From Ignavibacteriota bacterium (GTDB lineage: Bacteria > Bacteroidota > Ignavibacteria > UBA10030 > UBA6906), in assembly GCA_963801355.1 (NCBI GenBank), contig CAWDEM010000004.1:384001-448000 (forward strand): a stretch of DNA of 64,000 bases, in the 5' to 3' direction. Each line of letters begins with the position of its first letter. The stretch's first letter is position 1. The translations under genes were made by a program, and so were the position numbers. The notes beneath the pieces are model-generated. The model ran no database searches and was not told the origin of the DNA. It saw only the letters and a list, made by a program, of their open reading frames with translations. Positions 1-64,000 of this stretch are shown in pieces.

Positions 1-1182
1 TGAATTGTACTTCAAGCGATTGTGTGCTGTCCAGGGATCCGTAGGCGTGGATTTCCTCGGGAGTGAGTGGCAGCACTTCATTGGCGCTCCAGAAACTGGT
101 GTCGGTCCGTGTCGCCGAAGAATCGATCACGAGGCGCGCCTGCCGGAAGATGCTATCGGGCAGCTGCGGATTCACCGTGTAGTTCGTGATCACGGAAGTC
201 TGATCGAAGCCGAAACGGGGGAATGACATACCGATCAGGCCGAGTTGCACATCTGCGGTGATGCGTATGTCAACCGGAAGCCAGATGTCGTCATGGTAGA
301 CGGCAAATTGCTGCTTATACCTGAGGTGTTTCTCCTTAACGAACGGAATCTGGAATGCTTCGTTGGGTTCGACATCAACTCCCATCAGGGCATACGATTC
401 GTCGGCGATATGGATCGTTCCGCGGAAGAGCGGGCGGGTACGGTTGCGGGGCGTCAGGGAGATCTCGAAAACATTCTGATCGCGGTCGCGATGTGTTCGC
501 TCCAGGTGAACGGCGTACGCGTCAAGTGCATCCGGGGCGGTCGGGCCGACGAACGTGTAACCGAGGAAACGGATTTCGTCGTCGTTGAAGTTGATGATCC
601 TGCCGACCGATGCAAAGTTAAACGATTGCGGGATGTTTGCAGTCTGTCTGCGCTGGAGGACGACTTCCCGGAGAGTGTCGCCCTGTTGCCAGTAGCCGCG
701 CGTAAATGATTCAGCGACGCTGGCAATGGCCGTATCGCGACGAATCACCTGCCGTGTGAATGCTTCCATCTGATACGAGGCAAGCCTGCTGACCCAGTGA
801 CGTTTGCGGGCGATTGCGCGCCGGATGATTTCGACCGCCGGATCTTCGGTGGTGATGACGATTTCAGGAAGGATGATCTCGCAGGGATGGAGGAGGGCGT
901 TGTGGATAACAGCGCATGATACGATGACGCGGCTCGTATCCGCGCGAAAGCCGATCATGCTCGCGATGATCGTATACGTGCCGGGTTCCACCTGCAGTGA
1001 GTACTGTCCGGCCGGGGTTGTGATTGTACCGCGGGCAGTCCCGGCGATGCGGACGTGTGCCGCCGGAAGAGGTTCACCGGTGGCGGAATCCCTCACACAA
1101 CCGCTGATGGAAAAAGGCTGGTCCGCCGTCGCGCACGAAACGAGCGTTGCGACAAGGCCTGTACAGGCAATGAAGAATCTTA
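1..1182 (-). CDS. Carboxypeptidase-regulatory-like domain + DUF5686-type outer membrane protein (3' end outside window, start uncertain)
   Basis: Absent from the ORF track because it is open at the window edge. My minus-strand translation gives VRFFIACTGLVATL...FSISGCVRDSATGEPLPAAHVRIAGTARGTITNPAGQYSLQVEPGTYTIIASMIGF...EDPAVEIIRRAIARK...FWSANEVLPLTPEE with no stop down to position 1. Confidence 0.75.
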
Positions 1183-1638
1183 CAGAGTTCGCTTGCCTGG
1201 TTTTGATGGAGGTGACCCCGCATTCTGGGGAGGAAGGCCCGGCGAACGGGATGCCTGTTCCCACACCTTGCGCTCCTTTTCCTGGCGGACTGCCTCACGT
1301 TCTGCTTTGAGGCGGGCAAGGCGCTGCTCATCAGTCATAAGCGAGGAGGGCGGCGCCGAAGTTTGTTTGTTGCGGAAGGCCTCCCAGGCGGGAAGCACGC
1401 TCTTCTCGCAGGAGACTACCAGAGGATTCAAAGGATCGAGCAAGTAGGCTTCCATCAGGGAGTCGAACGCAAGCGCACTCTGTCCGCGCTTGAGATACTG
1501 TTCTGCAGCTCCGGTCAGACGCGATATTTGCGATTGTACATCCCGTCCCGGTCCCGCATTGCCGCCAACCTTGCCGAAGTCGGAACCGATGGTGACAGAG
1601 AGTGGCTTCCTCTCGCGCGGTGCATCCCCGATGGCCAT
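1180..1638 (-). CDS. Hypothetical protein (TPR-like helix pair plus coiled coil)
   Basis: 152-aa ORF with GAGGAGG RBS upstream; AEQYLKRGQSALAFDSLMEAYLLDPLNP looks TPR-like. Confidence 0.55.
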   Translation of the reverse strand: MAIGDAPRERKPLSVTIGSDFGKVGGNAGPGRDVQSQISRLTGAAEQYLKRGQSALAFDSLMEAYLLDPLNPLVVSCEKSVLPAWEAFRNKQTSAPPSSLMTDEQRLARLKAEREAVRQEKERKVWEQASRSPGLPPQNAGSPPSKPGKRTL

Positions 1639-1757
1639 AGTTGCCTCCTCGTCGTGCTTGTTCCACTACACTAAAGATACGGCAACAGGCAGGAGAAAGC
1701 AAGTGATCGCATCACGAAATACTCGCAATCGAAAATTTCGTTACGTACTTTGTACGT

Positions 1758-3038
1758 ATGTGCGGAGATCAGAAACACATTGTAGTTATCGGCGGCGGCG
1801 GTGCAGGTATCATGGCTGCGTGGCGCGCGGCCACAAGAGGTTGTCCTGTGCTCCTCCTCGAACGGAACGGCCGTTTGGGCCAGAAAATCCTGATCTCCGG
1901 CGGCGGGAAATGTAATGTCACTCATGAAGGTACCGTAGAGGATATCCTTGCCGCATTCGTTGTGCCGGAACGCCGGTTCTTGAAACCCGCCCTCCACCGC
2001 TTTGGCAATCGGGATCTGGAGGCACTGCTTGCTGCCGGCGGAATCATCGTCGCCCCGCGGGCCAACGGACGAGTCTTCCCCGTGAATGGAACGGCAAAAG
2101 ACGTCATGAGGGTATTCTCTCATCTTCTTGCCGCACACAACGTCACCGTGAAGTTTCATCAGAGAGTGGAAGAGATTCTCACAGATGATCGCGGCGTGTG
2201 CGGCGTCCGGATGCATCGTACCGTGATCAGCGCACCCCGGGTGATTCTCTCCACCGGCGGCGCGTCCTACCCGCAGACCGGAACCACAGGAGACGGATTT
2301 GCATTTGCGCGGGCTCTCGGACACACGGTTGTGCCCGTGCGTGCCGCCCTTGCGCCGATCCAGCCGGATCCTCCACTTCCGGGTGGCTGGCGCGGCGTGG
2401 CGATTCGGGGAGGATCGCTCTCTGCCGTCCACCGCGGCAGGGAGATCGCCCGTCTGGAGGATGACATCCTGTTCACGCACGAAGGCCTGTCAGGTCCTGC
2501 GACCCTGGGGATCAGCCGTGCCGCGGCGCTTGCTGCGGAATCAGGCACGGTCTCGATGTTTCTGGATTTCTTTCCCCGGAAGGAAGCTGCAGTTCTGGAT
2601 GAGGAACTCCAGGCCGTGATCCGGACACACCGGGGCCGGATGGTGGCGACGCTTCTGGAGCCATGGCTGCCGAACCGGATCATTGAGGGAGTTCTCCGTT
2701 CGGCAGGGGTTGACCCGGAGACCCGCGGTCACGTGTTGACGCGCAAAGATCGTGGCGCGATCATCAGGGTCCTCAAACGATGGCCACTAGGAGACGTTGC
2801 GTGTGTGCCCGTCGAGAGAGGCGAAGTGACGGCCGGCGGTATTGCTCTCGGGGAGGTGAACTCGCGCACCATGTGTTCCCGGCGAATCAGGGGGCTGTAT
2901 GTCTGCGGTGAAGTGCTGGACATCGCCGGCCCCATCGGGGGCTACAACCTTCAAGCGGCGTTTTCCACGGGGTTCGTTGCCGGTGACAGTGCGGCCGACG
3001 AATTTCTGCGGGCTGCCCGATATCCGGATACTATCTGA
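1758..3038 (+). CDS. BaiN/YhiN (HI0933) family NAD(P)/FAD-dependent oxidoreductase
   Basis: GGGGAG FAD motif, GQKILISGGGKCNVT, TGGASYPQTGTTGDG, LFTHEGLSGP, VTAGG, GGYNLQAAFSTG. Confidence 0.92.
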   Translation: MCGDQKHIVVIGGGGAGIMAAWRAATRGCPVLLLERNGRLGQKILISGGGKCNVTHEGTVEDILAAFVVPERRFLKPALHRFGNRDLEALLAAGGIIVAPRANGRVFPVNGTAKDVMRVFSHLLAAHNVTVKFHQRVEEILTDDRGVCGVRMHRTVISAPRVILSTGGASYPQTGTTGDGFAFARALGHTVVPVRAALAPIQPDPPLPGGWRGVAIRGGSLSAVHRGREIARLEDDILFTHEGLSGPATLGISRAAALAAESGTVSMFLDFFPRKEAAVLDEELQAVIRTHRGRMVATLLEPWLPNRIIEGVLRSAGVDPETRGHVLTRKDRGAIIRVLKRWPLGDVACVPVERGEVTAGGIALGEVNSRTMCSRRIRGLYVCGEVLDIAGPIGGYNLQAAFSTGFVAGDSAADEFLRAARYPDTI

Positions 3039-4992
3039 CCAGCATCATCTTTCGCGTGGTGACGAATCCGTCGGCAACGAGCTGGTACAGATACAAGCCG
3101 CTCGCCAGCACTGTCCCGTCAAATGTCACCGTGTACTCACCTGCCGGCTGTCTCTCGTTCACGAGCACTGCGACCTCCCTACCCAGCATGTCGTACACCG
3201 CGAGCCTCACCCAACTCGTGCCCAGTGCCTCGTGCCCAGTGCCTGCTGCCAGCAGGCTGTACCGTATTGTCGTACTTGGATTGAATGGATTCGGATAGTT
3301 CTGCAAGAGAGCGGTCTGCACCGGCGAGCCGGCCGGCGCATCGACAGCAGTCGGGTATGATGCAGTCATGATAAAATCCACATCCTCGACAGCGAATGTG
3401 TTGGAAGGGATTGTGACAGGGGCCTGAACGTGATTGAACCGGAAGCGATCTGCGAGCAACGTTACCGGTCCGCTCCCGAGTGCTTCCACGGCATACCGGC
3501 CCGCCGGATCGCTCATTCCGTACCCGATGATGGTACCGTCCACGGCACGCGCCAGGACGCGAACCCCGGGCAGCGGGGCGCTGTTCCCGGTGAGGATGTG
3601 TCCCCGTATCCGGGTGAGACCGGCATTGTTCAGGGGCGGTACGGATATCCGTATGTGAGGTGTAACGCCATTGACCGCGACGCTGTCGGCATCGAGCCAT
3701 GTGAGCGCGCTGGCACCTGAGGACGTTGAGTAAGACGGGGCATAGTCACCAAAGGGAATGGCAAGGACATTGTAGCTCCCGGCCTCGATGTCTTCAACCA
3801 GAAAGACGCCGCTAGAGTCAGTGAAGGTGAAGACCGCCGGTCGCTCGACTCCTTCTTTCGGCCGCGGAAACAGGATTATGCGCGCGGGAACATCGTTGCC
3901 ACCGGGTTCCTGCACGGTGCCCTGCATGGTGCCGGTATCGGTTGGAGCTTTCTTCCTGAGGGAGAAGGTGATGCCGGTTGTGTCTCCCCGTACCGCAAGG
4001 ATTGTCGCCTCTGTCGGATCGGGGGCATTATCAAAGAACTCAGGATAGTAGCCGCTCTTTGACGACATCGCGACATACAGCCGGTTGCCGGCGACCTGGG
4101 CAAAGAACTTGCCTGCGGTGTTTGTATAGCCGAACCACGCCACGCCGCGGGAATAACCGACGCCCGGTATGTGCACGGCCTCGGGTCCCTCGGTCGATGA
4201 CAATGTTGCAGCTGATGTGACGAGCTCCTGGATCGGACGGAAAAACGCGACAACTGCACCTTCGATGGGTGTCCCCTGATCGTCCGTCACAATGCCGCTC
4301 ACGTAGGCATAGAGCCGCGGGGAGTTCGGCACAAGGGAAAAGTCCACCCGGGTGGTATCGTTGACCCTGACGGTGACCGGTGTGGCGTTCGCCGGCTCGG
4401 TTGCACCAAGATACCACTGTGTCTGGTGGCCGGTATTTGATACCGACGTCGGCGGTTCTTCCGCACGCACGAGATAGGCACCGGTATCGACGACGGCGGA
4501 GAACGTGCCGGCAGAATTCACTGTTATGTCGAGTCCGCGATTAGCGGGCGAGGGCAATTTGAAGAAGCGGACGACGACCTTCGGGATGGGGAGGCCGGAA
4601 ACCTTATCCGTGATTCTTCCTGTAATGATACCTTTGGGTCCCGGAGGAAGCGCAAAGGCGCGCACGCTGGCGATATTGCTCCATAGCGACTCGAGGAGTA
4701 CGGTGTCATTCTTCGCGACCGCGGTGACGACATAGTTGTAGAGCACTCCGGGAGTGACCGACTGATCCACGAACTGGCGTGTCACGCTGATAGCGATCCA
4801 CTGGAAGTTCGTCGTGTCCGGCGAAGACCGGTAGACCTTGTAGAATGAAGTTCCGGCAGGGCCGCTCCAGCTCAGGATCACAGAAGGCTGGAGGGATGCA
4901 GGAGAATTTGCCTGCAAGTTCGTGGGCGCCTGTGCGACCATCGTGGCTGCAAAGGAAATCAGCGCAAGGACTGTACCGATCACAAGTTTCAT
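3031..4992 (-). CDS. Secreted protein: FnIII-like N-terminus, carboxypeptidase-regulatory-like repeats, T9SS-type C-terminal sorting domain
   Basis: Signal peptide MKLVIGTVLALISFAATMVAQ; repeated GxIxGxVTD..G.PI motifs; C-terminal LLQNYPNPFNPSTTI...LASGLYLYQL...KMMLVR. Confidence 0.8.
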   Translation of the reverse strand: MKLVIGTVLALISFAATMVAQAPTNLQANSPASLQPSVILSWSGPAGTSFYKVYRSSPDTTNFQWIAISVTRQFVDQSVTPGVLYNYVVTAVAKNDTVLLESLWSNIASVRAFALPPGPKGIITGRITDKVSGLPIPKVVVRFFKLPSPANRGLDITVNSAGTFSAVVDTGAYLVRAEEPPTSVSNTGHQTQWYLGATEPANATPVTVRVNDTTRVDFSLVPNSPRLYAYVSGIVTDDQGTPIEGAVVAFFRPIQELVTSAATLSSTEGPEAVHIPGVGYSRGVAWFGYTNTAGKFFAQVAGNRLYVAMSSKSGYYPEFFDNAPDPTEATILAVRGDTTGITFSLRKKAPTDTGTMQGTVQEPGGNDVPARIILFPRPKEGVERPAVFTFTDSSGVFLVEDIEAGSYNVLAIPFGDYAPSYSTSSGASALTWLDADSVAVNGVTPHIRISVPPLNNAGLTRIRGHILTGNSAPLPGVRVLARAVDGTIIGYGMSDPAGRYAVEALGSGPVTLLADRFRFNHVQAPVTIPSNTFAVEDVDFIMTASYPTAVDAPAGSPVQTALLQNYPNPFNPSTTIRYSLLAAGTGHEALGTSWVRLAVYDMLGREVAVLVNERQPAGEYTVTFDGTVLASGLYLYQLVADGFVTTRKMMLVR

Positions 4993-5032
4993 GGCCAACC
5001 CCCATCCCGCTTGTCAATCATCTGAAGCCGGA

Positions 5033-5072
5033 GAACGCAACGGCGCCGGGTGTTCCGGCGGCCGTTGCGTTC
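5033..5072. terminator. Strong stem-loop between the two paralogous secreted-protein genes
   Basis: GAACGCAACGGC...GCCGTTGCGTTC inverted repeat; no clear U-tract, so it may be a processing or stability hairpin. Confidence 0.45.
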
Positions 5073-5093
5073 ACGTCCCCGCTATCTCCCGCA

Positions 5094-7421
5094 CTACCGG
5101 ACGAGCAGCATCTTCTTCACGTTCGAAAAGAGTTCACCCGCTGCGCTGCGTACCGTCAATTTGTAGAAGTAGACACCACTGGCAACCGTCCGGCCGCTCT
5201 GATCGGTGGCATCCCATACGATACTGCTGCGGCCGCCTGCACGCGGACCGGTCAGAAGAGTCCGCACCTCCTGCCCGAGTGTATTGAAAATCGTCAGGGA
5301 GACATCGCCGCCTGCCGGAATATCAAAGGCTATTGTCGTGCTGGGATTAAATGGGTTCGGGTAATTTTGTCCCAGCGCGAATGTTGACGGCTGTGACTCA
5401 CCGGATGTCACATCCGTTGTCCCCTGAGGCTCCATTGTGAAATCCACGCCGGAGATCTCGTACGTGTCGCCGGAGACAGTCACACTCCTGTCTGAAGCGG
5501 CGTAATTCTCGCGATCGGCGGTGAGAACGAATGACCCGACCGGCAGTGCCTCAATGGAATACTCTCCAGCCTGTTCGGTGATGCCGCAGCCTATCACCTG
5601 ACCGCCGGGAGTCGTTGCCGTCACGCGAACTCCGCACAGCGGCACGCCGGCCGCCAGTATCCGGCCACGCAGGCGGACGAAACCGTTGGATTGGATCGGC
5701 ACGACGCCGATGTCGATCCCGGAGACGTCCCCGGAAACCAGCACTCTCTCGGCAAGCTGCCAGTATACGAGACCGTACGCGCCGGCCTTGTAGAAGGCGG
5801 GAGCATAGCCCTGGAAAGGAACAGCCATAACTACGTAGGTGCCGAGCATGACTTCACCGATGGTATATGCCCCCATTGAGTCGGTATGTCCGAACCGCAT
5901 CTTCCGCAGCACCGGGGTCGGATTGACGGGAATCAAGGCAACGACCGCGGGGACACCGTTGCCGGCTGAATCGCGCACGACTCCGGATATACTGTTGTGC
6001 AGGACCGGATTTGGCGTCAGTGAGAAGTCAACTTTTGTGATGTCCGATGAGGTGACCTTGATAAGGTCCGCAAGCAGCGGATTGGTTTTGTTGTCATAGT
6101 ATTCCGGCAGATAACCGAATTTCGCCGCCAGAGCTATGTACGCATGGTCGGCAAGCACACGCGCTTTGAAGTTCCCCGAGGAGTCGGTCGTGCCGGTCCA
6201 CACGACGCCGCGGCAGAACCCGATGCCATCAACATCTATGTTTTCGGCATCCAGCGTCGATTTCGCGGTAGCGGTTACCAGGGCGCTCATCTCCTGGAAC
6301 GATCGCATGATGATGACCGTCGCATGGCGCAGCGCGTTGCCCAGCGTATCCGTCACGGTTCCTTCGATGGAGGCATACGCGGGTGGGGCAGGCTTGCTCA
6401 ACCCGAAGTCTGCTTTGAAGGTGGATCCCGGCGTGACTTTCACCGGGGTCGCCAGCGTTATATCCTTTACGTTGTCAAACCACTCCGGCTGGTACATGGT
6501 CAGCACGGATGAGCGTATTGACCCGTCGGCGCGTACCAGATATGTCCCGGTGTCAAGCAGCGCGCTGTACGAGCCGAGCGAATCGGTGACGGCCGTCGGC
6601 TGCCAGTTGGCGATGGACGGACCTTTGGTGTAGAACCTGATCAGGATTCCCCTGAGTGGCAGTCCATTCTCGTCGTCGACCACCTTGCCCGCAATGGTCC
6701 CTTTGACGACGTAAGGGGGAACCGGCCGGCTCAACCCAAAGTCCGCGACAACAGATGCGTTGGCGATCACGACCACCGGATCGGCCGTGGCCATATCTTT
6801 CTTGTCGTTGTACCACTCTGCCGTATATGCGGGGGGACCTGGTGGCATCCAGGGAGCAGGTTGTGCCTTGACCTTGTACGTCCCGGTATCCAGTTTCGCT
6901 GCGTAGTGCCCGAGAGAATCCGTGACAGCACCGGGGATGTCGATGGTCTGAATGGAGGCGCGCAGCCGGTAGAACAGCACACGCATACCTGGAATGGGCT
7001 TGCCCGTGGAGTCGTCCGTCACGGTGCCCGCGATCACGCCGACGGGCCGCTCGGGTGAGGCGAAGGAGATGCTGGCGATATTGCTCGGAGCGCTTTCGAC
7101 CGGACGCGTGGAGCTGTTGACCATTGCCACGGTGGTGACATAATAGAAGAAGGTGTGGCCCATCCGGACAGAGTGGTCGTAGTAGACCGGCGCGGTGACG
7201 AGGGCAAGCTTCTGGAAGTGTGCCGTGTCATCCACCGAGCGATAGACGATGAAGCCGTATGGTCCAGCCGGAGCGGTCCATGCGAGTTTTGCCACCGGAA
7301 CGGCATCCGGCGTTTGAGTGGCGACCAGGTCCGTTGGAGCAGGTGGCAATGTGATTTGCGCAAGCCCGATAGCAGCAACAAGCATGCAGAGCCCGGCAGC
7401 GATTAGCAGTTTCCCTTTCAT
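5094..7421 (-). CDS. Secreted protein paralogous to 3031-4992 (FnIII-like + carboxypeptidase-regulatory-like repeats + T9SS-type CTD)
   Basis: Signal peptide MKGKLLIAAGLC; internal repeats (TDSLG.Y.A.LDTGTY...EW...ADFGLS); C-terminal QNYPNPFNPSTTIAFDIP...ASGVYFYKL. Confidence 0.8.
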   Translation of the reverse strand: MKGKLLIAAGLCMLVAAIGLAQITLPPAPTDLVATQTPDAVPVAKLAWTAPAGPYGFIVYRSVDDTAHFQKLALVTAPVYYDHSVRMGHTFFYYVTTVAMVNSSTRPVESAPSNIASISFASPERPVGVIAGTVTDDSTGKPIPGMRVLFYRLRASIQTIDIPGAVTDSLGHYAAKLDTGTYKVKAQPAPWMPPGPPAYTAEWYNDKKDMATADPVVVIANASVVADFGLSRPVPPYVVKGTIAGKVVDDENGLPLRGILIRFYTKGPSIANWQPTAVTDSLGSYSALLDTGTYLVRADGSIRSSVLTMYQPEWFDNVKDITLATPVKVTPGSTFKADFGLSKPAPPAYASIEGTVTDTLGNALRHATVIIMRSFQEMSALVTATAKSTLDAENIDVDGIGFCRGVVWTGTTDSSGNFKARVLADHAYIALAAKFGYLPEYYDNKTNPLLADLIKVTSSDITKVDFSLTPNPVLHNSISGVVRDSAGNGVPAVVALIPVNPTPVLRKMRFGHTDSMGAYTIGEVMLGTYVVMAVPFQGYAPAFYKAGAYGLVYWQLAERVLVSGDVSGIDIGVVPIQSNGFVRLRGRILAAGVPLCGVRVTATTPGGQVIGCGITEQAGEYSIEALPVGSFVLTADRENYAASDRSVTVSGDTYEISGVDFTMEPQGTTDVTSGESQPSTFALGQNYPNPFNPSTTIAFDIPAGGDVSLTIFNTLGQEVRTLLTGPRAGGRSSIVWDATDQSGRTVASGVYFYKLTVRSAAGELFSNVKKMLLVR

Positions 7422-7671
7422 AGCATCCTCCACAATGTGTCCCTATCCTCACTGACTGCACATGAACTTCTATCATCTGTAGTGAAGATAGCGGGAGGGA
7501 GAAGGAAAGACAATACCATATTCATGGTAATTCGCGGATATGCGCGTTTGCGCCCCTTGTATGCGGCCGGCATTGATCCAACAACCGTATGAAACGCAGG
7601 TTCTTGTGCTGAATGGCTAATATCAGCCAGGCGGAAGGGGTGACGGAGGTCACGAAGCGGATCGAGAATTC

Positions 7672-8337
7672 TTATCCAAACAGCCGGTACTTCAATGCCT
7701 TGGACACGGCTGCGGACTTGGAATGCACCTGGAGTTTTTCGTACACGCGCTTGATGTGTGACTGCACCGTCAGGGGGCTGATAAAGAGTTTCTCCGCGAT
7801 TTTCTTGTAGCTCAGCCCTTCGACGAGCCACTGGAGGATATCCAACTCACGTGGTGTCAGGTTGAGATCGGCTGCGGGGGGTGCGCCCTTGCCGCGCATC
7901 ATCGCGAGCAGGCGGCGGGCAATCGAAGCGCTCATCGGCGCACCGATGCGAATCTCGCGAATGGCACGGATGAGTTCTTCCGACTCCGCGTTCTTCAGGA
8001 CGTACCCGGATGCTCCCGCGAGAATGGATTGGAATATCTTTTCATCGTCATCATACACGGTGTGCATCAGCACATCGATGGCAGGATAGCGGCTCTTTAC
8101 AGCTTTGACGCCGTCAATCCCCGACATGCCGGGCAGCCCGATATCCATCAGGATCACGTCGGGCTGGTGGTTGGGCAGCGCATCAAGAAGGGCTTCGCAG
8201 GAGGAGAATGCGGCAATGCATTGCAAGCCGCCGGCCGCATTTATCAGATCCATGACGGCGTCGCGAATGCGCTTGCGGTCCTCCACCACGATGACCTTGA
8301 TATCAGGCTCCTGTTCGCGGGGGTCGTTCGTACTCAT
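7672..8337 (-). CDS. NarL/LuxR-family response regulator
   Basis: Receiver domain (VVED, ILMDIGLPGMSG, GASGYVLK) and LuxR HTH LTPRELDILQWLVEGLSYKKIAEKLFIS. Confidence 0.93.
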   Translation of the reverse strand: MSTNDPREQEPDIKVIVVEDRKRIRDAVMDLINAAGGLQCIAAFSSCEALLDALPNHQPDVILMDIGLPGMSGIDGVKAVKSRYPAIDVLMHTVYDDDEKIFQSILAGASGYVLKNAESEELIRAIREIRIGAPMSASIARRLLAMMRGKGAPPAADLNLTPRELDILQWLVEGLSYKKIAEKLFISPLTVQSHIKRVYEKLQVHSKSAAVSKALKYRLFG

Positions 8338-8388
8338 CGATGAGGTTCCTTCCATCACCTACTGTGGAAGCACTCTTGCCGTTGCCCG

Positions 8389-11300
8389 TCAGGGGATCGG
8401 TGCATGGAGTGTTATGGTGGTGCCCAGGCCGCTTGATGAGGTGATGGCTAATTCGCCTCCCATGCTCCGGGCGCGCTCTTCCATGTTGTGCAGGCCATTT
8501 CCCCGAACCGCCTCATGTACATCAAAACCAACGCCATTATCCGCCATCGTCATGGTCACCATGCGGCCTTCGCGCCGCATGGTCAGGACCACCCGTGTCG
8601 GCTGGGCATGCCGGAGGATGTTGTTGATGGCCTCTTTGTAGATCAGGAACAGCCGCCTCCTCATGCCGAGCGGCAGACGCAGCGATGCAAGTTCTGATGG
8701 AATGTCGATCTCGTAATTGATCCCCTTTGCTTCCAGCATCTTTGTTGCGTGCATTTTCATGCGGAGCAGGAGGAATTCGAACGAATCATGTTTCGGATCG
8801 ATGGCCCAGACAATATCGTTCATTGCATCGATCAGTGCGCGTGCTGTTGATCCGGTGTCGGAAAACAGGGCGGCAAACCTCGCGCGCTCGTCATCGGTGA
8901 GAATGGTTGCGGGTGGTTTTGCCTTCACCTCGCGGAGGCCGACATCGCTGAAGAGAGCGATTTCCGTGAGCGTGGAACCGATGTCATCGTGGAGATCGGT
9001 GGCGATGGAAGTGCGGATACGTTCGATTTCCAGAAGCTTTTTCACCCGGTACCGGTACATCAGAAACAGCATTGCGGCGGCGGCCAGGACGGCCAGTACG
9101 CGAAACCACCAGGTCTTCCAGTAGGGAGGAACAATCGTGATTGCCAGGGAGGCCCCGCGGGTGTTCCACACGCCATCGTTGTTTGAAGCCCCGATGTGCA
9201 GCATGTAGTGTCCGGGATCGAGATTTGTGTACGTCGTGAAGCGGCGGTTCCCTGCATCGATCCAGGTTTCATCCAGGCCCTCGAGTTTGTAGCGGTACCG
9301 GTTCTTGGCGGGTGCGGTGTAGCTCAGGGCGACGAATTCAAACGACAGGAAATTCTGATCATGCTGCAATTCGATCGCACGTGTTTCACTCAGCGCCTGG
9401 GGAAGGGACACCGCGCGGTCAAATACGCGAAGACTGGTCAAATAGACGGGGGGCACGAATGGATTGTCACGGATGCTGTCGGGGGAAAACGCGTTGAATC
9501 CGTTGATGCCGCCGAGGTACAATGCGCCGTCGCGGCCGCGAAATGCGGCGCCCTGATTGAATTCGTTCCCCTGCAGGCCATCGGATGCATCGTAGGTGCG
9601 GACCTCACCGGTGGAAGGGGTGAAGCGGGCAAGCCCCTTGTTGGTCGGCATCCAGAGACGGCCGGCACGGTCGGGGAGAATGCCGTAGATGACATCATTG
9701 GGGAGGCCATCGACTTCCGTGAAGTGCCGCCAGGTTCCTGCCGCGCGATCAAAGCGGTTGAGTCCGCCGCCGTATGTGCCGACCCAGAGAATTCCGGTCG
9801 GGTCTTCATGCACGGAAAGGACGGTATTGTTGTTGAGCCCGTTTGCCGGATCGCTTGTGCTCTGATAGCGCTGGAAAAGATCTGTGGCCGGGTCCAGGCG
9901 CGCGAGTCCGCCTCCGTAGGTACCAACCCAGAGATAGCCCGCGGCGTCTTCATACAGCGTCAGGACCGTCCCGGCAGGCAAGGCTGTGGGAGATCCCTCG
10001 TCGGGCGGGTAATGGACAAAACCTTCCCTCGAAGCGTCAAGACGGTCCAGTCCGCCTCCATTCGTGCCAATCCAGAGCGTTCCGGACGAATCCTCATGCA
10101 AGGCGGTCACTTCATTCTGAACGAGCGAGGCTGGATTCCGGGGATCGTGGCGATAGTGCGTAAACCGTCCGCTGTGTGGTTCAAGACGGTCGAGCCCTCC
10201 CCCCTCGGTGCCAATCCAGAGCGTGCCGTCACGGCTGGCTTCGAGAGCGATGACGTTATTGTGACTCAACGATGAGGGGACACGGGGGTCATGCAGGTAG
10301 TGTGAGAAATCCCCGGTCTGGCGGTTGAAACGATTCAGTCCACCCCCGTATGTCCCGATCCAGAGCGTCCCGGAATGATCTTCCTGCAGCGCCCAGACAT
10401 CGTTGCCGCTCAAGCCGCGGGGTGTTCCCTGCACAGCCCGGAAGTGCGGGAAGCGGTTCTTCAGGCGGTCATACACATTGACTCCTCCGGCCCCCGTGCC
10501 GATCCAGAGAATGCCGGTACTGTCTTCGAACAACGAACAGATGATATCATTATTCAGGGAGCGGGTGGCATTGGCGATATGACGGAATCGCTCGATGGTC
10601 CGGGTCCGCGGATGCAGGCGGTTGAGACCCGCATCTCCGGTGCCGATCCAGATGGCATTGTCGGCATCCTCGTACAATGAAAGAATGAGGTTGCTGGTGA
10701 GTGTGTACGGTGCAGGCGATCGGGTAGTGTAGTGAACGAGAGTTCCCGTTCGCGGGTCGAGGCAATCCAGCCCGTATCCCCAGGTCCCGATCCATATCCG
10801 GCCATCACGACCGGCAAGGAGCGACCGGATGGTATTGCCCGCGATGCTCTCCCTCGCGCGCTGGTCATGCCGGTAGCGTTTGAACGTCCCGGCGGCGCCC
10901 GGCCCGGAAGAGCCGGGCACAGGTGGGATGTAACGGCAAAGACCTCCCCATGTGCCGACCCAGAGATTGCCGTCGCGGTCCTCCGTGATTGCCCAGACGG
11001 CATTGTCGGCAAGTGATGTGGAATCGGCGGGATTGTGGCGAAGGTGGGAGAACGTGCCTTGACCCGGTCTGCGATAGTTCAAACCGGAGGTCATGGTGCC
11101 GGCCCAGATTGTCCCCCGCGAATCCTGAAACACCGATGTAATATTGTTTTCGCTTATGCCCGTTGTGTCACCGGGGTCGTGCACATAGTGTGTGAAGGTT
11201 CCCCGGACCGTATGGTAGCAGTTGAGTCCGCCCCGCATTGTCCCGATCCAGATATCCCCATCACGATCCCGGCAGAGAGCCCAGATCCCGTTGTCCGAAA

Positions 11301-11550
11301 GAGCGAAGGAGTCCGAAGCCGCATGTTTATGCACGGCGATTGTGTAGCCGTCGTACCGGTTGAGTCCGTCCTGCGTGCCGAACCAGAGGAAGCCGCGGCC
11401 GTCCTGCACAATCGCATTCACTGTGGATTGTGAAAGACCCTGCTCGAGAGAGATATGGTCGAATTTCAACGTGCCGGTTTGAGCACAGGCTATGCACGCG
11501 ACCACGGCGAGGGACCAGGGGGCGATGCTGTATAGGAGGATCCGGTGCAT
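8389..11550 (-). CDS. Beta-propeller (Reg_prop / Y_Y_Y) sensor histidine kinase, HisKA_3 type
   Basis: Many LWIGT.GGGL repeats, YRYKLEG, TM segment, IATDLHDDIGSTL H-box, KEAINNILRH, DNGVGF, GNGLHNM. Confidence 0.92.
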   Translation of the reverse strand: MHRILLYSIAPWSLAVVACIACAQTGTLKFDHISLEQGLSQSTVNAIVQDGRGFLWFGTQDGLNRYDGYTIAVHKHAASDSFALSDNGIWALCRDRDGDIWIGTMRGGLNCYHTVRGTFTHYVHDPGDTTGISENNITSVFQDSRGTIWAGTMTSGLNYRRPGQGTFSHLRHNPADSTSLADNAVWAITEDRDGNLWVGTWGGLCRYIPPVPGSSGPGAAGTFKRYRHDQRARESIAGNTIRSLLAGRDGRIWIGTWGYGLDCLDPRTGTLVHYTTRSPAPYTLTSNLILSLYEDADNAIWIGTGDAGLNRLHPRTRTIERFRHIANATRSLNNDIICSLFEDSTGILWIGTGAGGVNVYDRLKNRFPHFRAVQGTPRGLSGNDVWALQEDHSGTLWIGTYGGGLNRFNRQTGDFSHYLHDPRVPSSLSHNNVIALEASRDGTLWIGTEGGGLDRLEPHSGRFTHYRHDPRNPASLVQNEVTALHEDSSGTLWIGTNGGGLDRLDASREGFVHYPPDEGSPTALPAGTVLTLYEDAAGYLWVGTYGGGLARLDPATDLFQRYQSTSDPANGLNNNTVLSVHEDPTGILWVGTYGGGLNRFDRAAGTWRHFTEVDGLPNDVIYGILPDRAGRLWMPTNKGLARFTPSTGEVRTYDASDGLQGNEFNQGAAFRGRDGALYLGGINGFNAFSPDSIRDNPFVPPVYLTSLRVFDRAVSLPQALSETRAIELQHDQNFLSFEFVALSYTAPAKNRYRYKLEGLDETWIDAGNRRFTTYTNLDPGHYMLHIGASNNDGVWNTRGASLAITIVPPYWKTWWFRVLAVLAAAAMLFLMYRYRVKKLLEIERIRTSIATDLHDDIGSTLTEIALFSDVGLREVKAKPPATILTDDERARFAALFSDTGSTARALIDAMNDIVWAIDPKHDSFEFLLLRMKMHATKMLEAKGINYEIDIPSELASLRLPLGMRRRLFLIYKEAINNILRHAQPTRVVLTMRREGRMVTMTMADNGVGFDVHEAVRGNGLHNMEERARSMGGELAITSSSGLGTTITLHAPIP

Positions 11551-11599
11551 GGGGAATGTTAGTGAGGAATCGGGAGACTCGCAACCCATGCCGTGCGCA

Positions 11600-12850
11600 T
11601 CACGAGAGTGCCTGTGTAATCCACGTGAGGTTTTGCAGTGGTATGAACCCGTAATTATAGAAGTTGAAACTGGTGATCCCCTGTGCACGTGCCACCCTCA
11701 TCCGGTCAAGGAATTCCGCCTGTCCGCCGCTCTCCGGGAGGCCGACCTGGAATCCGAGCGTCAGCGCGTTTTTCCCGAGGAGAGACCGGAGTGCGGTCAG
11801 CGGGGCATCCAGAGCAACACCGTCTTTGACATAGCCCAGGGCAAGAATCCCCCCCGTTGTGCGGGCACTGGTGGCGGGGTCGACACCGTTCAGCTTCCAC
11901 GCCGCAGAATCAATCGACATCATTTGCCGCAGCGGGACAGTTCCGGCACTCGACTTCAATTCCTCGAGGAGTGATTGGACGACGCCGGTGCGCCAGCGCT
12001 GGAACGGCTCCAGGATGTCCGCCGGGAGTTTATCAATGGTGGGGTACCTGGCGTTCGTTGAGTCCGGATCACGGAAGAATTCCTCGAGCGTGGCAGTGGT
12101 GAAATTGAGTGCCGGATGGATGTCGAATCCCGATTCCTTCGCCGAGCGGCGGCATGCGGCACAGAAACAGAGCCCCAGGAGAAACCGTGTCGCCGCTGTC
12201 AATGCCATTCCTTCCCGTTCATGATGAAAGCCATGCGTGTATCCCTGAAACTGGAGAGCCTCGAGCTCGATGAGGTCGACACCGTGCGCGGCGATATCCG
12301 CAACGAGGGAACCGAGATACCGGCGCACATCGCCGTTCGACGGGCAGAGATTATGATAGAGCGGATCGTCGAATGCGGTGCGCGTGACCAGGTCCGGATG
12401 TGCCATGCCGAGGGCGGTATTGTGACAGCATACCACCCAGCTCCGCAGCTGCATGCCGTGTTGGTCTGCTTGCCGGCGCGCTTCCCGGAGATCGTGCCCC
12501 GAAGACACAAGGGAGTGTGCCACCGGGGCTATGCGTCCGTACAGAGATGCTGTGGGCCGGAACATGACCGTGCCATCCTCGAGAAAGACCACCTTGCGCC
12601 GGGGATTGTGCGGGGCGAGAAATTTGCCGGCATGATACGCTGTGGCAAGACTGATGGAAGTGAGACCGTGTTCGCGGAGCCGCGGCATGACAACATCATA
12701 GCCTTCGTCGACGAGATCCCAAAGATATATCCACATGGATGCCGCCTGCCGGGTCGGCGGCGGGAATGCCGCGGTCGCGGCATAGCGCAGAGCAGGTCCG
12801 GCCACCACTGCGGCGGCGACCCGTTCCAGGAATTCTCTCCGTGTGAGCAT
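11600..12850 (-). CDS. Tat-exported TIM-barrel protein, glycoside-hydrolase-like, function unknown
   Basis: MLTRREFL twin-arginine signal; SLATAYHAG, LCPSN, CFCAAC Cys cluster; begins 7 nt after the upstream stop. Confidence 0.6.
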   Translation of the reverse strand: MLTRREFLERVAAAVVAGPALRYAATAAFPPPTRQAASMWIYLWDLVDEGYDVVMPRLREHGLTSISLATAYHAGKFLAPHNPRRKVVFLEDGTVMFRPTASLYGRIAPVAHSLVSSGHDLREARRQADQHGMQLRSWVVCCHNTALGMAHPDLVTRTAFDDPLYHNLCPSNGDVRRYLGSLVADIAAHGVDLIELEALQFQGYTHGFHHEREGMALTAATRFLLGLCFCAACRRSAKESGFDIHPALNFTTATLEEFFRDPDSTNARYPTIDKLPADILEPFQRWRTGVVQSLLEELKSSAGTVPLRQMMSIDSAAWKLNGVDPATSARTTGGILALGYVKDGVALDAPLTALRSLLGKNALTLGFQVGLPESGGQAEFLDRMRVARAQGITSFNFYNYGFIPLQNLTWITQALS

Positions 12851-12857
12851 GGTGCGG

Positions 12858-13895
12858 TTACTCCTCGTCGATGACCCAGAGGTCGAGCAGGTTGTCGGGC
12901 ATTCCCGCGATGAATCGCGATGGTTTGGAAAGCACCAATCCCGACTCGCGGTCATAGACATTGATGGGATAGGCGATGAAGAGATGCTCTTTGGCCCGGG
13001 TGCAGGCAACGTACATCAAACGGCGCTCCTCCTCCATCGTGTCTTCATTTAATGCCGCACGCGTCGTGGGGAAGCGCCCGTCGAGCGCGTAGATCACGAA
13101 GACCGTGTTCCACTCGAGCCCCTTCGCGCTGTGGATCGTGGAGAGAATGAGCTTTTCGTCTTCTGCGTCGGTGGGCGTGATGTCGGCAACGCTCTCGGCC
13201 GCCGGTTCGAGTGTCAGATCGGCAAGGAAGGAATTGAGCGTCCGGTACCGCTCGGCGATTTGCTGGAACATCTCCAGATCCTTCCGCCGTTTGTTGTGAT
13301 CGTCATACCGTTTGACAAAGACCGGCTCGTAGTACTGCAGGAGCTGCTGGATTTTGTCGGCGGGCGTGATGTGCGACGGAGCGACACCCTTCAGTGCTTC
13401 GAAAAGCGTGCGGAGTTTCTCCGGTGCGGCATGGTATTGGCCCCAGAATGCCGGGAGCGAAGTGGGGATCCCGGCTCCGCCTGCTGAACGGTGCCGGGCA
13501 AGGAGGTCCTCGATCACCTTTTCGGCCGTACGCGGGCCGACGCCGTCAACGAGCAACAGAATCCGATTCCAGGCGACGGCATCGCGGGGATTTTCGATCA
13601 CGCGGAGATAGGAAATCAGGTCTTTGATATGAGCGGTTTCGATGAACTTGAACCCCCCGAACTTGACGAACGGAATGTTCGCCTTGTTCAGCTCGATTTC
13701 CAGGTCGAACGAGAGATAACTCGAACGGAACAGCACAGCCATGTCATCGAGGGGGATCCCCTGCTCCCGCAGTTCAAGGACCTTCTGGATCACAAAACGC
13801 GACTGAAGATTTTCATTCTGTGCGACGACAATGCTGGGCAACTCGCCGCCGGGTTTGCTGGTGAAGAGCTCTTTGGTGTATTTGTGACGTTTCAT
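12858..13895 (-). CDS. UvrD/PcrA-family helicase, C-terminal half (2A/2B domains)
   Basis: AVLFRS, GGFKFIETAHIKD, GVGPRT, LSTIHSAKGLEW (motif V), EEERRLMYVACTRAKE (motif VI), PSRF; ATG overlaps the upstream TGA (ATGA). Confidence 0.88.
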   Translation of the reverse strand: MKRHKYTKELFTSKPGGELPSIVVAQNENLQSRFVIQKVLELREQGIPLDDMAVLFRSSYLSFDLEIELNKANIPFVKFGGFKFIETAHIKDLISYLRVIENPRDAVAWNRILLLVDGVGPRTAEKVIEDLLARHRSAGGAGIPTSLPAFWGQYHAAPEKLRTLFEALKGVAPSHITPADKIQQLLQYYEPVFVKRYDDHNKRRKDLEMFQQIAERYRTLNSFLADLTLEPAAESVADITPTDAEDEKLILSTIHSAKGLEWNTVFVIYALDGRFPTTRAALNEDTMEEERRLMYVACTRAKEHLFIAYPINVYDRESGLVLSKPSRFIAGMPDNLLDLWVIDEE

Positions 13896-14794
13896 GATGC
13901 CCCGGAATGTCCGAACCGCTTGCGTAGCAGTGCAATGTACGCGGGTGTCGTGCCGCAACATCCGCCGATAATGCGCACTCCTTGCTGCCTCCATTGTTCG
14001 GCGAATTCGGCGTACTCTCCGGATGACACATCATGCACAAAGGTCTCCGCGCGTTCTTCCCCGGCTCTGCCGACGTTTGCATAGACGGCGAGAGGCAGGG
14101 GAGTGGCCGCTTGTAAGGCAAGAAGTGCCGGGGCTATGCGACGCGGAGAAATACAGTTGAGGGAGAATGCCGCGGGCGTGAGCCGGGTGATTGTCCTTAC
14201 GGCTTCCGCGATGGATTCACCGCCGTACAATACCCCATCCGCAGTGCATAAGAAACTGACCACCACCTCTTTGCCGGTGTCCATGGCGGCGCGGCAGGCG
14301 GCCCCGGCTTCCCTGATGGTGCCCATTGTCTCGAGCAGCAGGAAATCCACACCGGCCTCGGCCAACCGGCGGGCATGGAGGGAGTGCTCGCCGCGGAGCG
14401 CATCATCGTCCGGCACCAGGTCCGGGCGGTAGCAGTCTTCCAGGGGGGCCATGGAACCGGCGATCAGAATTGTGCGTCCCGTGCACTCTGCCCGCGCCTG
14501 CCGGGCCAGCGTTACCGCTTCACGCGTGACTGCTTCCGAACGGTCGGGCCAGCCGGCGTGAACGCATGCCCGGGACGTGGTCCTGAAGGTGTTTGTGGTA
14601 ATGATATCTGCACCCGCCGCGAGATATTCCCGGTGTATCTGCAGCACAAGCGGTGGATCGGTAGTCAGGGCGCGTGCGGACCAGAGGGGCTGACTGACAT
14701 CGAGGCCGCGCCGCTGCAACTCGGTCCCCATCGCGCCATCGAGAATAAGCTCTCCGGAGCGCTGCAAGGCTGTGTGCAGAGGGCCCGCCGTCAT
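13892..14794 (-). CDS. Homocysteine S-methyltransferase family protein (MmuM/BHMT-like)
   Basis: ILDGAMGTEL, PLWSA, AGADIITTNTF, IAGSMAP, LLLETM, LNC and IIGGCCGTTP Zn-ligand motifs; AGGAGG RBS. Confidence 0.9.
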   Translation of the reverse strand: MTAGPLHTALQRSGELILDGAMGTELQRRGLDVSQPLWSARALTTDPPLVLQIHREYLAAGADIITTNTFRTTSRACVHAGWPDRSEAVTREAVTLARQARAECTGRTILIAGSMAPLEDCYRPDLVPDDDALRGEHSLHARRLAEAGVDFLLLETMGTIREAGAACRAAMDTGKEVVVSFLCTADGVLYGGESIAEAVRTITRLTPAAFSLNCISPRRIAPALLALQAATPLPLAVYANVGRAGEERAETFVHDVSSGEYAEFAEQWRQQGVRIIGGCCGTTPAYIALLRKRFGHSGAS

Positions 14795-15786
14795 GCGCGC
14801 GCCCTCCTGAGAATCTCGTTGGTCAGATTCAAAATCGGTTGGGTGCTGCGATAGTTCTCTTCGAGCGTGATGATAGTGCAGCCGGGGTAGTCTTCGGGAA
14901 ACGTGAGGATATTCCGCACAGTCGCACCGCGGAAGGAGTAGATAGCCTGGGAGTCATCCCCTACCACCATCACATTGCCATGCTGCTGCGAGAGCAGCCG
15001 CACAATGTCCGCCTGGATGCGATTGGTGTCCTGAAATTCGTCCACCATGATGTATTTGTAGCGCTGTGCGAGCGTCCGCCGGACATGGTCATTGTCCCGC
15101 AGGAGTTGCCGGAGATACAGCAGCAGGTCGTCATAGTCCATCAGGTTGTGTTGTGCCTTGTATTCTTCGAAGGCACGCTGCAGGGCTGTGATGTCGTTCA
15201 GGAGTTCCTCGAAGTGCGGGTACTCTTCGTGCAGGATCTCTTTGATGGGCGTTGCCGTATTGACCGCCTTCGAAAAGATATCATAGAGAGTCTGTTTTCT
15301 TGGAAAACGCCTTTCACGCGTGTCCAGTTTCAACTTTGTACGCAGGAGGTTGACGACATCTTCCGCGTCGGACTGATCGACGATGCTGAAGGAGGAATCG
15401 AACCCGATCAATGGAGCGTATTGTCGCAGGACAAGGTTTGCAAACGAATGGAACGTCCCGCCGGCGACTTTCTCGCACCGGGCATCCAGGAGCATAGAAG
15501 CACGACGGAGCATTTCCTGTGCGGCGCGCCGGGTGAACGTGAGCAGGAGAATCGATTCGGGGTTCACGCCGAGTTCAACGAGATAGGCGACGCGGAAAGT
15601 AATGGTCCGTGTTTTTCCGGTGCCAGCGCCCGCGATGATCAGGTGGGGTCCGTTCGCCGAGGTGACCGCGGCGTATTGTGCCGGATTCAGTTCGTTCCGG
15701 TAGTTGATGCGAAATTGCCGGGGCGGTTCCGTCGGCACAAGGTCGACCGGCTGCTTCTTGAGGACGTATTTCTTGGCGTCGGTCAC
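14791..15786 (-). CDS. UvrD/PcrA-family helicase, N-terminal half (1A/1B domains)
   Basis: LNPAQ (Q motif), AGAGTGKT (Walker A), LTFTRRAA, TFHSF, VDEFQDTN (Walker B), VGDDSQAIYSFRGA, LEENYRS, then a stop. Confidence 0.88.
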   Translation of the reverse strand: MTDAKKYVLKKQPVDLVPTEPPRQFRINYRNELNPAQYAAVTSANGPHLIIAGAGTGKTRTITFRVAYLVELGVNPESILLLTFTRRAAQEMLRRASMLLDARCEKVAGGTFHSFANLVLRQYAPLIGFDSSFSIVDQSDAEDVVNLLRTKLKLDTRERRFPRKQTLYDIFSKAVNTATPIKEILHEEYPHFEELLNDITALQRAFEEYKAQHNLMDYDDLLLYLRQLLRDNDHVRRTLAQRYKYIMVDEFQDTNRIQADIVRLLSQQHGNVMVVGDDSQAIYSFRGATVRNILTFPEDYPGCTIITLEENYRSTQPILNLTNEILRRARA

Positions 15787-16787
15787 AGCTTCTCTACCGG
15801 ATAGCTGTCCAGAATATCCAGAATGGCTTCGATGGTTTTCGGCGAATTGCCTTCGGCGCGATTGTTGATGTAGGCGTAGAGTTTCTTCCCCTCCCGGGCG
15901 CAGCGGATGGCGGCTTCCGCAACGCCGGAGCGTATGGCGGGATTGACTTCCTTGATCGTATCGTACGGCTGGAAATATTCGACCGCCTCCTGATAGGTAC
16001 GGCCGGGTTTGAGCAGCGCGCGGATGACAGCAAAGGATGCCGGCAGAATATCCGCGCTGCCGATCTGTTCCTGAATCCCCGGCATCCTGGTCCAGCTGTT
16101 GAGCACATGCGCAATACCGTGGCTCTTGAGCATGGCAAGATAGTCCGGTGTCAGGAATTCGCTGTTGCGGATTTCGACACTGTAGGTGTACTCTCCCGGG
16201 ATCTTTGCGAAGAAGGCATCCAGCGCCCGGATGAAGACGGGCAAGGTCACTCCGGAATCCCGGGAAAAAGTGGAGAACTCAAAGATGATTGCTCCGCATT
16301 TCTGCCGTAATGTACTGACCGGGCCAAGAAACTGATCGGCAAAAAGTGAAGGATTCAGAAAATCGGTGTTCTCTTTTCCCGCATGAGCGCCATAGCGCGG
16401 CAGATTTGGATATCGCTTCACGGTGATGCGGTCGGTGACCTTGAGTGCGATGCTGAAGTGCTCCGGAGTCTGATCGTGCATCAGCCCCAGGGCCTTCGCA
16501 GAGGGGAAATCGTAGAGCGCGAAGTCAGCGCATACAGTAGGAAACAGGGTTGCGTATTCTGCGAGACAGGTCTGTTCGAACACGCGTTGTGAGGGGTAGG
16601 GGCGGTTGTAGACGATTCCCTGCCATCCGGGGTATTTCCAGGATGACGTGCCCAGCAGGATGCCGCGCTCGGCCCAGCGGCGAAGCCGGCCGGCATTGGA
16701 ACGGGCATAGGACGACAGAGGGGGCTCAGCGCCCCCTGTCTCGAACAGCGGCAGTTGTGTGCCGCGCGGGAGTTTGTGTACACGCAC
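15783..16787 (-). CDS. DUF72 (YecE-like) TIM-barrel protein
   Basis: LGTSSWKYPGWQG..Y, LAEYA..FPTV, SIALKV, EIRN, YINN..EGNSP; stop overlaps the GTG of the helicase N-half (GTGA). Confidence 0.85.
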   Translation of the reverse strand: MRVHKLPRGTQLPLFETGGAEPPLSSYARSNAGRLRRWAERGILLGTSSWKYPGWQGIVYNRPYPSQRVFEQTCLAEYATLFPTVCADFALYDFPSAKALGLMHDQTPEHFSIALKVTDRITVKRYPNLPRYGAHAGKENTDFLNPSLFADQFLGPVSTLRQKCGAIIFEFSTFSRDSGVTLPVFIRALDAFFAKIPGEYTYSVEIRNSEFLTPDYLAMLKSHGIAHVLNSWTRMPGIQEQIGSADILPASFAVIRALLKPGRTYQEAVEYFQPYDTIKEVNPAIRSGVAEAAIRCAREGKKLYAYINNRAEGNSPKTIEAILDILDSYPVEKL

Positions 16788-16809
16788 CTCGACCCGCCCT
16801 TCCCGTTGG

Positions 16810-17568
16810 TTATCCTCCCAGGTGCACGCCGGTGAGCACGGTGAACACGGACCAGACAATCCAGAGTGCAAACACCAGCACCAGCACCTTTGGCAGATGG
16901 CGCTGGAAGAGTTTTGACAGCCCGATGCTCACGACGGTGAGATCCCAGATAGTGAAAACATTCGCTTTTGACAGCGCCATATGCAGTTTGTTCTGGAGGT
17001 CGTAGTTGGACACAAACAGGGCGAGATTGGGTCCTGCGAACAACGAATCCATACCGTACTGTAGCAGCGTTGTCGCGACGGTTTCCAGGATGCTGATGTA
17101 GAAAGTCAGGCCGACGACTTCGACGACTTTCATATACGGGGCGCTCGCGTTCATTCCCCATTTGCCGAGCAGCCAGTACACCAGGGAAAGCAGGAACAGG
17201 GCGACCGGGGTAACGAGGGTAACGCCGACAGCCGATTGGATGCGGAAGATCATGGAATCCGGCCGCATGAACTCTGTCGCTTTTTCAGCCTGCTCGGCGG
17301 TCATTTTCCCTTGTGCCACGGCTTCATCGATGCTTTTCGTCATCAACGAGGCCATCTGATCGACGAGAGACGGGTTCGTGAGGATAAGCTGGTTCAAGAG
17401 CACGGCGATGAGGATGAACAGCAGCATCGGCACCAACCAGTTGCGTGTGGTTTTTCCGGTCAGCCGGACATTGTCGAACAGTTCTCCCGGTGCCGCAAAA
17501 ATATTCACGATTTGTTCGGTGATAGACATTGGCGCTACTGTTGCGCCGGGGGCGGTGGACTCTTCCAT
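16810..17568 (-). CDS. Yip1-family membrane protein
   Basis: NIFAAPGELF...WLVP, multiple TM helices, NVFTIW...IGLS pattern. Confidence 0.75.
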   Translation of the reverse strand: MEESTAPGATVAPMSITEQIVNIFAAPGELFDNVRLTGKTTRNWLVPMLLFILIAVLLNQLILTNPSLVDQMASLMTKSIDEAVAQGKMTAEQAEKATEFMRPDSMIFRIQSAVGVTLVTPVALFLLSLVYWLLGKWGMNASAPYMKVVEVVGLTFYISILETVATTLLQYGMDSLFAGPNLALFVSNYDLQNKLHMALSKANVFTIWDLTVVSIGLSKLFQRHLPKVLVLVFALWIVWSVFTVLTGVHLGG

Positions 17569-17604
17569 GGGGTGGCCTTCTCTCTGTGTAAGGGACGACA
17601 CGCA

Positions 17605-17633
17605 AAGATAGGAAACGGCGGATCGATATTCAA
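17605..17633 (-). promoter_or_regulatory. Putative sigma70 promoter for the leftward Yip1-DUF72-uvrD operon
   Basis: Minus strand TTGAAT-17 bp-TATCTT (also matches Bacteroidota TAnnTTTG). Confidence 0.5.
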
Positions 17634-17642
17634 CATAGCAAC

Positions 17643-17695
17643 ACGACAAATTTGTTGTATCGGGTATTGACACAACGACAAAAATGTCGTATCGT
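17643..17695 (+). promoter_or_regulatory. Sigma70 promoter with two palindromic operator-like sites
   Basis: TTGACA (17667-72)-17 bp-TATCGT (17690-95); ACGACA-AATT-TGTTGT at 17643-58 and ACGACA-AAAA-TGTCGT at 17675-90. Confidence 0.7.
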
Positions 17696-17722
17696 TGTAT
17701 TGATGAACATTGCGGGGTACAT

Positions 17723-18463
17723 GTGAACAGCACAGCACTTGTCGAGCAGTTTTGTGCAGCACCGCCGGGCAAGCTCTATTGCGTGCATGGCAGCAGCGGT
17801 GTATTCCGGCTCTCACTCATGGCCGCGGGCCATGCGCTGGTGCACGGTGTGCCGGTCACGCTGGTGGATGGGAGCAATCGATTTGATCTGTACGGCCTGG
17901 CGGAATTTGCACGGCGTGCGGTGGGGAGGGAGGGAACACCGGAACAGGTGCTGCGCAATATCTTTATCTCCCGTGCCTTCACCTGTTATCAGATGGAAGC
18001 GGTGCTCACCGAACGCCTGCCGGCATTCGTCCGTGCAAAGCAATCGCCGGTGGTGTTGATTTTCGGACTGCTGGATACTTTTTACGATGAGCAAGCACCG
18101 TTGTTTGAGGTGCGCAACTCCCTGGAGCGGATACTCCGCGCGCTGTACGCCTTGCGCGATGAAGGCGTTGCGTTGCTGTTGGCCTCCACCGACATCCGTC
18201 CGGCCTCATCCGCACGCGCTACGCTGTTTCCGCGTCTGGCGGGAGGGATGGACCGGGTATACCTGCTGACCGAAGAAGCGGATGGACGGTGGTCCTTGGG
18301 AAGAGACGATGGAGAATGGAGAATCCACAATCCGCAATGGAGAACGGAGGGAATACATGGGACGAACCGTACCGACATTCACGATGGTGCTCCAGCAGGA
18401 ATTGGAAAGCTGGTCCAAGTTCCGGCGGGGGTTACGCAAAGAAGATCAGGACGCGCTGGATGA
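17723..18463 (+). CDS. Inactive RadA/RecA-like ATPase (iRadA) of the PolB2 cassette
   Basis: LVDGSNRFDLY, IFISRAFTCYQ, LLDTFYDE motifs; degenerate Walker A; first gene of the PolB2 operon. Confidence 0.75.
   Translation: MNSTALVEQFCAAPPGKLYCVHGSSGVFRLSLMAAGHALVHGVPVTLVDGSNRFDLYGLAEFARRAVGREGTPEQVLRNIFISRAFTCYQMEAVLTERLPAFVRAKQSPVVLIFGLLDTFYDEQAPLFEVRNSLERILRALYALRDEGVALLLASTDIRPASSARATLFPRLAGGMDRVYLLTEEADGRWSLGRDDGEWRIHNPQWRTEGIHGTNRTDIHDGAPAGIGKLVQVPAGVTQRRSGRAG
18309..18350 (+). repeat. Short tandem heptamer repeat
   Basis: ATGGAGA ATGGAGA ATCCACA ATCCGCA ATGGAGA ACGGAGG. Confidence 0.6.
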
Positions 18464-18644
18464 CCTCTTCCGTGCTGCCCGGTTGCAGCTGGCCGGCAGC
18501 GCCTATGCCGCTCGTCCGATTCCGTTCGAAAGCATGGTCATGGCCATGCTGGTCGCCCAGCAACGGCGTATTGCGGCCCTGGAGGCACAGCGTGCACGTA
18601 CCGCATTGCCCGTGGACGGTGCTGCTGTCGTTCAGAAGGAATGA
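18357..18644 (+). CDS. Small PolB2-associated partner protein (PPB2/arCOG07300-like)
   Basis: MGRTVPTF...ELESWSKFRRGLRKEDQDALDDLF...PFESMVMAML; GGAGG RBS; lies between iRadA and PolB. Confidence 0.8.
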   Translation: MGRTVPTFTMVLQQELESWSKFRRGLRKEDQDALDDLFRAARLQLAGSAYAARPIPFESMVMAMLVAQQRRIAALEAQRARTALPVDGAAVVQKE

Positions 18645-20936
18645 ATGATGCTGACCGGCTGGCTCTTCGATATGTACCCTTCGTCGCACGGGATCACGCT
18701 CTGGTTCATTGATACCGAGGGGCGCAAGCACCGCGCGTATGACCGGTTCACACCGTCATGTTATTTGCACCTGACGGAACGGGATACCGACCGCGTTGCC
18801 GCACTCCTGCGTGCATTTCCCTTCCCGATTCACCTCAGCCGGGAAACACGGCGGGAGGTGTATGCCAACCAGGATTGGGATGTCCTCCGGCTTTCCATCG
18901 GCAGCACGCTGCACTTCAAGAAGGTTATTCAGCGGTTGGAGCATCACCTGCCGCATTTTGTGTTCTTCAACTCCGATATTGCCCCGCAGCAGCTTTATCT
19001 CTACGAGAGCGGGCTGTTTCCCCTTGCCTACGGCGACTACGACATCACCACGGAAGGGTGGTTGGCCGGCTGGACACTGCATGACGCGGCTGACGCGCCG
19101 GAGTATGTGCTGCCGCCGCTGACGACACTGACGCTCAAGAACCGGCCTGATGTGGTTTCTCCGAAATACCGCAAACTTCTGCAGCTGGAGGTCTCCTACG
19201 ACGGTACCACGTATGCACTGGAGAGCCATGCACCGGAGGATGTTCTTGCTGCACTCGCGCGGCATCTCCAGCGATGCGATCCGGACATCATTCTCACGGA
19301 ATATGGCGATGCTGTCCTCCTGCCGTTGCTGGCACGTCTTGCCGGCGAACACCACATGCCGTTACCGCTCAACCGCGACACCACCATGGGGTACAGCACA
19401 ACTGCACAGTCCAGCTACTTTGCCTACGGCAAGATCGTCCATAGGGATGGGGCCTTTGAACTGGCCGGCCGCTGGCATCTGGATACCGAGAATTCGTTCA
19501 TGATGGGCGAAGCCAGCCTCGATGGTGTTGCCGAAATCGCGCGTCTGACACAACTGCCGGTGCAGCACCAGTCGCGATCCACCATCGGTACCGCATTGTC
19601 TTCCATGCAACTTTCCTGGGCGCACCGTAACGGGTACCTCATTCCGGCGCGCAAACGGGAGCCCGAAGATTTCAAACCGGCGGATCTCCTGCTGCTGGCG
19701 GACCGGGGCGGGCTGATTTTTCAGCCGGAAATGGGATATCACGAGCAGGTAGCAGAGATGGACTTCGTTTCAATGTATCCGACGATTATGGTGGCGCACA
19801 ATGTTTCACCGGAGACAGTGAACTGCCGTTGTTGCCGGAACGAAGCGGTGCCGGAACTACATTACACCATCTGCGAACGTCGCGAAGGCATTGTGCCGGC
19901 GACATTGCGCACGGTGGTGCACAAACGGGGCATCTATAAGAAAGAGAAGAAACGTTTGAAAGCATTGGGCGATGCCCGGTGGACGCTGTATGACCGCCGG
20001 CAAAATGCGCTCAAATGGATGCTGGTCACCTGCTTCGGCTATCTGGGATACAAAAATGCCCGGTTTGGACGTATTGAAGCTCATGAAGCGGTCAATGCCT
20101 TCTCCCGCGATGCCATCCTGCGGGCCAAGGAAATCGCCGAGGGACATGGATTTCATTTCATTCATGCTATTGTGGATTGCATGTGGCTGCACCGGCCGGG
20201 GGCGACCGAAGCTGACTATGAAGCGCTCGCACAAGAGGTAAGCGGCGCCGTCGGCATCGACATTTCCCTTGAGGGCATCTACAACTGGATTCTCTATCCG
20301 TCCTCCAAAATGGATCCCCGTATTCCCACAGCCAACCGCTATGTCGGGTGGTATACGAACAACGAGATCAAAATCCGCGGTATCGAGATCCGGCGCCGGG
20401 ATACACCGGTATTCATTAAGCACCTTCAGGGGGAGATGCTCAAGATCATGGGTGAGGCAAAAGACCTACGGGCGCTTGAAGCGGCGGTGCCGGCAACGCT
20501 CGCCAAGGCGAAGGAGTGGATTGATCTGTTGCGGTCCGGGAGGGCGGATCCGCTGCAGCTTGTTGTGCGCCGCCATCTTTCACAGGAGGCCGGTGAGTAC
20601 GCCAACAGGAGCGCGAATGCCATTGTGGCGCAGGCGCTGGAAGAAGCCGGAGTGCATCTCGCTCCCGGGGAAAGCGTCGAATACATCATCATCGACGCCA
20701 CGGGGAAACGGAACCCGGAGAAAGCCAAAGCGGTCGCGCTCTATTCGCTGGATGACGGCTACGACATTGAAAAATACACGGACATGGCGCTCAAAGCGGT
20801 CGAAACACTGCTGTTTCCGTTCGGCTATGATGCCGGAAAGCTACGTGAACTCTGGTGTCCTGTTCCCCGGCGCACACAGCGCAAGCGGCCGGCAGAGCCG
20901 ATATCGCAGCAGCAGGAACTGTTTTGCTCCGGCTGA
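18645..20936 (+). CDS. Family B DNA polymerase, PolB2-type
   Basis: Motif A DFVSMYPTIM..NVSPET, motif B QNALKWMLVTCFGYLG, altered motif C HAIVDC (vs YGDTDS), KIRGIEIRRRD; no recognisable Exo motifs. Confidence 0.88.
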   Translation: MMLTGWLFDMYPSSHGITLWFIDTEGRKHRAYDRFTPSCYLHLTERDTDRVAALLRAFPFPIHLSRETRREVYANQDWDVLRLSIGSTLHFKKVIQRLEHHLPHFVFFNSDIAPQQLYLYESGLFPLAYGDYDITTEGWLAGWTLHDAADAPEYVLPPLTTLTLKNRPDVVSPKYRKLLQLEVSYDGTTYALESHAPEDVLAALARHLQRCDPDIILTEYGDAVLLPLLARLAGEHHMPLPLNRDTTMGYSTTAQSSYFAYGKIVHRDGAFELAGRWHLDTENSFMMGEASLDGVAEIARLTQLPVQHQSRSTIGTALSSMQLSWAHRNGYLIPARKREPEDFKPADLLLLADRGGLIFQPEMGYHEQVAEMDFVSMYPTIMVAHNVSPETVNCRCCRNEAVPELHYTICERREGIVPATLRTVVHKRGIYKKEKKRLKALGDARWTLYDRRQNALKWMLVTCFGYLGYKNARFGRIEAHEAVNAFSRDAILRAKEIAEGHGFHFIHAIVDCMWLHRPGATEADYEALAQEVSGAVGIDISLEGIYNWILYPSSKMDPRIPTANRYVGWYTNNEIKIRGIEIRRRDTPVFIKHLQGEMLKIMGEAKDLRALEAAVPATLAKAKEWIDLLRSGRADPLQLVVRRHLSQEAGEYANRSANAIVAQALEEAGVHLAPGESVEYIIIDATGKRNPEKAKAVALYSLDDGYDIEKYTDMALKAVETLLFPFGYDAGKLRELWCPVPRRTQRKRPAEPISQQQELFCSG

Positions 20937-21069
20937 CATCGTGCGTGGCGCACGCAGCATGACGGATGTGCGACGAAACGCCATCCTGCTGCGATGAGAT
21001 GTGTTTCTCCTGCTGCAGACGACATGGTCATTCGCGTCCCGGCGTCGTCCATGAGATATAAGACACCTC

Positions 21070-21537
21070 ATGGAGGGTACAATGAAAACCCTGTACGTTG
21101 TGTGCGTTGCCGCTGGAATGCTGGCGGCAGAAGCGAGGGGAGGTGGCACGGATCTGGTCCTGAAGGATACGGTGCTGCGCACCTGTGCCCCGGTGGCTGC
21201 ATACCGTGCCATGAATGTCATCCGGTATCAGCCCGCATGCGTCATATCGTTGCGGCACCCGATTGAGGGTGTTGTGGAATGCGCATTGCGGGACGCAATG
21301 TTGCTGAAGATCGCACGGCCCGCCGTCGATGTGCCGGACATCAAAAGGGAAATTGATCAGCTTGTATCCGAGGGCGCCAGTCCGGTGATCCGGTACAAAG
21401 CGTGGCTTGTGAAGCAGGTCTATGAGGAACCCGAGATATTTGCTGATGAAGCCGGCGCGAATTTCTACACTGCGGAAGAGGCGTTCACCGCGGTTGCCCG
21501 GAGGCTTGAGCAGCGCCTGCTGATCGCGCGGCAATAG
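21070..21537 (+). CDS. Hypothetical secreted protein
   Basis: Signal-like MKTLYVVCVAAGMLAAEA; ORF fits an intergenic gap. Confidence 0.55.
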   Translation: MEGTMKTLYVVCVAAGMLAAEARGGGTDLVLKDTVLRTCAPVAAYRAMNVIRYQPACVISLRHPIEGVVECALRDAMLLKIARPAVDVPDIKREIDQLVSEGASPVIRYKAWLVKQVYEEPEIFADEAGANFYTAEEAFTAVARRLEQRLLIARQ

Positions 21538-21576
21538 CCGGTGGCTGCAGCCATTGCGATAATCAACCCGACGGCA

Positions 21577-22824
21577 TCACGCCGAACGGTTCTGCAGCGC
21601 GGACGGTGTCCGGGGCGAGGAGAGGAGCTCGCGGAAGAGCTGCCAACGTCGCCCCGGATTGTCCGGCGTGCCCCCGCGGCTCTCGATCGCCTGCTGCACA
21701 AGATCCTGGCCGAGGTTGTAGTTGATCACGTAGCTCCGGTACTTGTCGAAGAAATGTGTGCGTTGCCCGGCCCTGTCAGGCGACATCAGTGCGTAGTGCA
21801 CCAGCCATCGCGCCGCCTGCTCCCGTGTGATCCGGCCGTCAAGATATCGCCGCGCGGCTTCATTACCCGCGTAGGCAAGACGTTGGAACAGCGCATGCAC
21901 CGCGTAGTAGTGCTCCGCCTCCGCCGGATTGAGACCGGCAAGTGGAAACAGGACATCTCTCTCAAACGCAATCCGCTCGCGATCCGGGAACGCCATCATG
22001 ATGCCAAAGTTCGCCGTCCCTTCTGCTACAAGTGACTGCGGGCTGAAAAGCGCGTAGACCGTAAACTCCCGCCATCCACGCCCGCGGGCGAGAACCAGCT
22101 CAAGCATACTGTTGTACACGTGGTGTCCCGGGTATCCCTCGTGACAGGCAAGATCCACCGCCCGGTCGATCGTGATCGGGAAATCCACGTTTACCTGGAT
22201 GACACTCGTGGCATTGCCTTTGTACCAGTTGTATCCGCTCCATGATTTGCCGGTAACGTATTCCACGGTGAACCGTTCGCCGGGAGGCAGGGGCAGGTGC
22301 ACGGCGCTCCGTGCCCGTCCCTCCGCAATTGCGGCGTTGAAGACTGCAGACACGTTCTCCGGCGGAATGACGAAACGTTGTTTGAAACGCTCATAGCGTT
22401 CGTGGACCTCGCCGGATCCGGGGAGGAGATTTCCCACGTTGTTCACGAGTGACACAAAATGCTCCTCGGAATACTCCGGCGGCTGCACAGTATACAGCGC
22501 AACAGCCTCTTCATCGAATGAATAAGGCACGCCCTGCAACATCCGCGTCCGTGCAACAACGGCCGCGATCTGGTGACGGAGATACTGCAGGCGAAGCAGA
22601 TCCATGGCGTCTCCCGCCGCCGTCGGCGTTGCATCCACTGCGGCGAGAAGCGCGCTTCCCCGTTCATTGATCAGCGCCAGCCCCTGATGTTCCCGCCCCG
22701 CCTCAACCAGCCAGTCATCGGGGCCAAAATACGCATCGACGTAGTCGGCATCGTGCTGCCCGAGAGCAAGAACAAGGCGCACATAGCGCTCGGCAATCTG
22801 ATCGAGGTCATGAAGGGTGGGCAT
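21577..22824 (-). CDS. DUF885-like putative metallopeptidase
   Basis: ACHEGYPGHH zinc motif, AEGTANF, Y..NY..G. Confidence 0.65.
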   Translation of the reverse strand: MPTLHDLDQIAERYVRLVLALGQHDADYVDAYFGPDDWLVEAGREHQGLALINERGSALLAAVDATPTAAGDAMDLLRLQYLRHQIAAVVARTRMLQGVPYSFDEEAVALYTVQPPEYSEEHFVSLVNNVGNLLPGSGEVHERYERFKQRFVIPPENVSAVFNAAIAEGRARSAVHLPLPPGERFTVEYVTGKSWSGYNWYKGNATSVIQVNVDFPITIDRAVDLACHEGYPGHHVYNSMLELVLARGRGWREFTVYALFSPQSLVAEGTANFGIMMAFPDRERIAFERDVLFPLAGLNPAEAEHYYAVHALFQRLAYAGNEAARRYLDGRITREQAARWLVHYALMSPDRAGQRTHFFDKYRSYVINYNLGQDLVQQAIESRGGTPDNPGRRWQLFRELLSSPRTPSALQNRSA

Positions 22825-22841
22825 AGCATTCTCCTGTGCCG

Positions 22842-25370
22842 TTACATCATTCCGACGGGATCGACATCGACAATCACCTGCACATGCGCGGTGCGCGCGG
22901 GCGGGCGTTCGATGGTTGCCTGCAATCGTGTCCGCGTCAGTGACCCCGAGGGATCGCTCTGCTTAGGCACACGCAGGATCACATGCCAGCGAAACTGCTT
23001 CTTGATTCTGGCGATGACCGCAGGTGCAGGACCAAGCACTTCAAAGGGCCCTGGGGGATCCCGCAAAGCCGCGGCAATCCTTTCGGCCGCCGTGCGCACG
23101 GCATCCTCGTTTTCGCCTTTGGTTTCAACCAGGATAAGCCGCGAGAACGGCGGATAGCGCAGTTCTTCGCGCGAGGCGAACTCTTCCCCGAAGAAAGCCC
23201 GGTAGTCGTGATCGATGATGTGCGTGAGCGTCCGGTGGCCGGGTTGAGCTGTTTGTATGATCACTTCGCCGTGCAGACGGCTGCGCCCCGCCCGGCCGGC
23301 TACCTGCGTGAGGAGCTGAAACGTTCGCTCGGATGAACGGAAATCGGGCAAAAGCATCTGTGTATCGGCGGATATCACGCCGACCAGCGTGACATGAGGG
23401 AAGTCCAATCCTTTTGCAACCATCTGCGTTCCGAGAAGAATATCCGCTTCGCCGTTGCCGAACTTCCGGAGAATCCGGTCGTGCGATCCTTTCCGGGTCG
23501 TCGTGTCGAGATCCATGCGGAGCACCCGTATGCCCGGAAACGTCGCCACAAGTTCCTCTTCAACCCGCTGGGTGCCCATGCCATGCAACGCGATGTCCGG
23601 GCTCGCACATGAAGGACATACGGTATACGGGGGGCGCACGTGACCGCAGTAATGACACCGGAGATGACGCTTGGCAAGGTGGTAGGTCAGCGAGACCTGA
23701 CAATCATCGCACATTGCGACGTAACCGCAATCGGGGCAGGAGACGTAGGGCGCAAACCCCCGGCGGTTCTGCAACAGGATGATGCCTTCTTTCTTCTGAA
23801 GCCGCAGGGCGATCTGCTCGCGCAGCCGGGCGGAAAGTGCGGAGTGCTGAAAGTGACGGAGCCCGCTCCGCTCATCGGGGGGAAGGGAAGTCTTGAGTTG
23901 AAGATACGCCTGGCGGTGTTCCGCTGTCATGTCAACCAGATCGACCGTCGGCAGGACGGCGTCGTCTGCGCGTTCCGGCATCTCCAGCAAGGTGAATTTC
24001 CCCTGGAGTGCATTTGCGTACGACTCCAGCGAGGGTGTTGCCGAGCCGAGCAGCACGACGGCATTTTCCTGCTGTCCGCGCATGATCGCGACGTCCCGCG
24101 CGTGATAGCGCGGCGTTGCATCATATTGTTTGTAAGACGCCTCATGCTCCTCGTCTACAACGATCAGGCCTACATCCAGCAACGGTGCAAAAAGGGCGGA
24201 GCGCGGTCCGATGATGATGCGACATGCCCCCTCACGCGCAAGACGCCAGACGTCACTCCGCTCTCCGGCAGTCATGCGGCTGTGGACCACCTGAGCATGA
24301 TTGCCAAAATGGCTCTTGAAGCGCCGGACGATCTGCGGTGTCAGAGAAATCTCCGGAACCAGAACGACAGCACTCCCTCCCCGCTCAAGGCAACGACGGA
24401 TGCATTCAATGTACACCTGGGTCTTTCCGCTTCCCGTCACACCATGGAGGAGGAATGTGTGGGGACGGTGCGCCTCCAGCGCTGCGGCAATACAGTCAAA
24501 CACCTGTTGCTGCGCGGCATTGAGGGTAATCGAGAGCGTCCGTTGTTCCGTCTCATATTCCTGGGTCCGGGCAACCGCGCGCCGTGCAATGTGCAGCAAA
24601 CCCGAACGAGTGAAGGGCGTGCATACTGCGGTCGATGTGCCGGACTGTTTGACCAGGTCGAGCAGGTCGGCTTCGCGGTCACCGCGTGCTTGCAGCCGGC
24701 TGACCATTTCGAGGAATTGCCTTGCCCTGACCCTCCGGGGTGGCAACCCGGCAATGGTCCGCTGGAGTGCCTGTACGTCGAGTCGTTCCAGGTCGATAAA
24801 ATCCCGTTCTTTGGCCCGCCCTTTGGGTCGTGGGAGGATCTCTTCCGAAACCACGAAGCCCTCCCGCTCGAGCGCATTCAGAACTGCGTGGATTGTGCGG
24901 ATGCCGCTGATCCGCTTCAGGTCGGCGGCAAACGCCGGTCCGTGTTCAACAAGATGCCGCACGAGGGCATAGCGCCGGGGTGAGCGCAACTTGAATTCGC
25001 CCAACCGCGGATCATCGGGAGCAATGGTAGCGCGCACGTGTCGTTTGCTGGTACTTCCGAAGCCGTGGGGGAGTGCTGTGCGCAGGACCTCATTGAGCGG
25101 CGCAAGATAGTACTCGGCAATCCAGCGGCACAGAGAGAGCAGGGCAGGCGAAAAGGACGGGCTGACATCAAGGACGTCAACGAGCGGCTTCAGTCCGGAG
25201 AATGATGATGCGCCCGGCAGGCCGACGACGAGGCCAACGGCATACTTGCGTCCAAACGGGACCAGCACCCTGCAGCCCACCGACATGGTAGCCTGAAGCT
25301 CGTCGGGGACGAGATAGGTAAAGGCCCTGTCCGGGCCGGAGGGAATGACAACATCGGCGAACCGGAGCAT
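22842..25370 (-). CDS. priA: Primosomal protein N' (replication-restart helicase)
   Basis: GVTGSGKTQVY, VPEISLTPQ, DEEHE.SYKQ, NRRGFAP, CxxC zinc motifs, GTQMVAKGLDF, QVAGRAGR, DVDP. Confidence 0.96.
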   Translation of the reverse strand: MLRFADVVIPSGPDRAFTYLVPDELQATMSVGCRVLVPFGRKYAVGLVVGLPGASSFSGLKPLVDVLDVSPSFSPALLSLCRWIAEYYLAPLNEVLRTALPHGFGSTSKRHVRATIAPDDPRLGEFKLRSPRRYALVRHLVEHGPAFAADLKRISGIRTIHAVLNALEREGFVVSEEILPRPKGRAKERDFIDLERLDVQALQRTIAGLPPRRVRARQFLEMVSRLQARGDREADLLDLVKQSGTSTAVCTPFTRSGLLHIARRAVARTQEYETEQRTLSITLNAAQQQVFDCIAAALEAHRPHTFLLHGVTGSGKTQVYIECIRRCLERGGSAVVLVPEISLTPQIVRRFKSHFGNHAQVVHSRMTAGERSDVWRLAREGACRIIIGPRSALFAPLLDVGLIVVDEEHEASYKQYDATPRYHARDVAIMRGQQENAVVLLGSATPSLESYANALQGKFTLLEMPERADDAVLPTVDLVDMTAEHRQAYLQLKTSLPPDERSGLRHFQHSALSARLREQIALRLQKKEGIILLQNRRGFAPYVSCPDCGYVAMCDDCQVSLTYHLAKRHLRCHYCGHVRPPYTVCPSCASPDIALHGMGTQRVEEELVATFPGIRVLRMDLDTTTRKGSHDRILRKFGNGEADILLGTQMVAKGLDFPHVTLVGVISADTQMLLPDFRSSERTFQLLTQVAGRAGRSRLHGEVIIQTAQPGHRTLTHIIDHDYRAFFGEEFASREELRYPPFSRLILVETKGENEDAVRTAAERIAAALRDPPGPFEVLGPAPAVIARIKKQFRWHVILRVPKQSDPSGSLTRTRLQATIERPPARTAHVQVIVDVDPVGMM

Positions 25371-25393
25371 GAAGATACTCCCTCTACAGCTTC

Positions 25394-26014
25394 TTACCTT
25401 GTAAGGACGCCAAGTTGATGCAGCGCCGTGCGAAGTTGTTCCGGATCCACGAACCTCACCGCCCGCAGCCCGAGCTTCGCGGCCGCGTCGACATTCCCCT
25501 GAATATCGTCAATATACGCACACTCTTCCGGCGGGAGCCGCAGCTTCCGCAGCATATCGTTGTAGGTCGCCGGGGAGGGCTTCATGGCCCCGACCTCAAA
25601 GGAGAGTGTCACCGCATCGAACAGGGGGAAAATATCCAGCGGGCGGATGCAGCGGAGATAATGCCACTCGTTCGTGTTGGAAAGGAGGCCGAGTTTATGC
25701 GTCTGTTTCAGCGCACGGACCAGCGCAAAGGACTCCGCGATAGGGCTGAAGATGCCCGTATACGCATGTATGAAATCATCGCGACTGATCGTAATGCCGG
25801 CGAGCGCACACAGACGTTCGAAGAACTGATCGGAAGTGACTGTTCCCGTTTCGTATTGCACCGCAAGTGTGTTGATGCCGGGCATCACCGCCCGCAGCTC
25901 GTCAGGCGTTCTCCCGCTCTTCCGTGACAGGCCCGCGATGAACAGGGAGACGTCGAAGTTGCAGATGACGTTGCCGAAATCGAAGATCACCGCTTCCAGC
26001 TTCCGGTCAGCCAT
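25394..26014 (-). CDS. HAD-superfamily phosphatase (YihX-like)
   Basis: IFDFGNV, LLSNTN, MKP, YIDD..GNV. Confidence 0.85.
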   Translation of the reverse strand: MADRKLEAVIFDFGNVICNFDVSLFIAGLSRKSGRTPDELRAVMPGINTLAVQYETGTVTSDQFFERLCALAGITISRDDFIHAYTGIFSPIAESFALVRALKQTHKLGLLSNTNEWHYLRCIRPLDIFPLFDAVTLSFEVGAMKPSPATYNDMLRKLRLPPEECAYIDDIQGNVDAAAKLGLRAVRFVDPEQLRTALHQLGVLTR

Positions 26015-27110
26015 GCGTTTGTCCCGGAAGTGCACGCGGGACGATCACCGGTTCCATCTCCAGCGTCACCCCGAAGGCAGCGGAGACGCCCGCTCGTATT
26101 TCCTCTGCCAGCGCCAGCAGCTCGCGCGAAGAGCCGGTATAGTTCACCAGGGCCAGGGCGTGTTTCGACGAGATGCCGACGCCGCCGCGCCGCAGGCCCT
26201 TCGGGAAACCCGCATGCTCCACGAGCCAGGCAGCGGGGAGTTTTACGCCTTCGGGGGTGTCATAGGACGGGATTGCCGAGATGTTGCCGGAAGTCCTCCA
26301 GCGAGTCTGGAGAGCGGTGAAGGCGGCATGGGGCACGACGGGGTTCGTGAAAAAAGAACCGGCGGAACGGGAATCGGGATCTTCGGGATTGAGCACCATG
26401 CCCTTTGCGGCTCTCAGGCGAAGCACGGTGTTCCGTGTCTGCAGCAGCGTCGGTGCCAGGGTCGCCTGCGGCTCCGGCCCCATGTCCCGTGCAATTGCGC
26501 GGGCAAGCTCGGGATAGCGGATAGCGGAGAACGGAATCACCGGGAGGTCAAACTCCACTCCGGTCAGGATGTACCTGCCCGCATCGGTTCCCTTGAACCG
26601 GCTCCGGCGGTATCCGAATTCACATTCCCCGGCAGTGAACGACACGGTGTGCAGCGTCGTCCGGTCAAGTGCGTGGACCGCCGTGACGGTGTCGGCCACT
26701 TCCTGTCCGTATGCACCGACATTCTGCACCGGTGTTGCACCTGCGGTTCCGGGGATGCCCGAAAGGCACTCCAGGCCACCGAGGCCGCGTTGGACGCACG
26801 CTGCGACGACAGCGTCCCATTGTTCGCCTCCCGCGGCGTACACGCTGCAGCGGGCACCGTGCTCTGTAAAGTCGATGCCGCGCGATATCAGATGAAGCAC
26901 GACGCCCGGAAATCCCTCGTCCGTCACCACCATGTTACTGCCGCCGCCGAGGAGAAGGAGCGGCAGGTGCTGTTCACCGGCGAAGGAGATCCCCGTGCGG
27001 AGATCTTCAAGTTCGGAGCAGTCCATGAAATAGCGCGCGGGTCCGCCCAGACCGAGCGTTGTGTACCGCGCCAGAGGCACCTGTTCCAGGATGTGGGGAT
27101 GTGCAATCAT
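26007..27110 (-). CDS. murB: UDP-N-acetylenolpyruvoylglucosamine reductase
   Basis: LGGGSN, GIPGTAGATPVQNVGAYG, FGYRRS.FK, SAGSFFTNP, SSKHALALVN, LEMEP. Confidence 0.95.
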   Translation of the reverse strand: MIAHPHILEQVPLARYTTLGLGGPARYFMDCSELEDLRTGISFAGEQHLPLLLLGGGSNMVVTDEGFPGVVLHLISRGIDFTEHGARCSVYAAGGEQWDAVVAACVQRGLGGLECLSGIPGTAGATPVQNVGAYGQEVADTVTAVHALDRTTLHTVSFTAGECEFGYRRSRFKGTDAGRYILTGVEFDLPVIPFSAIRYPELARAIARDMGPEPQATLAPTLLQTRNTVLRLRAAKGMVLNPEDPDSRSAGSFFTNPVVPHAAFTALQTRWRTSGNISAIPSYDTPEGVKLPAAWLVEHAGFPKGLRRGGVGISSKHALALVNYTGSSRELLALAEEIRAGVSAAFGVTLEMEPVIVPRALPGQTHG

Positions 27111-27128
27111 TGTTTCACGTGTACGGCG

Positions 27129-27908
27129 TCAGCTCTTTCTGTGCACATGATGCACGGATGCCTGGGCTGTGGGCATGACGATGACTTCCGCGATGTCGAC
27201 ATGGGGCGGCCGCGTGACGCAAAAGAGCACGACGTCAGCAATGTCGTCAGGTCCCAGCGGTTTCATGTTCACGTACGTGTGCGCTGCCCGTTGCGCATCC
27301 CCGTGAAATCGTACGAGGCTGAACTCGGTTTCGACTAATCCGGGATCGACGGAACAGACACGGACACCGGTGCCGAGCAGATCCATCTTCAGGCCTTCCG
27401 TCAACGCCTTCACGGCATGTTTGGTTGCGCAATACACATTACCGTTGGGATAGACCTGATGTCCGGCGATGGACCCGATATTGACGACGTGGCCCGTGCC
27501 GCGTTGCACCATCCAGGGAACCACCGTCCGTGAGACATACAGAAGTCCCTTGATATTGGTGTCGATCATCTCTTCCCAGTCCTGCACGTCGCCTTCATGC
27601 AGCTTGTGGAAACCGCGCGCAAGGCCGGCATTGTTGATGAGAACGTCGATCCGGCGCCACTCTTCAGGAAGAGCGCCGAATGCGGCGTCGACCTGTGCGC
27701 GGTCGCGCACATCAAGCGGAGCGGTGCGAACGCGGACAGCGTACCGGCGCGTGAGTTCCTCCGCCAGCACATCCAGCCGTTCCTTCCTGCGGGCAAACAG
27801 GAGAAGTGAGGCCCCTTCGGCGGCGAACGCTCTGGCGCACGATGCGCCGATGCCGCTGCTGGCGCCCGTGATGCATGCAAGAGTATTGTCCATGCGTTTC
27901 ATAGTCAT
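27129..27908 (-). CDS. NADP-dependent SDR oxidoreductase (YdfG-like)
   Basis: TGASSGIG, NNAG, GSIAG, YCATK, PGLVETEFS. Confidence 0.9.
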   Translation of the reverse strand: MTMKRMDNTLACITGASSGIGASCARAFAAEGASLLLFARRKERLDVLAEELTRRYAVRVRTAPLDVRDRAQVDAAFGALPEEWRRIDVLINNAGLARGFHKLHEGDVQDWEEMIDTNIKGLLYVSRTVVPWMVQRGTGHVVNIGSIAGHQVYPNGNVYCATKHAVKALTEGLKMDLLGTGVRVCSVDPGLVETEFSLVRFHGDAQRAAHTYVNMKPLGPDDIADVVLFCVTRPPHVDIAEVIVMPTAQASVHHVHRKS

Positions 27909-27912
27909 CAGC

Positions 27913-29589
27913 CTACTGGTGGAGTGCGAGCTGCAACCGCGGCGCGATGTCGACCGGGATCCCCTTGAGGCGATCCAGAGTCCGCTGCATGGGCGGACGT
28001 ATGACGGCGTATGTGTCGAGAAGGTCGCGGGCCTTGCCGTACTCTCCCTCCGCCTGGATGGTCATGATCAGGGCGGTCAGATTGCGGGCTGCCTTTTTGA
28101 TCTTCGTAAAATCGACACTGAAGGTTGCTGTCGTGCTGTCATAGACAAACGCGCCGTTGTCATTCAGATAGTTGAATTGCAGGGCCACGCCTCTGCCGTG
28201 TGCCTCGTGGATGCCGAAACGCACTGAACGGAACATGCCTGCGAGGTACGTGACATACATCTGCTGCTCTGCGGCCCGGTCAAGAACGCCCTTGTCGATC
28301 AGGAACTGCAGGGCGGAGAGTGCCGCAATATCGGCTTTGGCTTCTTCCAGCGCGGAGCCGAGTTCGCGCATCTCCTGGCGCACGGTAGTTTTCTTCCCGG
28401 CCACCGTGATGCGATGGGGCCCGAGACCGTGCATGAGCTCGTGGGCAAGGATCTGGGTAAAGAAAGGGTCGAAGGCGACCAGGGATCGCTGTGCCGGATC
28501 AAGCACAATGGCGGCAATGGGTGTCAGGATCGCCGTGAATTTTGCCTCCTGCACATTCTTCAGCATAACCCGCTTGCTCCCTTTCTCAGCGGTAATGCGC
28601 TCGTCGTTTGGTAAATTGTATGCCGCTGTCTGGATGCCGGAACGGGCCTCTCCACCGATTGCCACTTCGTCGACCACCGTGATTGGGGCCATCGCGCCGA
28701 GCTTCGGATTGCGGTATTTGGGAGCGATGGGCAGATTGTTCTCGATGTCCTGCAAATAACCTGAGAACTTCGCAAGCTTCGCGGTTTCCGCCTCATTCCT
28801 GAGTGAGATGTACGCTTCAAACGCCGCTTTGTAGTTGAAGAGCTTGTCCATGTACACCTCGTACGGGCCGAGGGTCACGTCGATCGGGCTATCGAGATCC
28901 ATCCATGCCACATCGCTGTCGTAGTAGTCGTTGCTGAGCAGTGCGTCTGCGCGTCCAGCGAGAAACCTGCGCAGACTCGCATTTTCGGTCTGTGCAGCTG
29001 CGGTCCGCAGCAGTCCTGCCAGGGGTGTAAGAAGCGCGGCATACTCCGTTGCATACGAGACAATGGTGAGTTCGCCGGCGCTGTTCCGCCGGATTGTGCT
29101 GAAGAAGCCCGTTGCCTCCTTTTGTCGTTCCGCCGGTAAGGAGGCGAGCCAGGTTGTGAATTCTTCCTTCGTCATATCGGCCGGGTAATAGTTAGCCCCG
29201 GGCGGCCGGAGAGCGGGGACGCCATCGACAAACGGCTCATCGCCGTCGAGAGATGACCAGGGAGACTGGTTGATACAAAAGTATTGAAGACGGAGTTTGC
29301 CCAGGGGGGAAGTATCCGCCTCCAGCCGGGCCAACAGGGCCTCATTCCCCTCCCACACCTGGCGCCGGTAGAGGGTGTCAATGTAGCGGGCAGCCGCCAC
29401 GAGTGTGATGAGGGCCCGGCGGTCGCCGGGTGCGAGTCGTGATGTGTCACCGGCAATTGTTGCGGGAGCGAACCGCTGTATCTTGGATTCGAGCGCAGTC
29501 AGGGCCGGGTCTCCGTCTTTGTGGGTGGAACAGGAGAGCAGGACTGTGCTGCAGAGAAGCACGTACAACGGAACGGCGGGCATATTCAT
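27913..29589 (-). CDS. Peptidase M49 / dipeptidyl-peptidase III family lipoprotein
   Basis: Lipobox-like LLSC, GPYEVY.D, AYNLPNDE, HELMHGLG, EEAKAD, FRSVRFG. Confidence 0.85.
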   Translation of the reverse strand: MNMPAVPLYVLLCSTVLLSCSTHKDGDPALTALESKIQRFAPATIAGDTSRLAPGDRRALITLVAAARYIDTLYRRQVWEGNEALLARLEADTSPLGKLRLQYFCINQSPWSSLDGDEPFVDGVPALRPPGANYYPADMTKEEFTTWLASLPAERQKEATGFFSTIRRNSAGELTIVSYATEYAALLTPLAGLLRTAAAQTENASLRRFLAGRADALLSNDYYDSDVAWMDLDSPIDVTLGPYEVYMDKLFNYKAAFEAYISLRNEAETAKLAKFSGYLQDIENNLPIAPKYRNPKLGAMAPITVVDEVAIGGEARSGIQTAAYNLPNDERITAEKGSKRVMLKNVQEAKFTAILTPIAAIVLDPAQRSLVAFDPFFTQILAHELMHGLGPHRITVAGKKTTVRQEMRELGSALEEAKADIAALSALQFLIDKGVLDRAAEQQMYVTYLAGMFRSVRFGIHEAHGRGVALQFNYLNDNGAFVYDSTTATFSVDFTKIKKAARNLTALIMTIQAEGEYGKARDLLDTYAVIRPPMQRTLDRLKGIPVDIAPRLQLALHQ

Positions 29590-30782
29590 AGTTCTGTTTC
29601 CTGATGCGGTGATGTCCGGGAGCGGAGCTCTTCGTTGATCTGGCGCATGACGGCGATAAGCGGGAGCTGAAGATTCTCGGCGATGCGCTTGCATTCTTCA
29701 TATTCCGCCGCGAGCAGAACCACGCCCTCCCGTTCTACCGCTTTGGCCAGAACGGGACCGAAGGATGTTTGCATCGTGACCTCCTGGCGGGGCAGCTTAC
29801 GGCGTCCGACAGTGTGAATGCGCAGTCCGATCGATGTGGTTTCGCGGAAGATGACCGTGATGGCCTCCTGCATGCGCGTCCTGCTGGTGAGCACCGAGAG
29901 CAGAATGCCCGGACGACCCTTCTTCATGATGATCGGGATGAGGTAGGCATCATGCGCACCTGTGGCGAGCAACCGCTCGATGAGATAGGGATGGACCTGC
30001 GGGTTCATATCGTCGATATTCGTTTCGATGACCACCGACTCATCCCGCTCGTACGGTTCGTCCATCGCACCGATCACGACACGCAGGAAATTGGGAAGTC
30101 CTTCGATTTCCCTTGTGCCCGCACCGTAACCGACGGCATGAATGCGGATTACCTCTTCGTCAAGTGTCCCCGCGGACAACGCTTTGATGATTGCCGCGCC
30201 GGTGGGAGTCGTGAGCTCCGCATTGATTGCGGTGAGCTGGACCGGATAGCCTTTCAACAGCTCGGCGGTGGCCGGGGCGGGGATAGGCATCGTGCCGTGC
30301 TGTGTCGCGATAGTGCCGGCGCTCCCCAGGCGGACGGGCGAGGAGTACACGCGTTCGACGCCAAAGTGTTCAAGGCAGATGGCCGTGCCGACAATATCCA
30401 CGATGGAGTCCAGTGCACCCACCTCGTGAAAATGCACACTCTGGACGGAGGTGTTGTGCACAGCTGCTTCTGCTTCGGCGAGAACGGTAAAGATGCGCGC
30501 GGCGCGGTCGCGGATGGAGCTGCTCAGGGAACTCCTGTCAAGGATCCCGAGAATGTCCGCGAGATGCCGGTGGTAGTGGGGCTGATGAGTCACCACCACA
30601 TCGACATGCACCGCGTCAATCGAGCTGCGGCGCACATGTTCGGCGCTCAGGGTGAAGCCGTCGAGGGGGAGCTTGCGGAGTTCCCCGGCGAGGTCATCGA
30701 GGGGATACCCGGCTGCGATGAAGCCGGCGAGCGTCATATCGCCGGCGATGCCGGCAATGGTGTCGAAATAGACAATATTCAT
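29586..30782 (-). CDS. larC: Nickel pincer cofactor biosynthesis protein LarC
   Basis: GIAGDM, AEAAVH...VHFHEVGALDSIVDIVG, HG.MPIPAPAT, TPTGAA, ETNIDD, MKKGRPG, EYEEC. Confidence 0.92.
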   Translation of the reverse strand: MNIVYFDTIAGIAGDMTLAGFIAAGYPLDDLAGELRKLPLDGFTLSAEHVRRSSIDAVHVDVVVTHQPHYHRHLADILGILDRSSLSSSIRDRAARIFTVLAEAEAAVHNTSVQSVHFHEVGALDSIVDIVGTAICLEHFGVERVYSSPVRLGSAGTIATQHGTMPIPAPATAELLKGYPVQLTAINAELTTPTGAAIIKALSAGTLDEEVIRIHAVGYGAGTREIEGLPNFLRVVIGAMDEPYERDESVVIETNIDDMNPQVHPYLIERLLATGAHDAYLIPIIMKKGRPGILLSVLTSRTRMQEAITVIFRETTSIGLRIHTVGRRKLPRQEVTMQTSFGPVLAKAVEREGVVLLAAEYEECKRIAENLQLPLIAVMRQINEELRSRTSPHQETEL

Positions 30783-32077
30783 GCGCGTTTCTCCGGAAAT
30801 GTGGGGCGGAGATACGGTTTAAGACGTGCACAGATGCGTTCCGTGGCCCCCAGATTTGACTGCACAAAGGCCGAAGCCCGGTTGCCGGCTGTTATGCGTG
30901 CCGTGTCGTCTTCCAGCAGGTTCGTGAGCGTACGTTCGAGATCCATGGCATCATTGACAACGAAGGCGCCGCCGCGCTCCACCAGTTGCAGCGGCTCATG
31001 TGAATTGCGATGCCGTGGCCCGAACACAACGGGGATGCCATACACCGCAGCCTCAAGCACGTTATGGATTCCCTGCCGGAAACTTCCGCCCACGTACGCA
31101 AGATGGGCCGAGGCGTAGAGGACCAGGAGTATGCCGACACTGTCCACAATAATAACTTCTTCCCCGCCGTATTCGTTCAGTGCGGAGAATCGGATGGACC
31201 GGACGTGTCCCTCCATCTGCCGCTCGAGATCCTCAAGATGATCAACCGTGGGCTCGTGGGGAACGAGTATAAGCAGGAGGTCGGAAATGTGCTGGCGCAT
31301 CTTCAGGAGGGCGGGAAGCAGAACTTCTTCGTCCTCCGGCCATGTGCTGCCTGCCACGATCACTCGTTTCCCCCGGAGAATCGCAGGCGGAATGATGCTT
31401 CGCTTACGGGCTTCGGCGCTGCGCGTAGCCACCTGATCATACCGCGTATCCCCGATGGCTTCGAGGACAGGCCGGGTCATCCCGAGCGAACGGAACACTT
31501 CCAGATCCGAGGATGACACGGTGAGAATGCGGTCAATAGCATCGTAGACGTTGCGGTGGAAAGGTTTCAACAAGGGAAGCCTGCGCGGCGTGCTCCGGCG
31601 CATGGTTGCATTGGCGATGATGACCGGAATCTTTCGACGCTGCAATTCCCAGATGTGGTTTGGCCAGATATCGTAACGCACCATCACTGCAACCGTGGGC
31701 CGGACGAGCTCGAGGAATCGCCGGGCATTCCTCCGGGAATCGAATGGGATATAGCCGATGACATCCGCATGGGGGTAGGTGCGGGAGTGCTCATAGCCCG
31801 AAGGGGAGAAGAATGTGACGATAATCTTGAGTTCCGGGATATGTCGCCGGAGGGCCGTGATGATCGGCTTGGCCTGTTCGAACTCTCCCATGGACGAGGA
31901 ATGCACCCAGAGGCGGGGTCCGGTCCCGAGACCCGCAGTGGCCGCCGCCAGCGTGTCAAAGAGTCCGCGGCGCCCCCGGATGGCCTTACGAACCTTGCGT
32001 TTGAACAATGCAAGGATGCGCACCGCAAGCCAGAACAGCGGAATGAAGAGAGCGCTATAAAGAAACTTCCAGATCAT
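30779..32077 (-). CDS. waaA: 3-deoxy-D-manno-octulosonic acid transferase
   Basis: WVHSSSMGEFEQ, TFFSPSG, GDTRYD, AGSTW, HNVLEAA..G.PVVFGP. Confidence 0.92.
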   Translation of the reverse strand: MIWKFLYSALFIPLFWLAVRILALFKRKVRKAIRGRRGLFDTLAAATAGLGTGPRLWVHSSSMGEFEQAKPIITALRRHIPELKIIVTFFSPSGYEHSRTYPHADVIGYIPFDSRRNARRFLELVRPTVAVMVRYDIWPNHIWELQRRKIPVIIANATMRRSTPRRLPLLKPFHRNVYDAIDRILTVSSSDLEVFRSLGMTRPVLEAIGDTRYDQVATRSAEARKRSIIPPAILRGKRVIVAGSTWPEDEEVLLPALLKMRQHISDLLLILVPHEPTVDHLEDLERQMEGHVRSIRFSALNEYGGEEVIIVDSVGILLVLYASAHLAYVGGSFRQGIHNVLEAAVYGIPVVFGPRHRNSHEPLQLVERGGAFVVNDAMDLERTLTNLLEDDTARITAGNRASAFVQSNLGATERICARLKPYLRPTFPEKRA

Positions 32078-33144
32078 GAATACGTTGCCTCGCGGGAAAG
32101 GAGCTCGTCGGTTGCGCGGACGAGTTGGTCGACGGTGATATCCTTCATGCAGCGAAAATGGCCGCGGGGGCACCGGTCGCGCCCGATGTGCGTGCACGGG
32201 CGGCATCGCAGGCCGTCGGTCTCGATGACCCGGGCATCGGTGCCGAAAGGAAAAAATCCAAACTGTCGGACCGTGGATCCAAACAGAGCAGCAACTTTCC
32301 GCTTCCGTGCTGCGGCGATATGCATCAACCCCGAATCGTTCGAAATCACCAGCGCGCAGGCATCCATTGCCGCGGCGGTCTCGAGCAGGGTGAGTTCTCC
32401 CGCCAGCACAACGACAGGCACGCCGGGGGACTGTTCACGGATTGTCGCAGCAATAGCGTCACAGCGCGCACGCTCTCCGGCACTGCCGAACAGCAACACG
32501 GGCAATCCATGGGACATTCCCAGGATGCCGGCGGCGGCGGCGAATCGTTCGGGAAGCCACATCTTGGTCGCGTGCCGTGCGGACGGGCAAATGCCCAGGG
32601 CTGGTCGTGCCGGACTGATGCCGTGTTCGCGCAACCTGTGAGCGGTACGGTTCCGCACATCCTCCGGTATAAAAATCTCCAGACCCGCCCCGTCATCGAC
32701 CACACCGAACGGTGACACCGGCTCGCAGTAACGCCGGGCGACACCCGGCGCTCCCCCGCAACGCGCATACAGGTCCAGCTTGCAGCATACCAGCACCGAT
32801 CGCGCAAACCTGCGCTTCCGAATTCGCACGACATGCGGTGCACCCAGGCAGAGCACTCTGCTGCGAAGACTGTCGTGGATATCGATCAGGAGGTCATAGC
32901 CGGATTCCCCGATGTTCTGTCGGAGGCGGCGAAGGTCGGCCAGAGTGCCGTGCGACGGGAACACTCGCGTCTGTGAAATGTGAGGATTGTAGCGGACAAG
33001 GTCCGCATACTCCTCCTTCACCAGATACTCGATCTGACACTGCGGGAACCGGGAGTGAAGCACACGGATCAGCAGGGACGAGAGAACAATGTCGCCGACG
33101 GAACTTAACCGGACGATGAGTGTTTTATTCAGTATACGCTCCAT
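32074..33144 (-). CDS. waaF: LPS heptosyltransferase, GT9 family
   Basis: IVRLSSVGDIVL, TKMW, SNDSGLMHIAAA, ALFGST, CRPC. Confidence 0.8.
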   Translation of the reverse strand: MERILNKTLIVRLSSVGDIVLSSLLIRVLHSRFPQCQIEYLVKEEYADLVRYNPHISQTRVFPSHGTLADLRRLRQNIGESGYDLLIDIHDSLRSRVLCLGAPHVVRIRKRRFARSVLVCCKLDLYARCGGAPGVARRYCEPVSPFGVVDDGAGLEIFIPEDVRNRTAHRLREHGISPARPALGICPSARHATKMWLPERFAAAAGILGMSHGLPVLLFGSAGERARCDAIAATIREQSPGVPVVVLAGELTLLETAAAMDACALVISNDSGLMHIAAARKRKVAALFGSTVRQFGFFPFGTDARVIETDGLRCRPCTHIGRDRCPRGHFRCMKDITVDQLVRATDELLSREATYS

Positions 33145-33223
33145 GCCGGTTGCGCGGTATGGTACCAAATTTCCCCAGCAATTGCAACGAACGGCACAGG
33201 GCTGTTCGAGGAGGTGTTACGCG

Positions 33224-34732
33224 ATGCATCGTCCGGCCACGGTGGGTGAACTCCGCACGAGCGGATACGTCGTTCGTCCGGTGAAAGATGAGCTCAGGGA
33301 GAATCTGATCGCCCGGCTCCGGCACAGTGAGCCGCTGTTTCCGGGGATCATCGGCTACGATCAGACCGTCATTCCCGCGCTCGTCAACGCCATCCTCGCA
33401 CGTCATGACATCATTCTTCTTGGATTGCGCGGACAAGCGAAAACCCGCATCGTCCGGCAGCTGCACATGCTCCTCGACGAGTATGTGCCGGTCATCGCCG
33501 GGAGCGAGATCAACGACAATCCGTACGCTCCCGTGAGCAGGTACGCGGTCGATCTCGTGCGGGAGAAGGGTGACAACACTCCGGTTGAATGGCTGCATCG
33601 GAGCCAGCGTTACGGCGAGAAGCTGGCGACACCGGACGTGACCATTGCCGACCTCATCGGGGACATTGATCCGATCAAAGCCGCGACGCAGCGGCTCCAC
33701 TATGCCCACGAGGGCGCAATCCATTTCGGCATCATTCCGCGCACGAACCGCGGTATCTTTGCGATCAATGAGCTTCCGGATCTCCAGCCACGGATCCAGG
33801 TCGGACTCTTCAACATCCTTGAAGAGAAGGATATACAGATCCGGGGCTTCAACATCCGCATCCCGATGGATATCATGCTCGTGTTCACCGCGAATCCCGA
33901 GGACTACACGAACCGGGGCAATATCATCACGCCGCTCAAAGACCGGATCGATTCGCAGATCATGACGCACTATCCGCGCTCGCTCGATGACGCCATCCGG
34001 ATCACCGAACAGGAAGCGCATGTGGCACGCAACGGCAAAGAGATCCGCATCCCCAGGTTCTTCAAGGAGATCGTGGAGCATGTGGCCCTCGAGGCGCGGA
34101 CCAGCGAATTTGTCGACCAGAAATCCGGTGTGAGCGCGCGGCTGACCATCTCCGCAATGGAAAATCTCGTGAGCAACGCAGAGCGCCGCGCAATCATCAC
34201 AGGGGATCCGGTGGTGATCCCCCGGCTGTGTGACCTTCCCCATATCCTTCCGGGCGTCACCGGGAAGATCGAGCTGGTGTTTGAGGGGGAACAGGAAGGG
34301 AGTGTGAAGGTCGGCCGGGCGCTCATCGGAAAGGCCGTCCGTGAGACGTTCAAGCGGCACTTCCCGGATCCGCTGCGGAAACCACCGAGGCAGAAGGGCG
34401 AACAACCCGGCCACCGCATCGCGGACGAGACGGGGTACGCCGCCATCATCTCATGGTTCGAAGGCGGCAACGCGGTCGAAATCACTGATGACATGCCGTG
34501 TGCGGCCTACCGGCGCGAGCTCGAAAAGGTCCGCGGCCTCCGCGAGGTTGCACTGCGCTGCATGCCGGAGGCTGAACCCAAGTATGAACTCCCGGTTGTC
34601 ATGGAGCTGATCCTTGACGGTCTGCATCAGAACTCCAAAATTGCAAAGGACGAGGTCGACCACCACACATCGTACAAAGACATGATCGGGAGCATCTTTC
34701 CCGCAAACGCAAGGATCAACGAAGAGGACTGA
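33224..34732 (+). CDS. Magnesium-chelatase-subunit-I-like AAA+ ATPase
   Basis: GLRGQAKT, EKLATPD, INELPDL, TANPEDYTNRG.IITPLKDR, SGVSAR. Confidence 0.85.
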   Translation: MHRPATVGELRTSGYVVRPVKDELRENLIARLRHSEPLFPGIIGYDQTVIPALVNAILARHDIILLGLRGQAKTRIVRQLHMLLDEYVPVIAGSEINDNPYAPVSRYAVDLVREKGDNTPVEWLHRSQRYGEKLATPDVTIADLIGDIDPIKAATQRLHYAHEGAIHFGIIPRTNRGIFAINELPDLQPRIQVGLFNILEEKDIQIRGFNIRIPMDIMLVFTANPEDYTNRGNIITPLKDRIDSQIMTHYPRSLDDAIRITEQEAHVARNGKEIRIPRFFKEIVEHVALEARTSEFVDQKSGVSARLTISAMENLVSNAERRAIITGDPVVIPRLCDLPHILPGVTGKIELVFEGEQEGSVKVGRALIGKAVRETFKRHFPDPLRKPPRQKGEQPGHRIADETGYAAIISWFEGGNAVEITDDMPCAAYRRELEKVRGLREVALRCMPEAEPKYELPVVMELILDGLHQNSKIAKDEVDHHTSYKDMIGSIFPANARINEED

Positions 34733-34796
34733 CCATGGAGCGTGAAGCACACTCATCCGGAATGGTGGAACCGCTGGCACAGCTGGGTCCGGATCA

Positions 34797-35894
34797 ATGA
34801 GATTCAGATATGCACAGTGGCAGGAAGATTCCTCCACGGATGAGTCACGATTGCAGAAGCTCGTATCGCTGTTCAGCTATCTGGTGACGCAAACCAGCGG
34901 TGATGTCGGTGAGGCCCTGGATTGGTTGCGGCAGGTCGCGGAGGAGTACGGGCTGTTTGATGATGATCTGTCAATGGATGACCTCATCGACAAGCTCCGT
35001 GAGATGGGGCTCATTGCCGACACACGGTCGGGCATGCAGCTGACCCCTGCGGGAGTGAAGCGCATCCGGCAGGATGCACTCAATGAAATCTTCACGTCCC
35101 TCCGGCACTCCCCGGCCGGCACGCACGATACCCGCGTGACGGGTGCAGGAACCGACCGTGTGAGCGAGACGAAGAAATTCACCTTTGGCGATCAGCCGAC
35201 CAACATCGACCTGACCACGACATTGTCCAATGCCTTCCGGCGCAATGGGATTGACGAGTTCATGCTGGAGGAAGAGGATCTCGAAGTGTATGAGACCGAG
35301 TACCAGGCCCAGTGTGCAACAGTCCTGATGCTCGACATCAGTCACAGTATGATTCTGTACGGTGAGGATCGCATCACGCCTGCCAAACGTGTCGCTCTCG
35401 CTCTGTCCGAATTGATTACGACCCGCTTCCCCCGGGATTACCTTGCCCTGATAGCCTTCGGCGACGAAGCGCAGGTGCTGAGCCTTGCGGAGTTGCCGTT
35501 TCTGACCGTGGGTCCGTTCCACACAAACACCCGTGCCGGCCTGCAGCTTGCGCGGAATCTCTTGCGTCGGCGCGTCGGCGAGAACAAACAGATATTCATG
35601 ATCACGGACGGCAAACCCTCTGCGATCACGCTTCCCACCGGGAAGCTCTTCAAGAATGCGTTTGGCCTTGATCCAAAAATCGTGAACAAGACTCTAGACG
35701 AAGCCGTCGCATGCAGGCGTGAAAAGATTCCCATCACGACCTTTATGGTGGCGCAGGACCCGCTGCTGGTCAACTTTGTTGAAGAACTCGCGAAGGCCAA
35801 CCACGGCCGGGCGTATTTTTCGTCGACCGGGAACCTTGCGGAGTGTGTGTTTGTGGACTATATCCGGAACAGAAAGAAACGTTTCACCGGGTAA
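34797..35894 (+). CDS. VWA-domain protein (partner of the AAA+ ATPase)
   Basis: MIDAS DISHSM, TNT, ITDGKPS. Confidence 0.85.
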   Translation: MRFRYAQWQEDSSTDESRLQKLVSLFSYLVTQTSGDVGEALDWLRQVAEEYGLFDDDLSMDDLIDKLREMGLIADTRSGMQLTPAGVKRIRQDALNEIFTSLRHSPAGTHDTRVTGAGTDRVSETKKFTFGDQPTNIDLTTTLSNAFRRNGIDEFMLEEEDLEVYETEYQAQCATVLMLDISHSMILYGEDRITPAKRVALALSELITTRFPRDYLALIAFGDEAQVLSLAELPFLTVGPFHTNTRAGLQLARNLLRRRVGENKQIFMITDGKPSAITLPTGKLFKNAFGLDPKIVNKTLDEAVACRREKIPITTFMVAQDPLLVNFVEELAKANHGRAYFSSTGNLAECVFVDYIRNRKKRFTG

Positions 35895-37548
35895 GCGCCT
35901 CCACCAGGACCCGTCCCTGCCGGCCGGGAGTAAATCCGGCGCCCGTGAGTGCGGAGAGCGTCGGTGCGATGTCGGCGGGCGACGCCTCTGCCGCATAGAC
36001 CCCTCTCCTGACTCCCGGACCCATGAACAACAGCGGTACATGAGCATCGAATTCGTACGGCCGCCCGTGTGACGCACCCTCGTCGTGTCCTGCATCGCTG
36101 CGAAGCGGCGTAAAGAAAAACATCACATCACCGCTTCGTGTACGGGAGTAGCTGTTCTTCGCGCGTGTTTCGAGGGAAGTGAACGGGACCAGGTGCTCCA
36201 TCTCTTCCCGGGTATACGCCGCTGCGACGCCGTCGAACCCCTTGAGTACACGCGTGATCAGGAGCGCTGCCTGCTCCACGCCAATGTCGCGACCGGCAAG
36301 AGCTGTTCTGGAAAACGTCACGCTGTTGTTGTACTTCGCGTCGATCCACGGCGTTCCTCCGGGCGGGGCGCCGTATGTCGCCGTGAGTGAGCTTTCGCAG
36401 GCTGCAATTACTGCAGCGCCTGACAGACGCCGCATAATGTCACGTCCTGAGGCGGAAGCGAGATACCCGGGAACGGGGCTGACTCCATGGTCGCTGCTCA
36501 GGGTGATGAGACAATGTGCAAGTCCAACCTCCCTGTCGAGAAACCGGAGGAATTCACCGATGATGCGGTCCATCTGCACCAGCATCTCCAGTATCTCCCA
36601 GCTGTGCGGTCCGAACGCGTGACCGACGTAATCGGCGCTGGAAAAACTGACGCACAACAGATCGGTGACACCCCGTTGACCGAGTTTTTCCCCGCGGACC
36701 GCCTCCCGGGCGAGGCCGGCAAGGGCCTCGCTTCCGTAGGGGCTTGTCAATAGGGCCGAATAATACGACGGGGTGCGCCGCGTGGTGTCGCTTCCGGTGA
36801 TACGATGGGGGAATGTGGTCCCCATGCCGTTGCCGCCGTCTTCATAGGGTGCATCATCCTTGTCCATTGCGCGGAAAGCGGAGAGCGGAAGAGAGCGTTT
36901 CCAGACCCGCCCGAAAAAGCCGTTGACAATGCCGGAAGCGTTAAAGCGGCGTGCCCAGGCGGGGAGATCCGTGCCGTAGTAGGACGACGTGACAAATGCG
37001 GAGTCGCGCATCCAGAGAGCTGCATTGGCGTATTTTCCCCCGAGAAGGATGGCCGCGCGATCCTTGTTGGAAAGCGAAATCACCTTGCCCTGAAATCCCG
37101 TGCTGATCCGGAGCTGGTCGCCGAATGTCAGCGTCTGGAGGTTCGCGGGTGACCTCCCCTGTCCCTGTCCCCCGATGATTGTTGTTGTCGTATCCGCGAC
37201 GCAATAAACCGTACGCCCGGCCAGGTTGTCCCACCAGGAGTTGCCCACTATTCCGTTGACGCGGCCATAGGCACCGGTTGACAGCACGGCATGGCCGGGA
37301 CCGGTCGATGTGTTTGCATGTGCAAACACCACATTGGTGAATAACGCACCGTTGTTCATCAACCGGACGAACCCATCGGAACCGAAGTGTTGACGGAATC
37401 GCGGCATGAAATCATAAGGAAGTTGGTCAAGAACGATGAACACGACGAGACGAGGGGCGGATGATTGCGGCGTACCCGCGGGGGAAGCCATTGCGAGAAT
37501 CAGAAGCTGAAGCAACAGAAGAAGTCCCCGATGACAGAGCCTGGTCAT
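35884..37548 (-). CDS. Alkaline phosphatase superfamily protein (PafA-like)
   Basis: IVLDQL, TSTGPGHA..STG, KDRAAI, DYVGH.FGP, SSDHG, HG.PY.FD.HVP. Confidence 0.9.
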   Translation of the reverse strand: MTRLCHRGLLLLLQLLILAMASPAGTPQSSAPRLVVFIVLDQLPYDFMPRFRQHFGSDGFVRLMNNGALFTNVVFAHANTSTGPGHAVLSTGAYGRVNGIVGNSWWDNLAGRTVYCVADTTTTIIGGQGQGRSPANLQTLTFGDQLRISTGFQGKVISLSNKDRAAILLGGKYANAALWMRDSAFVTSSYYGTDLPAWARRFNASGIVNGFFGRVWKRSLPLSAFRAMDKDDAPYEDGGNGMGTTFPHRITGSDTTRRTPSYYSALLTSPYGSEALAGLAREAVRGEKLGQRGVTDLLCVSFSSADYVGHAFGPHSWEILEMLVQMDRIIGEFLRFLDREVGLAHCLITLSSDHGVSPVPGYLASASGRDIMRRLSGAAVIAACESSLTATYGAPPGGTPWIDAKYNNSVTFSRTALAGRDIGVEQAALLITRVLKGFDGVAAAYTREEMEHLVPFTSLETRAKNSYSRTRSGDVMFFFTPLRSDAGHDEGASHGRPYEFDAHVPLLFMGPGVRRGVYAAEASPADIAPTLSALTGAGFTPGRQGRVLVEALTR

Positions 37549-37659
37549 GATGTTCTCCGGAAGGAAGTCAATAAGACAAAATATCCTCAAGATGGAGAGC
37601 CAATGTCAAGTAGAAAGTGGTCACTTGAATCTCAGGGGAATATTCTGCACTTTGGCATC

Positions 37660-38412
37660 ATGCTCCTCATTCTCCCCGCAATTGACATCAAGGGTGGTCG
37701 CGTCGTTCAGATGGTGCAAGGAGTTGAAGGCTTTGCCTATTCGGATGACGCCGTCGAAATGGCGCGTCTGTGCAGGCTGGAAAATGCCAAGACGTTGCAC
37801 ATCACCGATATTGATGGTGCGTTGACCGGCCGGCCGGTCAACACCGACACCATCCGCCGGATGATCGCAAGTGTGGATATTCCGCTGTCCATCGGAGGTG
37901 GATTCCGGACATTTGATGATGTCCGTGATGCCTTTGACCAGGGCGCATACAGGGTGCGTCTTGCCACGATGATGATCGAGAATCCGGACGAAACCAGGCG
38001 CGTGCTTGACACCTACGGTCCCAGCAAGGTGATTCTCAATATTGATGCAATGGATGGCATTGCGGCAATGCGTGGCTGGTCTGAATCGTCCGGGCTGCCG
38101 GCCCTGACGGTCGCCCTCAACGCCAAAGCGCTGGGGTTCCGGCGTCTCGTGTACACGGATATACACCTCGATGGCACGCTCGGCGGGGTTAATCTCGAAA
38201 TGCTCCGGGAGCTCGCGGAGAAAACGGGTATGCGTGTGACGTCCGCCGGAGGTGTCGGCGGCCTTGAGGATCTTTTGAAAATCCAGGAACTGGAGTCTTT
38301 TGGGGTGGATTCCGTTGTCGTCGGCCGCGCCCTGTATCAGAATAAATTCTCCTGCCAGGCGCTCTGGCGCGTTTGCGAGGCGTACAATTATCCCTATACA
38401 GCACGTGTGTGA
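37660..38412 (+). CDS. hisA: ProFAR isomerase HisA (or HisA-family protein)
   Basis: PAIDIKGGRVV, HITDIDGA, GGGFR, YTDI..DGTL.G, SAGGV, VGRALY. Confidence 0.82.
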   Translation: MLLILPAIDIKGGRVVQMVQGVEGFAYSDDAVEMARLCRLENAKTLHITDIDGALTGRPVNTDTIRRMIASVDIPLSIGGGFRTFDDVRDAFDQGAYRVRLATMMIENPDETRRVLDTYGPSKVILNIDAMDGIAAMRGWSESSGLPALTVALNAKALGFRRLVYTDIHLDGTLGGVNLEMLRELAEKTGMRVTSAGGVGGLEDLLKIQELESFGVDSVVVGRALYQNKFSCQALWRVCEAYNYPYTARV

Positions 38413-38414
38413 CC

Positions 38415-38873
38415 ATGAACAAAGTCGCCATACTCATCGGCAGCAAATCTGACGAAGACGTGATGAAAGGGTGCACGGAGTATCTCACGCGGTTCGGAAT
38501 CCCGTACGAACTGAAGGTGCTTTCCGCGCACCGCAATCCCGATGCGGCCGCAGCGTTCGTGAAGGAAGCACCAACGGCAGGATTTACGCTGTTCATAGCC
38601 GCTGCCGGCATGGCCGCGCACCTTCCCGGGTTTGTCGCCGCATTGACGACGTTGCCGGTGATCGGCGTACCCCTGGCAGGTTCAGAGTTGCACGGTGTGG
38701 ACGCGCTGTATTCCATCGTCCAGATGCCGGCGGGGATCCCTGTTGCCACGGTTGCCGTGGGATCGGCAGGGGCGAAGAATGCAGCTGTGCTCGCTGCGGA
38801 GATCCTTGCACTCCACGATGATGACCTGGCTACGAAGCTTCGAGATTTCCGCGCCCATGGCGCGAAATTCTGA
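38415..38873 (+). CDS. purE: N5-CAIR mutase
   Basis: GSKSD, SAHRNP, AGMAAHLPG, PVIGVP, VQMPAGIPVATV. Confidence 0.96.
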   Translation: MNKVAILIGSKSDEDVMKGCTEYLTRFGIPYELKVLSAHRNPDAAAAFVKEAPTAGFTLFIAAAGMAAHLPGFVAALTTLPVIGVPLAGSELHGVDALYSIVQMPAGIPVATVAVGSAGAKNAAVLAAEILALHDDDLATKLRDFRAHGAKF

Positions 38874-38876
38874 ACC

Positions 38877-39743
38877 ATGAGACTCCTGGTGTTGGGTCAT
38901 CTTTCCCTCGATGTCCTCCATCCGATCGAAGGCAACGAACTGGAGGAGCCCGGGGGGCTCTTTCGCTCCGTGGCGGTGCTCTCGTCACTTTGCAATAAGT
39001 CCGACCGCATCGTTCCCGTGGCGGGCGTGGGGACAAAGGAATACGCCCAGATTGTCACGCGCTTCGAAGCAATGCCCTGCGTCGAAACCGGCGGGCTATT
39101 CCGTCAGAATGTGCCGATCCACCGCGTACATTACTACTTCCGGAATGCACAGGATGTTGTCGAATGTGCCCGGGAGCTTGCTCCACCGATTCCGTTCCAG
39201 CGCATTAAGCCACACCTCGATGTCGATGGCATCCTGATCAATATGGTGTCCGGTGCCGACATCGCGCTCGAGACGCTCGATGAAATCCGGATGGCCGTGC
39301 GCAATGATGGTATCCCGATCCATCTCGACTACCATAATCTTACCACCGCTGTCAATGACCGTCAGGAGCGCATTCGCAGACCACTTGTGGAATGGCGCCG
39401 ATGGGCATTTATGATGGATACGGTGCAGTGCAACGAAGAAGAAATCGCCAGTCTGACCATGGAAGGGCTGCCGGAGCTGGCAACGATCGGCCACATGATG
39501 ATGCTGGGGGTCAAAGCGGTCCTGGTGACCCGCGATGCCCGCGGCGTCACGCTGTATACCAGCCAGCACAAGAGCGTGGTACGCGAGGACATTCCCGTGC
39601 CGGCCGGTGGCGGATCCCGGCTGGTGATCGGACACGGCGATGTCTTCGGCGCGGCATTCTGGCTTTTGTACCGCAAGTCCCGTGATCTGCTTGCCTCCGC
39701 CACAGAAGCGGTCCGGTACGTCGCGGAACACAAACGCTTCTGA
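38877..39743 (+). CDS. PfkB/ribokinase-like carbohydrate kinase, divergent
   Basis: VLGHLSLD, QCNEEE, VTRDARG, IGHGDVFGAAF (GxGD motif). Confidence 0.7.
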   Translation: MRLLVLGHLSLDVLHPIEGNELEEPGGLFRSVAVLSSLCNKSDRIVPVAGVGTKEYAQIVTRFEAMPCVETGGLFRQNVPIHRVHYYFRNAQDVVECARELAPPIPFQRIKPHLDVDGILINMVSGADIALETLDEIRMAVRNDGIPIHLDYHNLTTAVNDRQERIRRPLVEWRRWAFMMDTVQCNEEEIASLTMEGLPELATIGHMMMLGVKAVLVTRDARGVTLYTSQHKSVVREDIPVPAGGGSRLVIGHGDVFGAAFWLLYRKSRDLLASATEAVRYVAEHKRF

Positions 39744-39757
39744 CAAGGAGACGCCCC

Positions 39758-40492
39758 GTGAATATTGCGCTCATCGGTTACGGTAAGATGGGGAAAGAAG
39801 TAGAGAATGCCGCTGTTGGCCTCCGGATCAAGGTCAGCGCGGTCTTTGATGAGAACAACAACAGGGGCGGTGCCGGTCTGACGAAGGAATCCTTGAAGGG
39901 GGTCGACGTGTGCATCGAGTTTTCCACCCCCGCCACGGTACTGGACAACATCAGGGCAGTGATTGCGTCCGGAAAGAATATCGTTGTCGGTACGACGGGA
40001 TGGTATAACCGGCTTGACGAGGTGAGGAAGCTCGTGAAGGAGAAAAAGACCGGGTTCCTGTATGCGCCGAATTTTGCGCTGGGGGTGAATATCTACTCGC
40101 AGATCGTCATGGATGCATCGCACCTGATGGACCGGTACGCGGACTACGATGTGGCGATGCAAGAAATGCACCAGCGTTCCAAAGCGGACAGCCCGAGCGG
40201 GACGGCACTCTCGATTGCCGGCGTCATACTCCAGAATTTGAAACGCAAGTCGGAGATTGTCACGGAGCTCGGCCACGAACCGATAAAGCCGCACCAGCTT
40301 CAGATCGGTGCATCACGGGTGGGAAATGTGTTGGCGCGTCACACCGTCATCTTTGACTCCGAGAGCGATACGATTGAACTGGTGCACACCATGAAGAACC
40401 GGCGGGGACTCGCGACCGGAGCGCTTGTGGCCGCGGAGTGGTTGAAAGGAAAGAAGGGGTTCTACACCATGCGGGATGTTGTACTGACATAG
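39758..40492 (+). CDS. dapB: 4-hydroxy-tetrahydrodipicolinate reductase
   Basis: GYGKMG, IEFSTP, VGTTG, APNFALG, EMHQRSKADSPSGTA. Confidence 0.93.
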   Translation: MNIALIGYGKMGKEVENAAVGLRIKVSAVFDENNNRGGAGLTKESLKGVDVCIEFSTPATVLDNIRAVIASGKNIVVGTTGWYNRLDEVRKLVKEKKTGFLYAPNFALGVNIYSQIVMDASHLMDRYADYDVAMQEMHQRSKADSPSGTALSIAGVILQNLKRKSEIVTELGHEPIKPHQLQIGASRVGNVLARHTVIFDSESDTIELVHTMKNRRGLATGALVAAEWLKGKKGFYTMRDVVLT

Positions 40493-40507
40493 CGGAGCGC
40501 CTCACGC

Positions 40508-41425
40508 ATGAACACGACCGTGGAACGCATACTTGTTGTAGGAAGCAACGGACTGCTCGGCCAGAAGATGGCCGAGCAACTTATTCGTGGTACATCGTAT
40601 CACATCACACTTGCATCGATTGAGCAGGCGCCGGTCCGGGAACTCGAATCCGCCCCGTATGTACAATTGGACATCACCGCTCACAAAGAGGTGCGTGCCC
40701 GCGTTGCAGACATCCGTCCGGATGTGATCATCAACTGTGCGGCGATGACGAATGTCGACGCATGCGAAACAGAGCGCGAGCTGGCGTGGAAAATCAACGT
40801 CAGCGGTGTGGAGTACCTTGCTGAGGCGGCCAAGAAGCACGGCGCCCGCATGGTGCATCTGTCCAGCGATTACGTGTTTGACGGCAAAACCGGCCCGTAT
40901 GCGGAAGACGACCGGCCCGAGCCGTTGAGCTACTACGGCAAATCGAAGCTCGCAAGCGAGAACGTGCTGCGGAGCGCGGGCATTCCGTACATCGTGGCCC
41001 GGAGTATGGTCCTGTACGGCCAGGCACCCGGCGTGAAAGCCAACTTCGCACTCTGGCTGATACAGAGTCTGCAGGCGCGTCAGACGGTGCGGATCGTTGA
41101 CGACCAGACCGGCAACCCCACGCTGGTCGATGATCTTGCGTACGGGCTCCTCCGCGCCGTCGAACTGGAGAAGACGGGACTCTACCACCTTGCCGGGCGC
41201 GATATACTCAGCCGGTACGAGTTCGCTGTCCGGCTGGCACGGGTGTTCGGACTTGATGAGGCACTGGTCCTTCCGATCAAGACCGCGTCATTGAAACAAC
41301 CAGCCGCCCGTCCGCTGAAATCCGGACTGATTACGCTTAAAGCCGAAGTAGAGCTCGGGTTCAAGCCCTCCTCCGTCGACCACGGGCTGGAGGTGCTGAA
41401 GAGTCAGTTGCGTTACGCGCGTTGA
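40508..41425 (+). CDS. rfbD: dTDP-4-dehydrorhamnose reductase
   Basis: GSNGLLG, NCAAMTNVD.CE, SSDYVFDG, YYGKSKLASE, DQ.GNPT, RP. Confidence 0.9.
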   Translation: MNTTVERILVVGSNGLLGQKMAEQLIRGTSYHITLASIEQAPVRELESAPYVQLDITAHKEVRARVADIRPDVIINCAAMTNVDACETERELAWKINVSGVEYLAEAAKKHGARMVHLSSDYVFDGKTGPYAEDDRPEPLSYYGKSKLASENVLRSAGIPYIVARSMVLYGQAPGVKANFALWLIQSLQARQTVRIVDDQTGNPTLVDDLAYGLLRAVELEKTGLYHLAGRDILSRYEFAVRLARVFGLDEALVLPIKTASLKQPAARPLKSGLITLKAEVELGFKPSSVDHGLEVLKSQLRYAR

Positions 41426-41493
41426 ACGGCGGGCGTACGCCGGGCGGCCCGGGGTACGCGCCTTTCCCTGCACCAGATACCAGAGAACATCCT

Positions 41494-42762
41494 ATGCTCG
41501 ATATCAGACTTCTCCGGGAACACCCGGACCTCATTCGCGCAGGCATCATGCGCAAGGGCGAACAACCGGCGAACGTCGACGAGGCACTTGCTCTTGATGA
41601 ACAGCGCCGCCAGCTTTTGCAGCACGCAGAGGCGCTCAAGAGCAGGAAGAACACTGTATCGCAACAGGTCGCGGCAATGAAGGCGCGAAAAGAGGATGCC
41701 GGTGCCGTCATCGCCGAAATGCGCACCGTTGCGGAGGAGATCAAGAAGCTCGATAGCGACCTGCGCACCGTCGAAGACCGGTTGCACGCAACCATGCTGC
41801 AGATTCCGAATATTCCGCACGAGTCCGTTCCCGATGGCCGCACTCCCGCGGACAACAAGGAAATTGCCGTGTGGGGAGCCCCTCCCGTGATCGACTTTGT
41901 CCCCCGGCCGCACTGGGAACTTCTGGAGTCGCTGGGAATTGTGGACTTCGCCCGTGGCACCAAGATCACCGGGGCCGGTTTTCCCGTGTTCGTGGGGAAG
42001 GGCGCGAGGTTGGAGCGGGCACTGATCAACTTCTTCCTTGATGAGGCGGCGGCACAGGGATACACCGAACTCCTCCCTCCTCTCATGGTCAATGCGGCGA
42101 GTGCCACAGGGACGGGTCAGCTGCCCGACAAGGAAGGGCAGATGTACGCTGTTCCGGGCGATGAGCTCTATCTTGTCCCGACGGCCGAAGTCCCCGTGAC
42201 GAATTTCTATCGCGATGAGATGTTGCCGGAAACCCTGTTGCCGGTGAAGCTGTGTGCGTATACGCCCTGCTTCCGGCGGGAGGCAGGCTCGTACGGAAAG
42301 GATGTGCGCGGACTAAACAGAGTCCATCAGTTTGACAAGGTGGAACTGGTCAAACTGGTGCATCCCCGGGACTCGTATGATGAGCTGGAGGACATGCGTG
42401 TGTGCGCGGAACAGCTGCTCAGGAAACTTGAACTGCATTACCATGTGTTATTAATGTGCAGCGGCGATCTGGGATTCACGCAGACCAAGAAGTACGATCT
42501 CGAGGTCTGGTCCATTGGCCAGGGGAAGTGGCTTGAAGTATCATCCATCAGCAACTTCGAAGCGTTCCAGGCCCGCCGCCTGAATCTCCGCTTCCGCCCG
42601 GGTGCAGGAGGCAAACCGGAGTTCGTCCACACACTGAACGGATCGGCGCTGGCATTGCCGCGCATCGTTGCGGCGCTGCTGGAACAGAATCAGACACCGG
42701 AAGGGAAAGTCATTGTACCGCATGTGCTGCACAAGTACACCGGTTTCGAAATCATCGGGTGA
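41494..42762 (+). CDS. serS: Serine--tRNA ligase
   Basis: MLDIRLLR, PTAEVP, FRREAGSYG, RVHQFDKVE, EVSS, HTLNGSALA. Confidence 0.97.
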   Translation: MLDIRLLREHPDLIRAGIMRKGEQPANVDEALALDEQRRQLLQHAEALKSRKNTVSQQVAAMKARKEDAGAVIAEMRTVAEEIKKLDSDLRTVEDRLHATMLQIPNIPHESVPDGRTPADNKEIAVWGAPPVIDFVPRPHWELLESLGIVDFARGTKITGAGFPVFVGKGARLERALINFFLDEAAAQGYTELLPPLMVNAASATGTGQLPDKEGQMYAVPGDELYLVPTAEVPVTNFYRDEMLPETLLPVKLCAYTPCFRREAGSYGKDVRGLNRVHQFDKVELVKLVHPRDSYDELEDMRVCAEQLLRKLELHYHVLLMCSGDLGFTQTKKYDLEVWSIGQGKWLEVSSISNFEAFQARRLNLRFRPGAGGKPEFVHTLNGSALALPRIVAALLEQNQTPEGKVIVPHVLHKYTGFEIIG

Positions 42763-42765
42763 CGA

Positions 42766-44526
42766 ATGAAGTCGCTTCTCAGACTCCGTCCGTATCTCGC
42801 GCGGTACAAGAAACTTCTGTTCTGGGGTCTTGCGACCGTCGTGATGAGCAATATCTTCGGTGTCGTGCAGCCTCTCGTTGTGGGGTACGCAATTGACGAG
42901 CTGAAGGCGGGCATCGAGGCGCACCGGTTCACCTCCGGACATCTGCTGCTCTACGCCGGTCTCGTCGTGGGATTCTCGCTTGTGGCGGGATCCTTCACTT
43001 TCCTGACCCGCCAGACCATCATTGTGGTGTCGCGGCATATCGAATTCGACCTCCGTAACGATTTCCTTACCCACATACAGAAGCTCCATCTGGCGTTTTT
43101 CCAGAACACCCCCACCGGGGATTTGATGGCGCACGCAACAAACGACATCAGTGCCGTGCGCAATGTGCTGGGACCGGGCATTATGTATCCGACCGACACC
43201 TTCATGACTCTCATTATGGTGCTCAGCATCATGCTGGTCAAAGACTGGCAACTGACACTCCTGGCGCTGGTGCCGTTCCCGTTTGTGTCGGTGGGTGTCT
43301 ACTTTCTGGGGAAGTGGGTGAACAAGATATTTAAGGACCGGCAGGAGACGTATGCGAAGCTGACGACGCGTGCCCAGGAAAGCCTGTCCGGCATCCGGGT
43401 GATCAAAGCATACGTTCGCGAGGACTACGAGACGAAGATGTTCCGGAAGTTGTCGTGGGACTATCTGAAGAAGAACCTCGTGCTCGCCCGTGTGCAATCG
43501 GTGATGTGGCCGCTGATGTTCATCCTGGTTGGTTTTTCGATGGTCCTGACGCTGTACTTCGGCGGCCTCCGCGTGATCGAAGGAAAGCTGAGCATCGGAT
43601 CGCTCACCGCGTTTTTTGTATATCTGATGATGCTGATCTGGCCGATGATTGCGTTCGGTTGGGTGATCAACATCTTGCAGCAGGGCGCCGCATCGATGGC
43701 ACGTCTGGTGAAAATCCTGGATACGCCTCCGGCAATCAGCGACATCACCGCCACAAACCGCGCCATCACCGTGTTGCACGGTGCCATAGAATTCCGCAAC
43801 GTGTCGTTCCGCTATAGTCCGTCAGCCCCCTATGTCCTGAACGATGTGTCGCTCACCATTCCTGCCGGCACAACACTCGCGGTAGTCGGATACACCGGTT
43901 CCGGCAAGAGCACGCTGGTGAATCTCATTCCCCGGCTGTACGATCCCACGCAAGGGAGCGTGCTGATCGACGGTACGGATATCCGCACTATTCCCCTGAC
44001 CGTGTTGCGGCAGAGCATCGGGTACGTTCCACAGGAGACGTTTCTGTTCTCGGAGTCGATCGCCGACAATATCGGATACGGTGCCGATCACCTTTCGGAC
44101 GGAGCAATTTCCCGGGCGGCGGACACTGCGCAACTGGCGAAGGATGTGGCGGAGTTTCCGAAAGGATTCCAGACAATGCTCGGTGAGCGCGGGATCACGC
44201 TCTCGGGTGGCCAGAAACAACGGGCCGGCATTGCGCGCGCGGTGGTGCTTGAACCGAAGATCCTTATTCTCGACGATGCGCTGTCCGCCGTCGATACCGT
44301 CACCGAGGAAGAGATTTTGAAGCGCCTGCGCGGGGTCATGCGTGACCGTACGAGCATCATTATCAGTCATCGTATCTCGACAGTCAAAAATGCCGACAGG
44401 ATCGTCGTGCTCATGGATGGACGGATCGCCGAAAGCGGGACGCACGAGGAGCTCGTTGCACTCGGCGGCATCTATGCGGAATTGCACCGGAAACAGTTAT
44501 TGGAAGAAGAGATCGCACACCTCTAA
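42766..44526 (+). CDS. ABC exporter, fused TMD-NBD (MdlA-like)
   Basis: GYTGSGKS, LSGGQKQR, ILDDALSAVD (degenerate Walker B). Confidence 0.9.
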   Translation: MKSLLRLRPYLARYKKLLFWGLATVVMSNIFGVVQPLVVGYAIDELKAGIEAHRFTSGHLLLYAGLVVGFSLVAGSFTFLTRQTIIVVSRHIEFDLRNDFLTHIQKLHLAFFQNTPTGDLMAHATNDISAVRNVLGPGIMYPTDTFMTLIMVLSIMLVKDWQLTLLALVPFPFVSVGVYFLGKWVNKIFKDRQETYAKLTTRAQESLSGIRVIKAYVREDYETKMFRKLSWDYLKKNLVLARVQSVMWPLMFILVGFSMVLTLYFGGLRVIEGKLSIGSLTAFFVYLMMLIWPMIAFGWVINILQQGAASMARLVKILDTPPAISDITATNRAITVLHGAIEFRNVSFRYSPSAPYVLNDVSLTIPAGTTLAVVGYTGSGKSTLVNLIPRLYDPTQGSVLIDGTDIRTIPLTVLRQSIGYVPQETFLFSESIADNIGYGADHLSDGAISRAADTAQLAKDVAEFPKGFQTMLGERGITLSGGQKQRAGIARAVVLEPKILILDDALSAVDTVTEEEILKRLRGVMRDRTSIIISHRISTVKNADRIVVLMDGRIAESGTHEELVALGGIYAELHRKQLLEEEIAHL

Positions 44527-46322
44527 TGCACGAAGAAGAGTCCCTGGGGAAAGCATATGACGGCGCCCTGATGCGGCGCCTGCTGCGGTATCTCAAACCG
44601 TACGCCTGGTATGTCGTTGCCGGCATTATGCTCAGCATTCTGGTCTCGGCGATGGAAGCCATCCGTCCGTATTTTGTGAAGATCGCGGTGGATGAAAATA
44701 TCGCCCAGAAGGATGCGCAAGGCCTTCTCAGGACCATACTTCTCTTCGCAGCGGTCATGTTCGGGCGGGGGGTGATTCAGTATGCGAACGGCTATCTGAC
44801 ACAGTGGATCGGCCAGCGGACGATTTTTGACCTGAGGATGGAAGTGTTCGAGCACCTCCAGCGGCTGGGCTTGCGGTTCTTTGACCGGAATCCCATTGGC
44901 AGGCTCATCACCCGTGTCACCAATGATATCGAAGTGCTGAACGAAATGTTCTCGTCGGGGATCGTGATGGTGTTCAGTGACATCTTTACGATCATCGGCA
45001 TCTTGTACTTCATGTTCGCGATGAACTGGGAGCTTGCGCTGGTTTCGCTGAGCGTGCTTCCCCTGCTGTTCTACGGCACATTCCTCTTCAGAAAGAAGGC
45101 CCGTGAGGCGTACCGGGAGGTGCGGATCTTCATTGCGCGCATCAATGCGTTCATGCAGGAGCACATCACCGGGATGATGGTGGACCAGGTCTTCAACCGC
45201 GAGCCGAAAGCATTCGCACAGTTCCGTGCGATCAACGCGGATCACCGCGACGCCAACATCAAATCCATCTTTTATTATGCGCTCTTCTATCCCGGTGTCG
45301 ACCTGATCGGCGCAATTGCCGTCGGGTTGATCATCTGGTATGCCGGTGCAAATGCTCTGGGCGGCACGATGACCGTGGGAACGGTCATTGCGTTTCTGCA
45401 GTTTAACGAGATGTTCTGGCGGCCGATCCGCGACCTGTCAGAGAAATACAATATCATGCAGACGGCCATGGCCAGCTCGGAACGTGTCTTCCGTTTGCTG
45501 GATGACCGGACAATGATTCTGGATAGGTCTGACGCGGTGGCCCTGCCGTCGGTACGCGGAGATATCACGTTCAACAACGTCTGGTTTTCGTACACACCGG
45601 CCGGGGACGGAGCGGAACCCGAGTGGGTGCTCCGGGATCTGTCGTTTTCCATCCGCGCAGGTGAAACGGTAGCCATCGTCGGCCACACCGGTGCCGGCAA
45701 GACCACAATCATCAGTCTCCTCGCGCGCTTTTATGACATCCAAAGGGGGGAAATCCTCGTGGATGGGGTGGATATCCGCACGGTGAAGCAGGCGGATTTG
45801 CGGCGCCATATGGCGGTGGTGCTGCAGGACGTGTTTTTGTTCTCCGGCGACGTCGCCACAAACATCGGCCTGGGGAACGACGCCATCCCCGAAGAGCGCA
45901 TCCGCGCCGCCGCGCGGGTTGTGGGTGCCCACCGGTTCATTGAACAGCTTCCCGACACCTATCACGGTGAAGTGAAGGAACGCGGCGCAACACTGTCGGT
46001 AGGCCAGAAACAGCTGATCTCGTTCGCGCGCGCTCTCGCAGTACATCCCCGCATCCTGGTTCTCGACGAAGCCACCTCCAGCGTCGACACGGAGACGGAA
46101 ATCCTTATCCAGCAGGCGATTCGGAAGCTGCTCCGGGGGCGGACGTCGATTGTGATCGCGCACCGCCTCTCCACTATTCAATCGGCCGACAAAATTATCG
46201 TGATGCACAAAGGCGAGCTCCGGGAGGTCGGAACACATCAGGAGCTCCTCGCTCTCGGCGGCCTCTACTACCGCCTGTACCAGCTCCAGTACAAGGACCA
46301 GGAACTGGTGCGGCCCCGCTGA
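44526..46322 (+). CDS. ABC exporter, fused TMD-NBD (MdlB-like)
   Basis: GHTGAGKT, LSVGQKQL, LDEATSSVD; coupled to the previous gene, likely heterodimer. Confidence 0.9.
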   Translation: MHEEESLGKAYDGALMRRLLRYLKPYAWYVVAGIMLSILVSAMEAIRPYFVKIAVDENIAQKDAQGLLRTILLFAAVMFGRGVIQYANGYLTQWIGQRTIFDLRMEVFEHLQRLGLRFFDRNPIGRLITRVTNDIEVLNEMFSSGIVMVFSDIFTIIGILYFMFAMNWELALVSLSVLPLLFYGTFLFRKKAREAYREVRIFIARINAFMQEHITGMMVDQVFNREPKAFAQFRAINADHRDANIKSIFYYALFYPGVDLIGAIAVGLIIWYAGANALGGTMTVGTVIAFLQFNEMFWRPIRDLSEKYNIMQTAMASSERVFRLLDDRTMILDRSDAVALPSVRGDITFNNVWFSYTPAGDGAEPEWVLRDLSFSIRAGETVAIVGHTGAGKTTIISLLARFYDIQRGEILVDGVDIRTVKQADLRRHMAVVLQDVFLFSGDVATNIGLGNDAIPEERIRAAARVVGAHRFIEQLPDTYHGEVKERGATLSVGQKQLISFARALAVHPRILVLDEATSSVDTETEILIQQAIRKLLRGRTSIVIAHRLSTIQSADKIIVMHKGELREVGTHQELLALGGLYYRLYQLQYKDQELVRPR

Positions 46323-46367
46323 GTCGCGCACAACATCCAGACACTGGCGTCATGGAGGACTCTAAAC

Positions 46368-47390
46368 GTGATCCCGCCAACCCCCTTCCACCAGAAGTTC
46401 ATGACCCTGGAACGCCATATCATCGAAGGCGAACGCAGTCACCCTGGGGCGACCGGCGAATTGTCCGGCCTCCTCACCGGTCTGCTCATTGCCACCAAGC
46501 TCGTGTGGCGCGAGGTCACCAAAGCGGGACTCGTGAATATTCTGGGTGCGACCGATCGGATGAACATCAGCGGCGACATCGTCAAGAAGCTGGACGATTT
46601 CGCCGATCAGACGATCTACAGGTGCATGGATCACCTGGGTCATCTCTGCGTCATGGCCTCCGAGGAGAACGAGGACCTGCTGCACATCCCTGCGAACTAT
46701 CCCAACGGAAAGTACGTGCTTCTCTACGATCCGCTGGATGGATCGGGGAACATCGATGCCAATATCACCATCGGATCCATTTTCTCCGTGTATCAGCGTG
46801 TGACGGCATCCGGGCCGGGAACCATGCAGGACGTCCTGCAGCCGGGACACCGGCAGGTGGCGGCGGGCTATGCTCTGTTCGGTTCGAGCATGATGTTCGT
46901 GTACACCACCGGTCACGGAGTGCATGGCTTCACCCTTGATCCGAGTGTCGGAGAATTTCTCCTTTCGCACGAAAATATTCGGATTCCGAAAAAGGGGTCC
47001 ATCTATAGCACCAATGAGGGGAACTTCTCCCGCTGGACACCGGGTATGCAACGATACCTTCAGTATCTCAAACAGGAAGACGCTGCAACGAATCGTCCAT
47101 ATTCCGCGCGGTATGTCGGGTCGATGGTGGCTGACGTGCACAGAACCCTGCTGTACGGCGGCATCTACTGCTATCCCGGAGACACCAAGAATGCACAGGG
47201 GAAGCTCCGCCTGATGTATGAGAACAACCCTCTTGCATTTCTCGTCGAGCAGGCAGGGGGATCCGCCATTGACGGATCCGGAAGAATCCTGGATGTGGTG
47301 CCCGAATCACTGCACGAGCGCTGTCCGTTGTTTATTGGCAGCGAGGAAGATGTCCGATGCGCCCAGGAGTTCCTGGCAGGGAAGCGTTAA
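46368..47390 (+). CDS. fbp: Fructose-1,6-bisphosphatase class 1
   Basis: KKLD, ASEE, DPLDGSGNID, YVGSMVAD.HR.L..GG, GKLRLMYE.NP. Confidence 0.95.
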   Translation: MIPPTPFHQKFMTLERHIIEGERSHPGATGELSGLLTGLLIATKLVWREVTKAGLVNILGATDRMNISGDIVKKLDDFADQTIYRCMDHLGHLCVMASEENEDLLHIPANYPNGKYVLLYDPLDGSGNIDANITIGSIFSVYQRVTASGPGTMQDVLQPGHRQVAAGYALFGSSMMFVYTTGHGVHGFTLDPSVGEFLLSHENIRIPKKGSIYSTNEGNFSRWTPGMQRYLQYLKQEDAATNRPYSARYVGSMVADVHRTLLYGGIYCYPGDTKNAQGKLRLMYENNPLAFLVEQAGGSAIDGSGRILDVVPESLHERCPLFIGSEEDVRCAQEFLAGKR

Positions 47391-47402
47391 CAGCGTAGGA
47401 AA

Positions 47403-47443
47403 CGAAAAGCCCCGCTGCCGGTTGATCGGCGGCGGGGCTTTCG
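47403..47443. terminator. Bidirectional intrinsic terminator
   Basis: AAAGCCCCGCTGCCG-loop-CGGCGGCGGGGCTTT between convergent genes. Confidence 0.8.
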
Positions 47444-47467
47444 TGTGTACAGAGGGGATGACGAGGA

Positions 47468-48184
47468 TTATTTCATCCGCGCAAGCTTGTCCTTGGCCTT
47501 GTCCACCAGCGGACTGGTAGGGAAATCTGATATAACTTTCTCGTACGCTTCCTTTGCCGCCGCGCTGTTACCCAGGAGGGCTTCACAATTGCCGGCCATC
47601 AGCGTAGCGTCGGCCTTTTTTTCGGACCGTGGGAGGCCAAGCACGAGTTTGAATTGCTTGAGTGCGGTATTGTAATCCTTCATGCCGTAGTAGGACTCGC
47701 CGATCCAATACTGGCAGTTGTCGGCTAATTTCGGTTCCACGTCGCTATTGAGAAGTGCTTCCATGTCCGCGATGGCACCCTGGAAATCCCTCGCATTGAA
47801 CTTCGAGAGGGCGGCATCGTACCCGGATCCGGATGACGAACTTGTAGAGGTTGGTGCTGGAGCAGGGGTTGCGACTTTTGCTGTGGCGGCTGCTGGTGCC
47901 GCGAGGGCATCATTCAATTTGGTCTCCAATTCGGCATTCCGCGCGGTCAGCTGGCGGTTCTCTGCGGCAACGGCCTCGAGCTGATCCCGGGTCCGGTTGT
48001 TCTCATTCTTGAGACTGTCGATTCGATACTCGAGCATCGAGATCGGTGTCACCGCAGGCTGGTCGGTCCACTCTTCCATTGATTCCTCAGAAGACCCGCA
48101 TCCGGCCACGGTCAATGCAAACAGCATGACGAGGATGGGGACGAGTCCGTTCATGCCACGAAGACGGAGCGCGTTGCAGCTCAT
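47468..48184 (-). CDS. CpoB/YbgF-like TPR lipoprotein
   Basis: Lipobox VAGC, coiled coil, ADNCQYWIGESYY TPR pattern. Confidence 0.75.
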   Translation of the reverse strand: MSCNALRLRGMNGLVPILVMLFALTVAGCGSSEESMEEWTDQPAVTPISMLEYRIDSLKNENNRTRDQLEAVAAENRQLTARNAELETKLNDALAAPAAATAKVATPAPAPTSTSSSSGSGYDAALSKFNARDFQGAIADMEALLNSDVEPKLADNCQYWIGESYYGMKDYNTALKQFKLVLGLPRSEKKADATLMAGNCEALLGNSAAAKEAYEKVISDFPTSPLVDKAKDKLARMK

Positions 48185-48254
48185 GAGACTTCCTCCTTGG
48201 TAAAGGGATGGGATAATCAGCGATTGGCTAATGTATCAAAAGGGGGGTGCAATG

Positions 48255-49190
48255 TCAAGCTGCGCCACGACTTAGCTGCTGCGCGCGCCGGGCCAGCCGG
48301 CGTGCAACCGCGGCAACGATTCTATCAGGAACCCCATCGACATGGAATGACTGCAACCGCATATCACAAACCTCGTTCACGTAATCCACCGCCACAAACC
48401 TGCGGGCATCAGTAATGGCAATCTCCGTGGAAAAAAAATCCAGCCCGCACACGGACGCAACGATGCGGGTAACGTTGTTCAGCTCAATGAGTTCCCACCG
48501 GCGCTGTTCTGATGAAGTGACTCCGGCGTAGATATGAGTGCCGGGATCCCACCAGCACGGAATGATCATTCCGCATACGCCGAACACGCGGAACCAACTT
48601 TTCCGGCCATCGAGCACCGATGGCCGGATCTCTTCCTGCAGCAGGTATTTGTCGTTCTTGTGGTGCTGCCGGGAATCGATGACATCCTTGAGCGTTTCCG
48701 CACCGAGAATGACACCCACGCCACCACCGGTGGTATTCGCCGGTTTGATGATAAACGGCCGGCCGAGGCGTGCGAGTTCGCTGAGTGTCAGTTCCACCTC
48801 GCGCTTCTTGTTGAAAGGCGACACGATGATGGTGTACGGGACCTGAATTCCCGCCGTAATGAACTCGAGGTGCATGGACGCTTTGTCCGATGCGTGGCGG
48901 ACTGCTTCGGGGGGGTTCAGGTACTTTGCGCCGTGGCGTGCCAACGTCCGCATCAAGGGCGCAAAATGTTCGTCGGTCTCCGCTGTGCGGTCAAGCAAGA
49001 CCTCCAGGCGCAACCGTCCCTGCTGGATGGCATGGAGGGTCTCGTCGCAGTTGTGATGAGAAATCGAGTAGGTGCGCAACCCGAGCGCCTGTGCCGACGA
49101 TTCGAGCAAGCGCACAAATTCCCGGTCGTGCTCCCAATCCCACGCGATAGCAAAGTCAATGCGTTGTGGTGTGGTCCGGGAAGGGTCCAT
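48255..49190 (-). CDS. ATP-grasp-fold protein of unknown function
   Basis: YLNP...ASDK, IQVPYT, PFIIKP..GGG.GV, YLLQE.I, LDFFSTE, DYVN. Confidence 0.65.
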   Translation of the reverse strand: MDPSRTTPQRIDFAIAWDWEHDREFVRLLESSAQALGLRTYSISHHNCDETLHAIQQGRLRLEVLLDRTAETDEHFAPLMRTLARHGAKYLNPPEAVRHASDKASMHLEFITAGIQVPYTIIVSPFNKKREVELTLSELARLGRPFIIKPANTTGGGVGVILGAETLKDVIDSRQHHKNDKYLLQEEIRPSVLDGRKSWFRVFGVCGMIIPCWWDPGTHIYAGVTSSEQRRWELIELNNVTRIVASVCGLDFFSTEIAITDARRFVAVDYVNEVCDMRLQSFHVDGVPDRIVAAVARRLARRAQQLSRGAA

Positions 49191-49317
49191 GACCCAATTC
49201 TACAGAATATTGCAGTCTGATGCCACTAGCCCGGTAACCGGCCGCCTCTCCGGCTTGTTATTCATAGGGGTAATGGGTATATTTTTTGCTACGATGAAGT
49301 GTAGGAGATTGTAGGCT

Positions 49318-51039
49318 ATGAAGTTAGCACTGTATGTCGCTGCAGCTCTTGTTGCCGTTCTTGGGGCTGGTTGTGGCTCCGGGAGTGAGGGGGTGTTGGA
49401 GGCCAGGGCGCCGGGCTTGGCGCAGCGCATTTCGGGCACCGATTCCGCCCGGCAATTGGCAATGCAGCATTTTGTGGATGGTTCCATCGAGGAAGTCAAG
49501 GGCAATTTTGCGAAAGCGGTTCTTGAGTTCCAGGATGCGCTCCGCTATGACCAGGATCCCGCCATTTACTATGCTCTTTCGAAGAATTATTCACTTCTGG
49601 GCAAGCACACCTCTGCCATTGAAAATGCACGCGAGGCGGTCAAACGTGCACCGGATGAACTGACCTATCGCCGCAACCTTGCCGAAATCTATGCGATGGC
49701 GTTTGAATACGATGCTGCGGCCGGCCAATTCGAGGAAATCATCAGCCGCGATTCCTCACAGATTGAGGCGTGGTACAGTCTTGCACGACTGTGTCAGCCG
49801 CGGAAACCGTTGCGCGCACTCGAGGTGTACGGGCAGATACTCCATCGTTTCGGTCCGGACTGGGATGTGCTGTTGCAGGTTGCCGATATCAACAACAAGC
49901 TGGGCCATTATGACAAGGCGGCCGATGCGCTGCGCGAGATGTCGCTGATCGATCCGGCCAATAAAGCACTGAAGCAGAGTCTTGCCCAGACCTACGCGCG
50001 CGCCGAGAAGTACGATTCGTCCCTCGCGGTATACGAAGAACTCCGCGAACTGAATCCGGAGGATATGGATGTTTTGGCGGAAATGGCCGGGGTCCGGCTC
50101 GTTCGCGGAGAATCCGCTAAGGCGACGGAAGAATTTGAAAAAATCCTGAGTCGCGACTCGGTTGCCGTCGACGTCAAACTCCGTATCGGCGAGATGTATT
50201 TTGGACAGCTCGGGAAGGACTCGACGCTGGCGCCGCTCACCAGGAGAGTGTTCGAGCGGATTGCGGCGAGCCATCCGGAAGATTGGCGTCCGTTCTGGTT
50301 CCTCGGTGCAGTCGGCTCCATGATGCACGACGATTCTGTAGCTGTGAAGAACTTCCGACGCGTCACTGAACTGGCAGGCTGGAATGCCGACGCGTGGGTG
50401 TATCTCTCTTCGGTGTTCCTCGGCAAGAACAATTTTGAAGAAGTTGCCGCAATTCTCGAATCCGCCGTGCGCATAGTGCCGGACGACTACCGCGTCAATT
50501 TCTTTCTCGGGATCTCCTACAGCAGGATGGGCCGTCCTCTCGATGCAGCGCGTGTCCTCGAACGCGCTCGCCAGATCAATCCCAAAGAAGTAGATGCGGT
50601 GGCGCAGCTTGCACTCGTCTATGACGGCATAAGCCGGTTCGAAGAGTCCGACGCGTTGTATGAAGAAGCCCTGCGCCTGGAACCTGCCAATGCGCTGGTC
50701 CTGAATAACTATGCGTACAGCCTCGCGGAACGGAATATCCACCTGGACCGCGCACTTGAGATGTCCCGCAAGGCTGTCGACGCCGATCCCGGGAACACGT
50801 CATATCTTGATACCATCGGCTGGATCTACTACCGCCTGGGGAATTACAAGGAAGCCGAGCGCTACGTCAAGGAAGCGATCGGCAAAGGTGAAGTCAACGC
50901 AGTGGTGTACGAGCATCTTGGCGATATCTACTTCCAGCTCGACCAGAAAGATCTGGCAATCGAGCAATGGAATCTTGCCTTGAAGCTCGACACCAACAAC
51001 GCTGCGCTGCGTGACAAGATTGCCCGCGGGTCGCTCTGA
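49318..51039 (+). CDS. TPR-repeat lipoprotein
   Basis: Lipobox GAGC, many TPRs, LNNYAYSLA, YLDTIGWIYY, EHLGDIY. Confidence 0.88.
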   Translation: MKLALYVAAALVAVLGAGCGSGSEGVLEARAPGLAQRISGTDSARQLAMQHFVDGSIEEVKGNFAKAVLEFQDALRYDQDPAIYYALSKNYSLLGKHTSAIENAREAVKRAPDELTYRRNLAEIYAMAFEYDAAAGQFEEIISRDSSQIEAWYSLARLCQPRKPLRALEVYGQILHRFGPDWDVLLQVADINNKLGHYDKAADALREMSLIDPANKALKQSLAQTYARAEKYDSSLAVYEELRELNPEDMDVLAEMAGVRLVRGESAKATEEFEKILSRDSVAVDVKLRIGEMYFGQLGKDSTLAPLTRRVFERIAASHPEDWRPFWFLGAVGSMMHDDSVAVKNFRRVTELAGWNADAWVYLSSVFLGKNNFEEVAAILESAVRIVPDDYRVNFFLGISYSRMGRPLDAARVLERARQINPKEVDAVAQLALVYDGISRFEESDALYEEALRLEPANALVLNNYAYSLAERNIHLDRALEMSRKAVDADPGNTSYLDTIGWIYYRLGNYKEAERYVKEAIGKGEVNAVVYEHLGDIYFQLDQKDLAIEQWNLALKLDTNNAALRDKIARGSL

Positions 51040-51812
51040 TGAGGGGCCCGGGCGCTGGTGTTCTGCTCTCCCTCGCCCTGATGCTTCCCGCCTGTGCACC
51101 GACGCGGGAGGCACTTCTGCTGGATGTGGAACGGCTTCCCTTCGATGAACTTATGGCGATTGTGCGTGCAGAGGAAACGGTGTTGAGTTCATTTACCGGA
51201 CGCGGGTCGGTGGCTTTCGACTCTCCCGAGCTGAGCGGGTCTGTGTTCTTCGCCGTCGCCCTGCGCAATCGCGACTCGATGCTGGTGCGGTTTGAAGGGC
51301 CGTTCGGCCTCGACGCGGGCTTCCTGTTCGCCGACAGAGAGCGGTTCGTTCTCTACAACGCGATGGAAAATTGGTACGCTGAGGGATTCACGAGCAGCAC
51401 CGGCATCCGTTCGGTGCTCCCGATCGACCTCTCGTTCGACCAGTTGATTGACGCCTTCACCGGTACGTTTCGTCTGCCATCCGGCCGCCGGCCGGCGCGC
51501 TACGTGGTCGATGATGATCGGTTTCTCCTTGTGTTCCCACGGGAGAGTGATTCCGCGATGTACTGGATTGACCCAGCTTTGCGAGCGGTGACGCGGTACT
51601 GCCTTGCGCACGGAGACTCCTCTCTGGTGGACGTGTCGATGGATCGTTGGACGGGGGATGCCGGCGCGACCATGCCGCACAGTATCACTATGACGTTCCC
51701 GCTCTCATCCCGCGGCGTGTCGGTGTTCTACTCTTCTCTTGCGGTGAACCCGTCTGAGGTTTCACTCTCCTACACCATTCCCGCCCGTGCCCGGCGGCGC
51801 ACGCTGCGGTAA
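51039..51812 (+). CDS. DUF4292-like lipoprotein
   Basis: Lipobox LPAC; TPR-DUF4292-EnvC gene order typical of Bacteroidota. Confidence 0.65.
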   Translation: MRGPGAGVLLSLALMLPACAPTREALLLDVERLPFDELMAIVRAEETVLSSFTGRGSVAFDSPELSGSVFFAVALRNRDSMLVRFEGPFGLDAGFLFADRERFVLYNAMENWYAEGFTSSTGIRSVLPIDLSFDQLIDAFTGTFRLPSGRRPARYVVDDDRFLLVFPRESDSAMYWIDPALRAVTRYCLAHGDSSLVDVSMDRWTGDAGATMPHSITMTFPLSSRGVSVFYSSLAVNPSEVSLSYTIPARARRRTLR

Positions 51813-51828
51813 ACGTTCGGGAAGACCT

Positions 51829-53073
51829 ATGACCGCCCGCCGAACCTGGCCCTGTTCACCAAACTTCTTCCGAGCCCTTCTGGTCGCCGGTCTGAGTGCG
51901 ATTGTTCTCGTCTGCTGGCCTTCGGGTGGACCGCTCGTTGCGCAGGAAGAAATCCACCGACGTCTGGAAGCCCTGGACGCTCTCAGAACAAAAATCCGCG
52001 CGCTGGAAGAGAAGAGCAAGGTGCAGCAGAAAAATGAAAGCGAAGCCCTCGAACTTGTCGACACGTATGACCGCAAGGCATCGCTTCTCCGTCAGTTGAT
52101 CAGCAGGTTGAAGGCGGAGGAACGAAAACTGCAGGTGTCGATTGACACAACCCGCGTTACACTGCAAACGCTTGATCATCAGCTCGCATTCTTGAAGGAC
52201 CATTACGCCCGGTACGTCCGTTCCATTTATCGATCCGGGAGGTACCTCGATGTGGAACTCCTGTTGACCGCTGCGTCGTGGAACCAGTTCGCAATCAGGA
52301 GCGAGTATCTACGGCGATTCACCGATCAACGCCGTCGGGATGCCAAACAGATCGCGGCCAAGACGCGGCAGGTTGAGTCATCACAGTCCCGTGCCCAGAG
52401 ACAGTTGAATGAGGAGCGGAGGCTGATTGCCGAGAAGGGTGCGGAGGAAGACCGCCTTGCGTCCCTCGCCGCGGAGCGGAGAGAAGTCCTGCGCCGTATT
52501 CAGAAAGACAAGAAACTGCTCGGCCAGCAGATACAGCGCCAGTTGCGTGCTGCGCGTGAAATGGAACAGATGATCGCCGATCTCGTCGAGAAGGACCGCA
52601 TCAAGAAGGAGAAGGTTGAGGTCGACCACAAACTCCCCCGGCTGCCCCAGCCACCGGGCATCGGTGAAGAGTTCGTCGAGCGTAAGGGGAACCTGCGCTG
52701 GCCCGTCAGTGCCGGCAGCATTGTGGCACGCTTCGGGCCCCAGCAACACCCCACACTGCGGACGGTGACGTACAACACCGGGATCGATATCGCTGTCGAC
52801 GCCGGAACACCGGTCAGTGCCGTAGCCGGCGGGGAAGTGGCGACGATCAACTGGCTGCCGGGGTATGGGAACCTCATTATCCTCAACCACCAGAACGGGT
52901 ATCGCACTGTCTACACGCATCTGGGAGAAATATCGGTTGTGCAGGGCCAGAGGGTTGCAGAAGGCGCGCTGATTGGCACCAGTGGTGACTCGCTCGACGG
53001 ACCGCGGCTGCACTTTGAGTTATGGAAGGACCGGGAAAAACAGAATCCCGAACTCTGGCTCAGCCGTCACTAG
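51829..53073 (+). CDS. envC: Murein hydrolase activator EnvC (coiled coil + M23 domain)
   Basis: Long coiled coil, KGNLRWPV, NTGIDI, YGNLIIL.H, YTHL, LHFEL. Confidence 0.8.
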   Translation: MTARRTWPCSPNFFRALLVAGLSAIVLVCWPSGGPLVAQEEIHRRLEALDALRTKIRALEEKSKVQQKNESEALELVDTYDRKASLLRQLISRLKAEERKLQVSIDTTRVTLQTLDHQLAFLKDHYARYVRSIYRSGRYLDVELLLTAASWNQFAIRSEYLRRFTDQRRRDAKQIAAKTRQVESSQSRAQRQLNEERRLIAEKGAEEDRLASLAAERREVLRRIQKDKKLLGQQIQRQLRAAREMEQMIADLVEKDRIKKEKVEVDHKLPRLPQPPGIGEEFVERKGNLRWPVSAGSIVARFGPQQHPTLRTVTYNTGIDIAVDAGTPVSAVAGGEVATINWLPGYGNLIILNHQNGYRTVYTHLGEISVVQGQRVAEGALIGTSGDSLDGPRLHFELWKDREKQNPELWLSRH

Positions 53074-53089
53074 GAGACAGAACAGTCTC

Positions 53090-54256
53090 ATGAAGCTCCG
53101 ATCGTACGCCGCCGCCAGCGTTTTGTGCGCTGCTCTTGCGCCTCCTCTCCTCCCCGCGCAGATACTCAGTGTGCCCCCGCGTCCCGCCGGGGCACCGGGT
53201 GGCGACGCATTTGCAGCGTCAGTGTCTTCGCTGACGCGCGAACAGCGCGAAGAACAGATCTTCCTGGAGGTGACATCCGGCAACGTGCCCGACTTTTTCC
53301 GCCGGTGCGTTCCGATCACCACTATGATTTCCCTCCTTGACGGCAAGCTCAGAACCGCACAATGGTATGTGACTCCGGAGTACATCGCGATCGGGAGCGA
53401 CGACGACTACTTCCTGATGCCTATGACTCCGGTGTGCGCACAGAAAATCGCCGATGCCCTTGGCTGCTCACTGCCGACGCGAAAAATGGTCGACGCCATC
53501 TACTCCGCCGCATCCGTCAAAGTCGCGCCGATTCCGATTCCGCCGAGCGCGGCAATGATCACCGTTCCTGTGTTCAAGCAACACAACGACACGCTGCGGC
53601 TTCAGCGCGCTGCGCTTCTTGCGGAGCATCCACTCGGTGAACTGGTGGCGGGCCACAAGAAAGACGTGATCATCTCGAATGCCATTACCACGAACCTCAA
53701 ACCCGCTGTACCGAAACCGGTGGTAATTTATGGCTGGCACCAGCTCAACGGAGTCCCGATACAACCCCTGTATAACGGCCATGCGGAAACATATGCGGAT
53801 TACAGCCACGGCATACGGCTGGTGCAGCGTGCCGTGCTTCTCGACAGTGCTGTCACGACCCTGGAAGACGTACTGCGGGACGGAGTGCTGTGGCCTTTGC
53901 TCAGTGATGAGGGGGCGATAGCACATCCGCGCTATGGAGAGCTGCCCACTTCGGCTCCACGCGAGGACGCCGCTCCTGCAGCTCCTGAAGGCTTCGAACT
54001 CCTGCAGAACTATCCGAATCCATTCAATCCGAGAACAACGATAGGCTACCGGCTGGAGGCGGAAGGCGACAGGTGGGTGACGCTTGCCGTGTACGACCTG
54101 CTGGGCCGGGAGGTGGCTCTATTGGTGAACGAACAAAAGGGGGCGGGGGAGTACGCCGTTTCCTTTGATGCGGGCGGTTTGTCGAGCGGTTTCTATCTCT
54201 GCCGGCTGCGGACGGGGACAGAGGCGGCGGTGCGGGGTATGGTGTTGATGCGGTGA
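53090..54256 (+). CDS. Secreted protein with uncharacterised N-terminal domain and T9SS-type CTD
   Basis: Signal peptide; AGHKKDV, IYGWH, YADYSHG; C-terminal LLQNYPNPFNP. Confidence 0.7.
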   Translation: MKLRSYAAASVLCAALAPPLLPAQILSVPPRPAGAPGGDAFAASVSSLTREQREEQIFLEVTSGNVPDFFRRCVPITTMISLLDGKLRTAQWYVTPEYIAIGSDDDYFLMPMTPVCAQKIADALGCSLPTRKMVDAIYSAASVKVAPIPIPPSAAMITVPVFKQHNDTLRLQRAALLAEHPLGELVAGHKKDVIISNAITTNLKPAVPKPVVIYGWHQLNGVPIQPLYNGHAETYADYSHGIRLVQRAVLLDSAVTTLEDVLRDGVLWPLLSDEGAIAHPRYGELPTSAPREDAAPAAPEGFELLQNYPNPFNPRTTIGYRLEAEGDRWVTLAVYDLLGREVALLVNEQKGAGEYAVSFDAGGLSSGFYLCRLRTGTEAAVRGMVLMR

Positions 54257-54373
54257 ACACATACGACCCCTTGGGGGGGGAAGGGAACAAACCTTTTTGA
54301 CCGACTGTTGTCAAAAGGAGAGAGAGGAAGTCGTTGTGCAAACACCATATCATTCACAATACCGGAGCATCGC

Positions 54374-54691
54374 ATGAAGCGCATATTGCTTTTTGTGCTC
54401 TCTGTGGCACTTCTCGGCAGTGTAGCGTCCGCACAGACTGCGACACCGAAGGTAACTAAACGCCAGATCCATCAGCAGCAACGGATCAAAGAGGGTGTCA
54501 AGAGTGATGAGCTGACGAAGGGAGAGGCTAAACGACTGGAAGCTCAGCAAGGCAAGATCGCCGTGGACAAAGCCAAGGCCAAATCGGACGGCGTCGTCAC
54601 GAAAGAGGAACGCGCGAAGCTGCGGCGGGAGCAAAACCGCGCGAGCAAGAATGTCTATAGGAAGAAACACAACGCGGCGGATCGCAACTGA
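54374..54691 (+). CDS. Small secreted basic protein (RQ..QQ.RI..G...G.LT repeat type)
   Basis: Signal peptide, RQIHQQQRIKEGVKSDELT...AKSDGVVT..ER...KHN. Confidence 0.7.
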   Translation: MKRILLFVLSVALLGSVASAQTATPKVTKRQIHQQQRIKEGVKSDELTKGEAKRLEAQQGKIAVDKAKAKSDGVVTKEERAKLRREQNRASKNVYRKKHNAADRN

Positions 54692-54715
54692 GCGTCTGTT
54701 CGTGTTCCTTGTACA

Positions 54716-54750
54716 CGGCGGATCCGCTGCCGGGCGGTTCCGCCGCTTTG
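54716..54750. terminator. Probable terminator between convergent genes
   Basis: CGGCGGATCCGC...GCGGTTCCGCCG followed by CTTTG. Confidence 0.55.
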
Positions 54751-56421
54751 TTAGCGCGAGAGCTTCTTGTATTTAATTCTGCGCGGCCGGTCGGCCTCGA
54801 TGCCCAGGCGCTTGTGTCTATCAACCTCGTATTCACTGTAGTTCCCGTCGTACCAGACCACTTTGCTTTCCCCTTCGAATGCGAGGATGTGCGTGGCGAT
54901 CCGGTCGAGGAACCACCGGTCGTGGGAAATCACCACCGCGCATCCGGCGAATGCGAGGATGGCGTCTTCCAGCGCCCGGAGTGTGTGGACGTCAAGATCG
55001 TTCGTCGGTTCATCCAGCAACAGCACATTGCCCCCCTCCTTGAGCATTTTGGCGAGGTGAACACGATTGCGTTCACCCCCTGAGAGCGCGACGGTTTTCT
55101 TCTGCTGATCCGTTCCGCTGAAGTTGAACCGTGCCACGTAGGCACGGGAGTTCACTTCCCGGTGACCGAGTTGCAGAATATCTTCGCCCCCCGAGATCTC
55201 CTGCCAGATGCTTTTATTCGGATCGAGTGGTCGATTCTGGTCGATGTATCCGATCTTCACCGTGTCACCGGTTTTGAATGTACCGCTGTCCGGTTTCTCC
55301 TGGCCGATGATCATTTTGAACAGCGTGGTTTTTCCCGCGCCGTTCGGGCCGATGACGCCGATGATGCCACCCGGAGGCAGCTGGAAGGTCAGATCTTCAA
55401 AGAGAACGTTGTCGCCGTATGCTTTGCTGACGTGAAGGGCTTCGACTACGACATTGCCAAGGCGGGGGCCGGGAGGTATGAAGATCTCCAATTCTTCGTT
55501 GCGCTTCTCCGTTTCTTCTGCGAGCAGGTTCTCGTAGGCCGTGATACGTGCTTTGCTCTTTGCGTGGCGCCCGCGTGGGTTCATGCGGATCCATTCAAGT
55601 TCACGTTCGAGAGTTTTCTGACGTTTCGACTCCTGCTTCTCTTCTATCGCCAGGCGTGCCCTTTTTTGCTCGAGCCATGATGAATAGTTGCCCTGGAACG
55701 GAATTCCCTGGCCCCTGTCCAGTTCGAGGATCCATCCCGCAACGTTGTCCAGAAAATAGCGGTCATGCGTCACGGCCAGGACGGTCCCCTCGTACTCCGC
55801 CAAATGCCGTTCGAGCCATGCCACAGATTCGGCGTCGAGATGGTTTGTGGGTTCATCAAGCAGCAGCACATCGGGTTTTTGAAGCAGCAACCGGCAGAGC
55901 GCGACGCGCCTCCGCTCTCCGCCGGAGAGTACCTTTACAGAAGTTTCCCCGGGAGGACACCGGAGAGCGTCCATGGCCTGTTCAAGCTTGCTCTCGAGGT
56001 CCCATGCATTCAGGTGGTCGATCTTCTCCTGCAAAGCCGCCTGCTTCTCGAGCAGTCTGTCAAAATCGGCGTCGGGATCGGAGAGCTGGTTGCTCACCTC
56101 TTCATACTGCCGGAGAATTGCCGTGGTTGCAGCGACTCCTTCTTCTACAATCTCACGGACAGTCTTCGTGGCATCCAGCTCCGGCTCCTGCGGAAGGTAA
56201 CCGAAGGTGATTCCTTTCTGCACGGTGATCTCGCCGAGGTAGTCCTTGTCAACGCCGGCAATGATCTTCAGGATCGAGCTCTTGCCCGCGCCGTTCAATC
56301 CGAGCACCCCGATCTTTGCGCCATAGAAGAACGAAAGATAGATATCCTTGAGAACCTGCCGGTTGGGAGGGTATACCTTCCCAACGCCGACCATCGAAAA
56401 GATGATTTTGTTGTCAGCCAT
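54751..56421 (-). CDS. ettA: Energy-dependent translational throttle ABC-F protein
   Basis: LSFFYGAKIGVLGLNGAGKS, LSGGERRRVALCRLLL, two NBDs, SHDRWFLDRIATHILAFEG. Confidence 0.95.
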   Translation of the reverse strand: MADNKIIFSMVGVGKVYPPNRQVLKDIYLSFFYGAKIGVLGLNGAGKSSILKIIAGVDKDYLGEITVQKGITFGYLPQEPELDATKTVREIVEEGVAATTAILRQYEEVSNQLSDPDADFDRLLEKQAALQEKIDHLNAWDLESKLEQAMDALRCPPGETSVKVLSGGERRRVALCRLLLQKPDVLLLDEPTNHLDAESVAWLERHLAEYEGTVLAVTHDRYFLDNVAGWILELDRGQGIPFQGNYSSWLEQKRARLAIEEKQESKRQKTLERELEWIRMNPRGRHAKSKARITAYENLLAEETEKRNEELEIFIPPGPRLGNVVVEALHVSKAYGDNVLFEDLTFQLPPGGIIGVIGPNGAGKTTLFKMIIGQEKPDSGTFKTGDTVKIGYIDQNRPLDPNKSIWQEISGGEDILQLGHREVNSRAYVARFNFSGTDQQKKTVALSGGERNRVHLAKMLKEGGNVLLLDEPTNDLDVHTLRALEDAILAFAGCAVVISHDRWFLDRIATHILAFEGESKVVWYDGNYSEYEVDRHKRLGIEADRPRRIKYKKLSR

Positions 56422-57199
56422 GATCCACCAGCATAACCGGTTGCAGTGATGTGAGAACGGGTTCTCCGGGATAATAGACGCGCTCCAGGAAGAGTCCGGA
56501 AGGAGGAGCCGTCAGGCGTGCCGGGGCGTCCGAGTGACTGCTCAGGTACCCCTGTACGTCGTTCAGCGACAGTGTACCGCGGCCTACACCTGCGAGCACG
56601 CCTACCAGACGGCGCACCATCTTCCAGATGAAGTGTGAACCGCGGATGCGGAACAGAATGAGATCGCCAACTCCCTCGAGCCGAAGTTCTTCGATAAGGA
56701 CCTTGGTCGATGGTCGTTCGGGGTCTTCCTCGGCAAAAGAACGAAAGTCTTTCATGCCGCGGAACAACTCCATGGCCTCAGCCATACGCGCTGCATCGAG
56801 AGGGTCCTTGATCCACCAGACGAAACGTTTGCCCAGTGCTGTCCGGCGCCGGGAGATCTGGTATAGGTAACTGCGGGAAACGGCATGGTGTCGCGCATGG
56901 AAATTCGGCGTGGCTTTTGTGACACTCAGGATGTTAATATCCGCCGGCAGGATGTCATTGAGTTTCATGCGGAGGATCTCGGGGGCGAGCATGGTGCGCA
57001 GATCGAGATGGGCGACCTGCCCCAGCGCATGGACGCCGGCGTCGGTTCGACCCGCGCCATGGAACTCGAACTCCGTACTCTCTCCGACCTCCTGGATGGC
57101 ACGCTGAAGTTCCCCCTGTACAGAACGGGCGTTCTTCTGCACCTGCCAACCGCGGTAGCGGGTTCCTTCATATTCAATTGTCAGCCGGAAGCGTCCCAT
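56414..57199 (-). CDS. truA: tRNA pseudouridine(38-40) synthase
   Basis: IEYEGT.Y.GWQ.Q, GAGRTDAGVHA.GQ, FHAR, F..KMVR, TAPPSGLFL..V.Y. Confidence 0.95.
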   Translation of the reverse strand: MGRFRLTIEYEGTRYRGWQVQKNARSVQGELQRAIQEVGESTEFEFHGAGRTDAGVHALGQVAHLDLRTMLAPEILRMKLNDILPADINILSVTKATPNFHARHHAVSRSYLYQISRRRTALGKRFVWWIKDPLDAARMAEAMELFRGMKDFRSFAEEDPERPSTKVLIEELRLEGVGDLILFRIRGSHFIWKMVRRLVGVLAGVGRGTLSLNDVQGYLSSHSDAPARLTAPPSGLFLERVYYPGEPVLTSLQPVMLVDHG

Positions 57200-57201
57200 G
57201 G

Positions 57202-57237
57202 AAAATGAAAGGGGACCATGGGCACCCATGATCCCCT
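57202..57237 (-). terminator. Intrinsic terminator after the lipoprotein gene
   Basis: AGGGGACCATGGG/CCCATGATCCCCT hairpin followed on the minus strand by TTTCATTTT. Confidence 0.55.
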
Positions 57238-57258
57238 CCATGAAGGTTCAGAACCCAG

Positions 57259-57759
57259 TTACTTCATTTTCTTTGGCAGCTTTGCAGTCAGTGCATCGAC
57301 AAATGTGGAGTGGCTTGCCATGCTTTCCTTTGCCAGTGTGAGGGCTTCCTGGACCTGGTGTTCCACACCAACCAGTTCCTCCTGGGTCTTCTTGAGCGAT
57401 TCCATGACCACTTCATGCTTGGCATTGGGATCGTACGGTTTGAATCCCTTCATCCATGTGCTCATCGCTTCCTTCGCCGATGCGATCTTCTCCTTTGCGG
57501 CAAGGAGGTCCTTTACGTCGTGGCCGGCAAACTGCTTGGGCAGTTTCTTCGCCAGCGAATCATGCTTGGCGACCATAGCCGCAATCTGGGCGGTGGTTTC
57601 GTCAAGGCCGGACATCGCCTTCATCATGTCATCGTGCTTCTGCATGACTTCCGTGTTCAAGTCTGCTTCGAGTTTCTTCATCTGGTCGGATTTTCCACAT
57701 CCGGCGCAGAGCACCGCAACAGCGATGCATACAACCACCATCAACTGAAGTGCTTTCAT
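57259..57759 (-). CDS. Helical lipoprotein, hypothetical
   Basis: Lipobox CAGC; EVMQKHDDMM and AMSTWMKGF motifs; AGGAGG RBS. Confidence 0.7.
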   Translation of the reverse strand: MKALQLMVVVCIAVAVLCAGCGKSDQMKKLEADLNTEVMQKHDDMMKAMSGLDETTAQIAAMVAKHDSLAKKLPKQFAGHDVKDLLAAKEKIASAKEAMSTWMKGFKPYDPNAKHEVVMESLKKTQEELVGVEHQVQEALTLAKESMASHSTFVDALTAKLPKKMK

Positions 57760-57883
57760 GTGGCTACCCTCCTGTATGAGAGATTATGGTGAGGCAGGGG
57801 AAACGGATCCAATATACGAAGATTTTCTTTTCAAGTGAAGGGCATATGCATCCACGCACTTTTCGTGCTGAACGTAAGGAGAT

Positions 57884-58174
57884 TCAGCGAGGCGAAGAGG
57901 GTGAGTCTTCTGAAGTGATTTTCAACAGTTTTTGCAGCATCCGTTCTTCGGAGTGAAACACCTCTGAGAGGCCGTCGATAAAGAAATAGACGCGTTCTTT
58001 GGGTGTAATGAAAATACCGTTGCGGCGTGTCATGATTTGCTTCTGGACACCGAGGTATTCGTCCCGGTAGAGCATGCAATGATGCCGCTTGAGGTAGACA
58101 CTGGCAGTGAATTTCCATTGAGGTTCGGCAATGGTCATTGGAGCCGCTGGTTGGCCTTTTAGTGTGATTTGCAT
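57884..58174 (-). CDS. Small hypothetical protein (start uncertain)
   Basis: Globular-looking stretch WKFTASVYLKRHHCMLYRDEYLGVQKQI...YFFIDG in an otherwise empty gap. Confidence 0.4.
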   Translation of the reverse strand: MQITLKGQPAAPMTIAEPQWKFTASVYLKRHHCMLYRDEYLGVQKQIMTRRNGIFITPKERVYFFIDGLSEVFHSEERMLQKLLKITSEDSPSSPR

Positions 58175-58272
58175 CGTGTGGCAGTAATAAAGGATCCTGC
58201 ACAATAATATAGAAAATCCAGTTATTGCGCAATGGGATGCAGTGCACCGAGCATGCAGTGAACCAAGCCGGG

Positions 58273-58301
58273 TTGAAGGATTGCAGGAATCTTTGTATAC
58301 T
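58273..58301 (+). promoter_or_regulatory. Putative sigma70 promoter for the pseudo-tRNA / GIY-YIG / tRNA-Pro transcript
   Basis: TTGAAG-17 bp-TATACT. Confidence 0.55.
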
Positions 58302-58368
58302 TGTGACAATCACGTGCCCGACCGCGTCGGGACGGACCCGGCAGCAGACCGAGGTTTGGATTGGTTTT

Positions 58369-58463
58369 CGGGGCGTAGCTCAGCTCCGTCTCCGCCTTCG
58401 GCGGAGACGAGAGTTTCGTCCCCGACAGGGTCGGGGACGGACCCGGCAGCGCTTGGTGTGGGA
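58369..58463 (+). pseudogene. Degenerate 5' copy of tRNA-Pro with a double-hairpin insertion in the D-loop
   Basis: CGGGGCGTAGCTCAGC identical to tRNA nt 1-16, then an insert, then AGCGCTTGGTGTGGGA (tRNA has AGCGCTTGGTTTGGGA). Confidence 0.75.
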
Positions 58464-58477
58464 GCTTAGGAAGCAGC

Positions 58478-58744
58478 ATGTACGCTGTGTACGTATTGCA
58501 GAGTGAATTGGACGGAAGTTACTATGTGGGACAGACTTCCGATCTTGAAGATAGGCTGAAGCGCCACAATCGAGGAACCGAAAGGGCATCTCGAAGCAAG
58601 AGACCTTGGAGGCTGGTGTATGCAGAAGAGTACACCACCCGGCGCGAAGCAATGCACCGTGAAGAAGAAATCAAGGCGCGCAAGAAACGTGCGTTCATCG
58701 ACAAGCTTGTAGCAACACATCGGGGCGTAGCTCAGCCCGGCTAG
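58478..58744 (+). CDS. GIY-YIG nuclease (UPF0213/YhbQ-like)
   Basis: YAVYVLQS...YYVGQT.DL..RL..HN.G...RPW.LVY.E......A..RE..IK; stop codon lies inside the tRNA. Confidence 0.88.
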   Translation: MYAVYVLQSELDGSYYVGQTSDLEDRLKRHNRGTERASRSKRPWRLVYAEEYTTRREAMHREEEIKARKKRAFIDKLVATHRGVAQPG

Positions 58745-58795
58745 AGCGCTTGGTTTGGGACCAAGAAGTCGCAGGTTCAAATCCTGTCGCCCCGA
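58721..58795 (+). tRNA. tRNA-Pro (TGG)
   Basis: CGGGGCG acceptor stem, D arm TAGCTCAGCCCGGCTAGAGC, anticodon arm CTTGG-TTTGGGA-CCAAG, T arm GCAGG-TTCAAAT-CCTGT, CGCCCCG-A; no encoded CCA. Confidence 0.95.
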
Positions 58796-58858
58796 CGAAA
58801 AAAGGCAGTTTTGCACGGTAGGAAAAGGAACTGTGCGCAGATTGTGCGTGGTTTCATA

Positions 58859-59881
58859 TCAGTTCCGAGGTAGGACAAGCCGCGATGCCGCCAAGGTGTC
58901 GCGGCTTTCGTATGTATGTGTATAGACCTTCGTGCTCTCTGGATCCTTGTGACCAAGGAATGCCTGTAACACATTCCAGGGTGTTCCCGCCGATGCCCTC
59001 CACGTCGCGCATGTGTGACGAAGAACGTGAAAGGTATAGGACGCTGGCAATTCGGCTTTCTCCACGTAGTCCCGGAATCGTGCTGTCAACGTTTCGGGGT
59101 GACACGATATGAGTCTGTCGGGAACCTTACTCTGGAGCATGAGCCGTCGGATGATGGCGGCAAGCCTCCTGTCAATGGGGATTTCCCGGTAGTCCTTCTG
59201 CTTGCTTTGAGGAATGCGAAGCGTCCGGCCTTCCAGGTCCACGTGTTCAGACACTCGTATCGCTGTACCTTCAGCCCGTCGTGCGCCTGTAACTATATAG
59301 AAATCAATGATGTCCCGAAATGATTCATCGTCCACCTTCGTCATGAGGGTCTTGTACTGTTCGCGTGTAAGGTAACGAGGTGGCTTCTTTTCCTTTTTTG
59401 GAAGCTCCACGAAGTCCACGGGGTTCTCATGGACCAAACGCAATCGCTTCCCCAACTTGAATGCCGCAGAGATTACCCGTACCTCGTTGATCACGGTCTT
59501 GACGCTTTTGTTGTCGGCCAGTCGGAACGACATATAGGCCTCTATCTTCGCGGAGTCTATCAGGTGTGCTTGTTCATCGACGTGAAGAAATTCCCCAAAG
59601 TTCACCAACGCGGCTTTGATGGCTGCAAGGGTTTCGGGTTCTCGTTGAAGCGCGGCCTTCCGTTCCCGGAATTTCCTGGCGAGCTCGGAGAATCGCACGC
59701 TCGAGGGTTCCGCTGTGTATATCCCTGCCTCTCTCAAAGCTAGCCTCCGTTCCTCTTCCGCGCGGATTGCATCGGCGGTCTTTGCATCCGTGGTGTCGAG
59801 TGAGCGGCGAGGAATCCCGGTCTTCTTCGGGTACCTGAGCCACCAGACTTTTCCTCGTCGATACTTGGTTACGCGCGCCAT
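58859..59881 (-). CDS. Tyrosine recombinase / phage integrase
   Basis: TGARRAE (R), FHVLRHT (HxxR), LGH...TKVY (H, Y); N-terminal arm-binding-like WWLRY...RRSL.T.D. Confidence 0.93.
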   Translation of the reverse strand: MARVTKYRRGKVWWLRYPKKTGIPRRSLDTTDAKTADAIRAEEERRLALREAGIYTAEPSSVRFSELARKFRERKAALQREPETLAAIKAALVNFGEFLHVDEQAHLIDSAKIEAYMSFRLADNKSVKTVINEVRVISAAFKLGKRLRLVHENPVDFVELPKKEKKPPRYLTREQYKTLMTKVDDESFRDIIDFYIVTGARRAEGTAIRVSEHVDLEGRTLRIPQSKQKDYREIPIDRRLAAIIRRLMLQSKVPDRLISCHPETLTARFRDYVEKAELPASYTFHVLRHTCATWRASAGTPWNVLQAFLGHKDPESTKVYTHTYESRDTLAASRLVLPRN

Positions 59882-60021
59882 AGATCATCCTCCTCAAAAC
59901 ACAAAGCACCGGTCCACTGTCAGGCCGTCACGGCCTTTGCAGAACCGGTGCCGTTGTCACCCCGAAGGGTGAACGAATTGATAACGGTGTGTGACGGTTG
60001 ACAGCGGATGCGAATATACAA

Positions 60022-60315
60022 TCATTCACCCCCCGTTGTCAAGTTAATCATCTCCGCACTGAATAGTGGGGCGTGAATCTGCGTGCGTCTCCTCGTATGC
60101 GCATTGTATGAGTGGGCCATGTTGCCGACGGTGCGCCGATCGATCATGGCTTCAATATCCCGCCGTCTCCACCTCCAGCCGCGAGATGATTCAAAGAGTT
60201 TGACAGCACAGGATCGAAGTTCTCCTGAATGTAGCATCTTGTAGACCATGCTGCGGGAGCATCTCAACATCATCGCCACCTCTGCCGCCGTCAGTATTTC
60301 GTCGCCCCTATCCAA
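60022..60315 (-). CDS. Excisionase-like HTH_17 DNA-binding protein
   Basis: ILTAAEVAMMLRCSRSMVYKML..GEL...WRWRRRDIEAMI. Confidence 0.8.
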   Translation of the reverse strand: MDRGDEILTAAEVAMMLRCSRSMVYKMLHSGELRSCAVKLFESSRGWRWRRRDIEAMIDRRTVGNMAHSYNAHTRRRTQIHAPLFSAEMINLTTGGE

Positions 60316-60398
60316 CAGTAGTCACTTCCCCTCGTCGCTTGCAGCCGGGAATCCCGGAAGGGGTTTCCGGCCTTGCTCCGCCACGTGGTTTTGACCTT

Positions 60399-60612
60399 TA
60401 GACATGTGGACATTCCCTATAGCGGGGTGTGTCCATGTCCATACTCTTGGACACCGAGGACGCCTAAAATCTCTCCCCTGTCCATTTGGACATTTGGACA
60501 CTACACTATAGGAGGTGTCCAATTGTCCATTTCCCTCCTGGTCGATTTGGACGCCATTTAGACCTGTGTCCATTGGACTAACCTTCCCTTTGGACATCTG
60601 GACATGTGTCCA
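60399..60612. repeat. Cluster of TGGACA/TGTCCA iteron-like repeats (putative element origin)
   Basis: By eye, 13 exact copies in both orientations plus variants within about 210 bp. Confidence 0.7.
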
Positions 60613-61642
60613 TTTGGGGAAGGGAATACCACCCGTGCCGAGGCTTCAGGATCTTCCCGGACTCAATGGCCTCGTTCAGTTGCCGTTGGATTGTCTTTGG
60701 GTTGTACCCATAGCCCTCACAGGCCTTGAGGATGTCAGCGAAACGCATCTCCCCGTTGTCAAGTATAGCTTCGAAATCGATCACGTCCTTTGCGGTGTAC
60801 CCGGTCGATATGTGGTCACTTTCATTAACTTCTCCCAGGTCATAGAACCAAAGGGTTTCGGGGTTGAGCGCAAGAAGCCGTGCCGTCTTGTTGTCGTCGC
60901 CTGAGTGTCGCAATTTGGTTGCTTTTAAAATTCGCTTCGTCTCTTCAGTCTGTGAACGCCGAAGCATAAGGACCGTGTCGGCTGCAGCTCCGAATACTCC
61001 CGCCCCGCGCATAAGTTCACTGTTGAGCCGTTGTTCTCTGCCGCCTTTCTTCAGGTGATGAACCACGATGACGCAAGTCCCGTGTTTGTCACGGATGGCC
61101 TGAAGTTGTCGCATGAGGTCCTTCATCTTGCTGGAGTCGTTCTCATCCTCATTGTGCGCGAAGTACAAACAATCCAGTAGGACCAACGCTGGCTTCTCCG
61201 TTTCACACAGCTGATCCAGGATCTCATAACACTCAGAAAGCGGAGGTACCTGTTCCGGACAGATGAAGTTGTCCAATAGTGCGAGATTCGGCAGCGCCTT
61301 TGTCATGCTCTGAAACCGGCGCACAACGTCCTCGATGTAGAGTTCGTTGTTCAGGAAAATCACCGGTCCCGGTTGCGCGATCCACCATTCAAGGAACTTG
61401 GGCGCAGAGGTAGCTACAGTGATACCAAGGTTCATAGCAAGTATGGATTTCCCAGAACCTTCTTCGCCCGCAATGAACCCCAAGGACTTGCTGCGAAGGA
61501 TTCCTTTAAGCAAATCCGGTGCGTTGGATATGGGCATCGCTGACATCATGCCGCCCCTGATTATGTTGAAGGATTTCGGTTCCCTGTCATGATCCCTTTT
61601 GAATAAACTCTCAACCGTCTGTTGGATTTCCCTTTCCGGCAA
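60578..61642 (-). CDS. AAA_25 / RepA-like helicase domain (probably the C-terminal part of a primase-helicase fusion)
   Basis: AGEEGSGKS Walker A, VLLDCL, VVHHLKK, MRGAG.F...AD; C-terminal winged-helix-like tail. Confidence 0.8.
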   Translation of the reverse strand: MPEREIQQTVESLFKRDHDREPKSFNIIRGGMMSAMPISNAPDLLKGILRSKSLGFIAGEEGSGKSILAMNLGITVATSAPKFLEWWIAQPGPVIFLNNELYIEDVVRRFQSMTKALPNLALLDNFICPEQVPPLSECYEILDQLCETEKPALVLLDCLYFAHNEDENDSSKMKDLMRQLQAIRDKHGTCVIVVHHLKKGGREQRLNSELMRGAGVFGAAADTVLMLRRSQTEETKRILKATKLRHSGDDNKTARLLALNPETLWFYDLGEVNESDHISTGYTAKDVIDFEAILDNGEMRFADILKACEGYGYNPKTIQRQLNEAIESGKILKPRHGWYSLPQMDTCPDVQREG

Positions 61643-62487
61643 AGGGGTTGGGAGTAATGTCGTTCCAGTTCGTGACTATGCCCAACGCTAAGCCTTCTCT
61701 TATGCGTCTGGTCTTCAGGTGCCCGATGATCTTTGTCAACTGGTTGTGTCGCCTGCCGACCGGAAGCAGCGGCAAGCAACGATTCCGCTTCAGGTGATGA
61801 TTGATCGGTGGATCTGGGAAGGATGCTCACCAACCGCGCAATTATCTCTGGATCGTTCTTCTCGATGACCGGCTTGAAGGTGTTCCAGGTGTTGTCGATG
61901 AACAGCGTTGTTCCTTGACTTACGCACGGAGGGAAATGCGGTAGGCTGATGCTGCTTCCCACCGACCCGGGTTGCAACGTGTCTTGCTTCGGAATGATCT
62001 CAATACTTGGCTTGCGTTTGCCTTCTGATTCCAGCTGGGCAAGTTCCGCTTCAACAACCGAAACCAGAACACGCCGAACAGCTTTCGCCGAAACGGGCGC
62101 AATGAAGAATGTGTCAATGTGGCGATTGCCACCTCCGCTCTTGGACACCGACACGTAGGAGTTTATGGCGTTGGCTCGGAGTCTGTCAACGATCCGGAAT
62201 GCCAGAACATGACAGACTGCTATCATATCTTCGTCGACATCGTCGTGCGCGTCAATGTCGATTGTGGCAAACCAAACAGTGCCATCATCGAGAACTGGGT
62301 AGATAGCGACCTGATTTCGCCCAGCAGAGTGATCCTCAATCATCGCCTGGAATTGCCCAGCCTGCGGCCTCAGGCACTTCCAGCCGCTCTCGTATCTCAC
62401 TCCAACAACATCTCTACGTCCTACGTAGTGAGTGAGTAGGTCCTCCGGCGTGAAAAGCTCTGTCGGATTCTGCACTTCTGTGTTCAT
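61561..62487 (-). CDS. AEP-superfamily primase domain (frameshifted before PriCT)
   Basis: AIYP, FATIDID.HD, SKSGGGNRH, EIIPKQ, GS.ISLP. Confidence 0.72.
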   Translation of the reverse strand: MNTEVQNPTELFTPEDLLTHYVGRRDVVGVRYESGWKCLRPQAGQFQAMIEDHSAGRNQVAIYPVLDDGTVWFATIDIDAHDDVDEDMIAVCHVLAFRIVDRLRANAINSYVSVSKSGGGNRHIDTFFIAPVSAKAVRRVLVSVVEAELAQLESEGKRKPSIEIIPKQDTLQPGSVGSSISLPHFPPCVSQGTTLFIDNTWNTFKPVIEKNDPEIIARLVSILPRSTDQSSPEAESLLAAASGRQATQPVDKDHRAPEDQTHKRRLSVGHSHELERHYSQPLCRKGKSNRRLRVYSKGIMTGNRNPST

Positions 62488-62988
62488 TGTTTTTCCATCT
62501 GACCAAGGTACAGACTGGTCGGTGGCTTCCATGATTTGGCCAGACCGCGCGACCAAGGACACCAACAAGCGTGTCTCCATCGGCTGGGGCACCGCGTCTT
62601 TTTCTGGCGAGTGCTTGGCATTTTGGGATCTGCAACCCCGGCCGATTCCTTTCCTATTGGGATTTTTGCCAAATCGACAGCGGGTACAGACCGCAGTCAG
62701 GGATCACGCATTCTGAAACCTCCTCAGCGTTACCGCCACTACACTCAAGGCAGTGCCTCCGGATCAGCTTCAATGGGCTAACTTGTTTCATGTTACTCTC
62801 CCCGTCTATAATGCAGAAGCCGTGTCGCCCTTAGCTCGTTTGTGTCAGCATTCGAGGGGCAACACGGCTTTGCATCTCCCGTCATTCGCGTTGAGCTAAA
62901 TATCGAACGCTGACAGGAGTAAAGATCGTGCTAAAGTGAGATCAATGTTTCACGTGAATGTTCACATTTTTTCACGTGACTGTTATCC

Positions 62989-63552
62989 TCACAATTTCCG
63001 AACCATATCGTAACACTTCTCCTTGGTCCATTTTGAGTCACTGAACTCGAACTCATCAAACAACTGATGCGCCGCATGGCGCAAGCTGCTGTATTCCTGT
63101 GGGTTCAGTTCATACTGCTGCGTGACATGCCGGGCGAAGTCGGATTTGCTGCCATCCCACTTGTGCCGTTTTCGGTGACTTCCGGCATCTTTGCCTGGGT
63201 CGCCACTTGATACAGGCAACTCCAAACCCTTGCTGCGGAACCATAGGGCGTAGATACCGATTATTCTCTCAAATATCGAAGCCCTGAGCTGGATGTGTTC
63301 GCTTGCCGGAAGAGACAGCAGCTGCTCCCGCCAGTGCTGTAATTCGACCGTGGCACGCTGAAGCCCCTCGGTGTTCAGCTTGATAGCCCTCAGGTTGCCA
63401 GTTTCACGATCTTTGACGTTCACCCAGGCGACGGTGTCATCGCTGAAGATCTTGCCTTCATCATCGCTCACGAGATCCACTTCGCGCGACACGAAGGAGT
63501 CTTCCCTTAGCTCAAGGATATCTTGATATAGTGTGAAACCTGTCCTGTTCAT
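62989..63552 (-). CDS. Hypothetical protein of the integrated element
   Basis: 187-aa ORF with AAGGA RBS, co-oriented with the primase. Confidence 0.55.
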   Translation of the reverse strand: MNRTGFTLYQDILELREDSFVSREVDLVSDDEGKIFSDDTVAWVNVKDRETGNLRAIKLNTEGLQRATVELQHWREQLLSLPASEHIQLRASIFERIIGIYALWFRSKGLELPVSSGDPGKDAGSHRKRHKWDGSKSDFARHVTQQYELNPQEYSSLRHAAHQLFDEFEFSDSKWTKEKCYDMVRKL

Positions 63553-64000
63553 GAGATCCTTTGACTATCCGTTCATTCTGAGGGGCAAGCTCACGTCTGC
63601 CACACAGACAGGGCCAACCCACACATATACTAAATCCCTACTCCCCCCCCGGAGCGTCGTCAGTCCTTTTGTCACATGAAACCAAGTGATCCGCCCAGGG
63701 AACGGGTGGCGCAGTCCACGGGGTTTCGCAAGGTCGTACTCGACTTTTTGACGTGCACAACACACCCAACCTGTCCCCTGGCCTCACTCGCCCTTTTGTA
63801 TAACAACTCGCAAGGTCGTTTATTTTCCGAGAGGTCCGAAAAAACGAGGGTGAGTGTGTAGTAATGCCTGAGGGGTCAACCCGTCCGAGGACGCAGGCCA
63901 GAAGGGGCAGCTGCTCGCAGCTCCCTCACCCTCAATGGCCGACGTCTGGTGCAGCCGGAGGTGGGGGAGCAACGCCAGACTTGCCTCTTCTCTTTTTGAA

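What the first reader, a model, noticed from the sequence alone, without database searches (positions are those of the whole stretch)
12858..15786. UvrD/PcrA helicase split in two by a nested, intact homocysteine S-methyltransferase gene
Seen: the N-half carries motifs Q to IV and ends LEENYRSTQPILNLTNEILRRARA*. The C-half starts MKRHKYTKELFTSK and carries motifs V and VI. Removing 13887-14796 (910 nt) yields the seamless in-frame sequence ILRRARHKYTKELFT. The insert is essentially just a full HMT ORF, with no transposase, terminal repeats, intein or intron hallmarks. Both junctions are ATGA stop/start overlaps, and the helicase's AGG AGG codons form the HMT Shine-Dalgarno. Both halves keep all catalytic motifs. 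Knowledge: SF1A helicases are normally one chain with the ATP site between 1A and 2A, and the break falls just past motif IV near that boundary. Inference: a functional two-subunit helicase made stoichiometrically by translational coupling through a metabolic gene, or less likely rejoined by RNA splicing or long-range ribosomal bypass (Arg CGC to CGT). I know of no described example.
Basis: partly seen in the sequence, partly recalled or inferred. Interest (0 to 1): 0.9.

Follow-up and report, generated by a model that had tools for sequence, protein, structure and literature searches.

The report
Split helicase hosting a lodger gene
A DNA-unwinding enzyme that is normally one protein is encoded here, and in a whole order of Ignavibacteria-type bacteria, as two separate genes, and in this family an unrelated methionine-metabolism gene has settled between the two halves.

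Summary
On the minus strand lie a UvrD/PcrA-like N-half (14791-15786), a complete homocysteine S-methyltransferase (HMT, 13892-14794) and the helicase C-half (12858-13895), joined by ATGA stop/start overlaps. It is not an assembly artefact.

The interpretation needs correcting. HMT is probably not what split the helicase. The gene is broken at the same loop in every family of the order sampled that carries it, except one, which has it fused. HMT lies between the halves only in the window's own family. Elsewhere the gap holds a lipoprotein gene, small ORFs, a 23S-IVP gene or nothing. In some genomes the halves lie 12.9 kb apart or on different contigs. Outside the order the orthologue is one 650-720 aa protein.

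Both halves are under strong purifying selection (dN/dS 0.03-0.25) and keep their motif residues. The break falls in a low-confidence loop after the motif IV helix. A complex prediction joins the halves (0.89, best control 0.00).

Best reading: an obligate two-subunit SF1A helicase from an old gene fission, with HMT as a family-specific lodger in a tightly packed operon. Splicing, ribosomal bypass, an intein and a pseudogene are rejected. I found no published description.

The parts
15783..16871 (-). DUF72-family gene (362 aa), first gene of the packed block. Its TGA overlaps the GTG start of the helicase N-half (GTGA).
   Evidence: Pfam PF01904 1.5e-28. Found upstream of the N-half in 19 of the 20 f1 loci fetched and in 0 of the 40 loci from other families.
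14791..15786 (-). Helicase N-subunit (331 aa): domains 1A/1B plus the strand and helix carrying motif IV, which structurally belong to domain 2A. Ends 4 residues past the orthologous break point.
   Evidence: PF00580 2.7e-76. Matches PcrA profile positions 3-295 of 725. Invariant Walker A, DE(F/Y)QD, GDDxQxIYxFRG and ENxRS residues in 30 rows. dN/dS 0.025-0.110.
14803..14808 (-). AGGAGG inside the last codons of the N-half, 8 nt before the HMT ATG; Shine-Dalgarno-like.
   Evidence: Read; listed. GGAGG or GGAGA is present at the same place in most f1 loci that have the 4-nt overlap.
13892..14794 (-). Stand-alone homocysteine S-methyltransferase (300 aa), the lodger gene. ATGA overlaps at both ends.
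   Evidence: PF02574 5.8e-70, full length. NCBIfam PRK09485 197 bits against a cut-off of 215. Cys121, 214, 279 and 280 invariant in 16 of 16 f1 copies. dN/dS 0.11-0.25. The orthologue occurs only in family f1.
12858..13895 (-). Helicase C-subunit (345 aa): the rest of domain 2A plus 2B, with motifs IVa, V and VI. Its own ATG aligns with the C-half starts of relatives.
   Evidence: PF13361 3.9e-50. Matches PcrA profile 299-637 of 725. Invariant T-H-S-A-K-G-L-E and Y-V-A-x-T-R in 30 rows. dN/dS 0.030-0.247.
11600..12850 (-). Next co-directional ORF (416 aa, N-terminus MLTRREFLER...). It starts 7 nt after the C-half stop and may be the last gene of the same operon.
   Evidence: No Pfam family at E<=0.01. 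No terminator-like site between 12858 and 16871 on the minus strand (weak evidence).

Best explanation
The locus encodes an obligate heterodimeric SF1A (UvrD/PcrA/Rep-like) helicase produced by an old gene fission. That fission is shared by an order of Ignavibacteria-type Bacteroidota.

The N-subunit supplies domains 1A/1B: Walker A and B, motif III, and the motif IV strand and helix. The C-subunit supplies the rest of 2A plus 2B, with motifs V and VI. The last ~25 residues of the N-subunit dock into the C-subunit's 2A domain, so the ATP cleft is rebuilt across two chains.

The break lies in a flexible surface loop. The space between the two genes has since been occupied by different genes in different families. 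In the window's family the occupant is an ordinary stand-alone homocysteine S-methyltransferase.

In the window, DUF72, N-half, HMT and C-half are chained by 4-nt stop/start overlaps, so they are probably co-transcribed and translationally coupled.

Shown: the anatomy, the distribution, the selection and the position of the break. Inferred: assembly, activity, coupling and the order of events.
For: (1) The break is order-wide. 132 of 201 genomes of the order have the orthologue at E<=1e-90. In the 60 loci I fetched, 58 are broken at the same alignment position and 2 (family f4) are fused.

(2) The gap content varies.
- f1, 20 loci: N/HMT/C in 16; one more with frame disruptions; one with HMT lost; two with the C-half elsewhere.
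- Other families, 40 loci: 11 carry one homologous ~265-aa lipoprotein gene (27-59% identity; weak Exo_endo_phos match).
- 2 carry two small ORFs.
- 1 carries a 23S-rRNA-IVP gene (PF05635).
- 3 have gaps of 170-341 nt.
- 21 have the halves abutting (-4 to +105 nt) in differing frames.

(3) The halves can be unlinked. In G024 the C-half lies 12.9 kb downstream of HMT, with seven ORFs of 315-1042 aa on both strands between them. In G016 and G079 the C-half is on another contig, intact at 75-76% identity.

(4) Outside the order the orthologue is one frame of about 650-720 aa: the phylum search and 31 loci titled Kryptonium, Omnitrophota, Chlorobiota and others.

(5) Purifying selection: N 0.025-0.110 (18 pairs), C 0.030-0.247 (16 pairs). 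Motif residues are invariant in 30 rows of each half.

(6) The halves are lost together: genus g20 lacks the N-half (0 of 12) and the C-half (0 of 3 tested).

(7) The break maps between PcrA residues ~307 and 308. In the AlphaFold model of the fused orthologue it lies in loop 324-343, with pLDDT below 50 at 328-330, between helix 312-323 and strand 344-348.

(8) Complex prediction: 0.89 (runs 0.89, 0.80, 0.89), best of 3 controls 0.00. That mark was reached by 58 of 80 solved complexes and 2 of 110 mismatched pairs. The runs agree in at least 95% of contacts and the partner's pLDDT is at least 79. N residues 305-331 pack on C residues 2-20 and 284-305.

(9) The arrangement is not a misassembly. 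It recurs in many independent assemblies, and contigs of other runs bridge both junctions: X1 13669-14300, X1 14649-15069, X2 14620-14969.
Against: There is no direct evidence of expression, assembly or activity. No RNA data set was available.

The complex score may only reflect likeness to solved single-chain PcrA/UvrD/Rep structures, and my own alignments were used, so the calibration holds only roughly.

The genome also has an intact 753-aa-frame UvrD paralogue, so the split enzyme is not needed for canonical UvrD functions and its own role is unknown.

Three of the 60 loci show frame disruptions (L041, L042, L078). These are either decay or assembly error.

Many dN/dS pairs have dS above 1, so their ratios are approximate.

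The overlaps are not universal: a 4-nt N/HMT overlap in 9 of 16 f1 loci and an HMT/C overlap in 8 of 16. Strict coupling is therefore not conserved.
Confidence: 0.85

Rival explanations
1. Origin by insertion: a gene landing inside an intact helicase gene caused the fission. The candidates are HMT in this lineage, or the lipoprotein gene earlier. The abutting forms would then be secondary losses of the insert. This rival concerns origin only; it is compatible with a two-subunit enzyme today.
For: Three families (f1, f2, f5) carry a co-directional gene exactly at the break. The lipoprotein insert of f2 and f5 is one family, as diverged (27-59% identity) as an old vertically inherited gene would be. 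Basal relationships in the trees are unresolved.
Against: For HMT specifically: the HMT orthologue occurs only in f1 (14 of 14 f1 genomes, 0 of 66 others), while the break is shared by f2, f3, f5, f7 and f8. The HMT-bearing rows form a single derived clade (C-half tree 99*; N-half tree 91). For any insert: 21 of 40 non-f1 loci have nothing between the halves, and no insertion scars or repeats are seen.
Confidence: 0.25
2. The halves are rejoined into one chain by RNA splicing, protein splicing or long-range ribosomal bypass.
For: In the window, deleting 910 nt restores a colinear frame.
Against: The gap between N stop and C start varies from -4 to 1231 nt, and the relative frame differs between relatives. 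The C-half has its own ATG, GTG or TTG at the homologous position in 56 of the 57 split loci parsed. The halves lie 12.9 kb apart or on different contigs in three genomes. Rfam gave 0 matches, so no group I or II intron. The insert is a complete HMT with no Hint/intein domain. The supposed take-off and landing codons differ (CGC and CGT).
Confidence: 0.01
3. The split gene is a decaying relic (pseudogene) made redundant by the intact UvrD paralogue.
For: An intact paralogue exists. 3 of 60 loci show frame disruptions. The whole gene is missing in genera g20 and g16 of f1.
Against: Both halves are open and complete in 55 of the 58 split loci fetched. dN/dS is 0.03-0.25. Catalytic residues are invariant. 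The split state persists down to ~57% amino-acid identity across the order.
Confidence: 0.03
4. DUF72, the two helicase subunits and HMT form one functional DNA-damage module in f1, with the HMT-fold zinc-thiolate enzyme acting in repair rather than in methionine metabolism.
For: The D-N-H-C order, with overlapping stops and starts, is kept across genera of f1. DUF72 is described as a TIM barrel related to UV-damage endonuclease and enriched near polB2 (passage read in PMC11791011). It was predicted computationally to be an endonuclease-type repair protein (PMC3828134 and PMC4939058, abstracts in the listing).
Against: The HMT orthologue persists in genus g20 (7 of 7), which lacks both helicase halves, with no DUF72 within about 4 kb. 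In G016, HMT lies 9.2 kb from the N-half. HMT evolves faster than the helicase. It matches the metabolic HMT models over their full length. Other families manage without it.
Confidence: 0.05

Closest known systems
PcrA / UvrD / Rep (single-chain SF1A helicases; PDB 1pjr, 2is1, 1uaa)
   Same: Same fold and motif set. The fused orthologue matches PcrA 1pjr at 1.2e-104 over residues 28-656, and also UvrD and Rep. The halves together cover PcrA profile positions 3-637 of 725.
   Different: Two polypeptides instead of one. All scores fall below the NCBIfam equivalog cut-offs for pcrA, uvrD and rep (for example 478 bits against 911 for the fused form). The C-terminal ~85 profile positions are missing. 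It is a paralogue beside a canonical 753-aa-frame UvrD.
PcrA crystallised as separate fragments (PDB 1qhh, chains named 'PCRA (SUBUNIT)')
   Same: An SF1A helicase deposited as separate chains of 167 and 273 aa (listing). This suggests a nicked core can stay assembled.
   Different: An experimental product, not a genetic split, and the chain ends lie at other positions. That the chains arose by proteolysis is my recollection, not a call result.
Gene fission / naturally split genes of prokaryotes (for example the split reverse gyrase of Nanoarchaeum equitans; recalled, not from a call)
   Same: One ancestral enzyme is encoded by two genes whose products reassemble. The halves may become unlinked in the genome.
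   Different: Here the cut runs through a RecA-like domain (2A) of an SF1A motor, not between domains. It is fixed across an order, and the gap has been colonised by several unrelated genes.
AddAB / RecBCD heteromeric SF1 machines
   Same: Multi-subunit enzymes built from UvrD-like modules. AddA and RecB models give weak matches.
   Different: In those, each subunit carries its own complete (or degenerate) two-domain motor. Here a single motor is divided between two chains.
Split inteins (DnaE) and phage T4 gene 60 bypass (recalled)
   Same: An interrupted coding sequence for one functional protein.
   Different: No Hint domain, no conserved take-off or landing site, variable gaps and unlinked halves. 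This is not the mechanism here.

Membership tests
UvrD/PcrA/Rep-like SF1A helicase | N-terminal UvrD-helicase domain (PF00580) and C-terminal UvrD_C domain (PF13361) | tested here: met
   PF00580 2.7e-76 on the N-half and PF13361 3.9e-50 on the C-half.
UvrD/PcrA/Rep-like SF1A helicase | Conserved motif residues: Walker A GxGKT, DExQD, GDxxQxIYxFRGA, NYRS, TxHxxKGLE and YVxxTRA (motif names recalled) | tested here: met
   These residues are invariant in 30 of 30 rows of alignments A1 and A2.
UvrD/PcrA/Rep-like SF1A helicase | A single polypeptide carrying both RecA-like domains | tested here: not met
   A stop after residue 331 and a separate start for the C-half. The same holds in 58 of 60 fetched loci.
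PcrA, UvrD or Rep proper (NCBIfam equivalogs TIGR01073, TIGR01075, TIGR01074) | Score above the curated equivalog cut-off | tested here: not met
   The fused orthologue scores 478, 390 and 369 bits against cut-offs of 911, 1144 and 951. The halves score lower.
Homocysteine S-methyltransferase (PF02574) | Full-length match to the domain | tested here: met
   5.8e-70, profile positions 1-282 of 283.
Homocysteine S-methyltransferase (PF02574) | Zinc-binding cysteine triad (one Cys plus a CC pair; recalled feature) | tested here: met
   Cys214, Cys279 and Cys280 are invariant in 16 of 16 f1 copies. Zinc binding itself was not tested.
NCBIfam PRK09485 homocysteine S-methyltransferase (equivalog) | Score above the cut-off of 215 bits | tested here: not met
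   197.2 bits: close to the cut-off but below it.
Intein-interrupted gene | A Hint/intein splicing domain, in frame with both exteins | tested here: not met
   The only Pfam family in the insert is S-methyl_trans. The insert lies in a different frame with its own stop and start.
Group I or II intron-interrupted gene | An intron RNA structure | tested here: not met
   0 Rfam matches at E<=1 over 12500-17000 on both strands.
Programmed translational bypass (T4 gene 60 type; recalled) | Matched take-off and landing codons and a conserved short gap in cis | tested here: not met
   The codons differ (CGC and CGT). Gaps range from -4 to 1231 nt, and the halves are unlinked in three genomes.
Mobile-element insertion | A transposase or integrase, terminal repeats or target-site duplication | tested here: not met
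   No flanking repeats. The insert is a single HMT ORF.

The most novel reading that the evidence does not exclude
The fission point of this helicase has become a privileged slot. Any gene lodged there is read through, by translational coupling, on the way to the second subunit, so the lodger both rides on and gates the stoichiometry of the motor.

In the window's family the four chained genes (DUF72, N-subunit, HMT, C-subunit) would form a dedicated DNA-damage module. In it, the HMT-fold zinc-thiolate enzyme has a repair-linked role, for example handling methyl groups in alkylation damage, rather than a purely metabolic one.
Probability: 0.05. Interest if true: 0.8.

Novelty: new variant of a known kind. 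Interest (0 to 1): 0.5.

Why it matters
SF1A helicases such as PcrA, UvrD and Rep are textbook single-chain motors whose ATP site lies between two RecA-like domains. Here evolution has cut that motor inside domain 2A and kept it that way across a whole bacterial order. This implies that the two pieces reassemble reliably.

This gives enzymologists a natural split system. Subunits could be labelled or mutated separately, and ATP-site residues could be assigned to either chain. A fused sister form (family f4) is available as a control.

For genome evolution it is a clean case of gene fission followed by repeated colonisation of the new intergenic slot and, in some genomes, complete unlinking of the halves.

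For annotation it is a warning. These ~330-aa and ~340-aa 'partial helicases' are neither pseudogenes nor assembly errors, and the gene between them did not necessarily cause the break.

Tried and rejected
Misassembly: rejected. The arrangement recurs in independent assemblies, and contigs from other runs bridge both junctions.

Intron or ribozyme: Rfam E-value scan, 0 matches.

Terminal repeats or target duplication: none at the junctions.

Promoter and terminator scan: 2 promoter-like sites against 2.0 expected, and 1 terminator-like site against 5.0 expected. None lies inside the block on the minus strand. This is uninformative for a lineage with a non-sigma-70-type consensus.

Expression: no RNA holder was listed for the stretch, so expression could not be examined. 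No run held more than 0.29 of the sampled words.

Polarity of the fused f4 form: unresolved.
- In the N-half tree, f4 sits in an open basal polytomy.
- Holding all 90 split rows together as one clade gave a tree 6.1 log-likelihood units better than the free search, with p-AU 0.587 (after two unfinished runs). A single fission after f4 diverged is therefore allowed.
- The C-half tree (LG+G4, quick search; 19 Omnitrophota-type rows left out for speed) nests f4 among split forms with unstarred support of 87-89, which would mean re-fusion.

Whether the lipoprotein gene moved in or out of the slot: a 43%-identical homologue lies elsewhere in G154 (f8), weak ones in G111 and G039, none in the two f4 genomes and none in the window's own genome. 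This does not decide the question.

Independent fissions elsewhere: among the best 150 representatives for the N-half, 19 are shorter than 450 aa. I inspected 5 of them. One (P0013, 341 aa) ends just past the break position; four run on into C-half sequence and look like fragments or truncated or frameshifted forms. The library gives no origin for them, so I make no claim.

I could therefore not see earlier notes or the names public sources give these proteins. Paper supplements were not consulted.
Full report
WHAT IS THERE

On the minus strand the window carries a packed block of genes:
- a DUF72 gene, 15783-16871;
- the N-half of a UvrD/PcrA-like helicase, 14791-15786 (331 aa);
- a complete homocysteine S-methyltransferase (HMT), 13892-14794 (300 aa);
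- the helicase C-half, 12858-13895 (345 aa);
- seven nt further on, a 416-aa ORF with no Pfam family, 11600-12850.

Pfam assigns PF00580 (2.7e-76) to the N-half, PF02574 (5.8e-70, full length) to HMT and PF13361 (3.9e-50) to the C-half, and PF01904 to the upstream gene. The three upstream junctions are 4-nt stop/start overlaps: GTGA, ATGA, ATGA. AGGAGG lies 8 nt before the HMT start. Deleting 13887-14796 would give a frame colinear with fused orthologues.

NOT AN ARTEFACT

The same N/HMT/C order is present in independent assemblies of relatives. Contigs of other public runs bridge both junctions: X1 13669-14300, X1 14649-15069 and X2 14620-14969.

THE SPLIT IS ORDER-WIDE AND OLDER THAN THE HMT INSERT

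Record titles of the nearest relatives read Ignavibacteriae, Ignavibacteriota, Ignavibacteriales or Bacteroidota MAGs. With the N-half as query, 44 of 68 genomes of the family and 132 of 201 genomes of the order have an orthologue at E<=1e-90. Almost all of these lie in an open frame of about 330-400 aa that stops at query residue ~329-331.

I fetched 60 loci, 20 from the window's family f1 and 40 from other families. This was my own choice of loci, not a random sample. I parsed them.

In f1:
- 16 of 20 have N/HMT/C;
- 1 has that order but with frame disruptions (L041);
- 1 has lost HMT (L042);
- 2 have the C-half elsewhere.

In the other families:
- 2 of 40 (both from f4) are fused 663-aa genes;
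- 11 (f2, f5) hold a ~265-aa lipoprotein gene between the halves;
- 2 (f3) hold two small ORFs;
- 1 holds a 23S-rRNA-IVP gene (PF05635);
- 3 have gaps of 170-341 nt;
- 21 have the halves abutting, -4 to +105 nt apart, in the same or different frames.

In 56 of the 57 split loci parsed, the C-half opens with its own start codon directly before the conserved (R)HKY.K.L(F/Y)T or YYKELYT block. The lipoprotein inserts are one homologous family (27-59% identity) with a weak Exo_endo_phos match.

THE HALVES CAN DRIFT APART

In G024 the C-half lies 12.9 kb downstream of HMT, with seven ORFs of 315-1042 aa on both strands between them. In G016 and G079 it is on another contig and is intact at 75-76% identity. 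In G016, HMT itself lies 9.2 kb from the N-half.

OUTSIDE THE ORDER THE GENE IS WHOLE

In a sample of 301 genomes of the phylum, the listed matches from other orders and classes cover both halves in one frame of about 650-835 aa without stops. There are a few partial or stop-containing exceptions, such as G310. Of the 80 loci from genome contigs, 32 are fused. One of these is the f4 genome. The other 31 carry titles such as Kryptonium, Omnitrophota, Planctomycetales, Chlorobiota and two Ignavibacteri* records. In the N-half tree these 31, together with L153 (whose C-half could not be checked), form the clade opposite the order clade; both clades have 99* support.

TREES

The HMT-bearing rows form one clade: SH-aLRT 91 in the N-half tree and 99* in the C-half tree. 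The position of the fused f4 pair is unresolved.
- The N-half tree leaves it in a basal polytomy.
- A tree with all 90 split rows held together is 6.1 lnL units better than the free tree, p-AU 0.587, so a single fission after f4 diverged is allowed.
- The C-half tree nests f4 among split forms with unstarred support (87-89), which would mean re-fusion.

BOTH HALVES ARE FUNCTIONAL GENES

Pairwise Nei-Gojobori dN/dS over 19 pairs gave:
- N-half 0.025-0.110 (18 finite values);
- C-half 0.030-0.247 (16 finite values);
- HMT 0.113-0.246 (11 values).

The least saturated pairs are own genome vs L023 (N 0.025, C 0.031, HMT 0.194) and L024 vs L026 (0.083, 0.117, 0.187). Many other pairs have dS above 1. 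In 30-row alignments the Walker A, DExQD, GDDxQxIYxFRG and ENxRS residues of the N-half, and the THSAKGLE and YVAxTR residues of the C-half, are invariant. The two halves are lost together in genus g20: N-half in 0 of 12 genomes and C-half in 0 of 3 tested.

WHERE THE CUT LIES

NCBIfam places the N-half on PcrA profile positions 3-295 and the C-half on 299-637 of 725. The fused orthologue aligns to PcrA 1pjr at 1.2e-104, and the break falls between PcrA residues ~307 and 308.

The AlphaFold model of the fused orthologue (mean pLDDT 79) shows helix 312-323 (the motif IV helix), then loop 324-343 with pLDDT below 50 at 328-330, then strand 344-348. The break, between residues 327 and 328, is in that loop. 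The N-subunit therefore carries the first strand and helix of domain 2A.

In the complex prediction, N residues 305-331 pack on C residues 2-20 and 284-305, and Walker A and motif III residues face motif V and VI residues. The score is 0.89 (runs 0.89, 0.80, 0.89), with the best of 3 controls at 0.00. That mark was reached by 58 of 80 solved complexes and 2 of 110 mismatched pairs. The runs agree in at least 95% of contacts and the partner's pLDDT is at least 79. Single-chain homologues have been solved, so this pass may reflect that likeness. It shows the halves are compatible with the known fold, not that they bind.

REJOINING MECHANISMS ARE EXCLUDED

There are no Rfam matches, no Hint domain and no flanking repeats. 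Gap lengths and frames vary, and the halves are unlinked in three genomes.

THE HMT

It is a full-length stand-alone HMT with the expected cysteines invariant (Cys214, 279, 280 in 16 of 16 copies). It falls just under the PRK09485 cut-off (197 against 215 bits). It is one of four PF02574 genes in the genome.

Its orthologue (E<=1e-60) occurs in 14 of 14 other f1 genomes sampled and in 0 of 66 genomes of the other families. It persists in genus g20, which has lost the helicase, with no DUF72 gene within about 4 kb. It evolves faster than the helicase. All this points to a lodger rather than a partner.

COUPLING

In f1, a 4-nt N/HMT overlap occurs in 9 of 16 loci and an HMT/C overlap in 8 of 16. 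The other loci have -38 to +144 nt at those junctions. Coupling is plausible in the window but is not a conserved requirement.

COMPARISON AND NOVELTY

The enzyme works like PcrA, UvrD or Rep but fails the single-chain feature and the equivalog cut-offs. It is a paralogue beside a canonical UvrD. Gene fission as such is well known (recalled).

I found no description of a split UvrD/PcrA-type helicase, or of this locus, in four full-text searches:
- 'split helicase', 'UvrD', 'two polypeptides';
- 'gene fission', 'UvrD', 'helicase', 'split gene';
- 'Ignavibacteria', 'UvrD';
- six 'split UvrD'-type phrases.

In PMC9318685 and PMC6390638 I read only the passages that mention UvrD. Neither mentions a split. 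The library lacks most subscription journals, and supplements were closed.

LIMITS

There are no expression, protein or activity data. The loci were chosen by me. The trees are quick searches. The polarity of f4 and the cause of the original fission remain open.

Noticed in passing
window 14052-14782: One 238-nt contig of a soil-metagenome run (X3, depth 9) joins 14052 directly to 14782. It skips 729 nt (243 codons, in frame) inside HMT (table 5). This is either a population variant with a gutted HMT or a short-contig artefact.
   Followed up: no
L041 (G054), L042 (G063), L078 (G132): Frame disruptions. N-half and HMT are in several frames in L041. L042 has no HMT, and its C-half is in two frames. 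The C-half is in three frames in L078. This is either decay of the split helicase in single genomes or assembly errors.
   Followed up: no
G199:C31:35570-36550 (+) and 88777-89757 (-): Two N-half matches with identical scores (E 1.0e-137, 62% identity) in inverted orientation, about 52 kb apart on one contig. This may be an inverted duplication of the locus.
   Followed up: no
window 11600-12850 (-): A 416-aa ORF starting 7 nt after the C-half stop. Its N-terminus MLTRREFLER... looks like a twin-arginine signal (my reading). It has no Pfam family at E<=0.01.
   Followed up: partly
G000:C4:1103254-1104126, 362051-362875, 1268589-1269407: Three further PF02574 (HMT-domain) genes in the window's genome. 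Two lie in open frames of 676 and 629 aa, so they are probably fused to other domains.
   Followed up: no
L074 (G112) 3030-3431 (-); also L106: A 133-aa 23S-rRNA-intervening-sequence protein gene (PF05635, 2.3e-34) sits between the helicase halves in these two related genomes.
   Followed up: partly
Genus g20 of family f1 (e.g. L167-L169, L172): These genomes keep the HMT orthologue (55-58% identity) but have neither helicase half nor a DUF72 gene within about 4 kb of it.
   Followed up: partly
G053:C3:278690-279673 and G052:C3:76146-77129: The N-half matches in these two genomes are reported with one TAG inside the match, which starts at query residue 3. The TAG is probably the upstream gene's stop just before the true start. 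I did not check.
   Followed up: no
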